Shown piece after piece: positions 1-64,000 of a stretch of DNA of 64,000 nucleotides. Made by a program: the position numbers and the translations under genes. Under the pieces are notes generated by a model that did not search any database, was not told the origin of the DNA, and worked only from the letters and a program-made list of their open reading frames with translations. Source of the stretch: Macrostomum lignano (Eukaryota); assembly GCA_002269645.1 (NCBI GenBank), contig NIVC01000412.1, forward strand, positions 931,296-995,295, given 5' to 3'. Each line of letters begins with the position of its first letter. Within the stretch, counting starts at the first letter, position 1.

Positions 1-322
1 GTAAAATATTTTTAGATTATTAAAATATTCAAAAGTCTTATTATTAACATACTTTTTAAATTCCTGTAGCAAACATGTAAAGACTGCAATAAAGTAAAAC
101 TTGTTTAATACATTAAAGAAATTAATATTTTGTTTTCTTAGAAGCGAAAAATTTGCTTGAAAGCGCACAAAAGTTGTTGACTATAGTGAGTAGTGACCTG
201 TGACTTTGGGATCTTATATGATACAGCATATTACTATCTTAGTAGTTTTAATAGCAAATTTAGGTACTTCCTATTCAAAGGAATCATTTAATTAAGTTTT
301 TTGTTCCAGCGAATCAGTAATT

Positions 323-479
323 ATGGGAGAAAGCAAACTAGCAGGACAAGATTTTATTAAAAAAGTTTTTTCTCCAACTCTGGCGGTGCTTGCTAGTCAT
401 GATGCGGAAACTATCTGTCAGAAGAACAACCTTTCATTCTGTGAATTGCTTAAGCCATTCCTTAAAATTTCACAAGATG
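323..479 (+). CDS. TRAPPC8: TRAPPC8 exon 1 (first coding exon)
   Basis: ATG at 323 gives MGESKLAGQDFIKKVFSPTLAVLASHDAETICQKNNLSFCELLKPF, resembling the TRAPPC8/Trs85 N-terminus (LSFAELLKPF). Donor G|GTAAG at 480, phase 1. Confidence 0.88.
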
Positions 480-699
480 GTAAGTTTTTGCTTTAAAGCC
501 CTATTATGATTAATATTATAAGTTATAAATCATAATATAGGCTAACTAATGTGTTTTCTCTTGGCCCTTGAATTGAGTTTAACCCAAATTTATAGCTGAA
601 GTTTGAGTTGGAAGTTAAAACTTTGTTTAAATTATAGTTGTCATAGTCCTAATATTTTATTTGCGTAGGGCCTATTATATTAGCCATAAAAGGTCCTAT

Positions 700-995
700 G
701 GCAATCCTACACTTCCGTTCGGTAATTATTTTCACATTTGAATTTTGAATTTGAAACCACTGCATTGCAGACAGCGTGTCCAGTGTGCTTCCGACCGGAA
801 AAAATATCTATGGCTCAGTCAGAAGCCAAATAGTCTATGGTTTAGACTATAGTTTAGTTTAGAATAGTTTGCACCCCTTTAAACTCTGTTCGCTCAAACT
901 TTTGGCCATAGACACATTGCCAATCGACGTCATTTGACTCGGTGGTACGAATTCAAATGTGAAAATAATTTACCGAACGGAAGTGTAGGATTGCC
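700..995. mobile_element. MITE with 45/46-bp TIRs and 8-bp TSD (Merlin-like)
   Basis: TIR GGCAATCCTACACTTCCGTTCGGTAATTATTTTCACATTTGAATT (700-744) is inverted at 950-995. Direct repeat GGTCCTAT at 692-699 and 996-1003. GG termini plus an 8-bp TSD fit Merlin/IS1016. Confidence 0.85.
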
Positions 996-1051
996 GGTCC
1001 TATAAGCATAAGGTGGTAGGTAGGGCCTATTAATAATTTTGTGAGTTAATG

Positions 1052-1158
1052 GAAATTTCGGCATAGTTCTAGTTTACTGCATTAAATTATTTTGCCCTCT
1101 ATTCAAGTGTAGGGGGGTTGGAATATATCAAAGTAAACTAGAACTATGCCGAAATTTC
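1052..1158. repeat. Small inverted repeat (27-bp arms), possible tiny MITE
   Basis: GAAATTTCGGCATAGTTCTAGTTTACT (1052-1078) and its exact reverse complement (1132-1158); no clear TSD. Confidence 0.7.
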
Positions 1159-1775
1159 ATTGTTAACATTAATGACAATGTCAATAAGACCAACAATGCT
1201 AATAAAAACAAAAAATATGTCTGACAAGAATTTACATTATGAATTTAGTTTAATTATATGCCTTATTAATCTTTTTGTTATAAATATAAGGATAGACCTA
1301 ACCATATAGTATAGCAAATTTTTATTTTTCCCCTTTTTTTTATAAAATAGATTCACTTGTTTTATCATATGGGGAAATCCAAAAATCGGGGGCAAGTTTT
1401 ATGAAAATTCGTTTTTTGGCAATTTGAAAGCAATAAAGCTATAAAATAAATTTATTCAAGTTTTTAAAAAGTAAAAAAGTCTATTAAAGCACAAATTATT
1501 TTCGTATAGCTTTATTTTTAATAAAATGATTTGTTAAAACGGTAAGTTTAATTACGACCTAAAATGAGTCTAATGAAAATGATTGAAAAGCTATAATAAT
1601 GTATTTTATTAACTTTAACTATCTTATAATGTTACACTCTATAATTCTACAACATATTTAACATTATTTTAAGGTTTTATTTGTTTATCACTTTCGTTAC
1701 TCTTGACAACGTGTATTTTGTAGAGTTCGTTTGCAATAAATTGTATTCAACGTAAGTTTATTATTTAAACATACA

Positions 1776-2484
1776 AATTCCCGTAAGGATCGGAAAATTG
1801 CATTTTACTCAGCTTCTACTAAAGCGATTTGGAAAATTCTTTTTTTCCTGCATACACGCCGCGATGATACATGTTTTAGTGTAATTTCATTGTTCTTCGT
1901 CGCTTAATAAGCATACAGTAAGCATCTGATTTGGAAGCCGGGTAACACATTGGAATTCCCATAAGGATTGGAAAATTGCATTTTACTCAGCTTCTACTGA
2001 AGCGATTTGGAAAATTCTTTTTTTCCTGCATACACGCCGCGATGATACATGTTTTAGTGTAATTTCATTGTTCTTCGTCGCTTAATAAGCATACAGTAAG
2101 CATCTGATTTGGAAGCCGGGTAACACATTGGAATTCCCATAAGGATTGGAAAATTGCATTTTACTCAGCTTCTACTGAAGCGATTTGGAAAATTCTTTTT
2201 TTCCTGCATACACGCCGCGATGATACATGTTTTAGTATAATTTCATTGTTCTTCGTCGCTTAATAAGCATACAGTAAGCATCTGATTTGGAAGCCGGGTA
2301 ACACATTGGAATTCCCATAAGGATTGGAAAATTGCATTTTACTCAGCTTCTACTGAAGCGATTTGGAAAATTCTTTTTTTCCTGCATACACGCCGCGATG
2401 ATACATGTTTTAGTGTAATTTCATTGTTCTTCGTCGCTTAATGAGCATACAGTAAGCATCTGATTTGGATGCCGGGTTCACATT
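1776..2484. repeat. 178-bp tandem repeat, 4 near-identical copies
   Basis: AATTCCC anchors at 1776, 1954, 2132 and 2310. Confidence 0.95.
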
Positions 2485-3536
2485 TTGTGGTACCATTTTT
2501 TACCCAAAATTTTTAAGTCTAAATATAGGCATATTACAAATACTAATACTATGCAAGTTGATATTTAAATGAAAGAAAACAACTTAAAGATTATTTTGCA
2601 ACAAGGAATTAGTGATATATTTACTTTTAGAAAAAGATGTTTGCTGGCAAACTTTGCACTTTATATTAGTATGAATTTTTGCGAGTTTATATGGTTTTAG
2701 AAAAACTTTGAAATCCTTAGAAATACTTCATCTTTTTGAATTGAATAAAAAGTAAAACACAGATTACTTTCTGTTTTGTAAGTAGTAAAAAAATTAGCCT
2801 TCTCTAAGGCCTACAAGTCTTAAAATTAATTGTTTAATAATGAAAAAAAGTGAAACAAAAAATTGCAAATCGGTCAACTCGGACTTTCAAAATGCTTTTT
2901 TGTGGTTTTTTCTTATTTATTCAACAATATAAAGCATGAAAACAATAGTTTTTATCCAGAACTATTTTCTAAAGACCTATCTATCTTTCAAAAACCTTTT
3001 TTAGATACATTACTTTCCATCGAATGTCCGCAGATTTGTTTTACCGTTTTATCCCACGTTTTTGGATTTCGCCATATATTATCAATATTTTATAACTTTA
3101 TGCTATACCTAATAATATTACTAAAACAACTTTATATATAAAAAAGTATCAAAATTCAATAGCTAAGATAGAAATTCAGATCCTAGCATTGCTATAACAA
3201 ATTAACAAAGTCTAAAATTTATTAAGGCTTAACAACAACTAAATCCTAATCAAGTTACCAAATGTAATCAGTATAAAATATATAAATGTTTATAATAATT
3301 CTGAGATACTAACTCATACATGCGCAATAGTCGGCCGAGTTGGCCAATCCGGCCAACCGATTTGGCGGCCAACCAAGTTGCAAAAATGCCCACCCAAAAG
3401 AATACCAAAGTAGTAGTACTAAGTAGTTGATGAGGCATTTAGACTTAATAAGACAGTCATAGTTACTCCTGCCGTTTACCCAAAGTTGCGTTAATTTTGC
3501 GTTAGGTTTTTTACATATAAGTTACATATAAGTTGC

Positions 3537-5171
3537 AAAATCATAGAAGCGTCATGTAAAAAATCATAGAAGCGTCATGTAAACAATCATGAAAGCGTCA
3601 TGAAAAAATCATAGAAGCGTCGTGTAAACAATCATAGAAGCGTAATGTAGAGAATCATAGAAGCGTCATGTAAAAAATCATAGGAGCGTCATGTAAACAA
3701 TCAAAGAAGCGTCATGTAAAAAATCATAGAAGCGTCATGTAAAAAATCATAGAAGCGTCATGTAAACAATCATAGAAGCGTCATGAAAAAATCATAGAAG
3801 CGTCATGTAAAAAATCAAAGAAGCGTCATGTAAAAAATCATAGAAGCGTCATGTAAACAATCATAGAAGCGTCATGTAAACAATCATATAAGCGTCATGT
3901 ACAAAAGCATAGAAGCGTCATGTAAAAAAGCATAGAAGCGTCATGTAAACAATCATAGAAGTGTCATGTAAACAATCATATAAGTGTCATGTAAAAAAGC
4001 ATAGAAGCGTCATGTAAATAATTATAGAAGCGTCATGTAAAAAATCATAGAAGCGCCATGAAAAAGTCATAGAAGCGTCATGTAAAAAATAATAGAAGCA
4101 TCATGTAAACAATCATGAAAGTGTCATGTAAAAAAATCATAGAAGCGTCATGTAAACAATCATGAAAGCGTCATGAAAAAAATCATAGAAGCATCGTGTA
4201 AACAATCATAAAAGCGTAATGTAGAGAATCATAGAAGCGTCATGTAAAAAAATCATAGAAGCCTCATGTAGAGAATCATAGAAGCGTCATGTAAAAAATC
4301 ATAGAAGCGTCATGTAAACAATCAAAGAAGCGTCATGTAAAAAATCATAGAAGCGTCATGTAAACAATCATAGAAGCGTCATGAAAAAATCATAGAAGCG
4401 TCATGTAAAAAATCAAAGAAGCGTCATGTAAAAAATCATAGAAGCGTCATGTAAACAATCATAGAAGCGTCATGTAAACAATCATATAAGCGTCATGTAC
4501 TAAAGCATAGAAGCGTCATGTAAAAAAGCATAGAAGCGTCATATAAACAATCATAGAAGCGTCATGTAAACAATCATATAAGCGTCATGTAAAAAAGCAT
4601 AGAAGCGTCATATAAACAATTATAGAAGCGTCACGTAAAAAATGATAGAAGCGCCATGAAAAGTCATAGAAGCGTCATGTAAAAAATAATAGAAGCATCA
4701 TGTAAACAATCATGAAAGCGTCATATAAAAAAATCATAGAAGCGTCATGTAAACAATCATGAAAGCGTCATGTAAAAAATCATCGAAGCGTCAGTTAAAA
4801 AATCATAAAAGCGGCATGTAAAAAATCATATAAGCGTCATATAAAAAATCATAGAAGCGTCATGTAAACAATCATAGAAGCGTCATGTAAACAATCATAG
4901 AAGCGTCAAGTAAACAATCATAAAAACATCATGTAAACAATCATAGAAGCGTCAAGTAAACAATCATAAAAACATCATGTAAACAATCATAGAAGCGTCA
5001 TCTAACAATCATAGAAGCGTCATGTAAACAACCATAGAAGCGTCATGTAAAAAATCATAGAAGCCTTATATAAAAACTAATGGAAGCGTCATTTGAGAAA
5101 TCATAGAAGCGTCATGTAAAAAATCATAGAAGCGTCATGTAAACAATTATAGAAGCGTCATGTAAACAATC
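3537..5171. repeat. 23-bp satellite A (ATCATAGAAGCGTCATGTAAAAA), left of the LINE
   Basis: Direct inspection; roughly 70 units. Confidence 0.97.
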
Positions 5172-5272
5172 GCAGACTTGACTTTTGACTTAGCTGCAGG
5201 GCTGTCCCGGAGGGGACACAGCGGGAAGGCGCGGGCGCCCATTCCGCTAGTCCCTGAACGGCCGACGCGTCG

Positions 5273-8200
5273 CTATGGACGGAGGGTTGGCGCCGCCCAG
5301 GGAGGTCCCCCAGTGTCGCCAGCAGCTATGGTGCTCTCTGGAAAGGAGAGTTCAGCCCTGCGGGTGGCCCGAAGGTAGCGCATGAGCTGATTAAAGTTTT
5401 CGGGTTTGCACGCTTCAGTAATAGATGTGTGTGGCCCGAGGTAAGTGAGTCTGGCCCGCGTGAAGGCGGGACAGATGCTGACGAAATGCTCAGCGGTTTC
5501 GTCACCTGAGTTGCAGAAACTACAGGTGGCGTTGGTGGCGTTGCCCTGCAGGTACTGGTGCCTGGAGAAGCAGCCGTGACCAGAGAGGGTCATGGTGGCA
5601 GCCCGGATGTCTCTGCGCGAGAGGCGCAAGAGGAGCTTCCGGAGCTGGTGAGAGGGCTGAGGGACAGCGCCTCTGGATTGCCTGCAGTTCGTGCGGTTCG
5701 CCCAAGTCGAGCGGTGCTGAGTCCTGATCCACGCTTTGATGCGCGAGTCGATGACACAGCCAGGAATCGGGACAAGAGGTTCGGGGCCGAGAGAGGAGCC
5801 GGAGGCACCAACTTTTGCAAGGGTGTCAGCCAACTCATTTCCTCGGATCCCCACATGCCCCGGAACCCACTTAAGGGTAATTTTGTTGGCGGAACCCAAC
5901 GCATTGAGGAGTTTGATACAGTCAAGGACTGTAGCAGAGTTGGTGCTGCAGCCACTGATGGCGTGCAAGGCAGCTTGGCTGTCCGAATGGAAAATGATGT
6001 TCTTACCAGTAACGCCAGTGGCGAGAAGCTCTGCAGTGCAGGAGCTGATGGCCAGAACTTCATTTTGGAAAACACTGGAGTTGACCCCAGTGTATTGAGC
6101 GTGGGTAGCGATGACCCTCCCATTCAGAAAGATTCCAACACCAAAGCCGGTGTTGGCTGACTGCTTAGAACCGTCGGTGTAGCAATGAAGCTCACCAGGG
6201 TTCCAATGGTCATTGATGTTATCGCGCGAGTCGATAGCTACGGAGTAGCGCTGTCTCAGGTTGAGCGTTGAGGCAATGCCATCGGTGAAGACGCGATTGG
6301 CCTGACACTCGTTGAGAAAGTTGAGGCACAGATCGCTATGCGGGACAAGGTTCCGCTTAGCAGGTGCTCTCATGTAAATGAATTTGACGCCGGCATCAAT
6401 TAGACGCCGCGTCGTTCTAGCCGCCTTACCCCTGATGAAGAGGTCAAGAGGCGGAAGATTAAGAAAGGCCCCCATGCCAGCAAAGGGCGTGTACCTGGTG
6501 GCGTTGCAGATAAGCCTACACGCTCTGCCTTGGATCGTGTTGAGCAGGTCTGCATGGCTTTTGACCTGGGTAGCGCTAACCCAGACAACAGAGGCGTACG
6601 TAATGGCAGGTCTAACTGCGGAAGTATAGATCCACCAAAGCCGCTTTGGGGATAGACCCCAAGAAGTGCCAAGTGCTCGTCGGAGCTGGGCCAGGATGGC
6701 TGAGGCACGCTTAGCTTTTGCTTTCACGTGGAAGGACCAGTTGAGCCGGTGGTCAAGTGTGACCCCGAGACATCTGGTCTGGTGCGCGAAGGCAATATCT
6801 CTGCCGTAGAGCTGCAGAGGACGTATGTTCCAGCGTAGTCTGCTGGTAAACATAATGGCAACGGTTTTGGGCTCAGAGAGTTCCAAACCATTGTCATTGG
6901 CCCAGGATTCTGCTTTGCGGATAAAGCTCTGCATCAGATCCCTGAGCGTGCTGGGAGACGGTCCTGCCACAATGGCCGTGACGTCATCAGCATACCCGAC
7001 TTTGAAGACGGGGTCAGGTCGGGAGTCACTCAGAAGAGCGTCCATGACCAGGTTCCAGAGCGTCGGGGTGAGGACTCCGCCTTGGGGTCCACCCTTACAG
7101 ACTCTGGTGGAGGCAGTTTGCCCAAGAAGTTGGGCAGTGACCGTACGGTTGGAGATCATGTACATGATCCACCGTATGAGGGTAGCATGAGCTTTGCGAT
7201 TTTGAAGGGCCCTCTGAAACGCTTCAAAGATAACGTTGTCGAAGGCGCCAACAATGTCAAGAAAGAGAGCCAGGGCGTAACCGTCACCCAGTACCGCCCG
7301 TTCAATCTTTTCGACAATCGCATGCAGGGCGCTGTCAGTCGACCTCCCGGTACGGAAGGCGTGCTGATTATTGCTGAGGGGCATCGCTGTCAGCTCGCAG
7401 GAGAGCAGCCGCCAGAGAATAAGCCTCTCAGTGAGCTTAAGCATTGCTGACGTTAAGCTAATTGGCCGGAAGGCCTTGACGCTTTGGTAGTCACCCTTCC
7501 CAGGTTTGGGAATAAAGACTACTCGAGCTTCAGTCCAGCTTTTGGGAACGTATCCCAGCTGGATAGAGGCCCGCATAAGATTGCGGGTGAGTCTCAGGAA
7601 CGAGGGTATCTTGGCTGCTTCACGAAGGAGAACAGGGTAGATACCATCAGGTCCAGGAGATTTGAAGGGTTTGAAGGTTCTGACCGCACGAGCGATTAGG
7701 TCTTCAGTGACAATGCCCGCCGCTAGGGTGGCTCCATCCATCGAATGGTTGGGCTCCGGTCTAGCAGTAGGTACCCTCGGGAAGAATGTGCTAAGCATAT
7801 GCTGAAGCACTTCTTCAGGGTCTTTAGTAAGAGAGCCATCATCTTTTTTGATCATGGCTAATTTGGACATTTTGTCCATTGTAAGGGCCTTGACAAGCCT
7901 AGAAGTAGGTCTGTCTTGATCCAATTCATTGCAGAATTGGCGCCACTTACATTCCTTGGCCTTGCGCACTTCAGATTTGAAATTGCGGGAGGCTTGCCGG
8001 AAAAGCTCCATGTCCTCCGGGTTTCCGGTCTTCATGGCACGGCGATGAAGGCTTTTGGCCTTCCGCCTGAGTTTCCCCAGCTCCGGGTTCCACCACGGCG
8101 CCGAGGTCTTGCCTCTGTAGGCGCGAGCAGGACAAGCCGCTTCGTAGGCTGCAATAATGCAACCTGTCAGCGTCTCAGCCATATGATCCACATCCTCGCA

Positions 8201-9013
8201 GGTCTCAATCGGACGTAAGTCCGTGAGTTCCTGCAGGTGCAGATCAAGGGCAGCCTTGTAGGCCGCCCAATCAGTGTTGCGGATATTGCGTCTCCAAGTG
8301 ATCGGAGACTGGGTTTTAGTGTCCGCGATATTAAAGGCAATAAAGCAGTGGTCAGACAGGGAGGGCTCCTCAGACCAGACTCTCCACTCCTTGACTCTGT
8401 CAAAGAGTCTTGGGGTAACGAGTGTGGCGTCGAGGACCTCGGTCCATCTGCCATTATTAAAGGTAGGAGTGCTGCCGCGGTTGCAGAGCATGAGGTTTGT
8501 GTTAGAGATGAGGGCCAGAAGCTCCTCTCCTCTAGTGTTGGTATCTTTGCTGCCCCAGTGCTTGTGGTGCGCGTTGAGGTCGCCCCCTAAGCACAGCTCA
8601 GCGTTCTGGGACTCGCAGTACTGCGCAAGGCGCAGTAAACTCTCGGGAGCAGGGTCTCTGTCGCCTGGGATATAAACCGAGGCAACAAGACACGTACGCG
8701 GAGAGAAATGATTAGATTGGATGACGCAAAGGTCTCCATCAGAGAGATCAGTCCTCAGCCAAGCCTGGAGATGGCTAGCAGCGAGGATAGCCGCTCTAGG
8801 GCGGCTGTTCCCCGGGCCACACACATAAAAATCAGAGTAGCCAGAGGGAATGTTGGGCAACTTACCGTTGCGCATCCAGGGTTCCTGGATCAGGATGAGG
8901 CCTGGCCTGTACAGCTCAGCAATCTTCATCAGATTTACTGACGCAGATACGCAATGCTGTAAATTTATTTGCAGACAGAATGTCGCTCCTTTGGCAGCGT
9001 GGAGCTTAGTCAT
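5273..9013 (-). CDS. Retrotransposon ORF2: AP endonuclease, reverse transcriptase, RNase H, CCHC finger (1246 aa)
   Basis: EN motifs LQINL/IQEPW, GDLNAHH, SDH; RT motifs KSPGPDGI, FRPISL, PQGGVLTP, YADD; RNase H motifs YTDGSK, HSDSQAAL, WVPGHVGIRGNELAD; zinc finger CSFC-x8-H-x4-C. Confidence 0.97.
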   Translation of the reverse strand: MTKLHAAKGATFCLQINLQHCVSASVNLMKIAELYRPGLILIQEPWMRNGKLPNIPSGYSDFYVCGPGNSRPRAAILAASHLQAWLRTDLSDGDLCVIQSNHFSPRTCLVASVYIPGDRDPAPESLLRLAQYCESQNAELCLGGDLNAHHKHWGSKDTNTRGEELLALISNTNLMLCNRGSTPTFNNGRWTEVLDATLVTPRLFDRVKEWRVWSEEPSLSDHCFIAFNIADTKTQSPITWRRNIRNTDWAAYKAALDLHLQELTDLRPIETCEDVDHMAETLTGCIIAAYEAACPARAYRGKTSAPWWNPELGKLRRKAKSLHRRAMKTGNPEDMELFRQASRNFKSEVRKAKECKWRQFCNELDQDRPTSRLVKALTMDKMSKLAMIKKDDGSLTKDPEEVLQHMLSTFFPRVPTARPEPNHSMDGATLAAGIVTEDLIARAVRTFKPFKSPGPDGIYPVLLREAAKIPSFLRLTRNLMRASIQLGYVPKSWTEARVVFIPKPGKGDYQSVKAFRPISLTSAMLKLTERLILWRLLSCELTAMPLSNNQHAFRTGRSTDSALHAIVEKIERAVLGDGYALALFLDIVGAFDNVIFEAFQRALQNRKAHATLIRWIMYMISNRTVTAQLLGQTASTRVCKGGPQGGVLTPTLWNLVMDALLSDSRPDPVFKVGYADDVTAIVAGPSPSTLRDLMQSFIRKAESWANDNGLELSEPKTVAIMFTSRLRWNIRPLQLYGRDIAFAHQTRCLGVTLDHRLNWSFHVKAKAKRASAILAQLRRALGTSWGLSPKRLWWIYTSAVRPAITYASVVWVSATQVKSHADLLNTIQGRACRLICNATRYTPFAGMGAFLNLPPLDLFIRGKAARTTRRLIDAGVKFIYMRAPAKRNLVPHSDLCLNFLNECQANRVFTDGIASTLNLRQRYSVAIDSRDNINDHWNPGELHCYTDGSKQSANTGFGVGIFLNGRVIATHAQYTGVNSSVFQNEVLAISSCTAELLATGVTGKNIIFHSDSQAALHAISGCSTNSATVLDCIKLLNALGSANKITLKWVPGHVGIRGNELADTLAKVGASGSSLGPEPLVPIPGCVIDSRIKAWIRTQHRSTWANRTNCRQSRGAVPQPSHQLRKLLLRLSRRDIRAATMTLSGHGCFSRHQYLQGNATNATCSFCNSGDETAEHFVSICPAFTRARLTYLGPHTSITEACKPENFNQLMRYLRATRRAELSFPESTIAAGDTGGPPWAAPTLRP

Positions 9014-9052
9014 ACTGTATTAAATGCAATATCTGGCTAGAGCCCAGGGTCA

Positions 9053-10558
9053 TCAAGGAGACTTGGACAACAGATCGTCCTCGTCCCAGGCCGCTGGGGC
9101 TTGACTGGGAGATGGGAGTTGGTCGACGTCCATGGCCTCCTCACCCCCACCGGCCCCCCCAGCAGACTCCTCAGGCTCCGATGACAGGATGGAGGAAGCT
9201 TCCTCACCTGCATCTTTACCTTCAGACCCCACCAAGGTGGCCGAGGAGAGCTCGGATTCCGAAGACCCGGCCTCGTCCTCAACTCCTTCTCCGACTGGCA
9301 GGTTTGGTTCCCGGGGCTCGGCCGGAGCCGTTACCGCGGTCGCCGAACTGCTGCTAGCAGAGGGGCGAGATGCAGCTTTGGCTTTGGGATCGGCTTGCGC
9401 CTTTCCTTGGGCCTTAGACTGCGCCCCGCTCTTGCCGGAGATGCCGGGGTTGGCAGTAGCCTTCCCTTTGGCAGACTTTCCTCGGCGCAACTTGAGCTTG
9501 AGGGCACCCAGCTGGAAAGAGGATCCATTAGGGTACCGACTCGCCCAAGTGCTGGAAAGGCCGAGGACAATTGAGTTGCCCGTCTCCCCCCTGCGGACTT
9601 TACGGTGATACACCAGTCCACTAGCAGGGAGGTCGGGGTTCAGACGCAGTAGGACCCGGCGAATAACGTCTGGTCCAGCTGCGGTGCTCTTAGCAGGGAC
9701 GAAAACCACATAGGGTATCGTCTTTGGGCGCTGGCCCTCGCGAAGAAAAAGAGCTCCGCCAAGGTCAGCATCCAAGGAGACCGTCGGTAGCCGCTGGAGC
9801 AGCCGCCGAGCGTCCTCCTCGCTGCTAGGAGCAATAAGAACGAATGTGCTTCGCAGCACCATCCGCTCAACGCCGATGGAGATTCCCTCCTCGACAGTCA
9901 GCTCAATCAGATAGGAGTCAACAGCACTCCACACTTTTTGAAGCTGATCAGTGGTCCAGTCCTGGTCGCGACCTTGGATGATCACTCCCGGGATTTTGGC
10001 CTTGGCCTTCGCCGCAAAGGTAGCTCCCGAAGGAACCTCCTTGTTGGCAGTGGCCATTTGTTGCGCCGTGGTTTCGGCCTCAGCAGCCGCGGCAGCAGCT
10101 CCAGGGAGCGCCGCCGCTGAACTACTGGAGCTTCCACCGGCCGGCCCGCCTGGTTGCCTTGGGACTCCAGTCGCTTCAGCATCCATGGTGGACGCCGCCG
10201 CTTTGGCCCCCGCAGCTCCCTTCTTGGCCTGCCTTTTGGCGCGTTGTTTAGCGCGTTTGCGCTCAAGCCGAGCCCGCTGAGCTTCATCGGATCTGCCAGA
10301 TTTGGCCGGTCCTTTAGGCTCAGAGCTCGCGGTTCCCTTAGATCCACCAGCGGAGCTGGCAGGTGTTAGGGTATTTTGAGTTTGGTAGCTCTGGTCGGAT
10401 CTGCCAGCAGAGCCAGCCGGTCCTTCCTTTGCCACAGTTGAATCAGTCGGTTGGGATCTGCCAGCAGGGCCGGCCGGTCCTTCGGACTGAGGTTGGGGTT
10501 TAGAAGGGTCCCCATCCCTAGAAATAGCTTGTTTATCCATAGTCGGCTCGAAGGCCAT
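9053..10558 (-). CDS. Retrotransposon ORF1 (501 aa from the first ATG), DUF4780-like gag equivalent
   Basis: First ATG at 10558 in TTATCATGGCC context (the ORF track starts at an upstream GTG). Core YVVFVP...IRRVLLRLNPDLP...LGALKLKL resembles LOA-type ORF1; low-complexity flanks and acidic C-terminus; no CCHC knuckle. Confidence 0.82.
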   Translation of the reverse strand: MAFEPTMDKQAISRDGDPSKPQPQSEGPAGPAGRSQPTDSTVAKEGPAGSAGRSDQSYQTQNTLTPASSAGGSKGTASSEPKGPAKSGRSDEAQRARLERKRAKQRAKRQAKKGAAGAKAAASTMDAEATGVPRQPGGPAGGSSSSSAAALPGAAAAAAEAETTAQQMATANKEVPSGATFAAKAKAKIPGVIIQGRDQDWTTDQLQKVWSAVDSYLIELTVEEGISIGVERMVLRSTFVLIAPSSEEDARRLLQRLPTVSLDADLGGALFLREGQRPKTIPYVVFVPAKSTAAGPDVIRRVLLRLNPDLPASGLVYHRKVRRGETGNSIVLGLSSTWASRYPNGSSFQLGALKLKLRRGKSAKGKATANPGISGKSGAQSKAQGKAQADPKAKAASRPSASSSSATAVTAPAEPREPNLPVGEGVEDEAGSSESELSSATLVGSEGKDAGEEASSILSSEPEESAGGAGGGEEAMDVDQLPSPSQAPAAWDEDDLLSKSP

Positions 10559-10834
10559 GATAAAAGGTTGGTGGGCTACCCTCAAAGGGGCGCGGTACCC
10601 ACCCGGCCGCTCCACCTGACCGGGCAGTAGGCCAATAGCACCCTCAAGGCTGGCCCGACACCAGGAGGGGGACCGCTTGCGACCGGACTACTCCCCGGCC
10701 TTCCAGCCCATCGGCACGGTCAACACCTTAGGCATTAGAGAGTACGTTGAGCAGTACCACGGCCTGCAGGTTGGCGAGCCAGACCCGCATACCCAAATTC
10801 GGCCGAAGCCACTGGATAGGGTCGCCAGCGCCGG

Positions 10835-11076
10835 AGCCCAGTCTGTCCAGCAGCCCTAGGGACTGCCTTGAACACACGCGGGGACGAGTACCCTGGGTCG
10901 ACTTGCGAGACAGCGTGGGGGGGGGTCTGCGGCTGCCAGAGGCAAATAGAGGGTGCAGACCTCCCACCAGCCTTGACCTGCTGAAGATAGGGGCAGGCGT
11001 GAAGCATCGCAGACCTTAGCCCATGGGCCTAGTCTGTCTCATACTTCACTGGCATGCTGAATACGCCTTCGCGTGC
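10835..11076 (-). ncRNA. HDV-like self-cleaving ribozyme at the retrotransposon 5' end
   Basis: P1 GCACGCG/CGCGUGU (G1-U wobble); P2 GACCCA/UGGGCU; P3 GGG/CCC; L3 UACUCGU; P1.1 AC/GU; P4 hairpin GGCAGUCC/GGGCUGCU; J4/2 CAGAC with the catalytic C; J1/2 about 170 nt. Confidence 0.86.
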
Positions 11077-11084
11077 AAAAAAAA

Positions 11085-11840
11085 AAGCGTCATGTAAAAA
11101 ATCATAGAAGCGTCATGTAAACAATCATAGAAGCGTCATGTAAACAATCATAGAAGCGTCATGTAAAAAATCTTAGAAGCGTCATTTAAAAAATCATAGA
11201 AGCGTCATGTAAACAATCATAGAAGCGTCATGAAAAAATCATAGAAGCGTCATGTAAAAAATCATAGAAGCGTCATGAAAAAATCATAGAAGCGTCATGT
11301 AAAAAATCATAGAAGCGTTGTGTAAACAATCATAGAAGCGTCATGTGAAAAATCATAGAAGCGCCATGTAAAAAAGCATAGAAGCGTCATGTAAAGAATC
11401 ATAGAAGCGCCATGTAAAAAATCATAGAAGCGCCATGTAAAAAATCATAGAAGCGTCATGTAAACAATCATGAAAGCGTCATGTAAAAAATCATCAAAGC
11501 GTCAGTTAAAAAATCATAGAAGCGCCATGTAAAAAATCATATAAGCGTCATATAAAAAATCATATAAGCGTCATGTAAACAATCATAGAAGCGTCATGTA
11601 AAAAATCATAGAAGCGTCATGTAAAAAATCATAGAAGTGTCATGTAAACAATCATAGAAGCGTCATGAAAAAATCATAGGAGCGTCATGTAAAAAATCAA
11701 AGAAGCGTCATGTAAAAAATCATAGAAGCGTCATGAAAAAGTCATAGAAGCGTCATGTAAAAAATCATAGAAGCGTCATGTAAAAAATCATAGAAGCGTC
11801 ATGTAAACAATCATGAAAGCGTCATGTAAAAAATCATACT
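11085..11840. repeat. 23-bp satellite A, right of the LINE
   Basis: Same unit resumes after an A10 run. Confidence 0.97.
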
Positions 11841-11849
11841 GACATAAAA

Positions 11850-12913
11850 AATCAAGTGACAATAAAAAATGTCAGACATGAAAGAAGTGTCATGTAAAAA
11901 TTAAATGAAGCCATCGTGCTGTGCTGGGGAGAATTACTAAGATGTCAAGGCTCTCAGAGAATAACTGAGATTACGGGGGGGGGGGTTTCTGAGATGTCAA
12001 AGCAAAAGTACATGTACTTTACTCAATTTTTTTATAACATTCTTTGTTGGCTCGCCACGGGGGGGGGCGCTGATAGAAGAAGAGTCATGTAAAAAAGAAA
12101 AGAAGCACTATGTATACATAAAAGAAGAGTCATGTCGAAGTTAAAAGATTCATTTGGGAATTGCCACAATGTCAAGGCTTGGAGGGAATTGCTATAGTGC
12201 TGTGATTCTTGAAGAAAGAATCACTAAATTGTCAAGGCTTAGGGGAGAAGAATTGCTGTGATTTCAAGGCTTTTATAGGTTGGGTTAAAGTTAGGTTTAG
12301 GTCAGGTTTGGGTTGAGGGTTAGATTTTAGCGGGTTTCAAGGTTAACAGGGGATTTTTCAGATATCAAGGTTTATGCGGGGCATTGCTGACATGTCAAGG
12401 CTTATAGGGGAATAGCTGAGATGTCAAGGCTCATGGGGGAATAAATGAGATGTCAAGGCTAAAGTCAGAAGCTACATGTATTCTATTGAAAACTTTTTTC
12501 ATTATTTGTTGGCTCCTCACGGGAGGGATTGCTGATAGAAAAAGTGTAATGTAAAAAATAAAAGAAGCTTCATGTCGAAGTTAAGAGATTCATTTGGGAA
12601 TCCCTACGATGTCGAGGCTTGCAGGGAATCGCTATAATGCTGTAGTGCTATAATGACTGTTTGAGAGAATTACTGAAATGTCAATGCTTTAGGGTTAGGG
12701 TTAGGGTTAGAAGGTTGACAGATTTTTTAAGATTGCAAGGCTTATGGGGCATTGCTAAGATGTCAAGGGGGTTGATATGCTAAGGCTTGTGGGGGGATTT
12801 TCTGACATGTCAAGGCTTACAAGGTACAATGCAAAGAGACGCTTATATGTAGTTTATTAAAAAAACTTGTACTGCATTTTTTTGGCTCCCCAACGGGGGG
12901 CGCTGATTGCTAG
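11850..12913 (+). mobile_element. 3' part of a non-autonomous Helitron (degenerate subrepeats, TTAGGG tract, hairpin plus CTAG end)
   Basis: GCTCCCC-AAC-GGGGGGC hairpin (12885-12901), 8-nt spacer, CTAG at 12910-12913 followed by T; 5' boundary not determined. Confidence 0.7.
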
Positions 12914-13494
12914 TCCCATATACTAAAAATGAAATGTCTGTAGCTATGCGATAGATTTCAGAAAAATTGGCTCAACCGATTTTCTTCAAACTTGCACCAT
13001 TTGATCAGAAATTTTCCTGGGACGGTACATGCATCTTGGCTAAGAAATTGCTCAATGTTAAAGGGATTAAATGTTCGAAAAACATGCTTTTTTGCAAAGG
13101 TCAAGCCAAATTTTCGACTTGAAATGCATTGTAAGAATGCTAGAGAAAAAACTGACTGACTGAATTCCAATTGTGATAAAGATTGCATCACAACAAGTTG
13201 AAAACAGTGCCGAAGAAATGCACACACGACTTGATTTAAATTGCGTAACCATATTGCTAACTTGAATTGAGACTGATACTGGCTGACTGAGAAATTGATT
13301 ATGTCATAACTTTTTACTCCAATTGACTTGCTGTAAGAATTGAATTATAAGGGCCACAATTCATGTTCTCCAATTGAAAAGAGATGGCCTGATGCGAACA
13401 GACTGGAATGCTAATGTAGCGACCTGGGTTCGAATCTTAGTAGTACAAAAAGATTTTTTTTATTAAAACACCTTAAAAACACAACAAAACTGCT

Positions 13495-15980
13495 AAACAT
13501 CAAAGAAGCGCAATGTCAAACATAGAAGAGCCAACATATCGAACATAAAAGAGTTACCATATCAAATATAGAAGAGCCACCATGTCGAACATTAAAGAGC
13601 CACCATGTAGAATATTGAAGAGCCACCATGAAGAACATTAAAGAGCCACCATGTCAAACATTTAGAAGGTTCCATGTCAAAGATTTAAGGGCCACCATGT
13701 CAAACATTTAAGAGCCACCCTGTCAAACATAAAAGAGCCACCATGTCAAACATGAAAGAGCCACCATGTCGAACATAAAAGAGCCACCATGTCAAACATA
13801 AAAGAGCCGCCATGTCAAACATAAAAGAGCCACCATGTCAAACATGAAAGAGCCACCATGTCAAACATAAAAGAGCCACCATGTCGAACATAAAAGAGCC
13901 ACCATGTCAAACATAAAAGAGCCACCATTTCGAACATTAAAGAGCCACCATTTCGAACATTAAAGAGCCACCATTTTGAACATTTAAGAGCCACCATGTC
14001 AAACAATTAGAAGCCACCATGTCAAACATTAAAGAGCCACCATGTCGAACATTTAAGAGCCACCATTTCGAACATTAAAGAGCCACCATGTCGAACATTA
14101 AAGAGCCACCATGTCAAACATTTAAGAGCCACCATGTCAAACATTAAAGAGCCACTTTGTCGAACATTAAAGAGCCACCATGTTAAACATAAAAGAGCCA
14201 CCATGTCGAACATAAAAGAGCCACCATGTCAAACATAAAGAACCACCATGTCAAACATTTAGGAGCCAGCATGTCAAACATATATGTGACTTTATGTCAA
14301 ACATTAAAGAGTTACCATTTCAAACCTTAAAAAGCCACTATGTCGAACATTAAAGAGCCACCATGTCTAACATAAAAGAGCTATACCATGAAGAACATTA
14401 AAGAGCCACCATGTGGAACATAAAAGAGCCACCATGTAGAATATTAAAGAGCCAACATGTCAAACATTTAAGAGCCACCATGTCGAACATTAAAGAGCCA
14501 CTATGTCAAACATTTAAGAGCCACCATGTCGAACATTAAAGAGCCACCATGTGAAACATTAAGGAGCCACCATTTCGAACATTAAAGAGCCACCATTTCG
14601 AACATTAAAGAGCCACCATGTCGAACATTAAAGAGCCACCATGTAAAACATTAAAGAGCCACATTGTTAAACATAAAAGAGCCATTATGTCGTACATTAA
14701 AGAGCCACCATGTAAAACATTAAAGAGCCGCCATGTCAAAACATAAAAGTGCCATCATGTCAAACCAAAAAGACCCACCATGTCTAACAGAAAAGAGCCA
14801 CCATGTCAAACATAAATCTGGCATGATGTCAAACATTAAAGTGCCACCATATCGAACATTAAAGAGCCACCATGTCGAACATTAAAGGGCCACCATGTAG
14901 AACATAAAAGAGCCACCATGTCGAACATTAAAGAACCACCATGTTGAACATTAAAGAGCCACCATGTCAAACCTAAAAGAGCCACCATGTCGAACATTAA
15001 AGAGCCACCATGTCAAACATAAATCTGGCATGATGTCAAACATTAAAGTGCCACCATATCGAACATTAAAGAGCCACCATGTCTAACAGTAAAGAGCCAC
15101 CATGTCGAACATTAAAGGGCCACCATGTAGAACATTAAAGAACCACCATGTCGAATATTAAAGAGCCACCATGTCAAACCTAAAAGAGCCACCAAGTCGA
15201 ACATTAAAGAGCCACCATGTCAAACATAAATCTGGCATGATGTCAAACATTAAAGTGCCACCATATCGAACATTAAAGAGCCAACATGTCAAACCTAAAA
15301 GAGCCACCATGTCGAACATTAAAGAGCCACCATGTCAAACATAAATCTGGCATGATGTCAAACATTAAAGTGCCACCATATCGAACATTAAAGAGCCACC
15401 ATGTCTAACAGTAAAGAGCCACCATGTCGAACATTAAAGGGCCACCATGTAGAACATTAAAGAACCACCATGTCGAATATTAAAGAGCCACCATGTCAAA
15501 CCTAAAAGAGCCACCAAGTCGAACATTAAAGAGCCACCATGTCAAACATAAATCTGGCATGATGTCAAACATTAAAGTGCCACCATATCGAACATTAAAG
15601 AGCCAACATGTCAAACCTAAAAGAGCCACCATGTCGAACATTAAAGAGCCACCATGTCAAAAATAGAAGAGCCACCATGTCAAACATAGAAGAGCCACCA
15701 TGTCTAACATTAAAGAGCCACTATGTCGAACATTAAAGAGCCACTATGTCTGACATTAAAGAGCCACCATGTCGAACATTAAAGAACCACCATGTCGAAC
15801 ATTAAAGAGCCACCATGTAAAACATTAAAGAGCCACATTGTTAAACATAGAAGAGCCACCATGTCTAACATTAAAGAACCACCATGTCAAACATTAAAGA
15901 GCCACCATGTCTAACATTAAAGAGCCACCATGTCTAACATTAAAGAGCCACCATGTCTAACAGTAAAAAGCCACCATGTC
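13495..15980. repeat. 23-bp satellite B (AAAGAGCCACCATGTCGAACATT)
   Basis: About 105 units by length; includes repeated higher-order blocks containing TCTGGCATGA variants. Confidence 0.97.
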
Positions 15981-16502
15981 GCCTGCTATCTGGGGGTGCT
16001 TGCTATCTGGGAGAGCCTGCTATCTGGGGGTGCTTGCTATCTGGTGGTGCTTGCTATCTGGAGGTGCTTGCTATCTGGGGGTGCCTGCTATCTGGGGGTG
16101 CCTGCTATCTGGGGGTGCTAGCTATCTGGTGGTGCTTGCTATCTGGGGGTGCTTGCTATCTGGGGTGCTTGCTATCTGGGGGTGCTTGCTATCTGGGGTC
16201 GCTTGCTATCTGGGGGTGCTTGCTATCTGGGGGTGCTTGCTATCTGGGGTGCTTGCTATCTGGGAGATGCTTGCTATCTGGGGGGTGCCTGCTATCTGGG
16301 GGGTGCTTGGTATCTGGGGTCGCTTGCTATCTGGGGGTGCTTGCTATCTGGGGGTGCTTGCTATCTGGGGTGCTTGCTATCTGGGGATGCTTGCTATCTG
16401 GGGGTGCCTGCTATCTGGGGGTGCTTGCTATCTGGGGGGATGCTTGCTATCTGGGGGGTGCTTGCTATCTGGGGGGTGCCTGCTATCTGGGGGTATGCTT
16501 GC
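15981..16502. repeat. ~17-bp G-rich minisatellite (TGCTATCTGGGGGTGCT)
   Basis: Direct inspection; abuts satellite B with no spacer. Confidence 0.95.
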
Positions 16503-18020
16503 TGTCTTAGGATGTTTTCTTTTTGCATTGCACTTCATCTGAGCAGTTTTTCTATTGACTTTGTGAAGGCTTTGTTTGGCCATCTTATTGATACTTGTAG
16601 AGAACAGAGATTCTATCTAGATGTCCCCCATCGGGGGGCGAAGATTGCTAGTTTGTATACTAAAATTTAGATGTAGATACAGATTATCATTTTGCAGAAT
16701 CAACAGAGATATAATAGCAGAGGAAAAAATATAGATTTGTTTGGTCAAGACATTGATTTGTATTTTGCTTTATTTTTTTAGATAAATTGTTTTCATTCAA
16801 AATTATTGTGAATAATGATAGAAAATATTTTTTTCCATTTAAAAAAAACTAATCATAATGAGAAAATTATTGAAAGATTTACATATATAGAATCTGTTAA
16901 ATTGTGACAGAAGAGACTACTTAGGCATGGTAAACTATCCCGTCACTCACTAGAATTGGTCTACCTATGATGGAGTTTTCTATTTGGCACAATGGTTTCT
17001 AATTTTGGCATTAAAAACAAAAACCTGAATATATTTATAAGATTTTAGCACACCAAATATATATGCTAATAAAATCTGAAAGGCTAAAGTATACGAAAAA
17101 TTGACATATAGAAAACCTTGACAGTAGGCAAGTCAAATAAATAGACAAGCAATCATCCATTTCATGCTTAGAGTTATACTAGAGGAAAATTGATCAATAT
17201 TCATCAGTATGCTACAAGCCGTAGACTTAAGCTGCTGTCTACCTAACTTAATAGACGAATTCAAAATATAGCATAAAAACAATTAATAAAAATGAAACTA
17301 TATGATTTTGTATAGGAGTTTTTCATCTTAAAAGGTTTTGATATTTCCATTTATAGTTAAATCATTAACTTATAGATATATAAAAATGTTATAAGCATAT
17401 AAACTTTTTACATTATAGACTAAATTCTAGAATTTTAACTTTGTTAAATTATTTTATACCAATGATAAAACATGATGTTATTTAAATTCTCCATTTTAAA
17501 ATAAGTAATGGCTATAATACCATGCCAAAAATAATATTTAGTTGTTTTTCATGCTAGACATTATGCTAATCTATTTATTTTTATCAACTCTTATACTAGG
17601 TATTTATGCCAATGCTACTCATAATTTTTTTCAAGACTTACTTTGGAGATTTCTAGCATAACTATAATGAATTAGACAATGGCACAAAAGCCATAATCTA
17701 GATCATATAATTTGTACCAGAAATTTTTAGAAGTCAAAATTACCTTGGCATAGTTGGCATAGAAAATTCTATATTATTCTCCTTTTATAATTTGCATAAG
17801 ATTAGCAAAATTGGCATGAGTAAGCTAGTAAAAAATTAATAAAGTAACAATTTTACAAACAAACTTCTATGGGAGAATGTGCTAATGTGCTATTACTTAA
17901 AGAAGAGAGATTTTTAGATACCAAGGTATATATAGATATATATACCTAGATATATTAATCTATCAAAGATAGATAGCCATAAAGAATAGCTAATAGCTAT
18001 AGCTATACTCTCTCATGTCA

Positions 18021-18300
18021 GGAGACTATAGCCGCTTAGTCTAGTGCAGTGCTCTTTTGTACCAGCAGCCTAGGCTCAATTCCAAGTGCAGTCACATCAC
18101 ATTAATTTGGGGCTAAATTGAAATCTCAGCATGTCTAATGATAATAAAGTTAGGACTGCTAGATATTACTGTGTGAGTGTGTGCCTGTGCATATGACTGC
18201 ATACATATCCATGTGCTTGTGTGCCTGCTCAGCAGAGTCAGCAGAATAGACAGTAATGCCTCTTGCTGGTTGTGTGACAATGTTGCTTAAAGTGCTATCT
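18021..18300 (+). mobile_element. Degenerate tRNA-derived SINE copy (family 1)
   Basis: Aligns with 31437-31797 (TTCCAAGTGCAGTCACATTAATTTGGGGCT; GTGTGAGTGTGTGCCTG; CAGTAATGCCTCT); internal deletion. Confidence 0.85.
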
Positions 18301-18498
18301 CCTAAGTTATTTATATAGAATAACTTTAAGTTACTATAGAAGTGAAAGTAGATTTCTATGAGATTCAATTCTAGAAATAGAATCCAATAAGATCTATATT
18401 CAAATGCCAAGTGTACTTTTAAAGCTATACTTGTCAAGATAATTAACTTGATCACATAAGTAGTCTACCCTAACGAACCCAATTCATTCCCTCCATAG

Positions 18499-18907
18499 TC
18501 CAATTCCGCGACCCGAACAACATCAGCATAACGGTGCGCAACATGTCACTTAACCTGGTTGACTGCAACGCCAGTCCACCGCAGCCTGCGGCTGTCAAAA
18601 AACTCCTGAACGATGTTGTCAGCGCCAGCCTCAATGTTGAGCCCCTGACAACCAGCATTAGCAACGGAATGTACGAGATCACCTATCAGGCTAACACGCC
18701 TTGGTTCGACGCCTACAGAGACTGTCTATTGGCCAACATTCCCCCCTCTGAGCACGAATTTCTCGGCCATTGCCTCGGCTGCGTGATGGCGGTGAGCTCC
18801 AGTCACCCGGATCCGCTAGACTGCTTTGCCAAATTAACTAATCAGCAACTGATGCTGCAGCAGCAGGTTAATAGGCAGCCTAGGTGGCTGTGTTCTCAGG
18901 TGCTCAA
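18499..18907 (+). CDS. TRAPPC8: TRAPPC8 exon 2
   Basis: Acceptor CCCTCCATAG; (V)QFRDPNNI...KKLLNDVV...TPWFDAYR...HEFLGHCLGCVMAVSSS matches TRAPPC8; donor AA|GTGAGT. Confidence 0.93.
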
Positions 18908-19009
18908 GTGAGTGCTTTGTGTGTTAACTAATGCCAGAGATTTTGTCTGGATCTTGCTACTCTGATCTTCTGGTCTGATCTGATTTCTGGGCCAGACTCC
19001 CAGAGTGTC

Positions 19010-19388
19010 AGTTGCTGGGTTAGCCTCCCAGATCCTCAGTTGCTAGGCCAGCCTCCCAGATCCTCAGTTGCTAGGCCAGCCTCCCAGATCCTCAGTTGCT
19101 GGGTTAGCCTCCCAGATCCTCAGTTGCTAGGCCAGCCTCCCAGATCCTCAATTGCTGGGCCAGCCTCCCAGATCCTCAGTTGCTGGGCCAGCCTCCCAGA
19201 TCCTCAGTTGCTGGGCCAGCCTCCCAGATCCTCAGTTGCTGGGCCAGCCTCCCAGATCCTCAGTTGCTGGGCCAGTCTCCCAGATCCTCAGTTGCTGGGC
19301 CAGCCTCCCAGATCCTCAGTTGCTGGGCCAGCCTCCCAGATCTTCAGTTGCTGTGCCAGCCTCCCAGATCCTCAGTTGCTGGGCCAGC
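19010..19388. repeat. 28-bp minisatellite (GTTGCTGGGCCAGCCTCCCAGATCCTCA)
   Basis: About 13 units; the same unit recurs at 21205-21265 and 50263-50456. Confidence 0.95.
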
Positions 19389-21385
19389 GTCCCGCTGGCT
19401 GGTAAGTTTCCCGCTGGGATCCAACTCAGATTGTCATCCGACAGTCGACTGACGAAAATCAACACGATTTATCTACGATTTTCATCTTTGTCCGACTTTC
19501 AACGATGAAAAAGGGTGGGGAAAACGGTTCGAAATTTATCTTTAACCCGACATTGTCTCTATTTTGTCGATCGATTCCTCAAAATCAAACCGAATTCGTC
19601 GCTGACTCGCCGATTTTCGGTCAAAACCGTAGCGACAAGTCAGACTTTCGCTCGAAATAACTCCCGACATTCGTCCGCCACTTACTTGTAGATAAAAACA
19701 ATCCGTTTGGGCAATAAAAGACTCAAGGGTGTCTTAAGACTGTGAGACATTGATTGCTAAAAGACTCAACAAGCGAACGAAAAATAACCACTAAATAGTG
19801 GACCATACATTACGATAAAATTGGCAGCTGAAAACATGGCAGTACAGGAGGCGCACAAAAGTACTAATCATAGCCATACACTGCCATCAATTATTCACAG
19901 ATTAACATGTCATGTGTAAGACATGCTAAATCTGTATCTGACTGAGCGGCTAACTAAGCGGAACAACTTTGTCGACTGCGGCCTGCAAGCTAGAGAATGC
20001 AATTACTCAGTGCAAAATTTAAAAACAGTTCGATCATGAATAGTGCAGTTGTCAGATTCATAAGAATGAAAGTTTGTGATGTTGTACGCTCGTATAGCTG
20101 AAACAATTTTAAGCAAATACGACTTTTAAACTGCTGGGCAAGCTCCGGCTCCTGGGGGTTAGCGCATGTATTCTTCCTAGGACCCAATCGGATCAGGAAA
20201 ATTATCTAGTTCCATGTCTTTATCGGTACCTGCAGTACGCTGCTGAAGGGCCTGTATCTCACGCTGAGTGTCGCCAATTGCTGTGAAGCACGCTGAAGTT
20301 CTCTGCAAATTGAAGAGGGCCAGATAGCACACAGCCCAGCTCGGCTTGGGCTAGCCAAGTACATACCAAGCCCAGCTTCCATTTTCGCCTTTAATTGAAC
20401 AAGGCTATCAATGCCAAAGTTGGCGTCATTGACTTCTTTGAAGCTTGTGCATCATCGACTTCTTCGAGAGGCAGAAGCGTCAAGACCCTTGTAGTTTGTT
20501 GAGGTTGTTTCTCGACTGTTGTATCGTTGGTGGTCAGCGTAATGATGCGGTCTTTTGAGCACGTGTCTGAATCCGATTTTGTCAGCAGGTTCTGCAATTC
20601 GAAAGGATAAATTAATAGTTTTTTTCACTGATAACACTAATAACTTTTTAAATAAATCTAACGACAATCTGAATCGATATTGGAATCAATAAATAAAAAT
20701 ATCTGTTCAAGCAATGAAGAAAATTTTAATGTTTTCACGAAGTTTCAAAGCAAGAACACTTAGCACAGGGTGTTCCAGTGACATATCTATTCAATAGATA
20801 GAGCTGCTATTGTAAAAGCCAATTCCTAGTCTTTCAGATGAGTATTAATGGACGAGAAAATTTTAAAATGCGACCTGTCACTATACCATTTCTTACATCT
20901 GAAATTAGGATTGGATTAGCATGTTGCTTGTCAATAACAACGCACTGTTATTTGGAGCAGCTTCAGAAAAAAATAAGTTATTTTTGGATTACTATAAAAA
21001 GTAGCACGAACATTTAAAAACTGATTTACAACATGCTAGGTTATAAATCGAGTGACAGCTACTCTACGTTTTACTTGACCCAGGTAACAAAAAATATAAT
21101 CAGTTATAGCTCAATTTCAATGGTTTGAATTGGATGGATCGATGAATCAATGGATCGATAATGCTCCGACAGGTTGCAAAAGGTCGGAGTTGGAGCCCAA
21201 CAGGTGCTGGGCCAGCCTCCCAGATCCCCAGTTGCCGAGCCAGCCTCCCAGATCCTGAGTTGCTGGGGCCATCCTTTTAGATTCTCAGGGGTTGCTAGGC
21301 CTCCATTCCAGACCCTCAGTCCTCAGTATCCAAGGGCGAGCATGTTCCTGAAGCCACGTCAGCAGCACTGCAACCCCAATCGCAG

Positions 21386-22172
21386 GTACTACGTGCTGAT
21401 TCACGACAGCCTAGAAGGCGACCAGCAGCGGGCGGACTCCACCCTCACCGCCATGCGCAGCACATACGGTGCCGCCGCCTGTCACCTGTTGCTCATCAAC
21501 TCCAGGCCGGCGCACCTGCAGTCGGAGAGTAGCGGTGGCGCCCCCGCTCCGCCAGATCCGTGGGCTCAGCACCTGCCGCCATCCCGCCAGCTGCCGGCCA
21601 GTCAGCAACATCAGCATCAGTTTCACCAGCAGCAGCATCAGGTTGTTCAAGAGGCTTCATCGCCTACAGATCAGCAGCCGCCGCAGCATCCGCTCGACTA
21701 CGGCTGGTCGTCAACCGATTCCGGCGACGTCGCTGGACCCGACGGTGGCGTCGGAGGCGGTGCGCCGGGCGGCGGCGTCGTCGGTCACGGCGCCTGGCTG
21801 AGCGCCGACGATCACAACCGACTGCGAGTGATGATTCTGGAGCTGGTCAACCGGGCTCTGATGCCGTGGGTTGAGAAGACTCTAAAGCTGTTAAACGAAC
21901 AGATTGCGTCGAGAATGCGTGGCAAAGGATTCCTCGGTGGCGCTAAAAAATGGTTCTCGGTTGGCGGCGGCGGCGGCAGCGGCGGTAGCGGCAGCGGCGG
22001 CGGCGCCGGTAAAAGCGGCGGTCAGCATGCCGGCTCTGCCGGAGCCTCGTCGGTGGTGTACTCAAGCGACGCTCCGGAGCTGCAGTTGCGCCGGTACGCG
22101 GATTTGGCGTTCCTGTTCCAGCAGTACGAAGTGGCGCACCAGGCTTACCAGCAGCTGAAGAAGGATTTTCAG
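21386..22172 (+). CDS. TRAPPC8: TRAPPC8 exon 3
   Basis: KYYVLIHD...CHLLLINSR...ELQLRRYADLAFLFQQYEVAHQAYQQLKKDFQ (Trs85 domain). Acceptor CGCAG, donor CAG|GTTGAT; phases join exons 2 and 4. Confidence 0.93.
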
Positions 22173-22233
22173 GTTGATTTATAACTATGATTTATAATTG
22201 CGGCTAGTACTCTCAAGTCCAATCTAAAATACG

Positions 22234-22955
22234 CGGGATTGTAGCCTAGTGGAGGGGGTTGTAGTTTAGTGGTGGGGTTTTTTGCCTAGTGGAGGGGGTT
22301 GTAGCCTAGTGGAGGGGGTTGTAGCCTAGTGGAGGGGGTTGTAGTTTAGTGGTGGGGTTTTTTGCCTAGTGGAGGGGGTTGTAGCCTAGTGGATAGGGTT
22401 GTAGTTTAGTGGTGGGGTTTTTAGCCTAGTAGAGGGGGTTGTAGTTTAGTGGTGGGGTTTTTAGCCTAGTAGAGGGGGTTGTAGTTTAGTGGTGGGGTTT
22501 TTAGCCTAGTGGAGGGGGTTGTAGCCTAGTGGAGGTGGTTGTAGCCTAGTGGTGGGGGTTGTAGCCTAGTGGAGGGGGTTGTAGCCTAGTGGAGGGGGTC
22601 GTAGCCTAGTGGAGGGGGTTGTAGCCTAGTGGAGGTGGTTGTAGCCTAGTGTGGGGGTTGTAGCCTAGTGGAGGGGTTGTAGCCTAGTGGAGGGGTCGTA
22701 GCCTAGTGGAGGGGGTTGTAGCCTAGTGCGAAGGGTTGTAGCCTAGTGGAGGGGGTTGTAGTTTAGTGGTGGGGTTTTTAGCCTAGTGAAGGGGGTTGTA
22801 GCCTAGTGGTGGGGGTTTTACTGTTGTAGCCTAGTGGAGGGGGTCGTAGCCTAGTGGAGGGGGTTGTAGCCTAGTGTGGAGGTTGTAGCCTAGTGGAGGG
22901 GGTTGTAGCCTAGTGGAGAGGGTTGTAGCCTAGTGGAGGGGGTTGTAGCCTAGGG
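22234..22955. repeat. 20-bp minisatellite (GGAGGGGGTTGTAGCCTAGT) containing Pol III A-boxes
   Basis: About 36 units; tandem units read TAGCCTAGTGG. Confidence 0.93.
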
Positions 22956-23037
22956 GTTAAAGCTTTGGTTAGAGCTTGCACATCTGATCTACGGGTACAA
23001 TTGGAATCCTGTATTGATCCCTATTTTTGCACTGCAG

Positions 23038-23177
23038 GCCGATGCAGCATTTCTGCACTACGCCGGCACCATGGAGATGGCCGCCCTGTCTGCCTTCATG
23101 CAGGAGGGCACAAGCCAGAGAAATTATCCTCATCCTTATATGGAAAATGCCATAGCTACCTACCTGCAAAATTGCAA
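23038..23177 (+). CDS. TRAPPC8: TRAPPC8 exon 4
   Basis: ADAAFLHYAGTMEMAALSAFMQ...YMENAIATYLQNC; canonical AG/GT, phase-compatible. Confidence 0.9.
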
Positions 23178-23286
23178 GTAAGTCAGCTGTTATCTACTTA
23201 AAACTGCATATACATCACAGACTACTACTGTCAATCTGAAATATTCGGCATTCCAATGTGTTTTCGTCTTCTGCCTTTTTTCTCAG

Positions 23287-23392
23287 AAACCAACTGCTCG
23301 CCACCAGAGGTACTTTTCTTAGCGCTGAGGCTTTGAAAACTAAGAAAATGTACGCTGAGGCCGCCGTGCAGTACATTAAGATGACGACCGAG
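23287..23392 (+). CDS. TRAPPC8: TRAPPC8 exon 5
   Basis: NQLLATRGTFLSAEALKTKKMYAEAAVQYIKMTTE; acceptor TTTCTCAG, donor GAG|GTGAGA. Confidence 0.9.
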
Positions 23393-23410
23393 GTGAGACT
23401 GCGGTAATAG

Positions 23411-23994
<584 letters not shown>

Positions 23995-24028
23995 CACACT
24001 GACACAGAATGCCCCACCGCCACTCCAG

Positions 24029-24463
24029 GACTCGGATCTGCGCAGCGCCCTCCTGCTTGAGCAGGCCGCCCACTGCTACCTGCGCATGCGGGTGCCGCAC
24101 GTGCGCAAGTTCGCATTCCACCTCATCCTGGCTGGTCACCGGTTCTCCAAAGCCGCCCAGCGAGCTCATTCCCTGCGCTGCTATCGGGCCGCTCTGCGCG
24201 TCTACCGGGACCGCGGCTGGACACTGGCCGAGGACCACATCAACCTGGTCCTCACTAAGCATTCGGCCGCCCTACGCGAGTTGGAGTCGGCTAAAGATTC
24301 AGCCTACAGGCTGCTCCGCCACGATAGCCGGCAAAGTCCGGCCCAGCAGTCCACTTTCCTCAGAGATTTTGTGCACGTGTATCGCGAGTTTATTCCAACT
24401 GTGGCCAGTCCGCCTGACTACTGCCTCATTGGCGGGGCCTTGCCTGTGCTGCCTCTGCCGAAG
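24029..24463 (+). CDS. TRAPPC8: TRAPPC8 exon 6
   Basis: DSDLRSALLLEQAAHCY...RKFAFHLILAGHRFSKAAQRAHSLRCY...GWTLAEDHIN, a highly conserved TRAPPC8 TPR-like region; canonical splice sites. Confidence 0.95.
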
Positions 24464-24593
24464 GTGAGCGATGCAACGCCTGTGAGCTGGTGTGTGCCCC
24501 CTATAGGGGTGCAATCTTAGCTCTGTATATCAGGGGGTCGGCAAACTCCGACCTCAACTTCACACTAGTAATCTGGCCTGCTCAGGGTTTGCT

Positions 24594-25200
24594 TCTCTTC
24601 TCAGCTCTCCTCTCTCTAATCTTATCTCCTTTCCTCTTCTCCCTTCTCTCCTCCCCTCTCCCTTCTCTCCTCCCCTCTCCCTTCTCTCCTCCCCTCTGCC
24701 ATCTCTCCTCCCCTCTCCCTTCTCTCCTCCCCTCTCCCTTCTCTCCTCCCCTCTCCCTTCTCTCCTTTCCTCTCCCTTCTCTCCTCCCCTCTCCCTTCTC
24801 TCCTTTCCTCTCCCTTCTCTCCTTTCCTCTCCCTTCTCTCCTTTCCTCTCCCTTCTCTCCTCCCCTCTCCCTTCTCTCCTCCTCTCTCCCTTCTCTCCTC
24901 CTCCCCTCTCCCTTCTCTCCTCCCCTCTCCCTTCTCTCCTCCCCTCTCCCTTCTCCCCTCTCCCTTCTCTCCTTTCTTCTCCCTTCTCTCCTTTCCTCTC
25001 CCTTCTCTCCTTTTCTCTCCCTTCTCTCCTCCCCTCTCCCTTCTCTCCTCCCCTCTCCCTTCTTTCCTCTCCCTTCTCTCCTCCCCTCTCCCTTCTCTCC
25101 TCCCCTCTCCCTGCTCTCCTCTCTTCTCCCTCATCTCATCTTCTCTCCTCTCCCTTCTCTCCTCTCCCTCCTCTCCTCTCCCTTCTCTATCCTCTCCCTT
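24594..25200. repeat. Polypyrimidine (CCTCTCCCTTCTCT-type) repeat, intron 6
   Basis: Almost pure C/T for ~600 bp. Confidence 0.95.
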
Positions 25201-25494
25201 TGGCAGAACACAGCCGGCAGAACACAGTGACAGTCATGCCTAAATAAAAATCTTCGGGTCAAACATGGACCAAATTGATGCTTTTCGGACCAAATTAATG
25301 CTACTGGACCAGCCAATTGCTACCATAGACAAAAGCTGCGTTACATTGGCAAACATATCTTAGATTAAATTCAATGCGTGTAAGCCAAAAATGGGCTGCA
25401 AAAGCTTTATTACATCGAGTACAGTATTTACAATCATTGGATACTTAGTACGAAGAACCAGCAGTACATTTGTTCTCTCCTCACTTTCTCCAAG

Positions 25495-25928
25495 GTGTTA
25501 GAGCAGGAGCTCAAACTGTTGTTGAGTCGGCCATCCAGCCAGCTGGATGATCTGAGCATCCCGGCTAGAGGCGTGCACTTCCAGGACGCCGACCTGTGCC
25601 ACCCGGAGTGGTCCGGCCTCGAGCGCGCCCTGCTCGAAGCGGCCACTGGCCGCTCAGCGCCGCCATCGTTTCGGCCAAGCCTGCCATGTCTGTCGCGGAA
25701 CACGCCGAACGAGAATTGCCCAGTGGCTGTTGCTGGCGAGCCGCTGACCTATCAGATACCGCTGCGCAACCCGGCCCAGATACCCCTCATCCTGCGCGAC
25801 GTCTGCCTGCTGTGGAGTCTGCGCAGGACTAACGGTGGCGGCGGCGAGACCCCGGCCGATGCAAACGCTGCGGCTGCGGTTGGGCTGGTTACTAACGAGA
25901 TTGAGGCCAGCCAGATGCACTTTGCCAG
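25495..25928 (+). CDS. TRAPPC8: TRAPPC8 exon 7
   Basis: ...[33 protein letters not shown]... (Ig-like domain start); acceptor TTTCTCCAAG, donor AG|GTGAGC. Confidence 0.88.
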
Positions 25929-25945
25929 GTGAGCGGCTGCTGGGT

Positions 25946-26059
25946 AGACAGACAGACAGACAGACAGATAGACACTAAGACAGACAGACTGACTGACAGA
26001 CAGACAGACAGACAGACACACACACACACACACACAGGAAGACAGACAGACAGACACTA

Positions 26060-26110
<51 letters not shown>

Positions 26111-26125
26111 TACACACACACATGA

Positions 26126-26158
<33 letters not shown>

Positions 26159-26411
26159 GGTAGACACACACACACACACACGGGAAGAAAGACAGACAGA
26201 CAGACAGACAGACAGACAGGCAGACAGACAGACAGACAGATAGACAGACAGACAGACAGGTACACACACACACACACACAGGAAGACAGACAGACAGACA
26301 GACAGACCGACAGACAGACAGGCAGGCAGACAGACAGACCGACAGACAGACAGGCAGGCAGACAGACAGACCGACAGACAGACAGGCAGGCAGACAGACA
26401 GACAGGCACTA

Positions 26412-26444
<33 letters not shown>

Positions 26445-26451
26445 GGCAGGC

Positions 26452-26488
<37 letters not shown>

Positions 26489-26523
26489 CTAAGACAGACA
26501 GACAGACAGGCAGGCAGACAGAC
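25946..26523. repeat. (GACA)n array with CACTAA and CA-run variants
   Basis: Direct inspection. Confidence 0.97.
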
Positions 26524-27561
26524 ACTAACCACACCACACAAATACCCCAACAGTCATAAGTAGTACGCTAAGCACAATGTTCAAAGGCTTTGTGTACTGC
26601 ATCCCGACAAAATAAATTTATCACTAAAAAGATGCTTTGCAAGGTACTCACAACAGTAGCTTATGAAAACTGTAAATGAAATGAAACCAAATGAAGCTGT
26701 GCTGTGAGTTGCGGTTAGAAATGCACAAAAAATGTCATGGGAAATTTCCTACTGTTGACATGGTCTGCCTGTTGTTTTTCAAGCTGACATTGCGGTCACC
26801 GATGAATGCTTTTTGTAACCCTAATCCTAAGCCTAACCTTTTTAAGCTCTTGTTTCTGTCTGTTTCTTTTCCCTGTCAAATCCAGCATGTGTAGAGAGGG
26901 CTTTGAATTTGTCTGCAGTTTTAAGCATTTTCATGCGCACTCAGCACCTGCCGGTTGATGATTGGGGTTGGACTTCTGTTTACCTTAATTTTGTCTTTTT
27001 TCTGCGCATGTCTAACAGAAGTGGAGAAATCGTCACGTATTCCTATATGCTAATGCTTCATCCGGCTCGTTTTTTAATTATGCTGTTTTACAGCTTGAGC
27101 TGATCTGCTCTCTCTCTCTCCCATAGAAAGTGCGTCGCCCGTAACAATTCGTTCGCAAATGTACTTTCCTGCGCTATTTTCTGTTACTGAATTTATTAGC
27201 ATTTTGATTGTAGGATATTGTGCGGCTTCTAGCGTTTCTCTGTCTCCCTTGTCTTTTTATCTCCTATCTATCTTCTACTCTCACTCTGCCTCTCCTCTCC
27301 CTCTCTTCTATCCTTTTCCTGTCTCCCTCTCCTCTCTCTACTCTCCTTCTCTCCTCTTCTCTCTCTGTCCCTAGTCCCTCTCTCCTCCCTCTTTTTACAT
27401 TCTCAGTCTCTTCACTCCATCTCCTCATTTTCCTCTCCCTCCTATTTTTGCGTATCTTTCTCTACTCCCATTCTTTTATCTCCCATCTCTCCCAGCTTGT
27501 ATTGATGCTTGCTTATCCCCTATTTCTTCCATCACTATTATTTCTCTTTCCCATCTTTACC

Positions 27562-30165
<2,604 letters not shown>

Positions 30166-30724
30166 ATTTCCACCCCGTCTATTATGTTCCAATCGTGTTT
30201 ACCTATTCCAACAAATTATCAGAAAAATAATATTAACTTGTCCTTTGAAGCACCATCTCGACCTGGATTCAGTTTAGAATAAGAGTTTAAAATATAATTT
30301 AGACTCACGCGTGACCCGCTGCTAGGCAGCCCAGGTGCTGCAGCACATGCGCGGGCACAGGCAGTTATTGAGTAGGAAAGGAGAAGTTAGCAGCTCAACG
30401 AATTTCCCATTGTCACGCATCAGTTTTCAGAATTAATTTTCTCCACAGAGTTCATAAAGAAGACCGACTGTCGCCTCTAACTAATCTTTTACAAGCGGAT
30501 TTGTCATCGGCCTTTCTTTAGAGACACCCCCATCTATCCGACTGTGTAGTGAACTAATCAGATCGGAGACTTTAATCCGTGTGCCTCGTTAATCCTACTT
30601 GTTAGTTGGCAGAACAAGTCTTAGAAACAGCGTTTTTTGTCACTGCATTCTATCTGGCTTTCATCCTTCAACTTCGACTGTCAGACTTAACAAAATTTAT
30701 GATGATACTTACAGAGTATGAATT

Positions 30725-32085
30725 ATCCTTTTTTGCCGATATGTAATGTAATGATTCTTATTGTTTTTCTGCCGATATGTATCGGTTCTTTTCTGCCGAT
30801 ATGTATCGATTCTTGTTCTGCCGATATGTATCGGTTATTTTTCTGCCGATATGTATCGGTTCTTGTTCTGCCGATATGTATCGGTTATTTTTCTGCCGAT
30901 ATGTATCGGTTCTTTTCTGCCGATATGTATCGATTCTTGTTCTGTCGATATGTATCGATTTTTGTTCTGCCGATATTCATCGAATATTTTTCTACCGATA
31001 TGTACCGATTCTTTTTTCCCTATGTGTCAGTTTTTATTCTGCCGATATGTATCGATTCTTATTCTACCGATATGTATCGATTCTTTTTCTTCCGATATGT
31101 ATCGATTCTTTCTCTGCCGATACTCTTTTTCTGCCGATATATATTGATTCCTAATCTACTGATATGTATCGATTCCTTTTTTGCCGATATGTAATGTAAT
31201 GATTTTTATTCTTTTTCTGCCGATATGTATCGATTCTTGTTCTGCCGATGTGTATCGATTCTTTTTCTGCCGATGTGTATCGATTCTTTTTCTGCCGATC
31301 TGTATCGATTCTTTTTCTGCCGATATGTATCGATTCTTGTTCTGCCGATGTGTATCCAATATTTTTCTACCGATATGTAACGATTCTTTTTTTGCCTATG
31401 TGTCAATTCTTATTCTGCCAATATGTATCGATTCTTAAGGGGGGCCGTAGCCCAGCGGTAGCGCAGCTGCTCTGGTGTGCCAGCGACCCAGGCTCGATTC
31501 CAAGTGCAGTCACATTAATTTGGGGCTGAATTGGAATCTCGGCTTGGCTCTGCTCGTGCAATTAACGGCCTTGAGAGCCAACCCCCCAAGGCGCAGTGAA
31601 GTGTACATGCCTAACGATAATATAAAGTTAGGGCCGCTGTACACTCCTGTGTGAGTGTGTGCCTGCGTACGTATCCGCGCGCTTGTGTGCCTGCTCAGGG
31701 GAGTCGGCGTAATGGGCAGTAATGCCTCTCGCCGGTTGTGTGCCTATGTCGCTTAAAGTGCGCCAGGGTGCACACAACCCCCCTGCCTCTAATAAAAATG
31801 TATCGATTCTTATTCTACCGATATGTATCGATTCTTATTCTGCCGAAATGTATCGATTAGTTTTCTATATATATGGATTCGTCTTCTACCGATATGTATC
31901 GATTATCATTGTACTGATATCGATTTTTTTTCTGTCGATATTTTAATTACAAGCGTATTTTATTCTACCGATATTTACAGATTTTAATTCTACCCGTTTG
32001 TATGAATTCGTTTTCTACCGATTTGTATCGGTTATTATTCTATCAACATGCATCGACTTTTTTACCGACATGTGTTGATTCATGA
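30725..32085. repeat. ~25-bp satellite (CCGATATGTATCGATTCTTTTTCTG) interrupted by a SINE
   Basis: Units flank the SINE on both sides. Confidence 0.92.
31437..31797 (+). mobile_element. Young tRNA-derived SINE (family 1)
   Basis: A-box TAGCCCAGCGG, B-box GGCTCGATTCC, A-rich tail TAATAAAA. Flanking ATGTATCGATTCTT may be a TSD but is also part of the host repeat. Confidence 0.88.
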
Positions 32086-32157
32086 TTCCTAATCTACCAA
32101 TTTGTTTATTATTGGTAGATCCTTATTCTCTCAATCCAAATCAAACCCCTTCCCCAG

Positions 32158-32452
32158 AGAGGCCGTCACCACTGAGCAGCTGGCTGAGCTCTCCCTTCTC
32201 CCCGGCGAGAGGAAGTGCGCCGAATTGGCCCTGATCCCTAAACAAGTTGGCCAGCTTCGCGTCACCGGCCTGGCTTTCACTCTCTGTTGTCAAGCGCCAT
32301 TGGAGGCTTCCACCTATGGCGGTAGCGGCAGCAGCAGCAGCCAGGGTGTCCGCGGCAAAGTACCTCTGGAGGTCACCGGGCCGCGGTTGAACCGCCGACG
32401 CGAGGACTGGCAATCGGTAGTGTACGCTCCGGACAGGCGGCTGGAACTGCAG
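32158..32452 (+). CDS. TRAPPC8: TRAPPC8 exon 8
   Basis: ...LALIPKQVGQLRVTGLAF...VRGKVPLEVTGPRLN...YAPDRRLELQ; canonical sites, phase 2 in and phase 0 out. Confidence 0.9.
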
Positions 32453-32495
32453 GTGATTTCCTCTTTGCTCTGTTATCACTCTATTAGTCATTCCT

Positions 32496-33575
32496 GACTC
32501 ACCCTATGAATCATCACTGAATCACAATATGAATCATCACTGAATCACAATATGAATCATCACTGAATCACCCTATGAATCATCACTAAATCACCCTATG
32601 AATCATCACTAAATCGCCCTATGAATCATCACTAAATCACCCTATGAATCATCACTAAATCGCCCTATGAATCATCACTAAATCACTTCATAACTCATCA
32701 CCGAATCACCCGATTAATCATCACTGAATCACCCGATGAATCATCACTGAATCACCCTATGAATCATCACTGAATCACCCTATGAATCATCACTGAATCA
32801 CCCTATGAATCATCACTGAATCACCCTATGAATCATCACTGAATCACCCTATGAATCATCACTAAATCACCGTATAAATCATCGCTGACTCACCTTATGA
32901 ATGATCACTGAATCACCCTATGAATCATCACTGAATCACCCTATGAATCATCACTGAATCACCCTATGAATCATCACTAAATCACCCTATTAATCATCAC
33001 TGAATCACTCTATGAATCATCACTAAATCACCCTATTAATCATCACTAAATCACTCTATGAATCATTGCTAAATCACCCTATGAATCATCACTAAATCAC
33101 CGTATAAATCATCGCTGACTCACCTTATGAATGATCACTGAATCACCCTATGAATCATCACTGAATCACCCTATGAATCATCACTGAATCACCCTATGAA
33201 TCATCACTAAATCACCCTATTAATCATCACTGAATCACTCTATGAATCATTGCTAAATCACCCTATGAATCATCACTGAATCACCCTATGAATCATCACT
33301 AAATCACCCTATGATCATCACTGAATCACCCTATGAATCATCACTGAATCACCCTATGAATCATCACTGAATCACCCTATGAATCATCACTGAATCACCC
33401 TATGAATCATCACTGAATCACCCTATGAATCATCACTGAATCACCCTATGAATCATCACTAAATCACCCTATGAATCATCACTGAATCACCCTATGAATC
33501 ATCACTAAATCACCCTATGAATCATCACTGAATCACCCTATGAATCATCACTAAATCACCCTATGAATCATTCCT
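32496..33575. repeat. 23-bp satellite (ATGAATCATCACTGAATCACCCT), intron 8
   Basis: Direct inspection. Confidence 0.96.
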
Positions 33576-33632
33576 GAATAATTGTAAACTTTGTATAAAT
33601 GTATATCCCAAATTCAACTCAAATCTGCACAG

Positions 33633-34022
33633 GTGGCCCCTCCAATGCCCAGCCTCCAGTTAAGCTTCATCGGTTTCCCAGCCTACCTGCTAGCTGGCCA
33701 GGTGCGCCGCTTGTCTATGAAGGTGACGAACTGCGGCCAGGTGCCCCTGACCGGCCTCCGGTTGGCCTCCAAGCAGCTGGCGAACTTCACCTTCGGATTT
33801 GACGAATTCTCCGACAATCTGCTGGACACCGCAGTGTTCCAGGAGTGCCAGCAGGCAGGCTCTGCTGGCGTAGCTTCGGATTCAATCCGGTTGAGGCCGA
33901 CACCGACTGTTGTGCAGGTGCCAATCAATGTGCCCGGTCAGGTTCCTGGCGTACTGCAGCCCGGCCACTCGGCCACTGTCAGCTGCTGGCTGCGTGCCGC
34001 CTCTGAGCCCGTGACGCAGCAG
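33633..34022 (+). CDS. TRAPPC8: TRAPPC8 exon 9 (probable GC donor)
   Basis: VAPPMPSLQLSFIGFPAYLLAGQVRRLSMKVTNCG...LQPGHSATVSCWLRA. The 3' boundary is set at CAG|GCAGGT to keep frame with exon 10, so it is less certain. Confidence 0.8.
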
Positions 34023-34059
34023 GCAGGTTTTGGAATTATTTTATTGATTAAGATTTTAA

Positions 34060-34700
34060 TAATAATTCCCCATTAGATTGATTAAAAATTATCGATTAGA
34101 GTGTTTATAATAATTCCCCATGGGATTGATTATTAATTCCCCATTAGATTGTCGTCTGTCTAAAATGGCTAAAAAATTCCCCATTGGAATGATAAAAATT
34201 CCCATTAGATTGAATAATATTCCCTATAAGATTTTTTTATAATTCCCCATTAGATTCATGACTAATTCCCCATTAGATATCTGCATAATTCCCCATAACA
34301 TTGATTTATAATCCCCATTAGATTGATAAATAATTCCCCATTCGATTGATGAATAATTCTCCATTAGATTGATAATTAATTCCAATTAGATTGAATAATA
34401 TTTCCTATAAGATTTTGTTATTATTCCCCATTAGATTGACGAATAATTCCCCATTAGATTGCTGCATAATTCCCCATTAGATTGCTGCATAATTCCCCAT
34501 TAGATTGCTGCATAATTCCCCATTAGATTGACGAATAATTCCCCATTAGATTGCTGCATAATTCCCCATTAGATTGCTGCATAATTCCCCATTAGATTGA
34601 TGAATAATTTCCTATTAGATTGATAAATAATTTCCCATTAGACCGAATAATATTCCCTATAATATTTTTTTATAATTCCCCATTAGATTTATACATAATT
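34060..34700. repeat. ~22-23-bp degenerate satellite (TAATTCCCCATTAGATTG core), intron 9
   Basis: Direct inspection. Confidence 0.9.
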
Positions 34701-35204
34701 CCGCATTACAATCAAAAGAGATTTTCAATATCATTTCAACTTATCTGCATCACAAAAATACCCCAAATTATCTCATCTGAAAGCTGGGGGCCCCTGAGGC
34801 ATTGAATTGCCATCGTGAATAAGACTAGCAAAAATGGAGATTGTAAAAAAATAATAAGCGATGGCTGGTTGCCTACAGGGCTTGGGATCTCTGGTTTTGT
34901 TTAACCGTACAAGCAGAATGCAGACTAAGATAAATTCGTTACCCTTATACTCCATTAGGCTGCTTTGTCTGGCTTCAGAGATAGCTAAAAATATTCCTAG
35001 CATATATTTTTTCTTTGCTGTGGCTCCCGATTTTCAAGCTGCTCGAGGCTTTGGGGCATTTTTATGCATGCATGCTATTCGCATAGGATACTCAAGTCTA
35101 GAATGATCATACTCCTGTGCTGTTCTCAAATTGCTCATGTATCTACTTATTGCCTGGTTTTTATTGCCTTTCACTTAGCCCTATCTCCAGCCTACCATTT
35201 TCAC

Positions 35205-35545
35205 CTTCCCTCTCCACCCTCCGTCTCCACCCTCTCCTCCACCCTCTCCTCCACCCTCCCTTTCCACCCTCTCCCTCTCCACCCTTCCTCTCCACAATTC
35301 ATCTCCACCCTCTCCTTCTCCACCCTCTCCTTCTCCACCCTCCCTCTCCACCCTCCGTCTCCACCCTCTCCTCCACCCTCCCTTTCCACCCTCTCCCTCT
35401 CCACCCTTCCTCTCCACACTCCATCTCCACCCTCTCCTTCTCCACCCTCTCCCTCTTTACCCTCTCCCTCTTTACCCTCCCCGTCTTCACCTTTTCCCTC
35501 TCCACCCTCCCCCTTTCACACTCCCCCTCTCCCTCTCCAGCCTCT
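35205..35545. repeat. C-rich CCACCCTCTCC-type repeat
   Basis: Direct inspection. Confidence 0.9.
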
Positions 35546-35669
35546 TCCTTTTCACTCATTCACCCGCTATCTTTATCATCTCGTTTCGATCCTTTTCCTG
35601 AGTACGGCCTAGCTGTGGATAAATATAGATAGATAAGGTGTGTCATATTGAACTTAAAAATATTCGCAG

Positions 35670-35915
35670 ATCGCAATGCTGTTTTACTACGAGAGCACCG
35701 AGCCGCCCGCTGGTGCAGGGCCATCTGGCCAGCAGCTGCACCACCGGGTGCTGCGACATTCCGCCACTCTCGAGGTGCTGCCAGGCCTGGCCTCCAAGTG
35801 CTGCCTACACGCTGCTCACAGTCACGCCCTGCCCGCGTGTCAGCTGCTCAGCCTGACCCTGACTAACACTCGGACGCCGGCCAATCAACCTGGCAACGAA
35901 GTTTTTATTACTCAG
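35670..35915 (+). CDS. TRAPPC8: TRAPPC8 exon 10
   Basis: IAMLFYYEST...HRVLRH...EVFITQ matches TRAPPC8 (FLFYYES...HRILRH...FHIVQ); acceptor TTCGCAG, donor CAG|GTTTGA. Confidence 0.88.
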
Positions 35916-36103
35916 GTTTGACTTTTTCTTCACCCTTTAGTTTACCCATATAAAATAAAATATACTGTAAAACGGCCCTTTCAAGGGCTGAAAATATCAG
36001 GAGCTAGGTCGGTTGGATATACGAGACGCCAAAGGCAATTTCTGTGACAGTATTGGCTGCTAAGGATGGAAAACGCGGTTGCTAGGGAGTAGACAACAAA
36101 GCT

Positions 36104-36850
36104 GCTAGGGTACATATCGGTTGCTAAGGCTATTACGGGTAATCTGAAAGCACTTGCTAGGGTACATATCGGTTGCTAAGGATAGAAAAGATATTCTAAA
36201 AGCACTGTTGCTAGGGTACATATCGGTTGCTAAGGATAGATCGGGTATTCTGAAAGCACTGTTTCTAGGGTACAGATCGGTTACTAAGGATAGAACAAGT
36301 ATTCTAAAAGCACTGTTGCTAGGGTACATATCGGTTGCTAAGCATGGATCGGGTATTCTGAAATCACAGTTGCTAGGGTACATATCAGTTGCTAAGGATA
36401 GATCGGGTATTCTGAAATCACTGTTGCTAGGGTACATATCAGTTGCTAAGGATAGATCGGGTATTCTGAAATCACTGTTGCTAGGGTACATATCAGTTGC
36501 TAAGGATAGATCGGGTATTCTAAAATCACAGTTGCTAGGGTACATATCGGTTGCTAAGGATGGATCGGGTATTCTGAAATCACTGTTGCTAGGGTACATT
36601 CGGTTGCTAAGGATGGATCGGGTATTCTAAAATCACTGTTGCTAGGGTACATTCGGTTGCTAAGGATGGATCGGGTATTCTAAAATCACTGTTGCTAGGG
36701 TACATTCGGTTGCTAAGGATGGATCGGGTATTCTAAAATCACTGTTGCTAGGGTACATTCGGTTGCTAAGGATGGATCGGGTATTCTGAAATCACTGTTG
36801 CTAGGGTACATTCGGTTGCTAAGGATAACATTAAAAAGTCCTCGGTTGCT
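36104..36850. repeat. ~54-bp minisatellite (GCTAGGGTACATATCGGTTGCTAAGGAT...), intron 10
   Basis: Period 54 (for example CTGTTG at 36421 and 36475). Confidence 0.95.
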
Positions 36851-36881
36851 ATGCAGTGTTGTTTCGCAATTCCAAACTCAG

Positions 36882-37463
36882 GTGAGCTGCATCAGCCGGC
36901 GCTACCGTCTGGTTTCAATTGGCGACTCTGGCTGCTCAGCAGCCGGCTGCAGCGTCAGTCTGCAGTCAGGCGAGACCTACAGCCTCTGTCTGGGCCTCGC
37001 CGAAGTCGCCGACGCGGCATCGACAGCAGTGCCATCCGACGATCCCAGCCGACTGCTGTCCCGCGTTCTACTCGGCGCCGACAGCGGCGGCTGTCGCTCT
37101 GCTGTTGTCGAAAGCGGCAGTCCAGTCGCTGATATGCTGGCCTCGGACAGGGACTGCTATTCGGCATCCTTGGCGTCTGATGGCGGCGGCGAGGCTGCTG
37201 TCGACACTCCCGCTCACCTGCTGGTGTTCTGGCAGCTGGCTGGCAGCGGCGCCGCCGGCAGGGACAGGGGCTTCTTCCAGCTGCCGGTCCGCCTGTCAGC
37301 TCTGCCTGCGAGCTCCGCAGCCACTGCTGGCATCGTCGGCGGCATCGACGATGTCGGCGCATCCACCGGTCTGATGTCGCAGCGGATGCCGCTGCCGCCC
37401 GGGGTTGATCAGCTGGTCAGGCAGTGCAAAATGGTCCGCTTGGCCATGCAGTACGAGGCGACC
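36882..37463 (+). CDS. TRAPPC8: TRAPPC8 exon 11
   Basis: VSCISRRYRL...LLVFWQ...GFFQLPVRL; acceptor AACTCAG, donor ACC|GTGAGT; phase 0 at both ends. Confidence 0.82.
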
Positions 37464-37654
37464 GTGAGTTTTTTGTGCTAGTTGTTTGCTTATCAGGAGT
37501 TAGAGTACTCAATTTTAGATCTGGGATGGGATCTTAAAACCTGGGGATCTGTGTTCTGGGATTTCAAATTTCAGCATTTGGAAGTGGAAGTCTGGGCTTT
37601 CATATTCAAAGTTTGGAATCTAGGATTCGTGATTTTGAAATCTGGGAGTAGGTA

Positions 37655-37830
37655 TTTGGAATCTGGAATTGGGGATTTTGAATCTGGAATTGGGGATTTG
37701 GAATCTGGGATTGGGGATTTGGAATGTGGGATTGGGTATTTGGAATCTGGGATTGGTGATTTGGAATCTGGGATTGGGGATTTGGAATCTGGGATTGGGG
37801 ATTTGGAATCTGGTTTAGAGGATTTAGAAC
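37655..37830. repeat. 21-bp repeat (GGATTGGGGATTTGGAATCTG)
   Basis: About 8 units. Confidence 0.88.
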
Positions 37831-38639
37831 CTGAGATCTGGGATTCAGGGATGTGGAATCTATACACCCGAGGCGCGAATTACCTGCCGCGGAATCGCAT
37901 GCTGCATTGTTTTGCCCTCAAAGCCCACACAACAGGGCCTAACCAGATTAGCGAGTGAGCCCCGCCTCTTATTTATTCAGTCGCAATGGATCTTTTTTAT
38001 TAGTTTTTGTAAAAAAATCAAATTTCGTGCTGACTAATTGATTGCCGTGGGCTGGGAAAAAAACTGGGTTCAGAGAAATGTGAAAACAAAAAACTAAATC
38101 ACAAATATAGACCGCGTCTGAAAATTGAATTTCCGATTTGTACTTTTAATTTGATTGCATTGTAATGGTGCTTTTTTATTTTTACCGAATGGAACCCAAT
38201 CAGTTGATTCCGAGCCTACTGAAAAAAGTTTTATTAGTACCCCAGTTGTCATTGGCCCAGTAATCCACGCGGTCCCCGTTCGGAGAGTCCAGGAAGTGGA
38301 TGGTCGCTCCATATATAAATTCTCTGTCTTGGTGTCAGGACTGAAATACATGGATGATTGAAGCTGCAATTGCGATCTAGTGGTTGACGTAGGTACTTCT
38401 CCATAGTTGGAACAGAAAAGTCTACTTTTAGCCAGCCATGCACTTTTTCTAATCAATTCTATTAGGTACCCTGGTAGCTTCTGCATGAAAGATATTGACC
38501 TACCTCACTTGGGACGATTTTGAGGGTCAGCTGACCTCATTGACCTCCTCTGTATGCACAGGTCATAGATAATTCTATGACATTTATCTCGGGTCATAAA
38601 TAAGCTATGGCATTGATGCACGGGTCATAGACAATCCCA

Positions 38640-38966
38640 CTAGCAATCTACGCCCCCCGTTGGGGAGCCAAAGAAATGCAATACACGTTTTTTAATAAGC
38701 TACATGTAGCCTTGAAATCTTAAAAAATCTCCTGTCAAACCTTGCAAGCCTTGACATGTCAGTAATTCCCCCCCCACAAGCTTTAACATATCAACTCCCC
38801 CCTTGACATCTCAGCAATGCCCCAATAAGCCTTGGAAATCTAAAAATATCTGTCAACCTTCTAACCCTAAACCTAGCCTAACCCTAACCCTAACCCTAAC
38901 CCTAACCCTAACCTAACCCTAAAGCATTGAAATTTCAGTAATAATTCTCTCTAAGAGTCATTATAG
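38640..38966 (-). mobile_element. 5'-truncated Helitron fragment, inverted homolog of 12647-12913, with (TTAGGG)n
   Basis: On the minus strand GCTCCCC-AAC-GGGGGGC, 8 nt, CTAG|T. Body aligns with 12647-12913. Sits at an A|T step within the 32-bp satellite. Confidence 0.75.
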
Positions 38967-40225
38967 CCATGACATTAATGCACGGGTCATAGACAATCCC
39001 ATGACATTAATGCACGGGTCATAGACAATCCCATGACATTGATGCACGGGTCATAGATAATCCCATGACATTGATGCACGGGTCATAGATAATCCCATGA
39101 CATTAATGCACGGGTCATAGACAATCCCATGACATTGATGCACGGGTCATAGATAACCCCATGACATTGGTGCAAGGGTCATAGATAATCCCATGACATT
39201 GGTGCAAGTGTCATAGATAATCCCATGACATTGGTGCAAGGGTCATAGATAATCCCATGACATTGGTGGAAGTGTCATAGATAATCCCATGACATTAGTG
39301 CAAGGGTCATAGATAATCCCATGACATTGGTGCAAGTGTCATAGATAATCCCATGACATTGGTGAAAGGGTCATAGATAATCCCATGACATTGGTGCACG
39401 GTTCATAGATAACCCCATGACATTGGTGCAAGTGTCATAGATAATCCCATGACATTGATGCACGGGTCATAGATAATCCCATGACATTGGTGCAAGGGTC
39501 ATAGATAATCCCATGACATTGGTGTACGGGTCATAGATAATCCCATGACATTGGTGCACGGGTCATAGATAATCCCATGACATTGGTGCAAGGGTCATAG
39601 ACAATCCCATGACATTGATGTACGGGTCATAGATAATCCCATGACATTGATGCACGGGTCATAGACAATCCCATGACATTGATGTACGGGTCATAGATAA
39701 TCCCATGACATTGGTGTACGGGTCATAGATAATCCCATGACATTGGTGCAAGGGTCATAGATAATCCCATGACATTGGTGTACGGGTCATAGATAATCCC
39801 ATGACATTGGTGCACGGGTCATAGATAATCCCATGACATTGGTGCAAGGGTCATAGACAATCCCATGACATTGATGTACGGGTCATAGATAATCCCATGA
39901 CATTGATGCACGGGTCATAGACAATCCCATGACATTGATGTACGGGTCATAGATAATCCCATGACATTGGTGTACGGGTCATAGATAATCCCATGACATT
40001 GGTGTACGGGTCATAGATAATCCCATGACATTGGTGCACGGGTCATAGATAATCCCATGACATTGGTGCAAGGGTCATAGATAATCCCATGACATTGGTG
40101 CACGGGCCATAGATAATCCCATGACATTGGTGCACGGGTCATAGATAATCCCATGACATTGGTGCACGGGTCATAGATAATACCATGACATTGGTGCACG
40201 GGTCATAGATAATCCCATGACATTG
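38965..40225. repeat. 32-bp satellite (ATGACATTGGTGCAAGGGTCATAGATAATCCC), intron 11
   Basis: Period 32; about 39 units. Confidence 0.97.
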
Positions 40226-40279
40226 AATGCTAAAAAATATTTTTACTGCACTTGGTACAACTTTTTTAATTCAAACCAG

Positions 40280-40717
40280 GTAAAGCACAGTTTTGCCGCC
40301 AAACGACTGTGCCTTGTACCGGTCTCCGTGCATCTCAACAGCAACTGCGAAACTGATCTACTAGTAAGGCTGGATGCCAGAGAGATCCAGTCTTCTTCTA
40401 GCAGCTCGCAGCAACAGCAGCAACAACAGCAACAGCAGCAGCAACATCGCCAGTTGTCATCTGGCTACGCATGGGTCGGCTTTAGCGGCAAGACCCTCAC
40501 CCTGCCAGCCGGTTGCAGCCGTCAGGTCAGTCTGTGCGCCGCTTTCTCCTCCCCCGGCGTGTACGACTTGCAGACGCTGACGCTGCGGTCAGCTCAGATC
40601 AGCTCGCCAGCTGGGTCTGGCGGCAGCGGCGGTGGTAGCGGAGATCCTGTGTTTGTGCGGCACGAGGCCGCCAACCTGGTTGCCGCTCGCTACCTGATCC
40701 AGGTGGTTGACTGCTGA
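40280..40717 (+). CDS. TRAPPC8: TRAPPC8 exon 12 (last coding exon)
   Basis: VKHSFAAKRLCLVPVSVHL...YAWVGFS...CAAFSSPGVYDL...TGA. The twelve exons sum to 4419 nt (1472 aa plus stop), close to known TRAPPC8 length. Confidence 0.9.
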   Translation, partial: VKHSFAAKRLCLVPVSVHLNSNCETDLLVRLDAREIQSSSSSSQQQQQQQQQQQQHRQLSSGYAWVGFSGKTLTLPAGCSRQVSLCAAFSSPGVYDLQTLTLRSAQISSPAGSGGSGGGSGDPVFVRHEAANLVAARYLIQVVDC

Positions 40718-40796
40718 GCGAGTACAGGTCTTTTAAATTTTTTAAATTGACGTTTTGAGTGACTTTTTAATTGACCTGCTATTTTAAACATTTTAG

Positions 40797-41375
40797 ATAT
40801 GATTTTGAATGGCATAGGGTGAAATTTTGAATGGCATAGGGTGAGATTTTGAATGGCATAAAGTGAGATTTTGAATGGCATAAGATGAGATTTTGAATGG
40901 CATGGGATAAGATTTTTAATGGCATGGGATGAGATTTTGAATGGCATGGGATAAGATTTTTAATGGCATGGGATGAGATTTTTAATGGCTTAGGGTGAGA
41001 TTTCGAATGGCATAAAGTGAGATTTTGAATGGCATAAGATGAGATTTTGAATGGCATAAAGTGAGATTTTGAATGGCATAAAGTGAGATTTTGAATGGCA
41101 TAGGGTGAGATTTTGAATGGCATGGGATAAGATTTTTAATGGCATTGGATGAGATTTTAATGGCTTAGGGTGAGATTTTGAATGGCATAGAATAAGATTT
41201 TGAATGCATAGGATGATATTTTTATTGGCATGGGATGAGACTTTGAATGGCATAGAATGAGATTTCGAATTCATGGGATGAGATTTTGAATGACAGGATG
41301 ATATTTTTTATGGCATGGGATGAGACTTTGAATGCATGGGATGAGATTTTGAATGGCATACGATGAGATTTTGAA
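40797..41375. repeat. 22-bp satellite (TGAGATTTTGAATGGCATGGGA), array 1
   Basis: Begins ~80 bp after the TRAPPC8 stop codon. Confidence 0.95.
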
Positions 41376-41999
41376 TAAACGGATTTGAATGCAGCTAAAT
41401 GATGAAATTTTGTATGTAATTTTTTCACTTTCAACAAATAAGGCTATTTATAGATATTTAAAACAATGGTAAGGATATTTGAATGGCTTAAATGGTATTA
41501 TTATGGCAACGCTATGAATAAAAAGTCTGAGATTTTTTAAACGATTGAGAAGATCAGATTTTGAGTCAAAGCTATTCAGAACTGCAGCTTGTCCCAAATA
41601 TTTATTTGAAATGAAATTGCTTGCTTCCTTATTTACCTCTTATCGTTATAGAATTATTATGGTTACCGTACTACCGCATAATAATCAGCATTCACTGTTT
41701 AGTTGTTATATATGATTGAACAGCATTAATTGTTTTCAATTATTGACAGTTTAGTTTATGCTTAGGCAATGCTTTATTGTGAGTGTTAACTTCATTGATT
41801 GTTCATTTTTCAATATAATTTTTACGATATATACTTCTAAGCCTGATATGTGCATTGAAATATGTCGAATGGATTATAAATTTTGAACTCGTTTTAATTA
41901 GTCATTTAATGTGATTAATCAATTATTGGTTTTGTGAATTGTTATTTCTTTTATTTATGTAAGTATGGAATTTTTTTAAGCTGCGTAAAGGGTTTAGGA

Positions 42000-44012
42000 T
42001 AGGGTGAGATTTTTAGAAGCTGCATCAAGGGTATGAGATCTACAGTGAGATTTCGGAGGCTCCATCAAGGGTGTGAGATCTAGGGTTAGATTTTGAAAGC
42101 TGCATCAAGGGTATGAGATCTAGAGTAAGATTTCTGAAGCTGCATCTGGGGTATCAGATCTAGGGTGAGATTTGATTTCTGAAGCTGCATCTGGGGTATG
42201 AGATCTAGGGTGAGATTTCTGAAGCTGCATCTGGGGTATCAGATCTAGGGTGAGATTTGATTTCTGAAGCTGCATCTGGGGTATGAGATCTAGGGTGAGA
42301 TTTCTGAAGCTGCATCTGGGGTATGAGGTCTAGGATGAGATTTCGGAAGCTGCATCTGGGGTATGAGATCTAGGGTGAGATTTCGGAAGCTGCATCTGGG
42401 GTATGAGATCTAGGGTGAGATTTCTGAAGCTGCATCTGGGGTATGAGATCTAGGGTGAGATTTCTGAAGCTGCATCTGGGTATCAGATCTAGGGTGAGAT
42501 TTGATTTCTGAAGCTGCATCTGGGGTATGAGATCTAGGGTGAGATTTCTGAAGCTGCATCTGGGGTATGAGATCTAGGGTGAGATTTGATTTCTGAAGCT
42601 GCATCTGGGGTATGAGATCTAGGGTGAGATTTCTGAAGCTGCATCTGGGGTATCAGATCTAGGATGAGAGTTCGGAAGCTGCATCTGGGGTATGAGGTCT
42701 AGGATGAGATTTCTGAAGCTGCATCTGGGGTATGAGGTCTAGGATGAGATTTCGGAAGCTGCATCTGGGGTATGAGATCTAGGGTGAGATTTCGGAAGCT
42801 GCATCTGGGGTATGAGATCTAGAGTGAGATTTCTGAAGCTGCATCTGGGGTATGAGGTCTAGGATGAGATTTCGGAAGCTGCATCTGGGGTATGAGATCT
42901 AGGGTGAGATTTCTGAAGCTGCATCTGGGGTATGAGATCTAGGGTGAGATTTCGGAAGCTGCATCTGGGGTATGAGATCTAGGGTGAGATTTCTGAAGCT
43001 GCATCTGGGGTATGAGGTCTAGGATGAGATTTCGGAAGCTGCATCTGGGGTATGAGGTCTAGGATGAGATTTCTGAAGCTGCATCTGGGGTATCAGATCT
43101 AGGGTGAGATTTGATTTCTGAAGCTGCATCTGGGGTATGAGATCTAGGGTGAGATTTCTGAAGCTGCATCTGGGGTATGAGATCTAGGGTGAGATTTGAT
43201 TTCTGAAGCTGCATCTGGGGTATGAGATCTAGGGTGAGATTTCTGAAGCTGCATCTGGGGTATCAGATCTAGGATGAGAGTTCGGAAGCTGCATCTGGGG
43301 TATGAGATCTAGGGTGAGATTTCTGAAGCTGCATCTGGGGTATCAGATCTAGGATGAGAGTTCGGAAGCTGCATCTGGGGTATGAGGTCTAGGATGAGAT
43401 TTCTGAAGCTGCATCTGGGGTATGAGGTCTAGGATGAGATTTCGGAAGCTGCATCTGGGGTATGAGATCTAGGGTGAGATTTCTGAAGCTGCATCTGGGG
43501 TATGAGGCCTAGGATGAGATTTCGGAAGCTGCATCTGGGGTATGAGATCTAGGGTGAGATTTCGGAAGCTGCATCTGAGGTATGAGATCTAGAGTGAGAT
43601 TTCTGAAGCTGCATCTGGGGTATGAGGTCTAGGATGAGATTTCGGAAGCTGCATCTGGGGTATGAGATCTAGGGTGAGATTTCTGAAGCTGCATCTGGGG
43701 TATCAGATCTAGGGTGAGATTTGATTTCTGAAGCTGCATCTGGGGTATGAGATCTAGGGTGAGATTTCTGAAGCTGCATCTGGGGTATGAGATCTAGGGT
43801 GAGATTTGATTTCTGAAGCTGCATCTGGGGTATGAGATCTAGGGTGAGATTTCTGAAGCTGCATCTGGGGTATCAGATCTAGGATGAGAGTTCGGAAGCT
43901 GCATCTGGGGTATGAGGTCTAGGATGAGATTTCTGAAGCTGCATCTGGGGTATGAGGTCTAGGATGAGATTTCGGAAGCTGCATCTGGGGTGTGAGATCT
44001 AGGATGAGATTT
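42000..44012. repeat. 40-bp satellite (GATTTCTGAAGCTGCATCTGGGGTATGAGATCTAGGGTGA) with 45-bp variants
   Basis: Direct inspection; shares GGGTGAGATTT with the 22-bp family. Confidence 0.97.
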
Positions 44013-44584
44013 GATGGTTTAGAAATATTTTTTCCAAAATGTCTAGTTAATTCTGTCAGCATATCATGATTCCAGAGAGTTAATTTAGCAGATTTAAAAA
44101 AGTCAACATATTTTTTATCCGCATGAGCGGTTTGACAGTAAAGTCGCAGATGGTCAGTTTTAATTAGATTTCAGTTTAAAAAATCCTTAACCTTACGCAG
44201 TGTGGCTCCATTATTATGCTTGCGTGACCACTTTGAGCAGACTAATTCAACTCGGATTGAAATCAAAGCTTTTCATCCAACGTTCTTCTGTGTATCTTTT
44301 AATATAAATTGAGAATAAATGTAATTTTTGTGAAACATTATGGAATATTTGATAGTCAAATTTATCATTTCTGATGCAGATAGGAAGTTGTCAGATTTTG
44401 TAGCACAGATTTCCCAACATCTCACCTCATTGGGATTTCCCAATTTCAAATTAGAATTTCGTGCGAGGGGCGCCGTACACGATTTCTAAAGTGATTTTGC
44501 AATGCGTTCAATGGGGGTTTCCCATAGACGAATTTGTTTAGTATTTATCTAGAAAAAATACATTTAGGAAATATGGCGTCGGGT

Positions 44585-45495
44585 GAGACTTTGAATGACA
44601 TGACATGAGATTTTGAATGCATGGGATGAGATTTTGAATGGCAGGGGATGAGATTTTGAATGGCAGGGGATGAGATTTTGAATGGCATGGGATGAGATTT
44701 TGAATGACAGGGGATGAGATTTTGAATGGCATGGGATGAGATTTTGAATGACAGGGGATGAGATTTTGAATGGCATGGGATGAGATTTTGATCGGGATTG
44801 GATGAGATTTTGAATGACAGGGGATGAGATTTTGAATGGCATGGGATGAGATTTTGAATGGCAGGGGATGAGATTTTGAATGGCAGGGGATGAGATTTTG
44901 AATGGCAGGGGATGAGATTTTGAATGGGATTGGATGAGATTTTGAATGGCAGGGGATGAGATTTTGAATGGGATTGGATGAGATTTTGAATGGCAGGGGA
45001 TGAGATTTTGAATGGCAGGGGATGAGATTTTGAATGGGATTGGATGAGATTTTGAATGGTATGGGATGAGATTTTGAATGGCAGGGGATGAGATTTTGAA
45101 TGGCAGGGGATGAGATTTTGAATGGCATGGGATAAGATTTTGAATGGTATGAGATGAGATTTTGAATGGCATGGGATGAGATTTTGAATGGTATGGGATG
45201 AGATTTTGAATCGCATGGGATGAGATTTTGAATGGCATGGGATGAGATTTTGAATGGCATGGGATAAGATTTTGAATGGCATGGGATGAGATTTTGAATG
45301 GCATGGGATGAGATTTTGAATGGCAGGGGATGAGATTTTGAATGGCATGGGATAAGATTTTGAATGGTATGAGATGACATTTTGAATGGTATGAGATGAC
45401 ATTTTGAATGGCATGGGATGAGATTTTGAATGGTATGAGATGACATTTTGAATGGCAGGGGATGAGATTTTGAATGGCAGGGGATGAGATTTTTC
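44585..45495. repeat. 22-bp satellite, array 2
   Basis: Same unit as 40797-41375. Confidence 0.96.
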
Positions 45496-45605
45496 ATGGT
45501 ACATGGTTCACAGTTTTCAAGCCTCAATTTTCAACGCCTGTAACAAATTGCGAATTGCAGCCGGCTGAGCAGTATATAATTGTCTAAACAGCTACATTGC
45601 GTCAC

Positions 45606-46742
45606 ATGCTTCTCACAATAGCCCTGTTCCTGCTGTGCTGCTCGCTCATCCTATTGATCCGCGCTGCCGCCTCCCTGGCCGATCGGCGGGGAGTCTGCAG
45701 CTTCGCAGTTGAAGAGCAGCAGCAGCAGCAGAAGCAACGGCCAGAAGAAGACCAGAAGGAAGCGGAAGATCCTGGAATCAAGCTGCTCGATCCGCAGGTT
45801 GCAGCGGCTGTGGCCGAACTGGCCGAGCTGGTCTTTCATCGGCAGCTGGCCGGTGAAGCGTGGTGTCCGGCCAGCCTGTCCAGACGTTTTCGTCGCCTTA
45901 TTCAGCGGTTCCTGTTGGCCGCGGCCGTTCGGCTGGCTCGGGTCGACTGGCACCGCCTGTGCCATCGCCGACTGCTGCCGCTGGCCGCGGCGCACGCTCT
46001 CCAGCTTCGCCGATGCCAGCAGAGCCGACAGCAACTCGGACGGCCGGCTCGGCCAGCCGCCAAGCTGCCCGTGCCGGAGTTCCTTCGCAACGACGCCGAC
46101 GAGCGTCGACTGCTGCAAGCCGTCGCCGGCCGCCTGCTGGACAGTCTGGACTCCGAGGCCGCCGCTCTCGGCCGCTGCCTGCCTGTGCGTGTGGCTTTGA
46201 CTGACTTGCTGGCCCGGTACGTCCTCCAGCCGGCCATGGACTCGGCCACCTGTCCGGAAGTCCTCGCCCGTCTCGTCTCCGGCCACTTGGCCGAGCGCAG
46301 TCGTCGGATTCGATACGAACGAATTGCGGCCGGCAGTTTTGAAGATTTCGTACGGCAAATTTTACAATGCGAATCGGCGCCAGCTCTGCGCCAATTGCGC
46401 GCCAGTGTGCGCGCCGAAATTTTGCACGCTAGCGCGCTGCGAACTCTGCAGCGTCAACAGCAGCAAGGCGCCCAGGCTGCTGTACAGTATTCATCTAAAG
46501 CTGGCCAGCTGATGAACCGCGATTTGCGACGCTACCTGAACCAGCTGGGCCAGTGCGAGGCGCTCTGCCAGCAGCGGCTGGCTGGCCTGCTGTCAGACAA
46601 GTCCGTCGGAGTCGGCGGCATTGGCGATGGTGGCGGAGGCGGCGGCTGTGACGACGGCTCAGGCGAGTCGTACAGTAGAGAATTTGACGATCTCGAAGAC
46701 GTGGAAGCGGAGCGAGCGTCTTTGCAAGTTTACTCACTGCAG
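45606..46742 (+). CDS. SNX25: SNX25-like sorting nexin exon 1 (TM anchor plus PXA domain)
   Basis: Hydrophobic N-terminus; PXA; SFEDFVRQI...LRQLRASVRAEI...DLRRYLNQL...CQQRL resembles the SNX25/snazarus post-PXA block; donor CAG|GTAGGG. An upstream exon cannot be excluded. Confidence 0.8.
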
Positions 46743-46813
46743 GTAGGGTGCGAAACCGAACTCTGTTCAATCGATTAACACTCACTTAACAACACTACAC
46801 CTTTAACTGCCAG

Positions 46814-48031
46814 GTAATCCTTGAGCACGAAGCCTTCCGAGCTGAATTTCGCAGATTCGTGTCGCAGCGACAACCTGACGAAGCCGTCCTGTTGGACTAC
46901 TGGGCGGCTGCAAAACGACTATCGGAGCTCGCTGCTGCCGCTGACTGCAGCTCAGAACTGGCTCTGCGAAGATTATACGATGAGGCCTGGCAGCTGTACA
47001 AGCGCTACCTACATCGAGGCACTTCACAGTTAGTCTACATCGCTCCCGCAACCCAGAGTGCCGCTGTAAATTTTAACTTAGCTCGGGATTTTCTGCTTGG
47101 CCGTTCATTAAGCGTCGAGGGTTTTGAAGCGATTGCGCGAGATGTGGCCAACTGCGCCGAGCAGTTCTGGTACTGCACCTTCGTTATTAGTCCGCAGTTT
47201 GAGAATTTCTGTAGGCGAGGCTTGACACCTGACAATGCTCTCGCTGACGGAGATAACTCTTCTTCTTTGGCATCTACTTATCTGTCGACGTCCGCATCAT
47301 TAGGTACAATATCCGCATCCGTAAAGTCGACATCCGCATCGTCAGGGATGACATCCGCATCCGTTAAGTCAACATCCGCATCGTCAGGGATGACATCCGC
47401 ATCCGTTAAGTCAACATCCGCATCGTCAGGGATGACATCCGCATCCGTTAAGTCAACATCCGCATCGTCAGGGATGACATCCGCACCCGTTAAGTCAACA
47501 TCCGCATCTGTTAATTCAACATCCACATCTTCAGGGACAACATCCGCATCCGTTAAGTCAACATCCGCATCTTCAGGGATGGCATCCGCATCGTCAGAGA
47601 TGACATCTGCATCCTTTATGTCAACATCCGTATCATCAGGGATGGCGTCTTTAGCATCAGCTCCCGCAGAGACAAAATCCTCATTACCAGCAGCGTCATC
47701 TGCGGCATTGTCAAAACTTGCGACACTTCCGCCTGACGATCCGTGCAGCGATGCCCTCGCTGCTCTGGACGCGCGCATTCGCCGCAAACAAGTTCAGCTC
47801 GACGCGTTTCAACGACACAACGTTGACTGCGGCGACGACATTGATGCCGCCGTGTTTCCATCGGCCGCGTTCAGCGATCGTCTGGCCGCGGAGCTGTCCG
47901 GCTTGCATCTGGAGCGGAGGCGGCTGATCGCCTATGCTGAAATCGCCGATGCCTGGATGGAGCGTCTTGGTCGATGGCGAGTTCGGCTGTTGACCGACGC
48001 TCGCAGCGGCGCAAGTTCGGTGCTGTTTCAG
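46814..48031 (+). CDS. SNX25: SNX25-like exon 2 (RGS domain, S/T repeat, coiled coil)
   Basis: VILEHEAFRAEFRRFV...LLDYWAAA...LYKRYL (RGS); DAWMERLGRWRV resembles SNX25 DWWCENLGMWKA; follows a 71-bp intron. Confidence 0.82.
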
Positions 48032-48097
48032 GTTGGTACAAATGGCCGATTGTAAAGTTTGAAATCAACTTTTAAATTGTGCCGCGCGTTTGCACAG

Positions 48098-48558
48098 GTC
48101 TGCTGCCCGCCACAAGCCTCCGGTACCGAGTCAGTGCCAGCTGGGGACTGCATCGGCTGGCAGGTCAGCGTGTCGCTGGAGTCGGTTCGCCGGCTCAGCG
48201 TTGAGCTCAGCCAGCTGCTATCGTCGGCATCGGCAAGACGATCGTCGGCCGGAATCTCTCGAGCTCTGTCCCGCCCGGGGCCAGAATCGGCCGAGGCCTA
48301 CTTGAACGCGGCGCTCTCCGATCCGGTGGCCTGCGCTTGCGACTCGCTGCATCGACTGCTCACCGAGTCTGCCTATACTGCTCATCCCCGATCATCGCAC
48401 GATCTGCCAAAGCCGCCGCCGTTGCCGCCTTTGCCTGTTTCGACAGCGGCGCCAGCCGACGGTCTTGGCCCGCTGTGCATCTCCCCGTCTCTGAAGTCCA
48501 TCTCTGCTAGCCAGCAGCTGCAGCAGAAACAGTCTCAGGCCTCATCTTCAGCAGCCAG
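48098..48558 (+). CDS. SNX25: SNX25-like exon 3 (divergent PX domain)
   Basis: GWQVSVSLESVRRLSVEL...EAYLNAALSDPVACACDSLHRLL occupies the PX position; follows a 66-bp intron; donor AG|GTGCGA. Confidence 0.72.
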
Positions 48559-48886
48559 GTGCGAAAAAGTTTTCATTTGGATGTTTGACGGCTCAGAAAG
48601 TCATTTCCGTTATTAAATTCATAGATTTATAAAAAGATTATCAGCTTTGCTAAGACAGATGGTTGGCTCGGTTTTTAGGAAATTAAACAGGCTATTTTTA
48701 TGCTTGGTACTTATAGAACACCTGTTAGATATATTATGCCTCATTATAGTGACGTATTTTTTATGAGTTGTGCTAACTGCGTTCACCAGGGAAATTCAGG
48801 AGAGGCATACGGATTCACCTATCAAAATAGAATATATTTGCAATTACACCTCCTGCAACTCATCTATCTTAACACAATTATCCGTT

Positions 48887-49765
48887 CACCAACCATCCGT
48901 TCACCAACCATCCGTTCACCAATCCTCCGTTCACTAATCCACTATTCACTAATCCTCAGTTCACCAATCCTCAGTTCATTAATCCCCAGTTCACTAATCC
49001 CCAGTTCACTAATCCCCAGTTCACCAATCCTCAGTTCACCAATCCTCAGTTCATTAATCCTCAGTTCATTAATCCCCAGTTCACCAATCCTCAGTTCACC
49101 AATCCTCAGTTCACCAATCCTCAGTTCACCAATCCTCAGTTCACCAATCCTCAGATCACTAATCCTCAGTTCACCAATCCTCAGTTCACCAATCCTCAGA
49201 TCACTAATCCTCAGATCACTAATCCTCAGTTCACTAATCCTCAGATCACCAATCCTCAGATCACCAATCCTCAGATCACTAATCCTTAGATCACCAATCC
49301 TCAGATCACCAATCCTCAGATCACTAATCCTCAGATCACCAATCCTCAGATCACCAATCCTCAGATCACCAATCCTCAGATCACCAATCCTCAGATCACT
49401 AATCCTCAGATCACCAATCCTCAGATCACTAATCCTTAGATCACTAATCCTCAGATCACCAATCCTCAGATCACCAATCCTCAGATCACTAATCCTCAGA
49501 TCACTAATCCTCAGATCACTAATCCTCAGATCACCAATCCTCAGATCACCAATCCTCAGATCACTAATCCTCAGTTCACCAATCCTCAGTTCAACAATCC
49601 TCAGTTCACCAATCCTCAGATCACCAATCCTCAGATCACTAATCCTTAGATCACCAATCCTCAGTTCAACAATCCTCAGTTCACCAATCCTCAGATCACT
49701 AATCCTCAGATCACTAATCCTCAGATCACTAATCCTCAGATCACCAATCCTCAGATCACTAATCC
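48887..49765. repeat. 15-bp minisatellite (TCACCAATCCTCAGA), SNX25 intron 3
   Basis: About 58 units. Confidence 0.96.
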
Positions 49766-49788
49766 TTCATCATTCGTCAATCCTCCAG

Positions 49789-50260
49789 GCAGCAGCCGCC
49801 GGAGCCGCTCGCCGACGCCGTCTTTCATCTGGCCGACGCCGTCTTCGACCTCGCTGGCTCGTCCAGCGCGCCCCGCCGCCTGCTGCACCTGTTCGCCATG
49901 CACGCCGGCGGCCAGACCACCGCAGAGCGCTGGTGCCGCGACCTCCTGGCGGCCTGGACGGGGCCGGAGGCTTCGCTGTCCTACTTGAGCGCGCTGCGGG
50001 ACACCCTGTGGCCACCAGCGGAGGCAGCGGCCTCTCGTCATGACGACTTCGAGCAGCGGCGACAGGACGGCTCAGAATCGGCGCGGTGCCTGCAGCTGAT
50101 GCAGGCCAGCCTCCCGGAGCCGGCGCTGCTGCTGCTGGGCGAGCGGAGCGCCAGGCAGGGGGTGGCCTTCCTGCACTGGATGTTCACCTGCAGCCAGGTG
50201 GCTAATAAGGCCCTGCTGTACGGCTGGCTCTTGGCTCTCTTGGAGGAGGTCGCTCTATAG
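49789..50260 (+). CDS. SNX25: SNX25-like exon 4 (Nexin_C/PXC domain)
   Basis: EPLADAVFHLADAVFDL...YLSALRDTLWPP...QVANKALLYGWLLALLEEV*. Total CDS 3288 nt (1095 aa). Confidence 0.85.
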
Positions 50261-50262
50261 GT

Positions 50263-50456
50263 TTGTACCCTCCCAAATCCTCAGTTGCTGGGCCAGCCTC
50301 CCAGATCCTCAGTTGCTGGGCCAGCCTCCCAGATCCTCAGTTGCTGGGCCAGCCTCCCAGATCCCCAGTTGCTGGGCCAGCCTCCCAGATCCTCAGTTGC
50401 TGGGCCAGCCTCCCAGATCCCCAGTTGCTGGGCCAGCCTCCCAGATCCTCAGTCAC
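50263..50456. repeat. 28-bp minisatellite, same family as 19010-19388
   Basis: Starts directly after the SNX25 stop codon. Confidence 0.93.
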
Positions 50457-51538
50457 TAAGCTGGCTGAAGTCCCTACTCTGCAATTTCATCTGTGTCAGG
50501 ACTCACTTCGATTGGTCTTCTTTTTTATTCGATACATCAATATTTTAAGGTTTTTTGCTTTTACTCTTTATAATTCCAAGTATTATTGTTGAACTTTTCG
50601 TTCGATAGAATTATAAATTACACTTTAGTCATGCTTTTGTAGTCTTCCATATATTTGCGAACAATTTTAGCGTTTTCATTATAATTTCACATTCATCGGT
50701 TTGTCTGACATCATTGATCGCTATACTCGTAGTTATGTGCCAAATTTTCTCTAATTAAAACGCTGCAATTTATCTAGCAAATTTTCATTAACAATTATTT
50801 TCATAATTAAATTATAATAGGTTGTACAGCAGAATTCTGTCAGAACACTTTGCCTGAGTATTTAATTAATTTCCAAGCTAACAAAAAGGTAATTTTGTTG
50901 TTTTTTGACGTAGGAAATGGTTGACGTGTGTCTCCTGCAGATTGCCGCGTTGATGAGGCAGCTGGTCCTGGCATTAGCGCCAGCGGATTATCGGGCGCTA
51001 ATCCCCTGCTTGTCCGATCAGCATGGGCTGGGGAGTCCGTGGGATAGACAGATAGATCACTGCGACTCCGTACCCCCGCTGGGGAATTTCCGGCTGAGAA
51101 GCAGAGAGAATGCTATGCATTCTATATGTTTAGATAAAAAACATGGAATTGGATGTGGCACAACTGCCGAGGCAAGATACGGCACGGTAAGCCCCTGTCG
51201 TGACAGCTGTGGCGGAGGTTCTGCTGATACAAAATTTATACATACTATAAATAATAATAATGAAGCAGTCTTTGCTGATACTTTCGGTTCGACTCGCTGA
51301 AAACATTGAACAAAAACACATTGAAACAATTTTCTCGCGCTTCAGCTTTGAGCATTGGACGTCGAGTAGGGATCCGTGTCTGTTTATCAGCTTTCTTCTC
51401 AATTCTGAGATGAGAAGTCAGCATGTCTGACTGTGATTCCACAAACAAAGGGGGGCAGACACTGTGAGTAAGACACAGAGTGCATGTGGATTTGCCAATA
51501 ATAATCATAATTGGTTACACCTATCCAAAGGCAAATCC

Positions 51539-51762
51539 AAAGGCTGCGTACGGCTGTTCAGTCCAAGGACTGGGGGGTCGCCACACACACCCTCAATTAC
51601 CCCAGCCAATGCTAGCACCCATTTTACAGCTGGGTGAACTGAAACAATGCAGAGTTAAGTGTCTTGCTCCAGGACACAAATTGTTCCAGTGGGATCAAAG
51701 ATCGAACCCCCGACCTTCAAGTCGTGAGCCCGACGCTCTAGCCACTAGGCTATACAACCCCC
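51539..51762 (-). mobile_element. tRNA-derived CORE-type SINE (family 2), copy 1
   Basis: On the minus strand: A-box TAGCCTAGTGG, B-box GGTTCGATC, then GTGTCCTGGAGCAAGACACTTAACTCT...TTCAGTTCACCCAGCTGTAAAATGGG, which resembles the MIR CORE domain. Confidence 0.85.
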
Positions 51763-54700
51763 TGCACAACCATTTGCCACTGCACATCCAGTGTATGTCT
51801 TATCGTGCTAGTCAGTTGAATGGGATTGTGACGGTCGAAGTCTGTCTTCAAGATGGTGATTACGAAATGGAGTGCAGGCGTTTCAATAAGCTTCCTTTTA
51901 GCGCTGTTAATTGGCATCGTCAGCAGCTGTCTCTGCTAAGGTTTCGGAGGCCTGCGGGTAATTAGTTCAAGCCTCATATCAGCTGCCAGTTCGGGTATTT
52001 TCTGTTCTGTCCTATGGAGGGCGAAAGACTGCAGTCTGCAGTTCTGACTGCATGAAAACCCTTCGCGATGCTGCCAGCGTACGAGTAAAACCTAAAGGAA
52101 CTCGTCATCTTGTTAGTAAGGTTGCAACAAGCTACATTTGGAAAATACTACGGAAGATCACGAGGTTTGTCTTGTAGCACCTGGGAAGTTCTCCAATACA
52201 ATTCTCCGAACTTAAATATCTAGGAACCAATAGAACTTGATGGTGAACTTTATAATTGACTTAGCACGACCAGAGTCCATCTGAATGAATGCAATTTCCG
52301 ATAAGTGCTGCGTATGGCCATGGCAGGTTCGGCAGGAGTTGGATAAGACTGGCCAAGATTGCATGCTGTCGTCTGCACTGCTCAAATTTCTTTTTAAAAA
52401 ACATTACATGTACTGTACTGAGCGGATGTAATTTCCAGCCGCACTGGAGCGAGACTGTAATTTGAAGCGCTCATCAAAGTTCTGCTCCCTACTCTCCCAC
52501 TGCCTAACTTTTATCTGATAAAAATTTAAGTCTTCAAACTGACTGTAATGTAAATTTTCGATTAAAAACACGTCGTTCTTTCAGTTCTTCGTCTATGCTG
52601 AAAATTGAACTCTGCCGGCCCTTTGAAATGCCCTAAATTGTACGTAGTAAAAACCAAATAGGAAGCATATGGACGCCAGCACTTGGGAATTGCTGCCAAA
52701 TAGGTTAGCTAGTTACATATACAATGTTTTCAGGGACTTTGCTCTCTAAATTAGCAAAACCCGTGTCTCACCTTGTGAACTCCTGGGTTGCAACTAAATT
52801 AAATTAAATACATGTGCTTTCTCTGAGTCTGATTCGCCTGTTCAGCAAGTTTCTTTCAGAAATGATCCTCAGCAAACTCTTTACTTGTTCCTAATCTACT
52901 AGTAAAGTTTTGGGTATTAAGGTAAGATAGCGTCTACTTAGCCGAGTTGCAACAAATGCCTTTTTTGGATTAAACAAGATTCATCTACGTTAGCCTTATG
53001 GTAGCTACATGTGGGCTCATCTCTTGCTTAGCACCCCGCGACCTGTTGCAGCCCTTTGACGCCGGCCGATCTTAATTAACCCAATCCAATATCCGGTTCC
53101 ACTAACCAGACACGTGACCCATTACATGTATATTTAATTTCCGCAGTTTCTTTCACCTTTGTTCTTTGTCTTTGTAGAAACGATAAATTAATTATTAGGT
53201 AAAGTTTGAAGTAGCAATTGGGGGGGGGGGTTAAACCATGTCCATATTAAGTCGGGGTCTACACTGTACCTGAGCGTAGGAGGTGTTAACAAGGAATACA
53301 ATTAGGAAGATCGATACTGCCCATTCCACTGACTCTGAGCATACAATACTCAAATACTCAACGCGCGCAGGCACGCACTTATACATGTACACACGCTCAC
53401 ACGGGGTGTGCATGCATGTAAAATTGTCTTGCGATTTTCCAAGCGTCAGGAATCGAACCAAATTCGTGGGCGCTAGAGTGAAACGCGTTTACTAATGAGC
53501 TGTTCTGCCACCTAAACAATACTTGTCTTAAGCCGTCCTCGGGTTACTAATCGAAAGTGACTAGCTTAAGTCCCTCCCCCCAGAAGCGGAAAACTCTGCA
53601 TACATAACTGCTCGCGCCGCAGCTTCTTCCAATAGCACAGTTTTTCTCTCTCTCCTCCTGTGTTTGCCGATGCATAGCGAGTCTTCGTCCCTGACAATAG
53701 CTGTATAGCCATCTTTGTTTGCTCTCCAATATCCTGAAGCTGTCATGTCATGGCAACTACAACGACGCCCCAAACTGGGCTGGTAGAGTACACTGTTATT
53801 TCCAAGCTGAGCAGCCTTTTATATTCGATAGTCTTTCCACGAAACAGGTACAATTGTTGCAACAGGTTTAGCTTGCCAGAAAGTGATGATTCGCTATAGC
53901 TGTTCCAATTGTAACTATCAAAAGAAGTGCTACATTTTACCAGCAAGCAAGTTGGCAGCGTCACCCTTATGTGCTGTCACGCGACTGGACCCTCAAGTTT
54001 GAACTTTGGCTGAAGCGCTGCACGGGAAAGTCAGTCATAACCCGTTGCAGCCTATGGGGATATATGATCCCTTATGGAATAAAGTTTAACTTTATTTGAG
54101 AAGAAAAACACGCTTGCGTGCACGTCAGATATGGGCTGTCTTTAGTCCTTCCTTGCCGCATTTATGAAGCGACAGAGTCATGACAATCGTCTTCAGAGTT
54201 TGAGTAATTTTTTTCCGATTTCGGACACCTGAACCAGGTATGAAGCAAGATCGTTATTCACTACTAGATACTGGTGGCTTTTTTACGGTTATTAAACAGC
54301 AAAAAACACACAATTTTATTTCACAATATGCCGCCTGACGCAAACGTGAAGAACAATTCACTGTGACAGACGGAAAGCACAAAACAGCGTGGAGACATTA
54401 ATGCGACAAAATTAGTTCAGGACAAGGACAAACAAATACAACAAGCAAACTGATTTAAACTCAAAGAGCTCATGAGGGATTACTTAAGTAGAATGACGCC
54501 ACTAGTGTGGAATCATACTATCATTTTGGTTGCCAACGTAGGCAGTCCACGGTAGAGTTCTTTCGGTCAAACTCGTTTGAGTTAACCGCCGTGACAGGAG
54601 GACTTTATGCAAGTTCCGATTTTAATACTATAAATAACAGCTATACTAAGCACAGAAAATGACGCATCATCGAACTGCAAAGGTCCAGAGAGTTCTGTAA

Positions 54701-54792
54701 AACTAACAGACGCGCACATCACTATAAGACGGTACGACACAGATCACAAGCGTTTCAGAGTTTTCCTGAACCTCGTGTTGCTGCTTGTTGTT

Positions 54793-56121
54793 TCAGTCAT
54801 CTTCCATGGCTGGCACTTCAGCCGAGATCAGCGCGGCCACTACCTCGCGGCTGTCCCGGTCGGCCACCTCAGTCGACGGCGCAGCCTTTGCAGCTGTTGT
54901 TGTCATCCGCAGCATCGGCAGCTCTGCTGACTGCTCCGCCTCGGGTCTCCCCTGCTGACGTCTTCGGGCTCTCTTGCCATCGCCGTTGACGCTTGAACCG
55001 TTGGACGACCTGCGCCACGGACAAGCGTTCATCACGCGGCGTCTGAACGCAGTTGAGGAGATAAAATAAGCCAGAAAGTTGGTGGCATTGTTGGCGAACA
55101 TAAGCGTCTTCAGAGCATTGTTTGTGACACCGCTGATCGAGTTTTTATCGCCGTAGACTTTCAGCTTCTGACCAATGGAAGCTGGCAAGGTGGTGATAAT
55201 GTGGATCACGGTGAGCACAGCCAGGATCTTCATGATACTCTCCGGCTTGCGACGAGCAGCCTCTCGTTTCTTCTCAACGTTGCTGGCTGCGTTTCCAGCC
55301 GATGCGCCCTGACGCTTCGGGTTGAGAACCTCCTGGTCAGCCGCTTTGCCCTTATCGGCCCGCTGGTTTGTGGCAGTCGGCTGAGCATGGCGACGCATTG
55401 CAGCGCTCTGACGTCGCATGGCGGTATAGATGTAGATGTTGCAAAACAGCAGAATAGTGTAGGGCAGAATCAGGTAGGTGACCATGTCCAGGTTGATGAA
55501 GAACTTCGCAAAGTCCTGATTGTAGTCGCACTTGTCCACCAGCTGGTAGTCAATGCCAGCTTCCATCTCGGCCAGGTCTGTCTCGTTCTGTTCTGTCAGG
55601 CTGGAGTTGAGCAGCCGGTAGCATTTGCTGGTGTGCAGAAAGAATGACAGCGGCATATTTTTAACCAGCAGCGCCAGCACCATCGCGCCGAACGACAGGC
55701 TAAAGTTGCGAGTAGTCAGAATCTGCTGCACCCGGTACGGGAACGCAACCACGACGAAGCGCTCAACTCCGATGGCGCACAGGGTGTACACAGCGACGTC
55801 GCTGACCGTGGCCACTACTGGCTGGTGGAAGCGGCAGATAAAAGGGTGCAGATCGCGCAAATCAATGTTAAACGTCTCCCGGATCCAGTAGCGCACCACC
55901 GCTAGGAGGAGGACTCCGCTGTCACTCAGCGCAAGGCAGACCATCAGGAAGCGAGTGGTGACTCGGTTGGACCTCTCCGTGCCTTGGATGTAGGCCGCCG
56001 CCAGGTTGCAGGGCACGCCGCCAACAATGATGACGGCGCCTAAGAGACGAATTACCCACTCAGCGATCTCCGAAGTGTTGTCTTCTGGCCGCTGACGACA
56101 GGCTCCAACTCTGTCATACAT
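54793..56121 (-). CDS. Intronless class A (rhodopsin-like) GPCR, FMRFamide/peptide-receptor-like, 442 aa
   Basis: Seven hydrophobic segments; GxxxN in TM1, LAxSD in TM2, Cys at the start of TM3, ERF in place of DRY, LPY in TM5, NxxNFxxY in TM7; N-glycosylation sites. Confidence 0.93.
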   Translation of the reverse strand: MYDRVGACRQRPEDNTSEIAEWVIRLLGAVIIVGGVPCNLAAAYIQGTERSNRVTTRFLMVCLALSDSGVLLLAVVRYWIRETFNIDLRDLHPFICRFHQPVVATVSDVAVYTLCAIGVERFVVVAFPYRVQQILTTRNFSLSFGAMVLALLVKNMPLSFFLHTSKCYRLLNSSLTEQNETDLAEMEAGIDYQLVDKCDYNQDFAKFFINLDMVTYLILPYTILLFCNIYIYTAMRRQSAAMRRHAQPTATNQRADKGKAADQEVLNPKRQGASAGNAASNVEKKREAARRKPESIMKILAVLTVIHIITTLPASIGQKLKVYGDKNSISGVTNNALKTLMFANNATNFLAYFISSTAFRRRVMNACPWRRSSNGSSVNGDGKRARRRQQGRPEAEQSAELPMLRMTTTAAKAAPSTEVADRDSREVVAALISAEVPAMEDD

Positions 56122-57273
56122 CGCGACTAACGGTGGGGTGAATCGGTGTGTCGAGGTTTTAGATTGTTAAAAGACTGCGCCAAGGCTGTTTGACTAGCCC
56201 TACAAGTAGTTATCAGCTTGGACCGAAGACCTGAGAGTGTGACGGCTTCATTAACTAAACATTGCCTTGAAGTCGTCCGTTGTTCTACCACCCATCGGTC
56301 TGGCCTGACAACGCCTCAGCCCCTCCTCTCTATCCAATATTGTGCCTCCCTCTCTGTAAACTCAAAGCAAGTCCCTATTGGCGGAGAACATGGAGGGAGC
56401 TCCCTCATTCCCACAGTCCCCTAACGGAGGATATGGAAAACGGGGAGAATCAGGGTGGGTCCAAGAGAGAGACAAGCCGAGTCTCCGCGGGCGCCCAAGT
56501 GTCCGTACTAGGCGCTTCTGTTGCTTTTGTACTTGACGCTTTCCGTTTTATTGGCAAAAATCCTGTCTTTTGTCTCAACTCGCAGGCAGCCAACCTCAAG
56601 CTAACAGCGGTAGTTTCTGCCTACCGGTCGGTCTCTCCACTCTCTTTTCTAATGCTAGCGATTCTCAAATGTCCTATTTTCTCGCTCTGGAGCAGTTTCC
56701 ATAAGCCCGTGCATCGCATGCTAATTGGAAATTCAGTCAAGCGTTACAGAGATGACAGATATAGAGGCAACCTCACCCTTCAATGCAACTGAGTAATTAC
56801 ATATACGACGTAATTACTAATTTCGGATAAAGATTCGAGATATTATGAAGGTGAACGCTAAAATTTAACGATGAAGGCCGGCTACGATCTTGAGGCCGTC
56901 GTCTTTTAAGGCGAAAGTCCCACCTTTAGCGTCTCTACTTATCCACATTTTCTGTCTTTGACTGAAGCTTATCGGAACAAGCAAGATAGAGGTCGAATCC
57001 ACGGTTGCAGTAGAAAACCAACAATTAATTTTAATTCTATTCAGTGTCCCCTTTGTCGTTTTATTTTATCTATCAGCTAAAGGTCTCGACTGACTATAGC
57101 GCGGAAATTAATTCAGAGGACTCAGAATTATTGTGGCTTAACCAATTTCCGATTGGATAATTAAATACCGCCCTCAGTATTTTGGCGATCACCAACCCGT
57201 ATAATGACGCATGAACGGCGTAGTTTATAATACAAGTTCAATAAAGTTCGATTGGTGACTATGAAATCAGATG

Positions 57274-57653
57274 GGTGTCTGTGACGTCAGCTTGGTGTCT
57301 GTGACGTCAGCTTGGTGTCTGTGACGTCAGCTTGGTGTCTGTGACGTCAGCTTGGTGTCTGTGACGTCAGCTTGGTGTCTGTGACGTCAGCTTGGTGTCT
57401 GTGACGTCAGCTTGGTGTCTGTGACGTCAGCTTGGTGTCTGTGACGTCAGCTTGGTGTCTGTGACGTCAGCTTGGTGTCTGTGACGTCAGCTTGGTGTCT
57501 GTGACGTCAGCTTGGTGTCTGTGACGTCAGCTTGGTGTCTGTGACGTCAGCTTGGTGTCTGTGACGTCAGCTTGGTGTCTGTGACGTCAGCTTGGTGTCT
57601 GTGACTTTAAATTGGTGTCTGAGACATCCGATGGGTGTCTGTGACATCATCAG
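57274..57653. repeat. 20-bp tandem array with 16 perfect TGACGTCA (CRE) palindromes
   Basis: Unit GGTGTCTGTGACGTCAGCTT; perfect CREs from 57282 to about 57589; degenerate units at the edges. Confidence 0.95.
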
Positions 57654-60090
57654 TTCTTGGGTTAATTTACAGGAGGCATACCGAGTTTAGCGATATTTAA
57701 ATACGCAATTAAATTCGTCGAAAAAATAACTCCAACATCACGCTCCTCCCAGCAACTACACGAGCCAATGCAAGGGGTTGCACTTCTGCCGCTGAGCAAG
57801 GCATGGCATAGATCACCCCAACGGTTTGCATAAGCCACTAAGTTCTCGGATGAGAACTAGCCGAAGATGCCTGCCTTTATTTGTCGGCTTCACCCGGCAG
57901 ATAAATCAAGCAGCGCGGGCGTTAAACCTCTGGCTAGGGGATCTACTAAGATTCAGCATTGGTACATATGTGTATATACTGCAACTTTCTGAAAGCTGGC
58001 TCTTCCTCTTCAAAGTGTCGGAGAAAAAGTTTCAAATTTCTCAGCTGACTCTGCAGTCTGCCTGCCTCTCTCCCGCGGGAAGTACTGAATTATATAAATT
58101 CGACTAAAGCGCTGCATGCCGCCGCACCATCCAGCTTCACCCCCCCCGCATCTGCTGTCAGAGACTGGGCACTAAAGCTGGTGTGCAATCTTTCTTTTTC
58201 TCTCTACACCCTAAAGCCGCGCTGGGCTTGGTCAGAAAATCGATTAGAAGAACACCCCGTCTGACTGGATACTGAGAGATGAGGGAGAGGAGCGAGGCTA
58301 TAGCTGAGTCTCCTTCCCAGACCAGCAGGTTGTGGAGTGGCAAAGTTAATGCAACAGTCTAAAGCTGTTCTAAGTCTGCTAAAGCAGAGTAGGACGCAGT
58401 CAGTATAATTGCATGCAAAAGAGGGAGTGGGCGAATCTCCTGTCCCAATTCTTAACGACCAAAAAAGTTTAAACTTTCCAGCGGCTTTGTGGTTGAGACT
58501 TAAATCTGGCTGAATAACAGTCCGTACTTTACACTTAAAAGTAGTTCGTGGTGGCTAAATTAAAAAATGCCACCAGCTGTGAATGCAGCTATGTGGATAA
58601 TTTCTCTCGACATTTTTATTGTAGTACTCTCGTAGTTTTGCTAAAAGCTAAAACATCAACACTAGCTTTTACAAGCGCCGCCAGCCACACGCTCGCAAGC
58701 GCATGCATTTTTCACGGGCCATGCATTTAAACGCATGGCCCAGTAAAATACAATACATTAAAATTTAATCTATTAAACTGTTTCTAGAGTACTTTTGAGG
58801 CATTGATTTAACTAAACGAAGCATACTACTATCGTACTACTAATAACATGGCCGGTCAAAATTTACGAAATTCAACTCAAATTTTATTTCCCTACGGTAC
58901 GTATGCCCCACCCACCTATCAAGTATCAAGCTGCATGTTTCACACATGAATATTGCTGTCTTTCAATGTCTACAGCTAGGCTCCGATAGAACTGTGTAGC
59001 ATGCCCTCGATGCTATCATTATTGTCATTATTAGCAAAAATCATCAAAGCCAAAACAGAAAAGGATTTCATATTTCATATCGCCCAATTCGGTCACTCAA
59101 CCGCGAGGTAACGGATCAGGGCGGATCAGGGCGGATGCAATATAAAGCATACCTTTAATCAAAGCAACCATCCAACAACAACGCAATTTCGCCCACAGGA
59201 ATAAGAAAAATTATATATTAAACGCAGAAACCGAGGTTGATGCAGCACCAAGAGTCAGACAACGGTGAGTAATTAATAGCTAGCAATATGATAATGTCAT
59301 CCGGTACTGTTCCGCTTTTTCAAAGCTTCCTGTTCCCGAGATTCAAATTTGCGTTCAAATTTTTACGATTAATAAAACAAAACCAATAAGATAGGTACTT
59401 ATAAAGTGAATTTAGCATGGGGGTCGCGCTTTTCACTGCGGGCGAGCCGGTGTTTATTTCATTCAACACCCCCCCCCCCTGATCGGCGTGCGCGCCCTGC
59501 TGCCCCACTAGCTAAATATGGAATAGAACTGCTCCTTACTTATCTAACTGTTTCTTGGCACAAGTCCAGATTGTCTTCTAAAAGCAAAACTCGCAGCTTC
59601 TAGCGCAAAGTTTTAGAATAAGAAATCTATGATGAACGGCAACTAAAGCAGGTAAGAAAAAGGAATCCCAGACACCATCGCGCTAGAGTCGCAATCACAG
59701 GCAGCTGTGCATTCGTCAGATTATATTTCAAACGCAGGTACGTAAAAATTGCTTGCAAACGAGTAGAGACAACACAATTTGAAGTGAATATTTGAGCGTG
59801 CTCAAAGACGATGAACTTTGATACGAGTATTTACAATGAAATTTAAACGTGTGCGATAATTACAAGTTAGTAGCTCAACAGACCAGCCATGAGAAGTTGC
59901 TCGGGACCATGCAGGTCGTAGCCCACCCCGGGTTCGAATCGCCCTTTGAGACGCGCATTCCGAAGCGCATATACAACAATAAAAGACAAAAACATGCAAA
60001 TGCACGGCAAGCCAGCGCCAAAATTTGAAGAAAAAATATCAGCAAAGATCAAAACTATACAAAATGTTTTATCCAAGAAAAATTTGCACG

Positions 60091-60666
60091 TCACAGCCAC
60101 GCACTGTCAGCCTCGGGTGCGCAGTCCACCGCGACGCTCACAGCCGAGCTGTAGTACACGGGCTGCTCGGAGTCGCACAGCAGCTTGTAGATTCGCACGT
60201 CTCGTCGGACCTCCCTGCAGCTGTGCGGACACGACACGCCCAGCAGGAAGGTCGGCAGCCTCGGCCGCGTCACGCCTCCGGCGTCCAGCTCGTAGGTCGG
60301 AGCGCAAAGCCTCGGCTTGGCGTCGCTCGCTTCGAACAGCGAGGTCGGCAGTCGGCGATTCGTCTCGGAGACGTTGAAGCTCAGCTTGTGCCGAACGATG
60401 ACCTGCTGCAGCTCCGAGAGCAGCTGCGACAGCTCCAGCTCCTTCGTCTGGTTGCTTAGCGACCGCTTCTCGACCAGGAAATCGACGCCGCTTCGACGGC
60501 GACTCGGCGACCAGCCGAGCGACAAGACGGCGAACTCGCGAGGACAAGCGAACTCGGCGAAGCTCGAGTTGACGCTGTCGAAGATCCGGCCGGATCCCGG
60601 CGAGGAGCTGGCGAGCGGCACCAGCAGGCCGCATATAAAAAGTATTAAAGTCGCCGCTGAAGTCAT
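60091..60666 (-). CDS. Secreted cystine-knot cytokine-like protein A (IL-17/PTTH/trunk-like), 191 aa
   Basis: First ATG at 60666 (the ORF track starts at a GTG); signal peptide MTSAATLILFICGLLVPLASS; C-terminal CAPTYELD...RLPTFL...C...C.EV...V.IYK..C...Y...V.V.C. Confidence 0.75.
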   Translation of the reverse strand: MTSAATLILFICGLLVPLASSSPGSGRIFDSVNSSFAEFACPREFAVLSLGWSPSRRRSGVDFLVEKRSLSNQTKELELSQLLSELQQVIVRHKLSFNVSETNRRLPTSLFEASDAKPRLCAPTYELDAGGVTRPRLPTFLLGVSCPHSCREVRRDVRIYKLLCDSEQPVYYSSAVSVAVDCAPEADSAWL

Positions 60667-60735
60667 TTTTTGGGCACAAAGAACTATCGCGAGGGAAGGT
60701 TGCACAAATTCTATTAAAGATTAGTCTGCTGTGCG

Positions 60736-60743
60736 TATTTATA
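60736..60743 (-). promoter_or_regulatory. TATA box of cytokine-like gene A
   Basis: TATAAATA on the minus strand, ~70 nt upstream of the ATG. Confidence 0.6.
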
Positions 60744-61670
60744 GTGCCCTGGCTGGTTCCCACCCACGGGTTTTGTCTGTCTGGGGGCTGTGGCCCTAAT
60801 TAATAAACTACCCGATTCTAACAATATATATTTTCGACCGCATCATAGGACTGAGCTGACGCCCCCGCCCCCATTCAGTTGCTATTTTTGAACATTTACT
60901 GCGCTAAATTTTTAGCCAAAAGTTTCAGCGATTGGACGCTACTGACTGACAGCTGCGCCTAAAGCATTTCGCTGTCCGATGGAAGCAGAAAAGAATTCCG
61001 GTGTGCTTCCAATTGCTAATTATAGCTTTGAAAAGTTCCTTATTTAATCTTGAAATATAATGGCGCCTTTGTTTTGCTCTTTGCGTACACAATTTCACCT
61101 CAGATGCTTGGTTCTTAAGACACTTCCTTGTTTTATTGCCAATTCAGAAGTATAGATCTATATACATTATCTACGCCTTAGTTCCTACGGGAAAATTAAT
61201 GAACTGGTTTGTGCAGTGCCAGGGTGGCGGGGTGAGTGTTTAAACCCCGTCGTTGTCTGTCATTTTGTGCCAAATTCGTGTTTTGTCGCTTGTCCTTTGT
61301 CGCTGGAAACACAAAAAAATAAAAAAACTTTTCCTTTTTTGTTGAGCTCTTTTATTGAGCAGAGCTATTTAAAATGGGCGATGCATTTCAAAGAAATCCA
61401 AATACGAGTCGTTATATAAAACATTAGCAAAAAGTTTTGAGCTTCAAGTTTCTTGCTGCCACAATTCGGTTCAAGGAAGTTCGCGGAATTAATGGTACAG
61501 TTTGTATGTCAGCATTACCAAACATTCGAGCCTGTACAGGTATTGATTAAATTCATGCAAGAAGTGGTTAAAATAATAAAACTAAGTACTACTCCTAGAT
61601 TACGCAAGATTAGATGGTGGCGTATAAAATAAAACAAAATATTTCAGCTGCAAGAAGTCCGTTAAGTGCG

Positions 61671-62246
61671 TTATCCGAAAAATTCGGTAACGCGATCCTT
61701 CGGAGCGCAGTGCACTCCAACGCCGACGAGCTTGGAGGCGTAAGCGACACTCCAGCTTGCCTTATCATCAGTGTCCGGATTCTCGCAGATCAGTTTGTAC
61801 ACCGGCACGGAGCGCATTACCGGAATGCAGTCGCCAGAGCAGGTGACATTCAGCAGGTAGGTTGGGACCGAGTAGCTCGACGAATACCTGATAAATCTGT
61901 ATGTTGGCGGGCAGGCTCGGTTTGTTGCTTTGCTCGCGATTGAAATCTTTGTGAAATTTATCGGGTTCGTCTCAGTTTGATTGAAATCGACCCAGTTTTT
62001 GGCCAGAGTTCTCCTCAGCTCGGCGAGCAGGTCGTACGCCTCCAGAGTGGTCTGGTTCACCTGCGGTCGTTTCAGCTCGATCAGAAACGGGCCGTCGGGC
62101 ACGCCGCCAGTCAGGTTGCACAGGGACTCGACGCGGCTGCCACTTGCCTCCTCAAATACTCGACCGCTACTTGACAGCTGCTGACTGTGGAGTACCAAGC
62201 TTGCCATCAGCAGGGCTACATACATGTACTGCAAGCGGTGCAACAT
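61671..62246 (-). CDS. Secreted cystine-knot cytokine-like protein B (paralog of A), 191 aa
   Basis: First ATG at 62246 (the ORF track starts at a TTG); signal peptide; CPPTYRF...VPTYLLNVTCSGDCIPVMRSVPVYKLIC...VGVHCAP. Shares GR[IV]F, NQT, L..LL.EL, FN..ETN and the cysteine spacing with A. Confidence 0.78.
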   Translation of the reverse strand: MLHRLQYMYVALLMASLVLHSQQLSSSGRVFEEASGSRVESLCNLTGGVPDGPFLIELKRPQVNQTTLEAYDLLAELRRTLAKNWVDFNQTETNPINFTKISIASKATNRACPPTYRFIRYSSSYSVPTYLLNVTCSGDCIPVMRSVPVYKLICENPDTDDKASWSVAYASKLVGVGVHCAPKDRVTEFFG

Positions 62247-62325
62247 GACTATTGTGTCTCCCGCTTCTATCAACTCTACAGACCGTTGTCAACCTTGCTA
62301 ATACCTGCGGCGGAGTCTGGGTCAG

Positions 62326-62332
62326 TTTTATA
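62326..62332 (-). promoter_or_regulatory. TATA box of cytokine-like gene B
   Basis: TATAAAA on the minus strand, ~80 nt upstream of the ATG. Confidence 0.5.
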
Positions 62333-63079
62333 CAGCCAGCCTACATTTCCCGCGGGATTTATCACAGCATCACCGGCTTCATCTATGAGTCAGCATTGGT
62401 CAATTCTCGGCAAAATCTATTTTTACCTCAAAGAAGTCCCTAATTTAGCCATTAGATGGATCATTGCAATTCGCAGGGTAACCCCTGCTGCCCCCCTACG
62501 CGGATGGGGTAATTCAGCATTACTGGCACCTGCAGAAATTCTGCTGACTATATTTAGAAATGAATCTAGCTTGTCATTGGCTGAATTCGACTTTTTGAAT
62601 TTTCTGGATTTAAAATTGGCTCTAGCGTGTGGATTTGGCAGTGCAGATGCCAGTCTGAAACGAGTCATAGCGTTTAGGGAGGTCGCAGACAGTTTTAAAT
62701 AGACGGAGACAATCTTATTAATAATACACATAGCAACGCTGTCAAATTGAGTTATAAACGCAGAAAGGTCAATATTTGGATAGAAAATATCGATAAAATG
62801 AAGTGTCCCAATTGCAACAAAGCGCTTTATGGATCAGGAATCAGATATAGTCCTGCCATGCTGTTATTGAAAGATTGCCTTTTTTGTCTTTTTTGTTAAG
62901 AAAAAATTATCGATTTAAGCAGCTACTAATAGTAGGAAACCGCTGATAGTAATTTTCGAATTTATCGAACATTGTGGGTCTACCCTCTCAAGTTGACTTC
63001 AATTTTGATAATAACTATCCAGTCTATCCTTTGGGCAGATGTGCCGACAGCTCAGCCGCAGCTATTGCGCGGCGCATCT

Positions 63080-63290
63080 GAAGGCTGCGTACGGCTGTTC
63101 AGTCCAAGGACTGGGGGGTCGCCACACACACCCTCAATTACCACCCATTTTACAGCTGGGTGAACTGAAGCAATGCAGAGTTAAGTGTCTTGCTTATTAG
63201 GACACAAACTGTTCCAATGGGATCAAAGATCGAACCCCCGACCTTCAAGTTTTGAGTCCGACGCTGTGACCACTAGGTTGCTACTCCCAT
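63080..63290 (-). mobile_element. CORE-type SINE (family 2), copy 2
   Basis: Near-identical to 51539-51762 apart from small indels and a decayed head. Confidence 0.85.
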
Positions 63291-64000
63291 AATCTGCATA
63301 AATATTCATTAAATTTCTTTTTGAGCGTAAAATGACAAAAGTTCTTAACAACCAGCAACAGTAAGTGAGGAGTGACTGATAGTATGGTGTGCCACATGAA
63401 GGCTAGAATAACCAACTAATTTGAGCATTGAATTCGAGAAAGAACACTTTAACTATTTGTTGCTTGCACACGGAGTTTGAGTTAAACAGCCATGACATCT
63501 CTTTCTTCATTCCTTTTAATACACGAACGGTACCATGGTGTTGACTCTGGATTCAGCGCCTCGCATTTCTGAGTGCTATTAATTTAATTTACAAAATTAA
63601 ACTTTGCCAATTAGACCAAAAGCCCAACGCGCCAGCTTTCACAAGTTTCAGTCAGTAGGCAACTGTTTCACTTGGGTATAAGTGCTGTCTCTCTTTGGTA
63701 ACTTTGCCAACTGGCCTTGCACTTGATGCAGCTTGGCGTCGAACTGCTGCATCTGCCAGACTAAACCCAACCAATGGTCTGCGAGGAATTACCTCAAATT
63801 TAAACAAATGATAAAGAATTTTTGCCAGCTAATAAAAGGTCAAGGCGATTAATCGGGTTTGCCTCAGAAACAAAAAGCTGCCAAGTGGGTTGGACAGGTG
63901 TCGCTATTAAGTAAGTTGGTTAAGATTAACAAATAGACAAAGTTTTGTGCATATCCAGCAAAGCTGCAATGCTTTTTGCTCCATACTGGGCTCAATACAG

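What the first reader, a model, noticed from the sequence alone, without database searches (positions are those of the whole stretch)
10835..11076. HDV-like self-cleaving ribozyme whose predicted cut site is exactly the 5' end of an intact retrotransposon
Seen on the minus strand: the first 7 nt of the element (GCACGCG, 11076-11070) pair with CGCGUGU (10880-10874), including the diagnostic G1-U wobble. P3 is GGG/CCC closing L3 UACUCGU, with U20, C22, C24 and G25 in place. P1.1 shows a compensatory change: L3 A-C pairs with J1/4 G-U where HDV has CC/GG. UCAA then leads into an 8-bp P4, J4/2 is CAGAC (C75-N-R-A), and P2 is GACCCA/UGGGCU. J1/2 is a ~170-nt structured insert. Established: HDV-like ribozymes process the 5' ends of R2 and several other non-LTR elements. 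Inference: the genomic copy starts precisely at G1, so the retrotransposed RNA was probably ribozyme-cleaved, letting the element free itself from read-through or satellite transcripts. A local hairpin, ACGC-GAAG-GCGU, competes with P1 and could act as a folding switch. I know of no report for this element or host type, but cannot check that.
Basis: partly seen in the sequence, partly recalled or inferred. Interest (0 to 1): 0.86.

Follow-up and report, generated by a model that had tools for sequence, protein, structure and literature searches.

The report
HDV-like ribozyme heading a flatworm retrotransposon
The first 242 bases of an intact jumping gene (a non-LTR retrotransposon, probably in a Macrostomum-type flatworm genome) fold on paper into the known hepatitis-delta-like self-cutting RNA. 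The predicted cut lies exactly at the element's first base. This is a new example of an already known trick, not a new kind of thing.

Summary
P1 starts at the first base after the flanking 23-bp satellite plus a T10 run. One omission: P2 has an A·C mismatch.

This is not chance. None of 5000 shuffles anchored on the first 7 nt reproduced the core. A stringent descriptor hit only three sites in 992 kb, all sense-strand 5' UTRs of related elements: this one, L009 and L056.

The only alignable homologue is L001 (57% ORF2 identity). It keeps P1, P2, P1.1 and P4 through compensatory changes, and its contig begins at the aligned G1.

The element (5172-11076) is intact: ORF1, then an ORF2 with AP-endonuclease, reverse transcriptase and RNase H domains. 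It has no poly(A).

Most likely it works as in R2, SART, Baggins and L1Tc. The ribozyme would cut read-through transcripts 5' of G1 and so define the RNA that is reverse-transcribed.

Catalysis is untested, Rfam models do not detect the motif, and only one copy lies in the window.

The 170-nt J1/2 insert holds the most conserved hairpin of the 5' UTR. The competing 5' hairpin is also conserved by covariation.

Verdict: a new member of a known kind, of moderate interest.

The parts
5172..11076 (-). Intact non-LTR retrotransposon (about 5.9 kb, GC 53-63%) inserted in an AT-rich 23-bp satellite. No poly(A) tail.
   Evidence: Composition step. The same satellite lies on both sides. Two uninterrupted ORFs. 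Single copy in the window.
10835..11076 (-). Candidate HDV-like self-cleaving ribozyme, 242 nt. The predicted scissile bond is between U11077 and G11076.
11070..11076 (-). P1 5' strand, GCACGCG. G1 is the first element base.
   Evidence: Pairs with 10880-10874 over 7 bp, including the G1·U wobble. Duplex energy -10.4 kcal/mol.
11063..11074 (-). Local hairpin ACGC-GAAG-GCGU, which competes with P1.
   Evidence: -5.1 kcal/mol. L001 has CCUGC-AAUG-GCAGG in the same register, with 2 compensatory pairs.
10900..11069 (-). J1/2 peripheral domain, 170 nt and structured.
   Evidence: RNAalifold with L001 gives 34 pairs, 7 of them with both sides changed.
10999..11049 (-). Long hairpin inside J1/2 that carries GGGCUAAGGUCUG. 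It contains the best-conserved stretch of the 5' UTR.
   Evidence: BLAST of the window 5' UTR against L001 aligns only 41 nt, at 88% identity; these lie within this hairpin. Hairpin predicted.
10894..10899 (-). P2 5' strand, GACCCA.
   Evidence: Pairs with UGGGCU at 10840-10835: G·U, an A·C mismatch, then 4 bp.
10881..10893 (-). P3 (GGG/CCC) closing L3, UACUCGU. L3 A10889 and C10888 form P1.1 with U10872 and G10873.
10872..10880 (-). P1 3' strand, CGCGUGU, followed by the J1/4 GU that forms P1.1.
10849..10867 (-). P4 hairpin, 8 bp with loop CUA. It can be extended by C10870-G10847 and U10871-A10846.
10841..10848 (-). J4/2, GGACAGAC. The candidate catalytic cytosine is C10845.
   Evidence: With the extended P4, C10845 becomes the first unpaired base of J4/2. 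That is the position stated for the catalytic C in PMC10879173. Sequence read.
10835..10840 (-). P2 3' strand, UGGGCU.
9053..10558 (-). ORF1, 501 aa from the first ATG. No Pfam hit. Homologous to the ORF1 of L001, L003 and L004.
5273..9013 (-). ORF2, 1246 aa: AP endonuclease, reverse transcriptase, RNase H and a C-terminal Cys/His motif.
   Evidence: Pfam hits. The endonuclease domain is closest to the TRAS1 endonuclease in the PDB.
5172..5272 (-). 3' UTR ending ...CCCUGCAGCUAAGUCAAAAGUCAAGUCUGC(G). Blocks are conserved with L001.
11077..11086 (-). T10 run at the 5' junction. Eight of the T are not explained by the satellite unit.

Best explanation
The 5' UTR of this retrotransposon encodes a large HDV-like self-cleaving ribozyme. 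It is a nested double pseudoknot (P1, P1.1, P2, P3, P4) with a 170-nt structured J1/2 domain.

Inferred mechanism:

1. The element is transcribed as part of a longer transcript that starts upstream, in the satellite or a neighbouring unit.
2. A short 5' hairpin first holds the P1 strand while the J1/2 domain is being made.
3. Once P3/L3 and P1' emerge, the more stable P1 forms.
4. C10845 in J4/2 and a bound Mg2+ catalyse attack of the 2'-OH of U11077. The transcript is cut 5' of G11076.
5. The 5'-OH RNA that starts at G1 is translated and reverse-transcribed at a new target. New DNA copies therefore begin at G1, plus a few untemplated bases.

Shown here: the fold, its anchoring at the element terminus, and its conservation by compensatory change. 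Inferred: cleavage itself, co-transcription, and the roles of the hairpin and of J1/2.
For: - All helices and core nucleotides are present at the stated coordinates.
- Anchored shuffles: 0 of 5000 reach the L3 plus P1.1 level for the window, and 7 of 5000 for L001.
- The stringent descriptor gives 3 hits in 992 kb: window 11076(-), L009 45(+) and L056 201(+). All are sense-strand 5' UTRs upstream of ORF1.
- L001 keeps every helix with different sequence, and its contig begins at the aligned G1.
- P1.1 covaries: AC/GU in the window, CU/GG in L001, CC/GG in L009 and L056.
- Satellite phasing places the insertion boundary within 10 nt of G1.
- J1/2 is structured and conserved. Such domains are known activators (PMC4908430), and long J1/2 loops are normal in R2 (PMC3774820).
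- The same arrangement is established for R2, R4, R6, RTE, SART, Baggins and L1Tc (PMC11620745, PMC6765202, PMC3185411).
Against: - There are no cleavage data.
- No Rfam family matches, not even in the compact relative L056.
- P2 in this copy is weak: 4 contiguous bp, an A·C mismatch and a G·U.
- J4/2 is one nucleotide longer than in L001 and L009, and P1.1 includes an A-U pair.
- Covariation rests on one alignable homologue plus two analogues that were found with a descriptor which itself requires pairing.
- Only one copy is in the window, so 5' ends of other copies could not be compared.
- The T10 run leaves the exact RNA 5' end formally ambiguous.
- Looser descriptors give roughly one false hit per 15-45 kb. 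One example is 55700(-), inside a GPCR ORF.
Confidence: 0.72

Rival explanations
1. It is a conserved 5' pseudoknot that is no longer, or never was, catalytic. It would serve as a protein-binding or translation-initiation structure. Alternatively, this particular copy is a decayed ribozyme.
For: - The best-conserved part of the 5' UTR is the J1/2 hairpin, not the catalytic core.
- P2 is weak and J4/2 is atypical in this copy.
- R2 protein binds a pseudoknot within the extended ribozyme, and HDV-like ribozymes are proposed to act like IRESs (PMC6765202).
- Rfam gives no hit.
Against: - The core nucleotides are retained in the window, L001, L009 and L056: L3 U..CG, the P1.1 pairs, and a C at the start of J4/2.
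- P1 begins exactly at the element end. That placement is what a cleavage function predicts, and a binding site does not need it.
- The two roles are not mutually exclusive.
Confidence: 0.15
2. The 5' end at G1 is set by transcription initiation from an internal promoter in the first ~100 bp. The ribozyme-like fold would then be irrelevant to end definition, or only a back-up as in the L1Tc Pr77/L1TcRz dual system.
For: - L1Tc combines an internal promoter and a ribozyme in the same 77 nt (PMC3383444).
- The conserved 41-nt block at +57 to +97 could be a DNA-level promoter element.
Against: - No promoter evidence was obtained here.
- A promoter does not explain compensatory changes in four helices.
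- It also does not explain the pairing of the very first base.
Confidence: 0.1
3. It is a chance match to a permissive motif.
For: - P1 alone is unremarkable: 30% of shuffles give a 7-bp partner.
- Relaxed descriptors yield many hits.
Against: - 0 of 5000 anchored shuffles reproduce the core.
- The stringent descriptor gives no false positives in 992 kb.
- The homologue L001 preserves the fold.
Confidence: 0.03

Closest known systems
R2 retrotransposon 5' HDV-like ribozymes (Drosophila, Bombyx and other animals; putative structure for planarian Schmidtea R2)
   Same: The ribozyme sits at the 5' terminus and P1 defines the RNA 5' end. J1/2 loops are long (216-498 nt in silkmoths). P1 is 6-7 bp, and P2 often has mismatches. 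5' junctions are variable when the cut is at the element end (PMC3774820).
   Different: R2 has a single ORF with a restriction-like endonuclease and inserts in 28S rDNA. This element has two ORFs, an AP endonuclease and RNase H, and sits in a 23-bp satellite.
Ribozyme-terminated APE-type elements: SART and R6 (R1 clade), Baggins (LOA clade), RTE (Ruminski et al. 2011, as cited in PMC11620745 and PMC6765202)
   Same: These are AP-endonuclease non-LTR elements with an HDV-like ribozyme in the 5' UTR. They are thought to depend on read-through transcription. SART targets a tandem repeat (telomere). The window's endonuclease domain is closest to the TRAS1 endonuclease in the PDB.
   Different: The host is a different phylum (flatworm, versus arthropod or nematode). 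No sequence similarity of the ribozymes could be tested. The clade of this element is not resolved here.
L1Tc / ingi-clade L1TcRz (Trypanosoma cruzi)
   Same: An APE-RT-RNase H element whose first nucleotides form an HDV-like ribozyme that cleaves at +1. The same region has a second function, as the Pr77 promoter (PMC3185411, PMC3383444).
   Different: L1TcRz is compact (77 nt) with a 1-bp P1.1. Here the ribozyme is 242 nt with a 170-nt J1/2 domain and a 2-bp P1.1.
drz-Agam-2-1 and other large HDV-like ribozymes with a J1/2 (P1.2) domain
   Same: A structured peripheral domain lies between P1 and P2. It is shown to speed cleavage by bringing P1 and P2 together (PMC4908430).
   Different: Agam-2 has a 12-bp P2. 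Here P2 is short and imperfect, and the domain holds a sequence-conserved hairpin.

Membership tests
HDV-like self-cleaving ribozymes | Nested double pseudoknot in the order P1-J1/2-P2-P3-L3-P3'-P1'-P1.1-P4-J4/2-P2'. | tested here: met
   All elements are found in order at 11076-10835(-).
HDV-like self-cleaving ribozymes | P1 of 6-7 bp starting at the cleavage-site nucleotide, typically with a G1·U wobble. | tested here: met
   7 bp, with G11076·U10874.
HDV-like self-cleaving ribozymes | 3-bp P3 closing a 7-8 nt L3 with the conserved U...C-G core, and a P1.1 of 1-2 bp to the bases after P1'. | tested here: met
   GGG/CCC, L3 UACUCGU, P1.1 C-G plus A-U. The same pattern occurs in L001, L009, L056 and L030.
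HDV-like self-cleaving ribozymes | Catalytic cytosine at the first position of J4/2. | tested here: inconclusive
   C10845 takes that position only if P4 is extended by C10870-G10847 and U10871-A10846. Four bases, not three, then follow before P2' (rule from PMC10879173).
HDV-like self-cleaving ribozymes | P2 of at least 5 bp (mismatches occur in about one third of R2 ribozymes, PMC3774820). | tested here: inconclusive
   Four contiguous bp, an A·C mismatch and a G·U. L001 and L009 have 6 clean bp.
HDV-like self-cleaving ribozymes | Helices supported by compensatory change among relatives. | tested here: met
   Window versus L001: P1, P2, P1.1 and P4 are all changed and all still pair. The sample is small: one homologue and two analogues.
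HDV-like self-cleaving ribozymes | Match to a curated covariance model (Rfam HDV, CPEB3 or drz families). | tested here: not met
   No hit at the gathering threshold or at E<=10. The literature says this family is found with structure descriptors, because only about five nucleotides are conserved (PMC4870747).
HDV-like self-cleaving ribozymes | Mg2+-dependent self-scission that leaves a 5'-OH and is abolished by C-to-U at the catalytic C. | not testable with these tools
   Needs an in vitro transcription and cleavage assay.
Ribozyme-terminated non-LTR retrotransposons | Ribozyme on the sense strand at the extreme 5' end, upstream of the first ORF. | tested here: met
   G1 is the first base after the satellite and T-run. 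The first ATG of ORF1 is 518 nt downstream of G1, at 10558.
Ribozyme-terminated non-LTR retrotransposons | Genomic 5' ends of copies coincide with the cleavage site. | tested here: inconclusive
   There is one copy in the window. The L001 contig starts at the aligned G1. No further copies could be retrieved.
R1 / LOA / I group of APE-type non-LTR elements | ORF2 with an N-terminal AP endonuclease, RT, a C-terminal Cys/His motif, and RNase H (in LOA and I). | tested here: met
   Pfam Exo_endo_phos(_2), RVT_1 and RNase_H. The endonuclease domain is closest to the TRAS1 endonuclease. The exact clade is not resolved, because no reference set was available.

The most novel reading that the evidence does not exclude
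The ribozyme would be a regulated device rather than a constitutive cutter. Three observations fit this reading.

1. A 5' hairpin kept by three-way covariation (positions 3-6 pair either with 11-14 or with the distal P1') would act as a kinetic switch.
2. A sequence-conserved J1/2 hairpin carries a GCUAAGG motif that recurs near the ribozyme in distant relatives and in the 3' UTR. It would be the docking site of the element's own protein, coupling cleavage, translation and choice of template.
3. The untemplated T-run at the 5' junction, seen here and in L003, would be the footprint of A-tailing of the cDNA at a 5'-OH RNA end.
Probability: 0.15. Interest if true: 0.6.

Novelty: new member of a known kind. 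Interest (0 to 1): 0.45.

Why it matters
It extends ribozyme-defined 5' ends to an APE-RT-RNase H retrotransposon lineage in free-living flatworms. I found no report for Macrostomum, and in Schistosoma twister variants do this job instead (PMC8501958).

The element is intact and sits inside a satellite array. That makes it a tractable case for two questions: whether satellite read-through transcripts feed retrotransposition, and how a large, conserved J1/2 domain and a competing 5' hairpin tune an HDV-like ribozyme.

For annotation, the practical lesson is that Rfam models miss such ribozymes. A descriptor anchored on element termini finds them.

Tried and rejected
- **Rfam scans.** Scans of the window, of 10700-11200, and of L056, L030, L009, L001 and L003 gave no ribozyme family.
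- **Exact-protein look-ups.** The window's ORF2 and ORF1 are not on record. The P0001 contig has no DNA available.
- **ORF1 profile search.** No hits.
- **Second ORF2 profile search.** No new close relatives.
- **DNA pattern from the conserved J1/2 block in metagenomes.** No match.
- **Viral contigs.** No relatives.
- **MAFFT alignment of ribozyme cores.** It misaligned the helices, with and without trimming to equal length. I therefore did not build a covariance model or use the count of structure pairs, and tabulated the pairs by script instead.
- **Loose descriptors.** They gave too many hits to be informative.
- **Plus-strand reading of the T10.** Reading it as a poly(A) tail of a plus-strand element was rejected: both long ORFs and all domains are on the minus strand.
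- **L030 and L003.** They look related but were not counted. L030 lacks a findable P2, and L003 would need a 17-nt L3.
- **Clade assignment.** Not achieved, because no reference sequences were available. A search for DUF4780 in the literature was uninformative.

Full report
**What is in the window**

The window is animal DNA, very rich in tandem repeats (63 TRF rows). It carries a rhodopsin-type GPCR gene, a PXA-domain gene and a Trs85-like gene. Between 5172 and 11076 lies a GC-rich block (53-63% GC, against 32-35% in its flanks). The same 23-bp satellite borders it on both sides, at 3537-5171 and 11085-11838.

On the minus strand the block carries two uninterrupted ORFs.
- ORF1 is 10558-9053, 501 aa, with no Pfam family.
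- ORF2 is 9013-5273, 1246 aa, with AP endonuclease, reverse transcriptase and RNase H domains and a C-terminal Cys/His motif.

There is no poly(A) tail, and there is only one copy in the window. The closest named proteins are Macrostomum lignano predictions, 72-96% identical over partial stretches. Among solved structures, the endonuclease domain is closest to the TRAS1 endonuclease. So this is an intact non-LTR retrotransposon of the R1/LOA/I type in a Macrostomum-like flatworm genome. The exact clade was not resolved.

**Checking the observation**

- P1, GCACGCG/CGCGUGU, 7 bp with G1·U.
- P3, GGG/CCC, closing L3 UACUCGU.
- P1.1, C-G plus A-U.
- The linker UCAA, then the 8-bp P4.
- J4/2, GGACAGAC, with C10845.
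- P2, GACCCA/UGGGCU.
- J1/2, 170 nt.

Three corrections apply.
- P2 contains an A·C mismatch, leaving four contiguous pairs plus a G·U.
- J4/2 has one more base after the C than in the relatives.
- G1 is preceded by T10. Two of these T belong to the satellite unit and eight are unexplained.

Satellite phasing shows that the unit ACATGACGCTT|CTAT|GATTGTTT is interrupted. The insertion boundaries therefore lie at, or within 10 nt of, G11076 at one end, and at 5171/5172 at the other.

**Is it more than chance?**

P1 alone is not significant. Thirty percent of dinucleotide shuffles that keep the first 7 nt fixed contain a 7-bp partner. However, 6% also have an adjacent 3-bp P3 hairpin, 0.08% also have the L3 pattern, and none of 5000 reaches P1.1 or P2.

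Loose descriptors with long J1/2 give roughly one false core per 15-45 kb. One example is 55700(-), inside the GPCR ORF.

I then used a stringent descriptor. It requires:
- a G1·U wobble and a P1 of at least 7 bp;
- a P3 with at least 2 G-C pairs;
- an L3 matching U-N3-C-G;
- a 2-bp P1.1 directly after P1';
- a P2 of at least 4 bp, preceded by a C.

It gives three hits in 992 kb of window plus 84 related loci, both strands: window 11076(-), L009 45(+) and L056 201(+). All three are sense-strand 5' UTRs upstream of ORF1 of related elements.

**Comparative evidence**

The family is thinly sampled. Three protein searches yielded only five ORF2 relatives above 40% identity. Of these, only L001 (a Logan contig, 57% ORF2 identity) has a 5' UTR.

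L001 was retrieved through the protein alone. Its 5' UTR aligns with the window's through J1/2, and its first base aligns with G1. It shows the same architecture with different helix sequences:
- P1 is GCCUGC/GCAGGC. Two pairs are changed on both sides, and G·U becomes G-C.
- P2 is CUCAGA/UCUGAG. At least two pairs are changed on both sides, and the mismatch is repaired.
- P3 is unchanged.
- L3 is UCUCCGU.
- P1.1 is U·G plus C-G.
- P4 is a different 9-bp hairpin.
- J4/2 is UAGCUGC.

Two elements at 33-35% ORF2 identity, found in metagenome contigs, carry canonical versions.
- L009 has P1 GGUGAUC/GAUCACU, L3 UCCACGUU, P1.1 CC/GG, an 8-bp P4, J4/2 GCCAA, a 6-bp P2 and a 160-nt J1/2.
- L056 is compact, with a 12-nt J1/2. 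Its P1 is GGUCGACA/UGUCGACU, its L3 is UCCUCGU and its P1.1 is CC/GG.

In all of these, P1.1 is followed by a 4-5 nt A-rich linker before P4.

L030 has P1, P3, L3 and P1.1 but no recognisable P2. L003 shows long crossing pairings but would need a 17-nt L3. Neither was counted.

**The peripheral parts**

The J1/2 insert of the window and L001 folds into conserved hairpins, with 7 pairs changed on both sides. The long hairpin at 11049-10999 contains the best-conserved stretch of the 5' UTR, 88% identity over 41 nt. This stretch is better conserved than the catalytic core.

Published work shows that structured J1/2 domains accelerate HDV-like ribozymes by bringing P1 and P2 together (PMC4908430). 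It also shows that R2 protein binds a pseudoknot inside its extended ribozyme (PMC6765202). Either role is possible here.

L001 has it in the same register (-8.1 kcal/mol), with two compensatory pairs. Positions 3-6 therefore covary with two alternative partners. P1 is the more stable duplex (about -10 kcal/mol). The hairpin is thus best read as a transient co-transcriptional guard or switch. That reading is inference.

**How it most likely works**

It most likely works as in the established cases. The element is transcribed within a longer RNA, and the ribozyme cuts 5' of G1. The 5'-OH RNA serves as messenger and as template for target-primed reverse transcription, so DNA copies start at G1.

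The extra T at the junction fits the variable 5' junctions reported for R2 lineages that cut at the element end (PMC3774820). It may reflect untemplated addition to the cDNA. A similar T10 precedes the 5' end of L003. This too is inference.

**Against, and limits**

- No Rfam model matches, even in the compact L056. This is weak evidence, because the family has only about five conserved nucleotides and is found with descriptors (PMC4870747).
- This copy's P2 and J4/2 are sub-optimal, so it could be slow or inactive.
- Covariation rests on few sequences.
- Other genomic copies could not be retrieved.

**Comparison with what is known, and novelty**

HDV-like ribozymes at the 5' ends of R2, R4, R6, RTE, SART, Baggins and L1Tc are established (PMC11620745, PMC6765202, PMC3185411). 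Long J1/2 loops are normal (PMC3774820). A putative planarian R2 ribozyme structure has been published (PMC3774820). No paper in the library links Macrostomum with such a ribozyme.

The finding is therefore a new member of a known kind. Interest 0.45. Confidence that this is a genuine HDV-like ribozyme defining the element's 5' end: 0.72.

Noticed in passing
window 11077-11086 (-); L003 101-110: A run of 10 T lies directly upstream of the element's first base. Eight of them are not explained by the satellite unit, and 4 bp (CTAT) of the unit are missing at the insertion. L003, a distant relative, also has T10 right before its GC-rich 5' end. This may be untemplated addition at the cDNA end.
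   Followed up: partly
window about 11015-11027 (-) and 5180-5200 (-); L001 50-62 and about 5945-5965; L056 about 283-292; L030 about 227-236: A GCUAAGG-type motif recurs in several places: in the conserved J1/2 hairpin of the window and L001, just downstream of the ribozyme in L056 and L030, and as AGCUAAGUCAAA near the 3' ends of the window element and L001. It may be a protein-recognition motif. This was not tested.
   Followed up: partly
L003 111-320: There is a 9-bp pairing, CCGGGCUGC/GCAGCCUGG, and a crossing 10-bp pairing, CCAUGGUCAG/CUGGUCAUGG. The second covers the ORF1 AUG. 'GG UAAC' follows the P1' strand as in the other ribozymes. However, L3 would be 17 nt, so this is a non-canonical or variant ribozyme.
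   Followed up: partly
window 3537-5171 and 11085-11838: The element is embedded in one 23-bp satellite, ACATGACGCTTCTATGATTKTTT on the minus strand. Whether the family targets this satellite could not be tested. L001's 3' flank is not a satellite.
   Followed up: partly
window 38861-38922; 27564-30165; 23407-23994; 25946-26524: There is an interstitial telomere-like (CTAACC)n tract and very long tetranucleotide arrays: (TGTC) about 650 copies, (ATAG) about 150 and (AGAC) about 144. Many other minisatellites are present.
   Followed up: no
window 54793-56121 (-), 45597-46778 (+), 21174-22184 (+): Host-type ORFs: a rhodopsin-family GPCR (an uninterrupted 442-aa ORF), a PXA-domain protein and a TRAPP Trs85-like protein. 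One loose-descriptor 'ribozyme' hit at 55700(-) lies inside the GPCR ORF and is a false positive.
   Followed up: partly
window 10397-10426 and 10454-10483: A 30-nt direct repeat, 93% identical and spaced 57 nt apart, lies inside ORF1. It encodes a repeated EGPAG(P/S)AGRS peptide.
   Followed up: no
protein P0012: A public protein labelled as coming from a Gammaproteobacteria metagenome-assembled genome is a full-length APE-RT-RNase H retrotransposon ORF2, 36% identical to this one. It is probably eukaryotic contamination of that bin.
   Followed up: no
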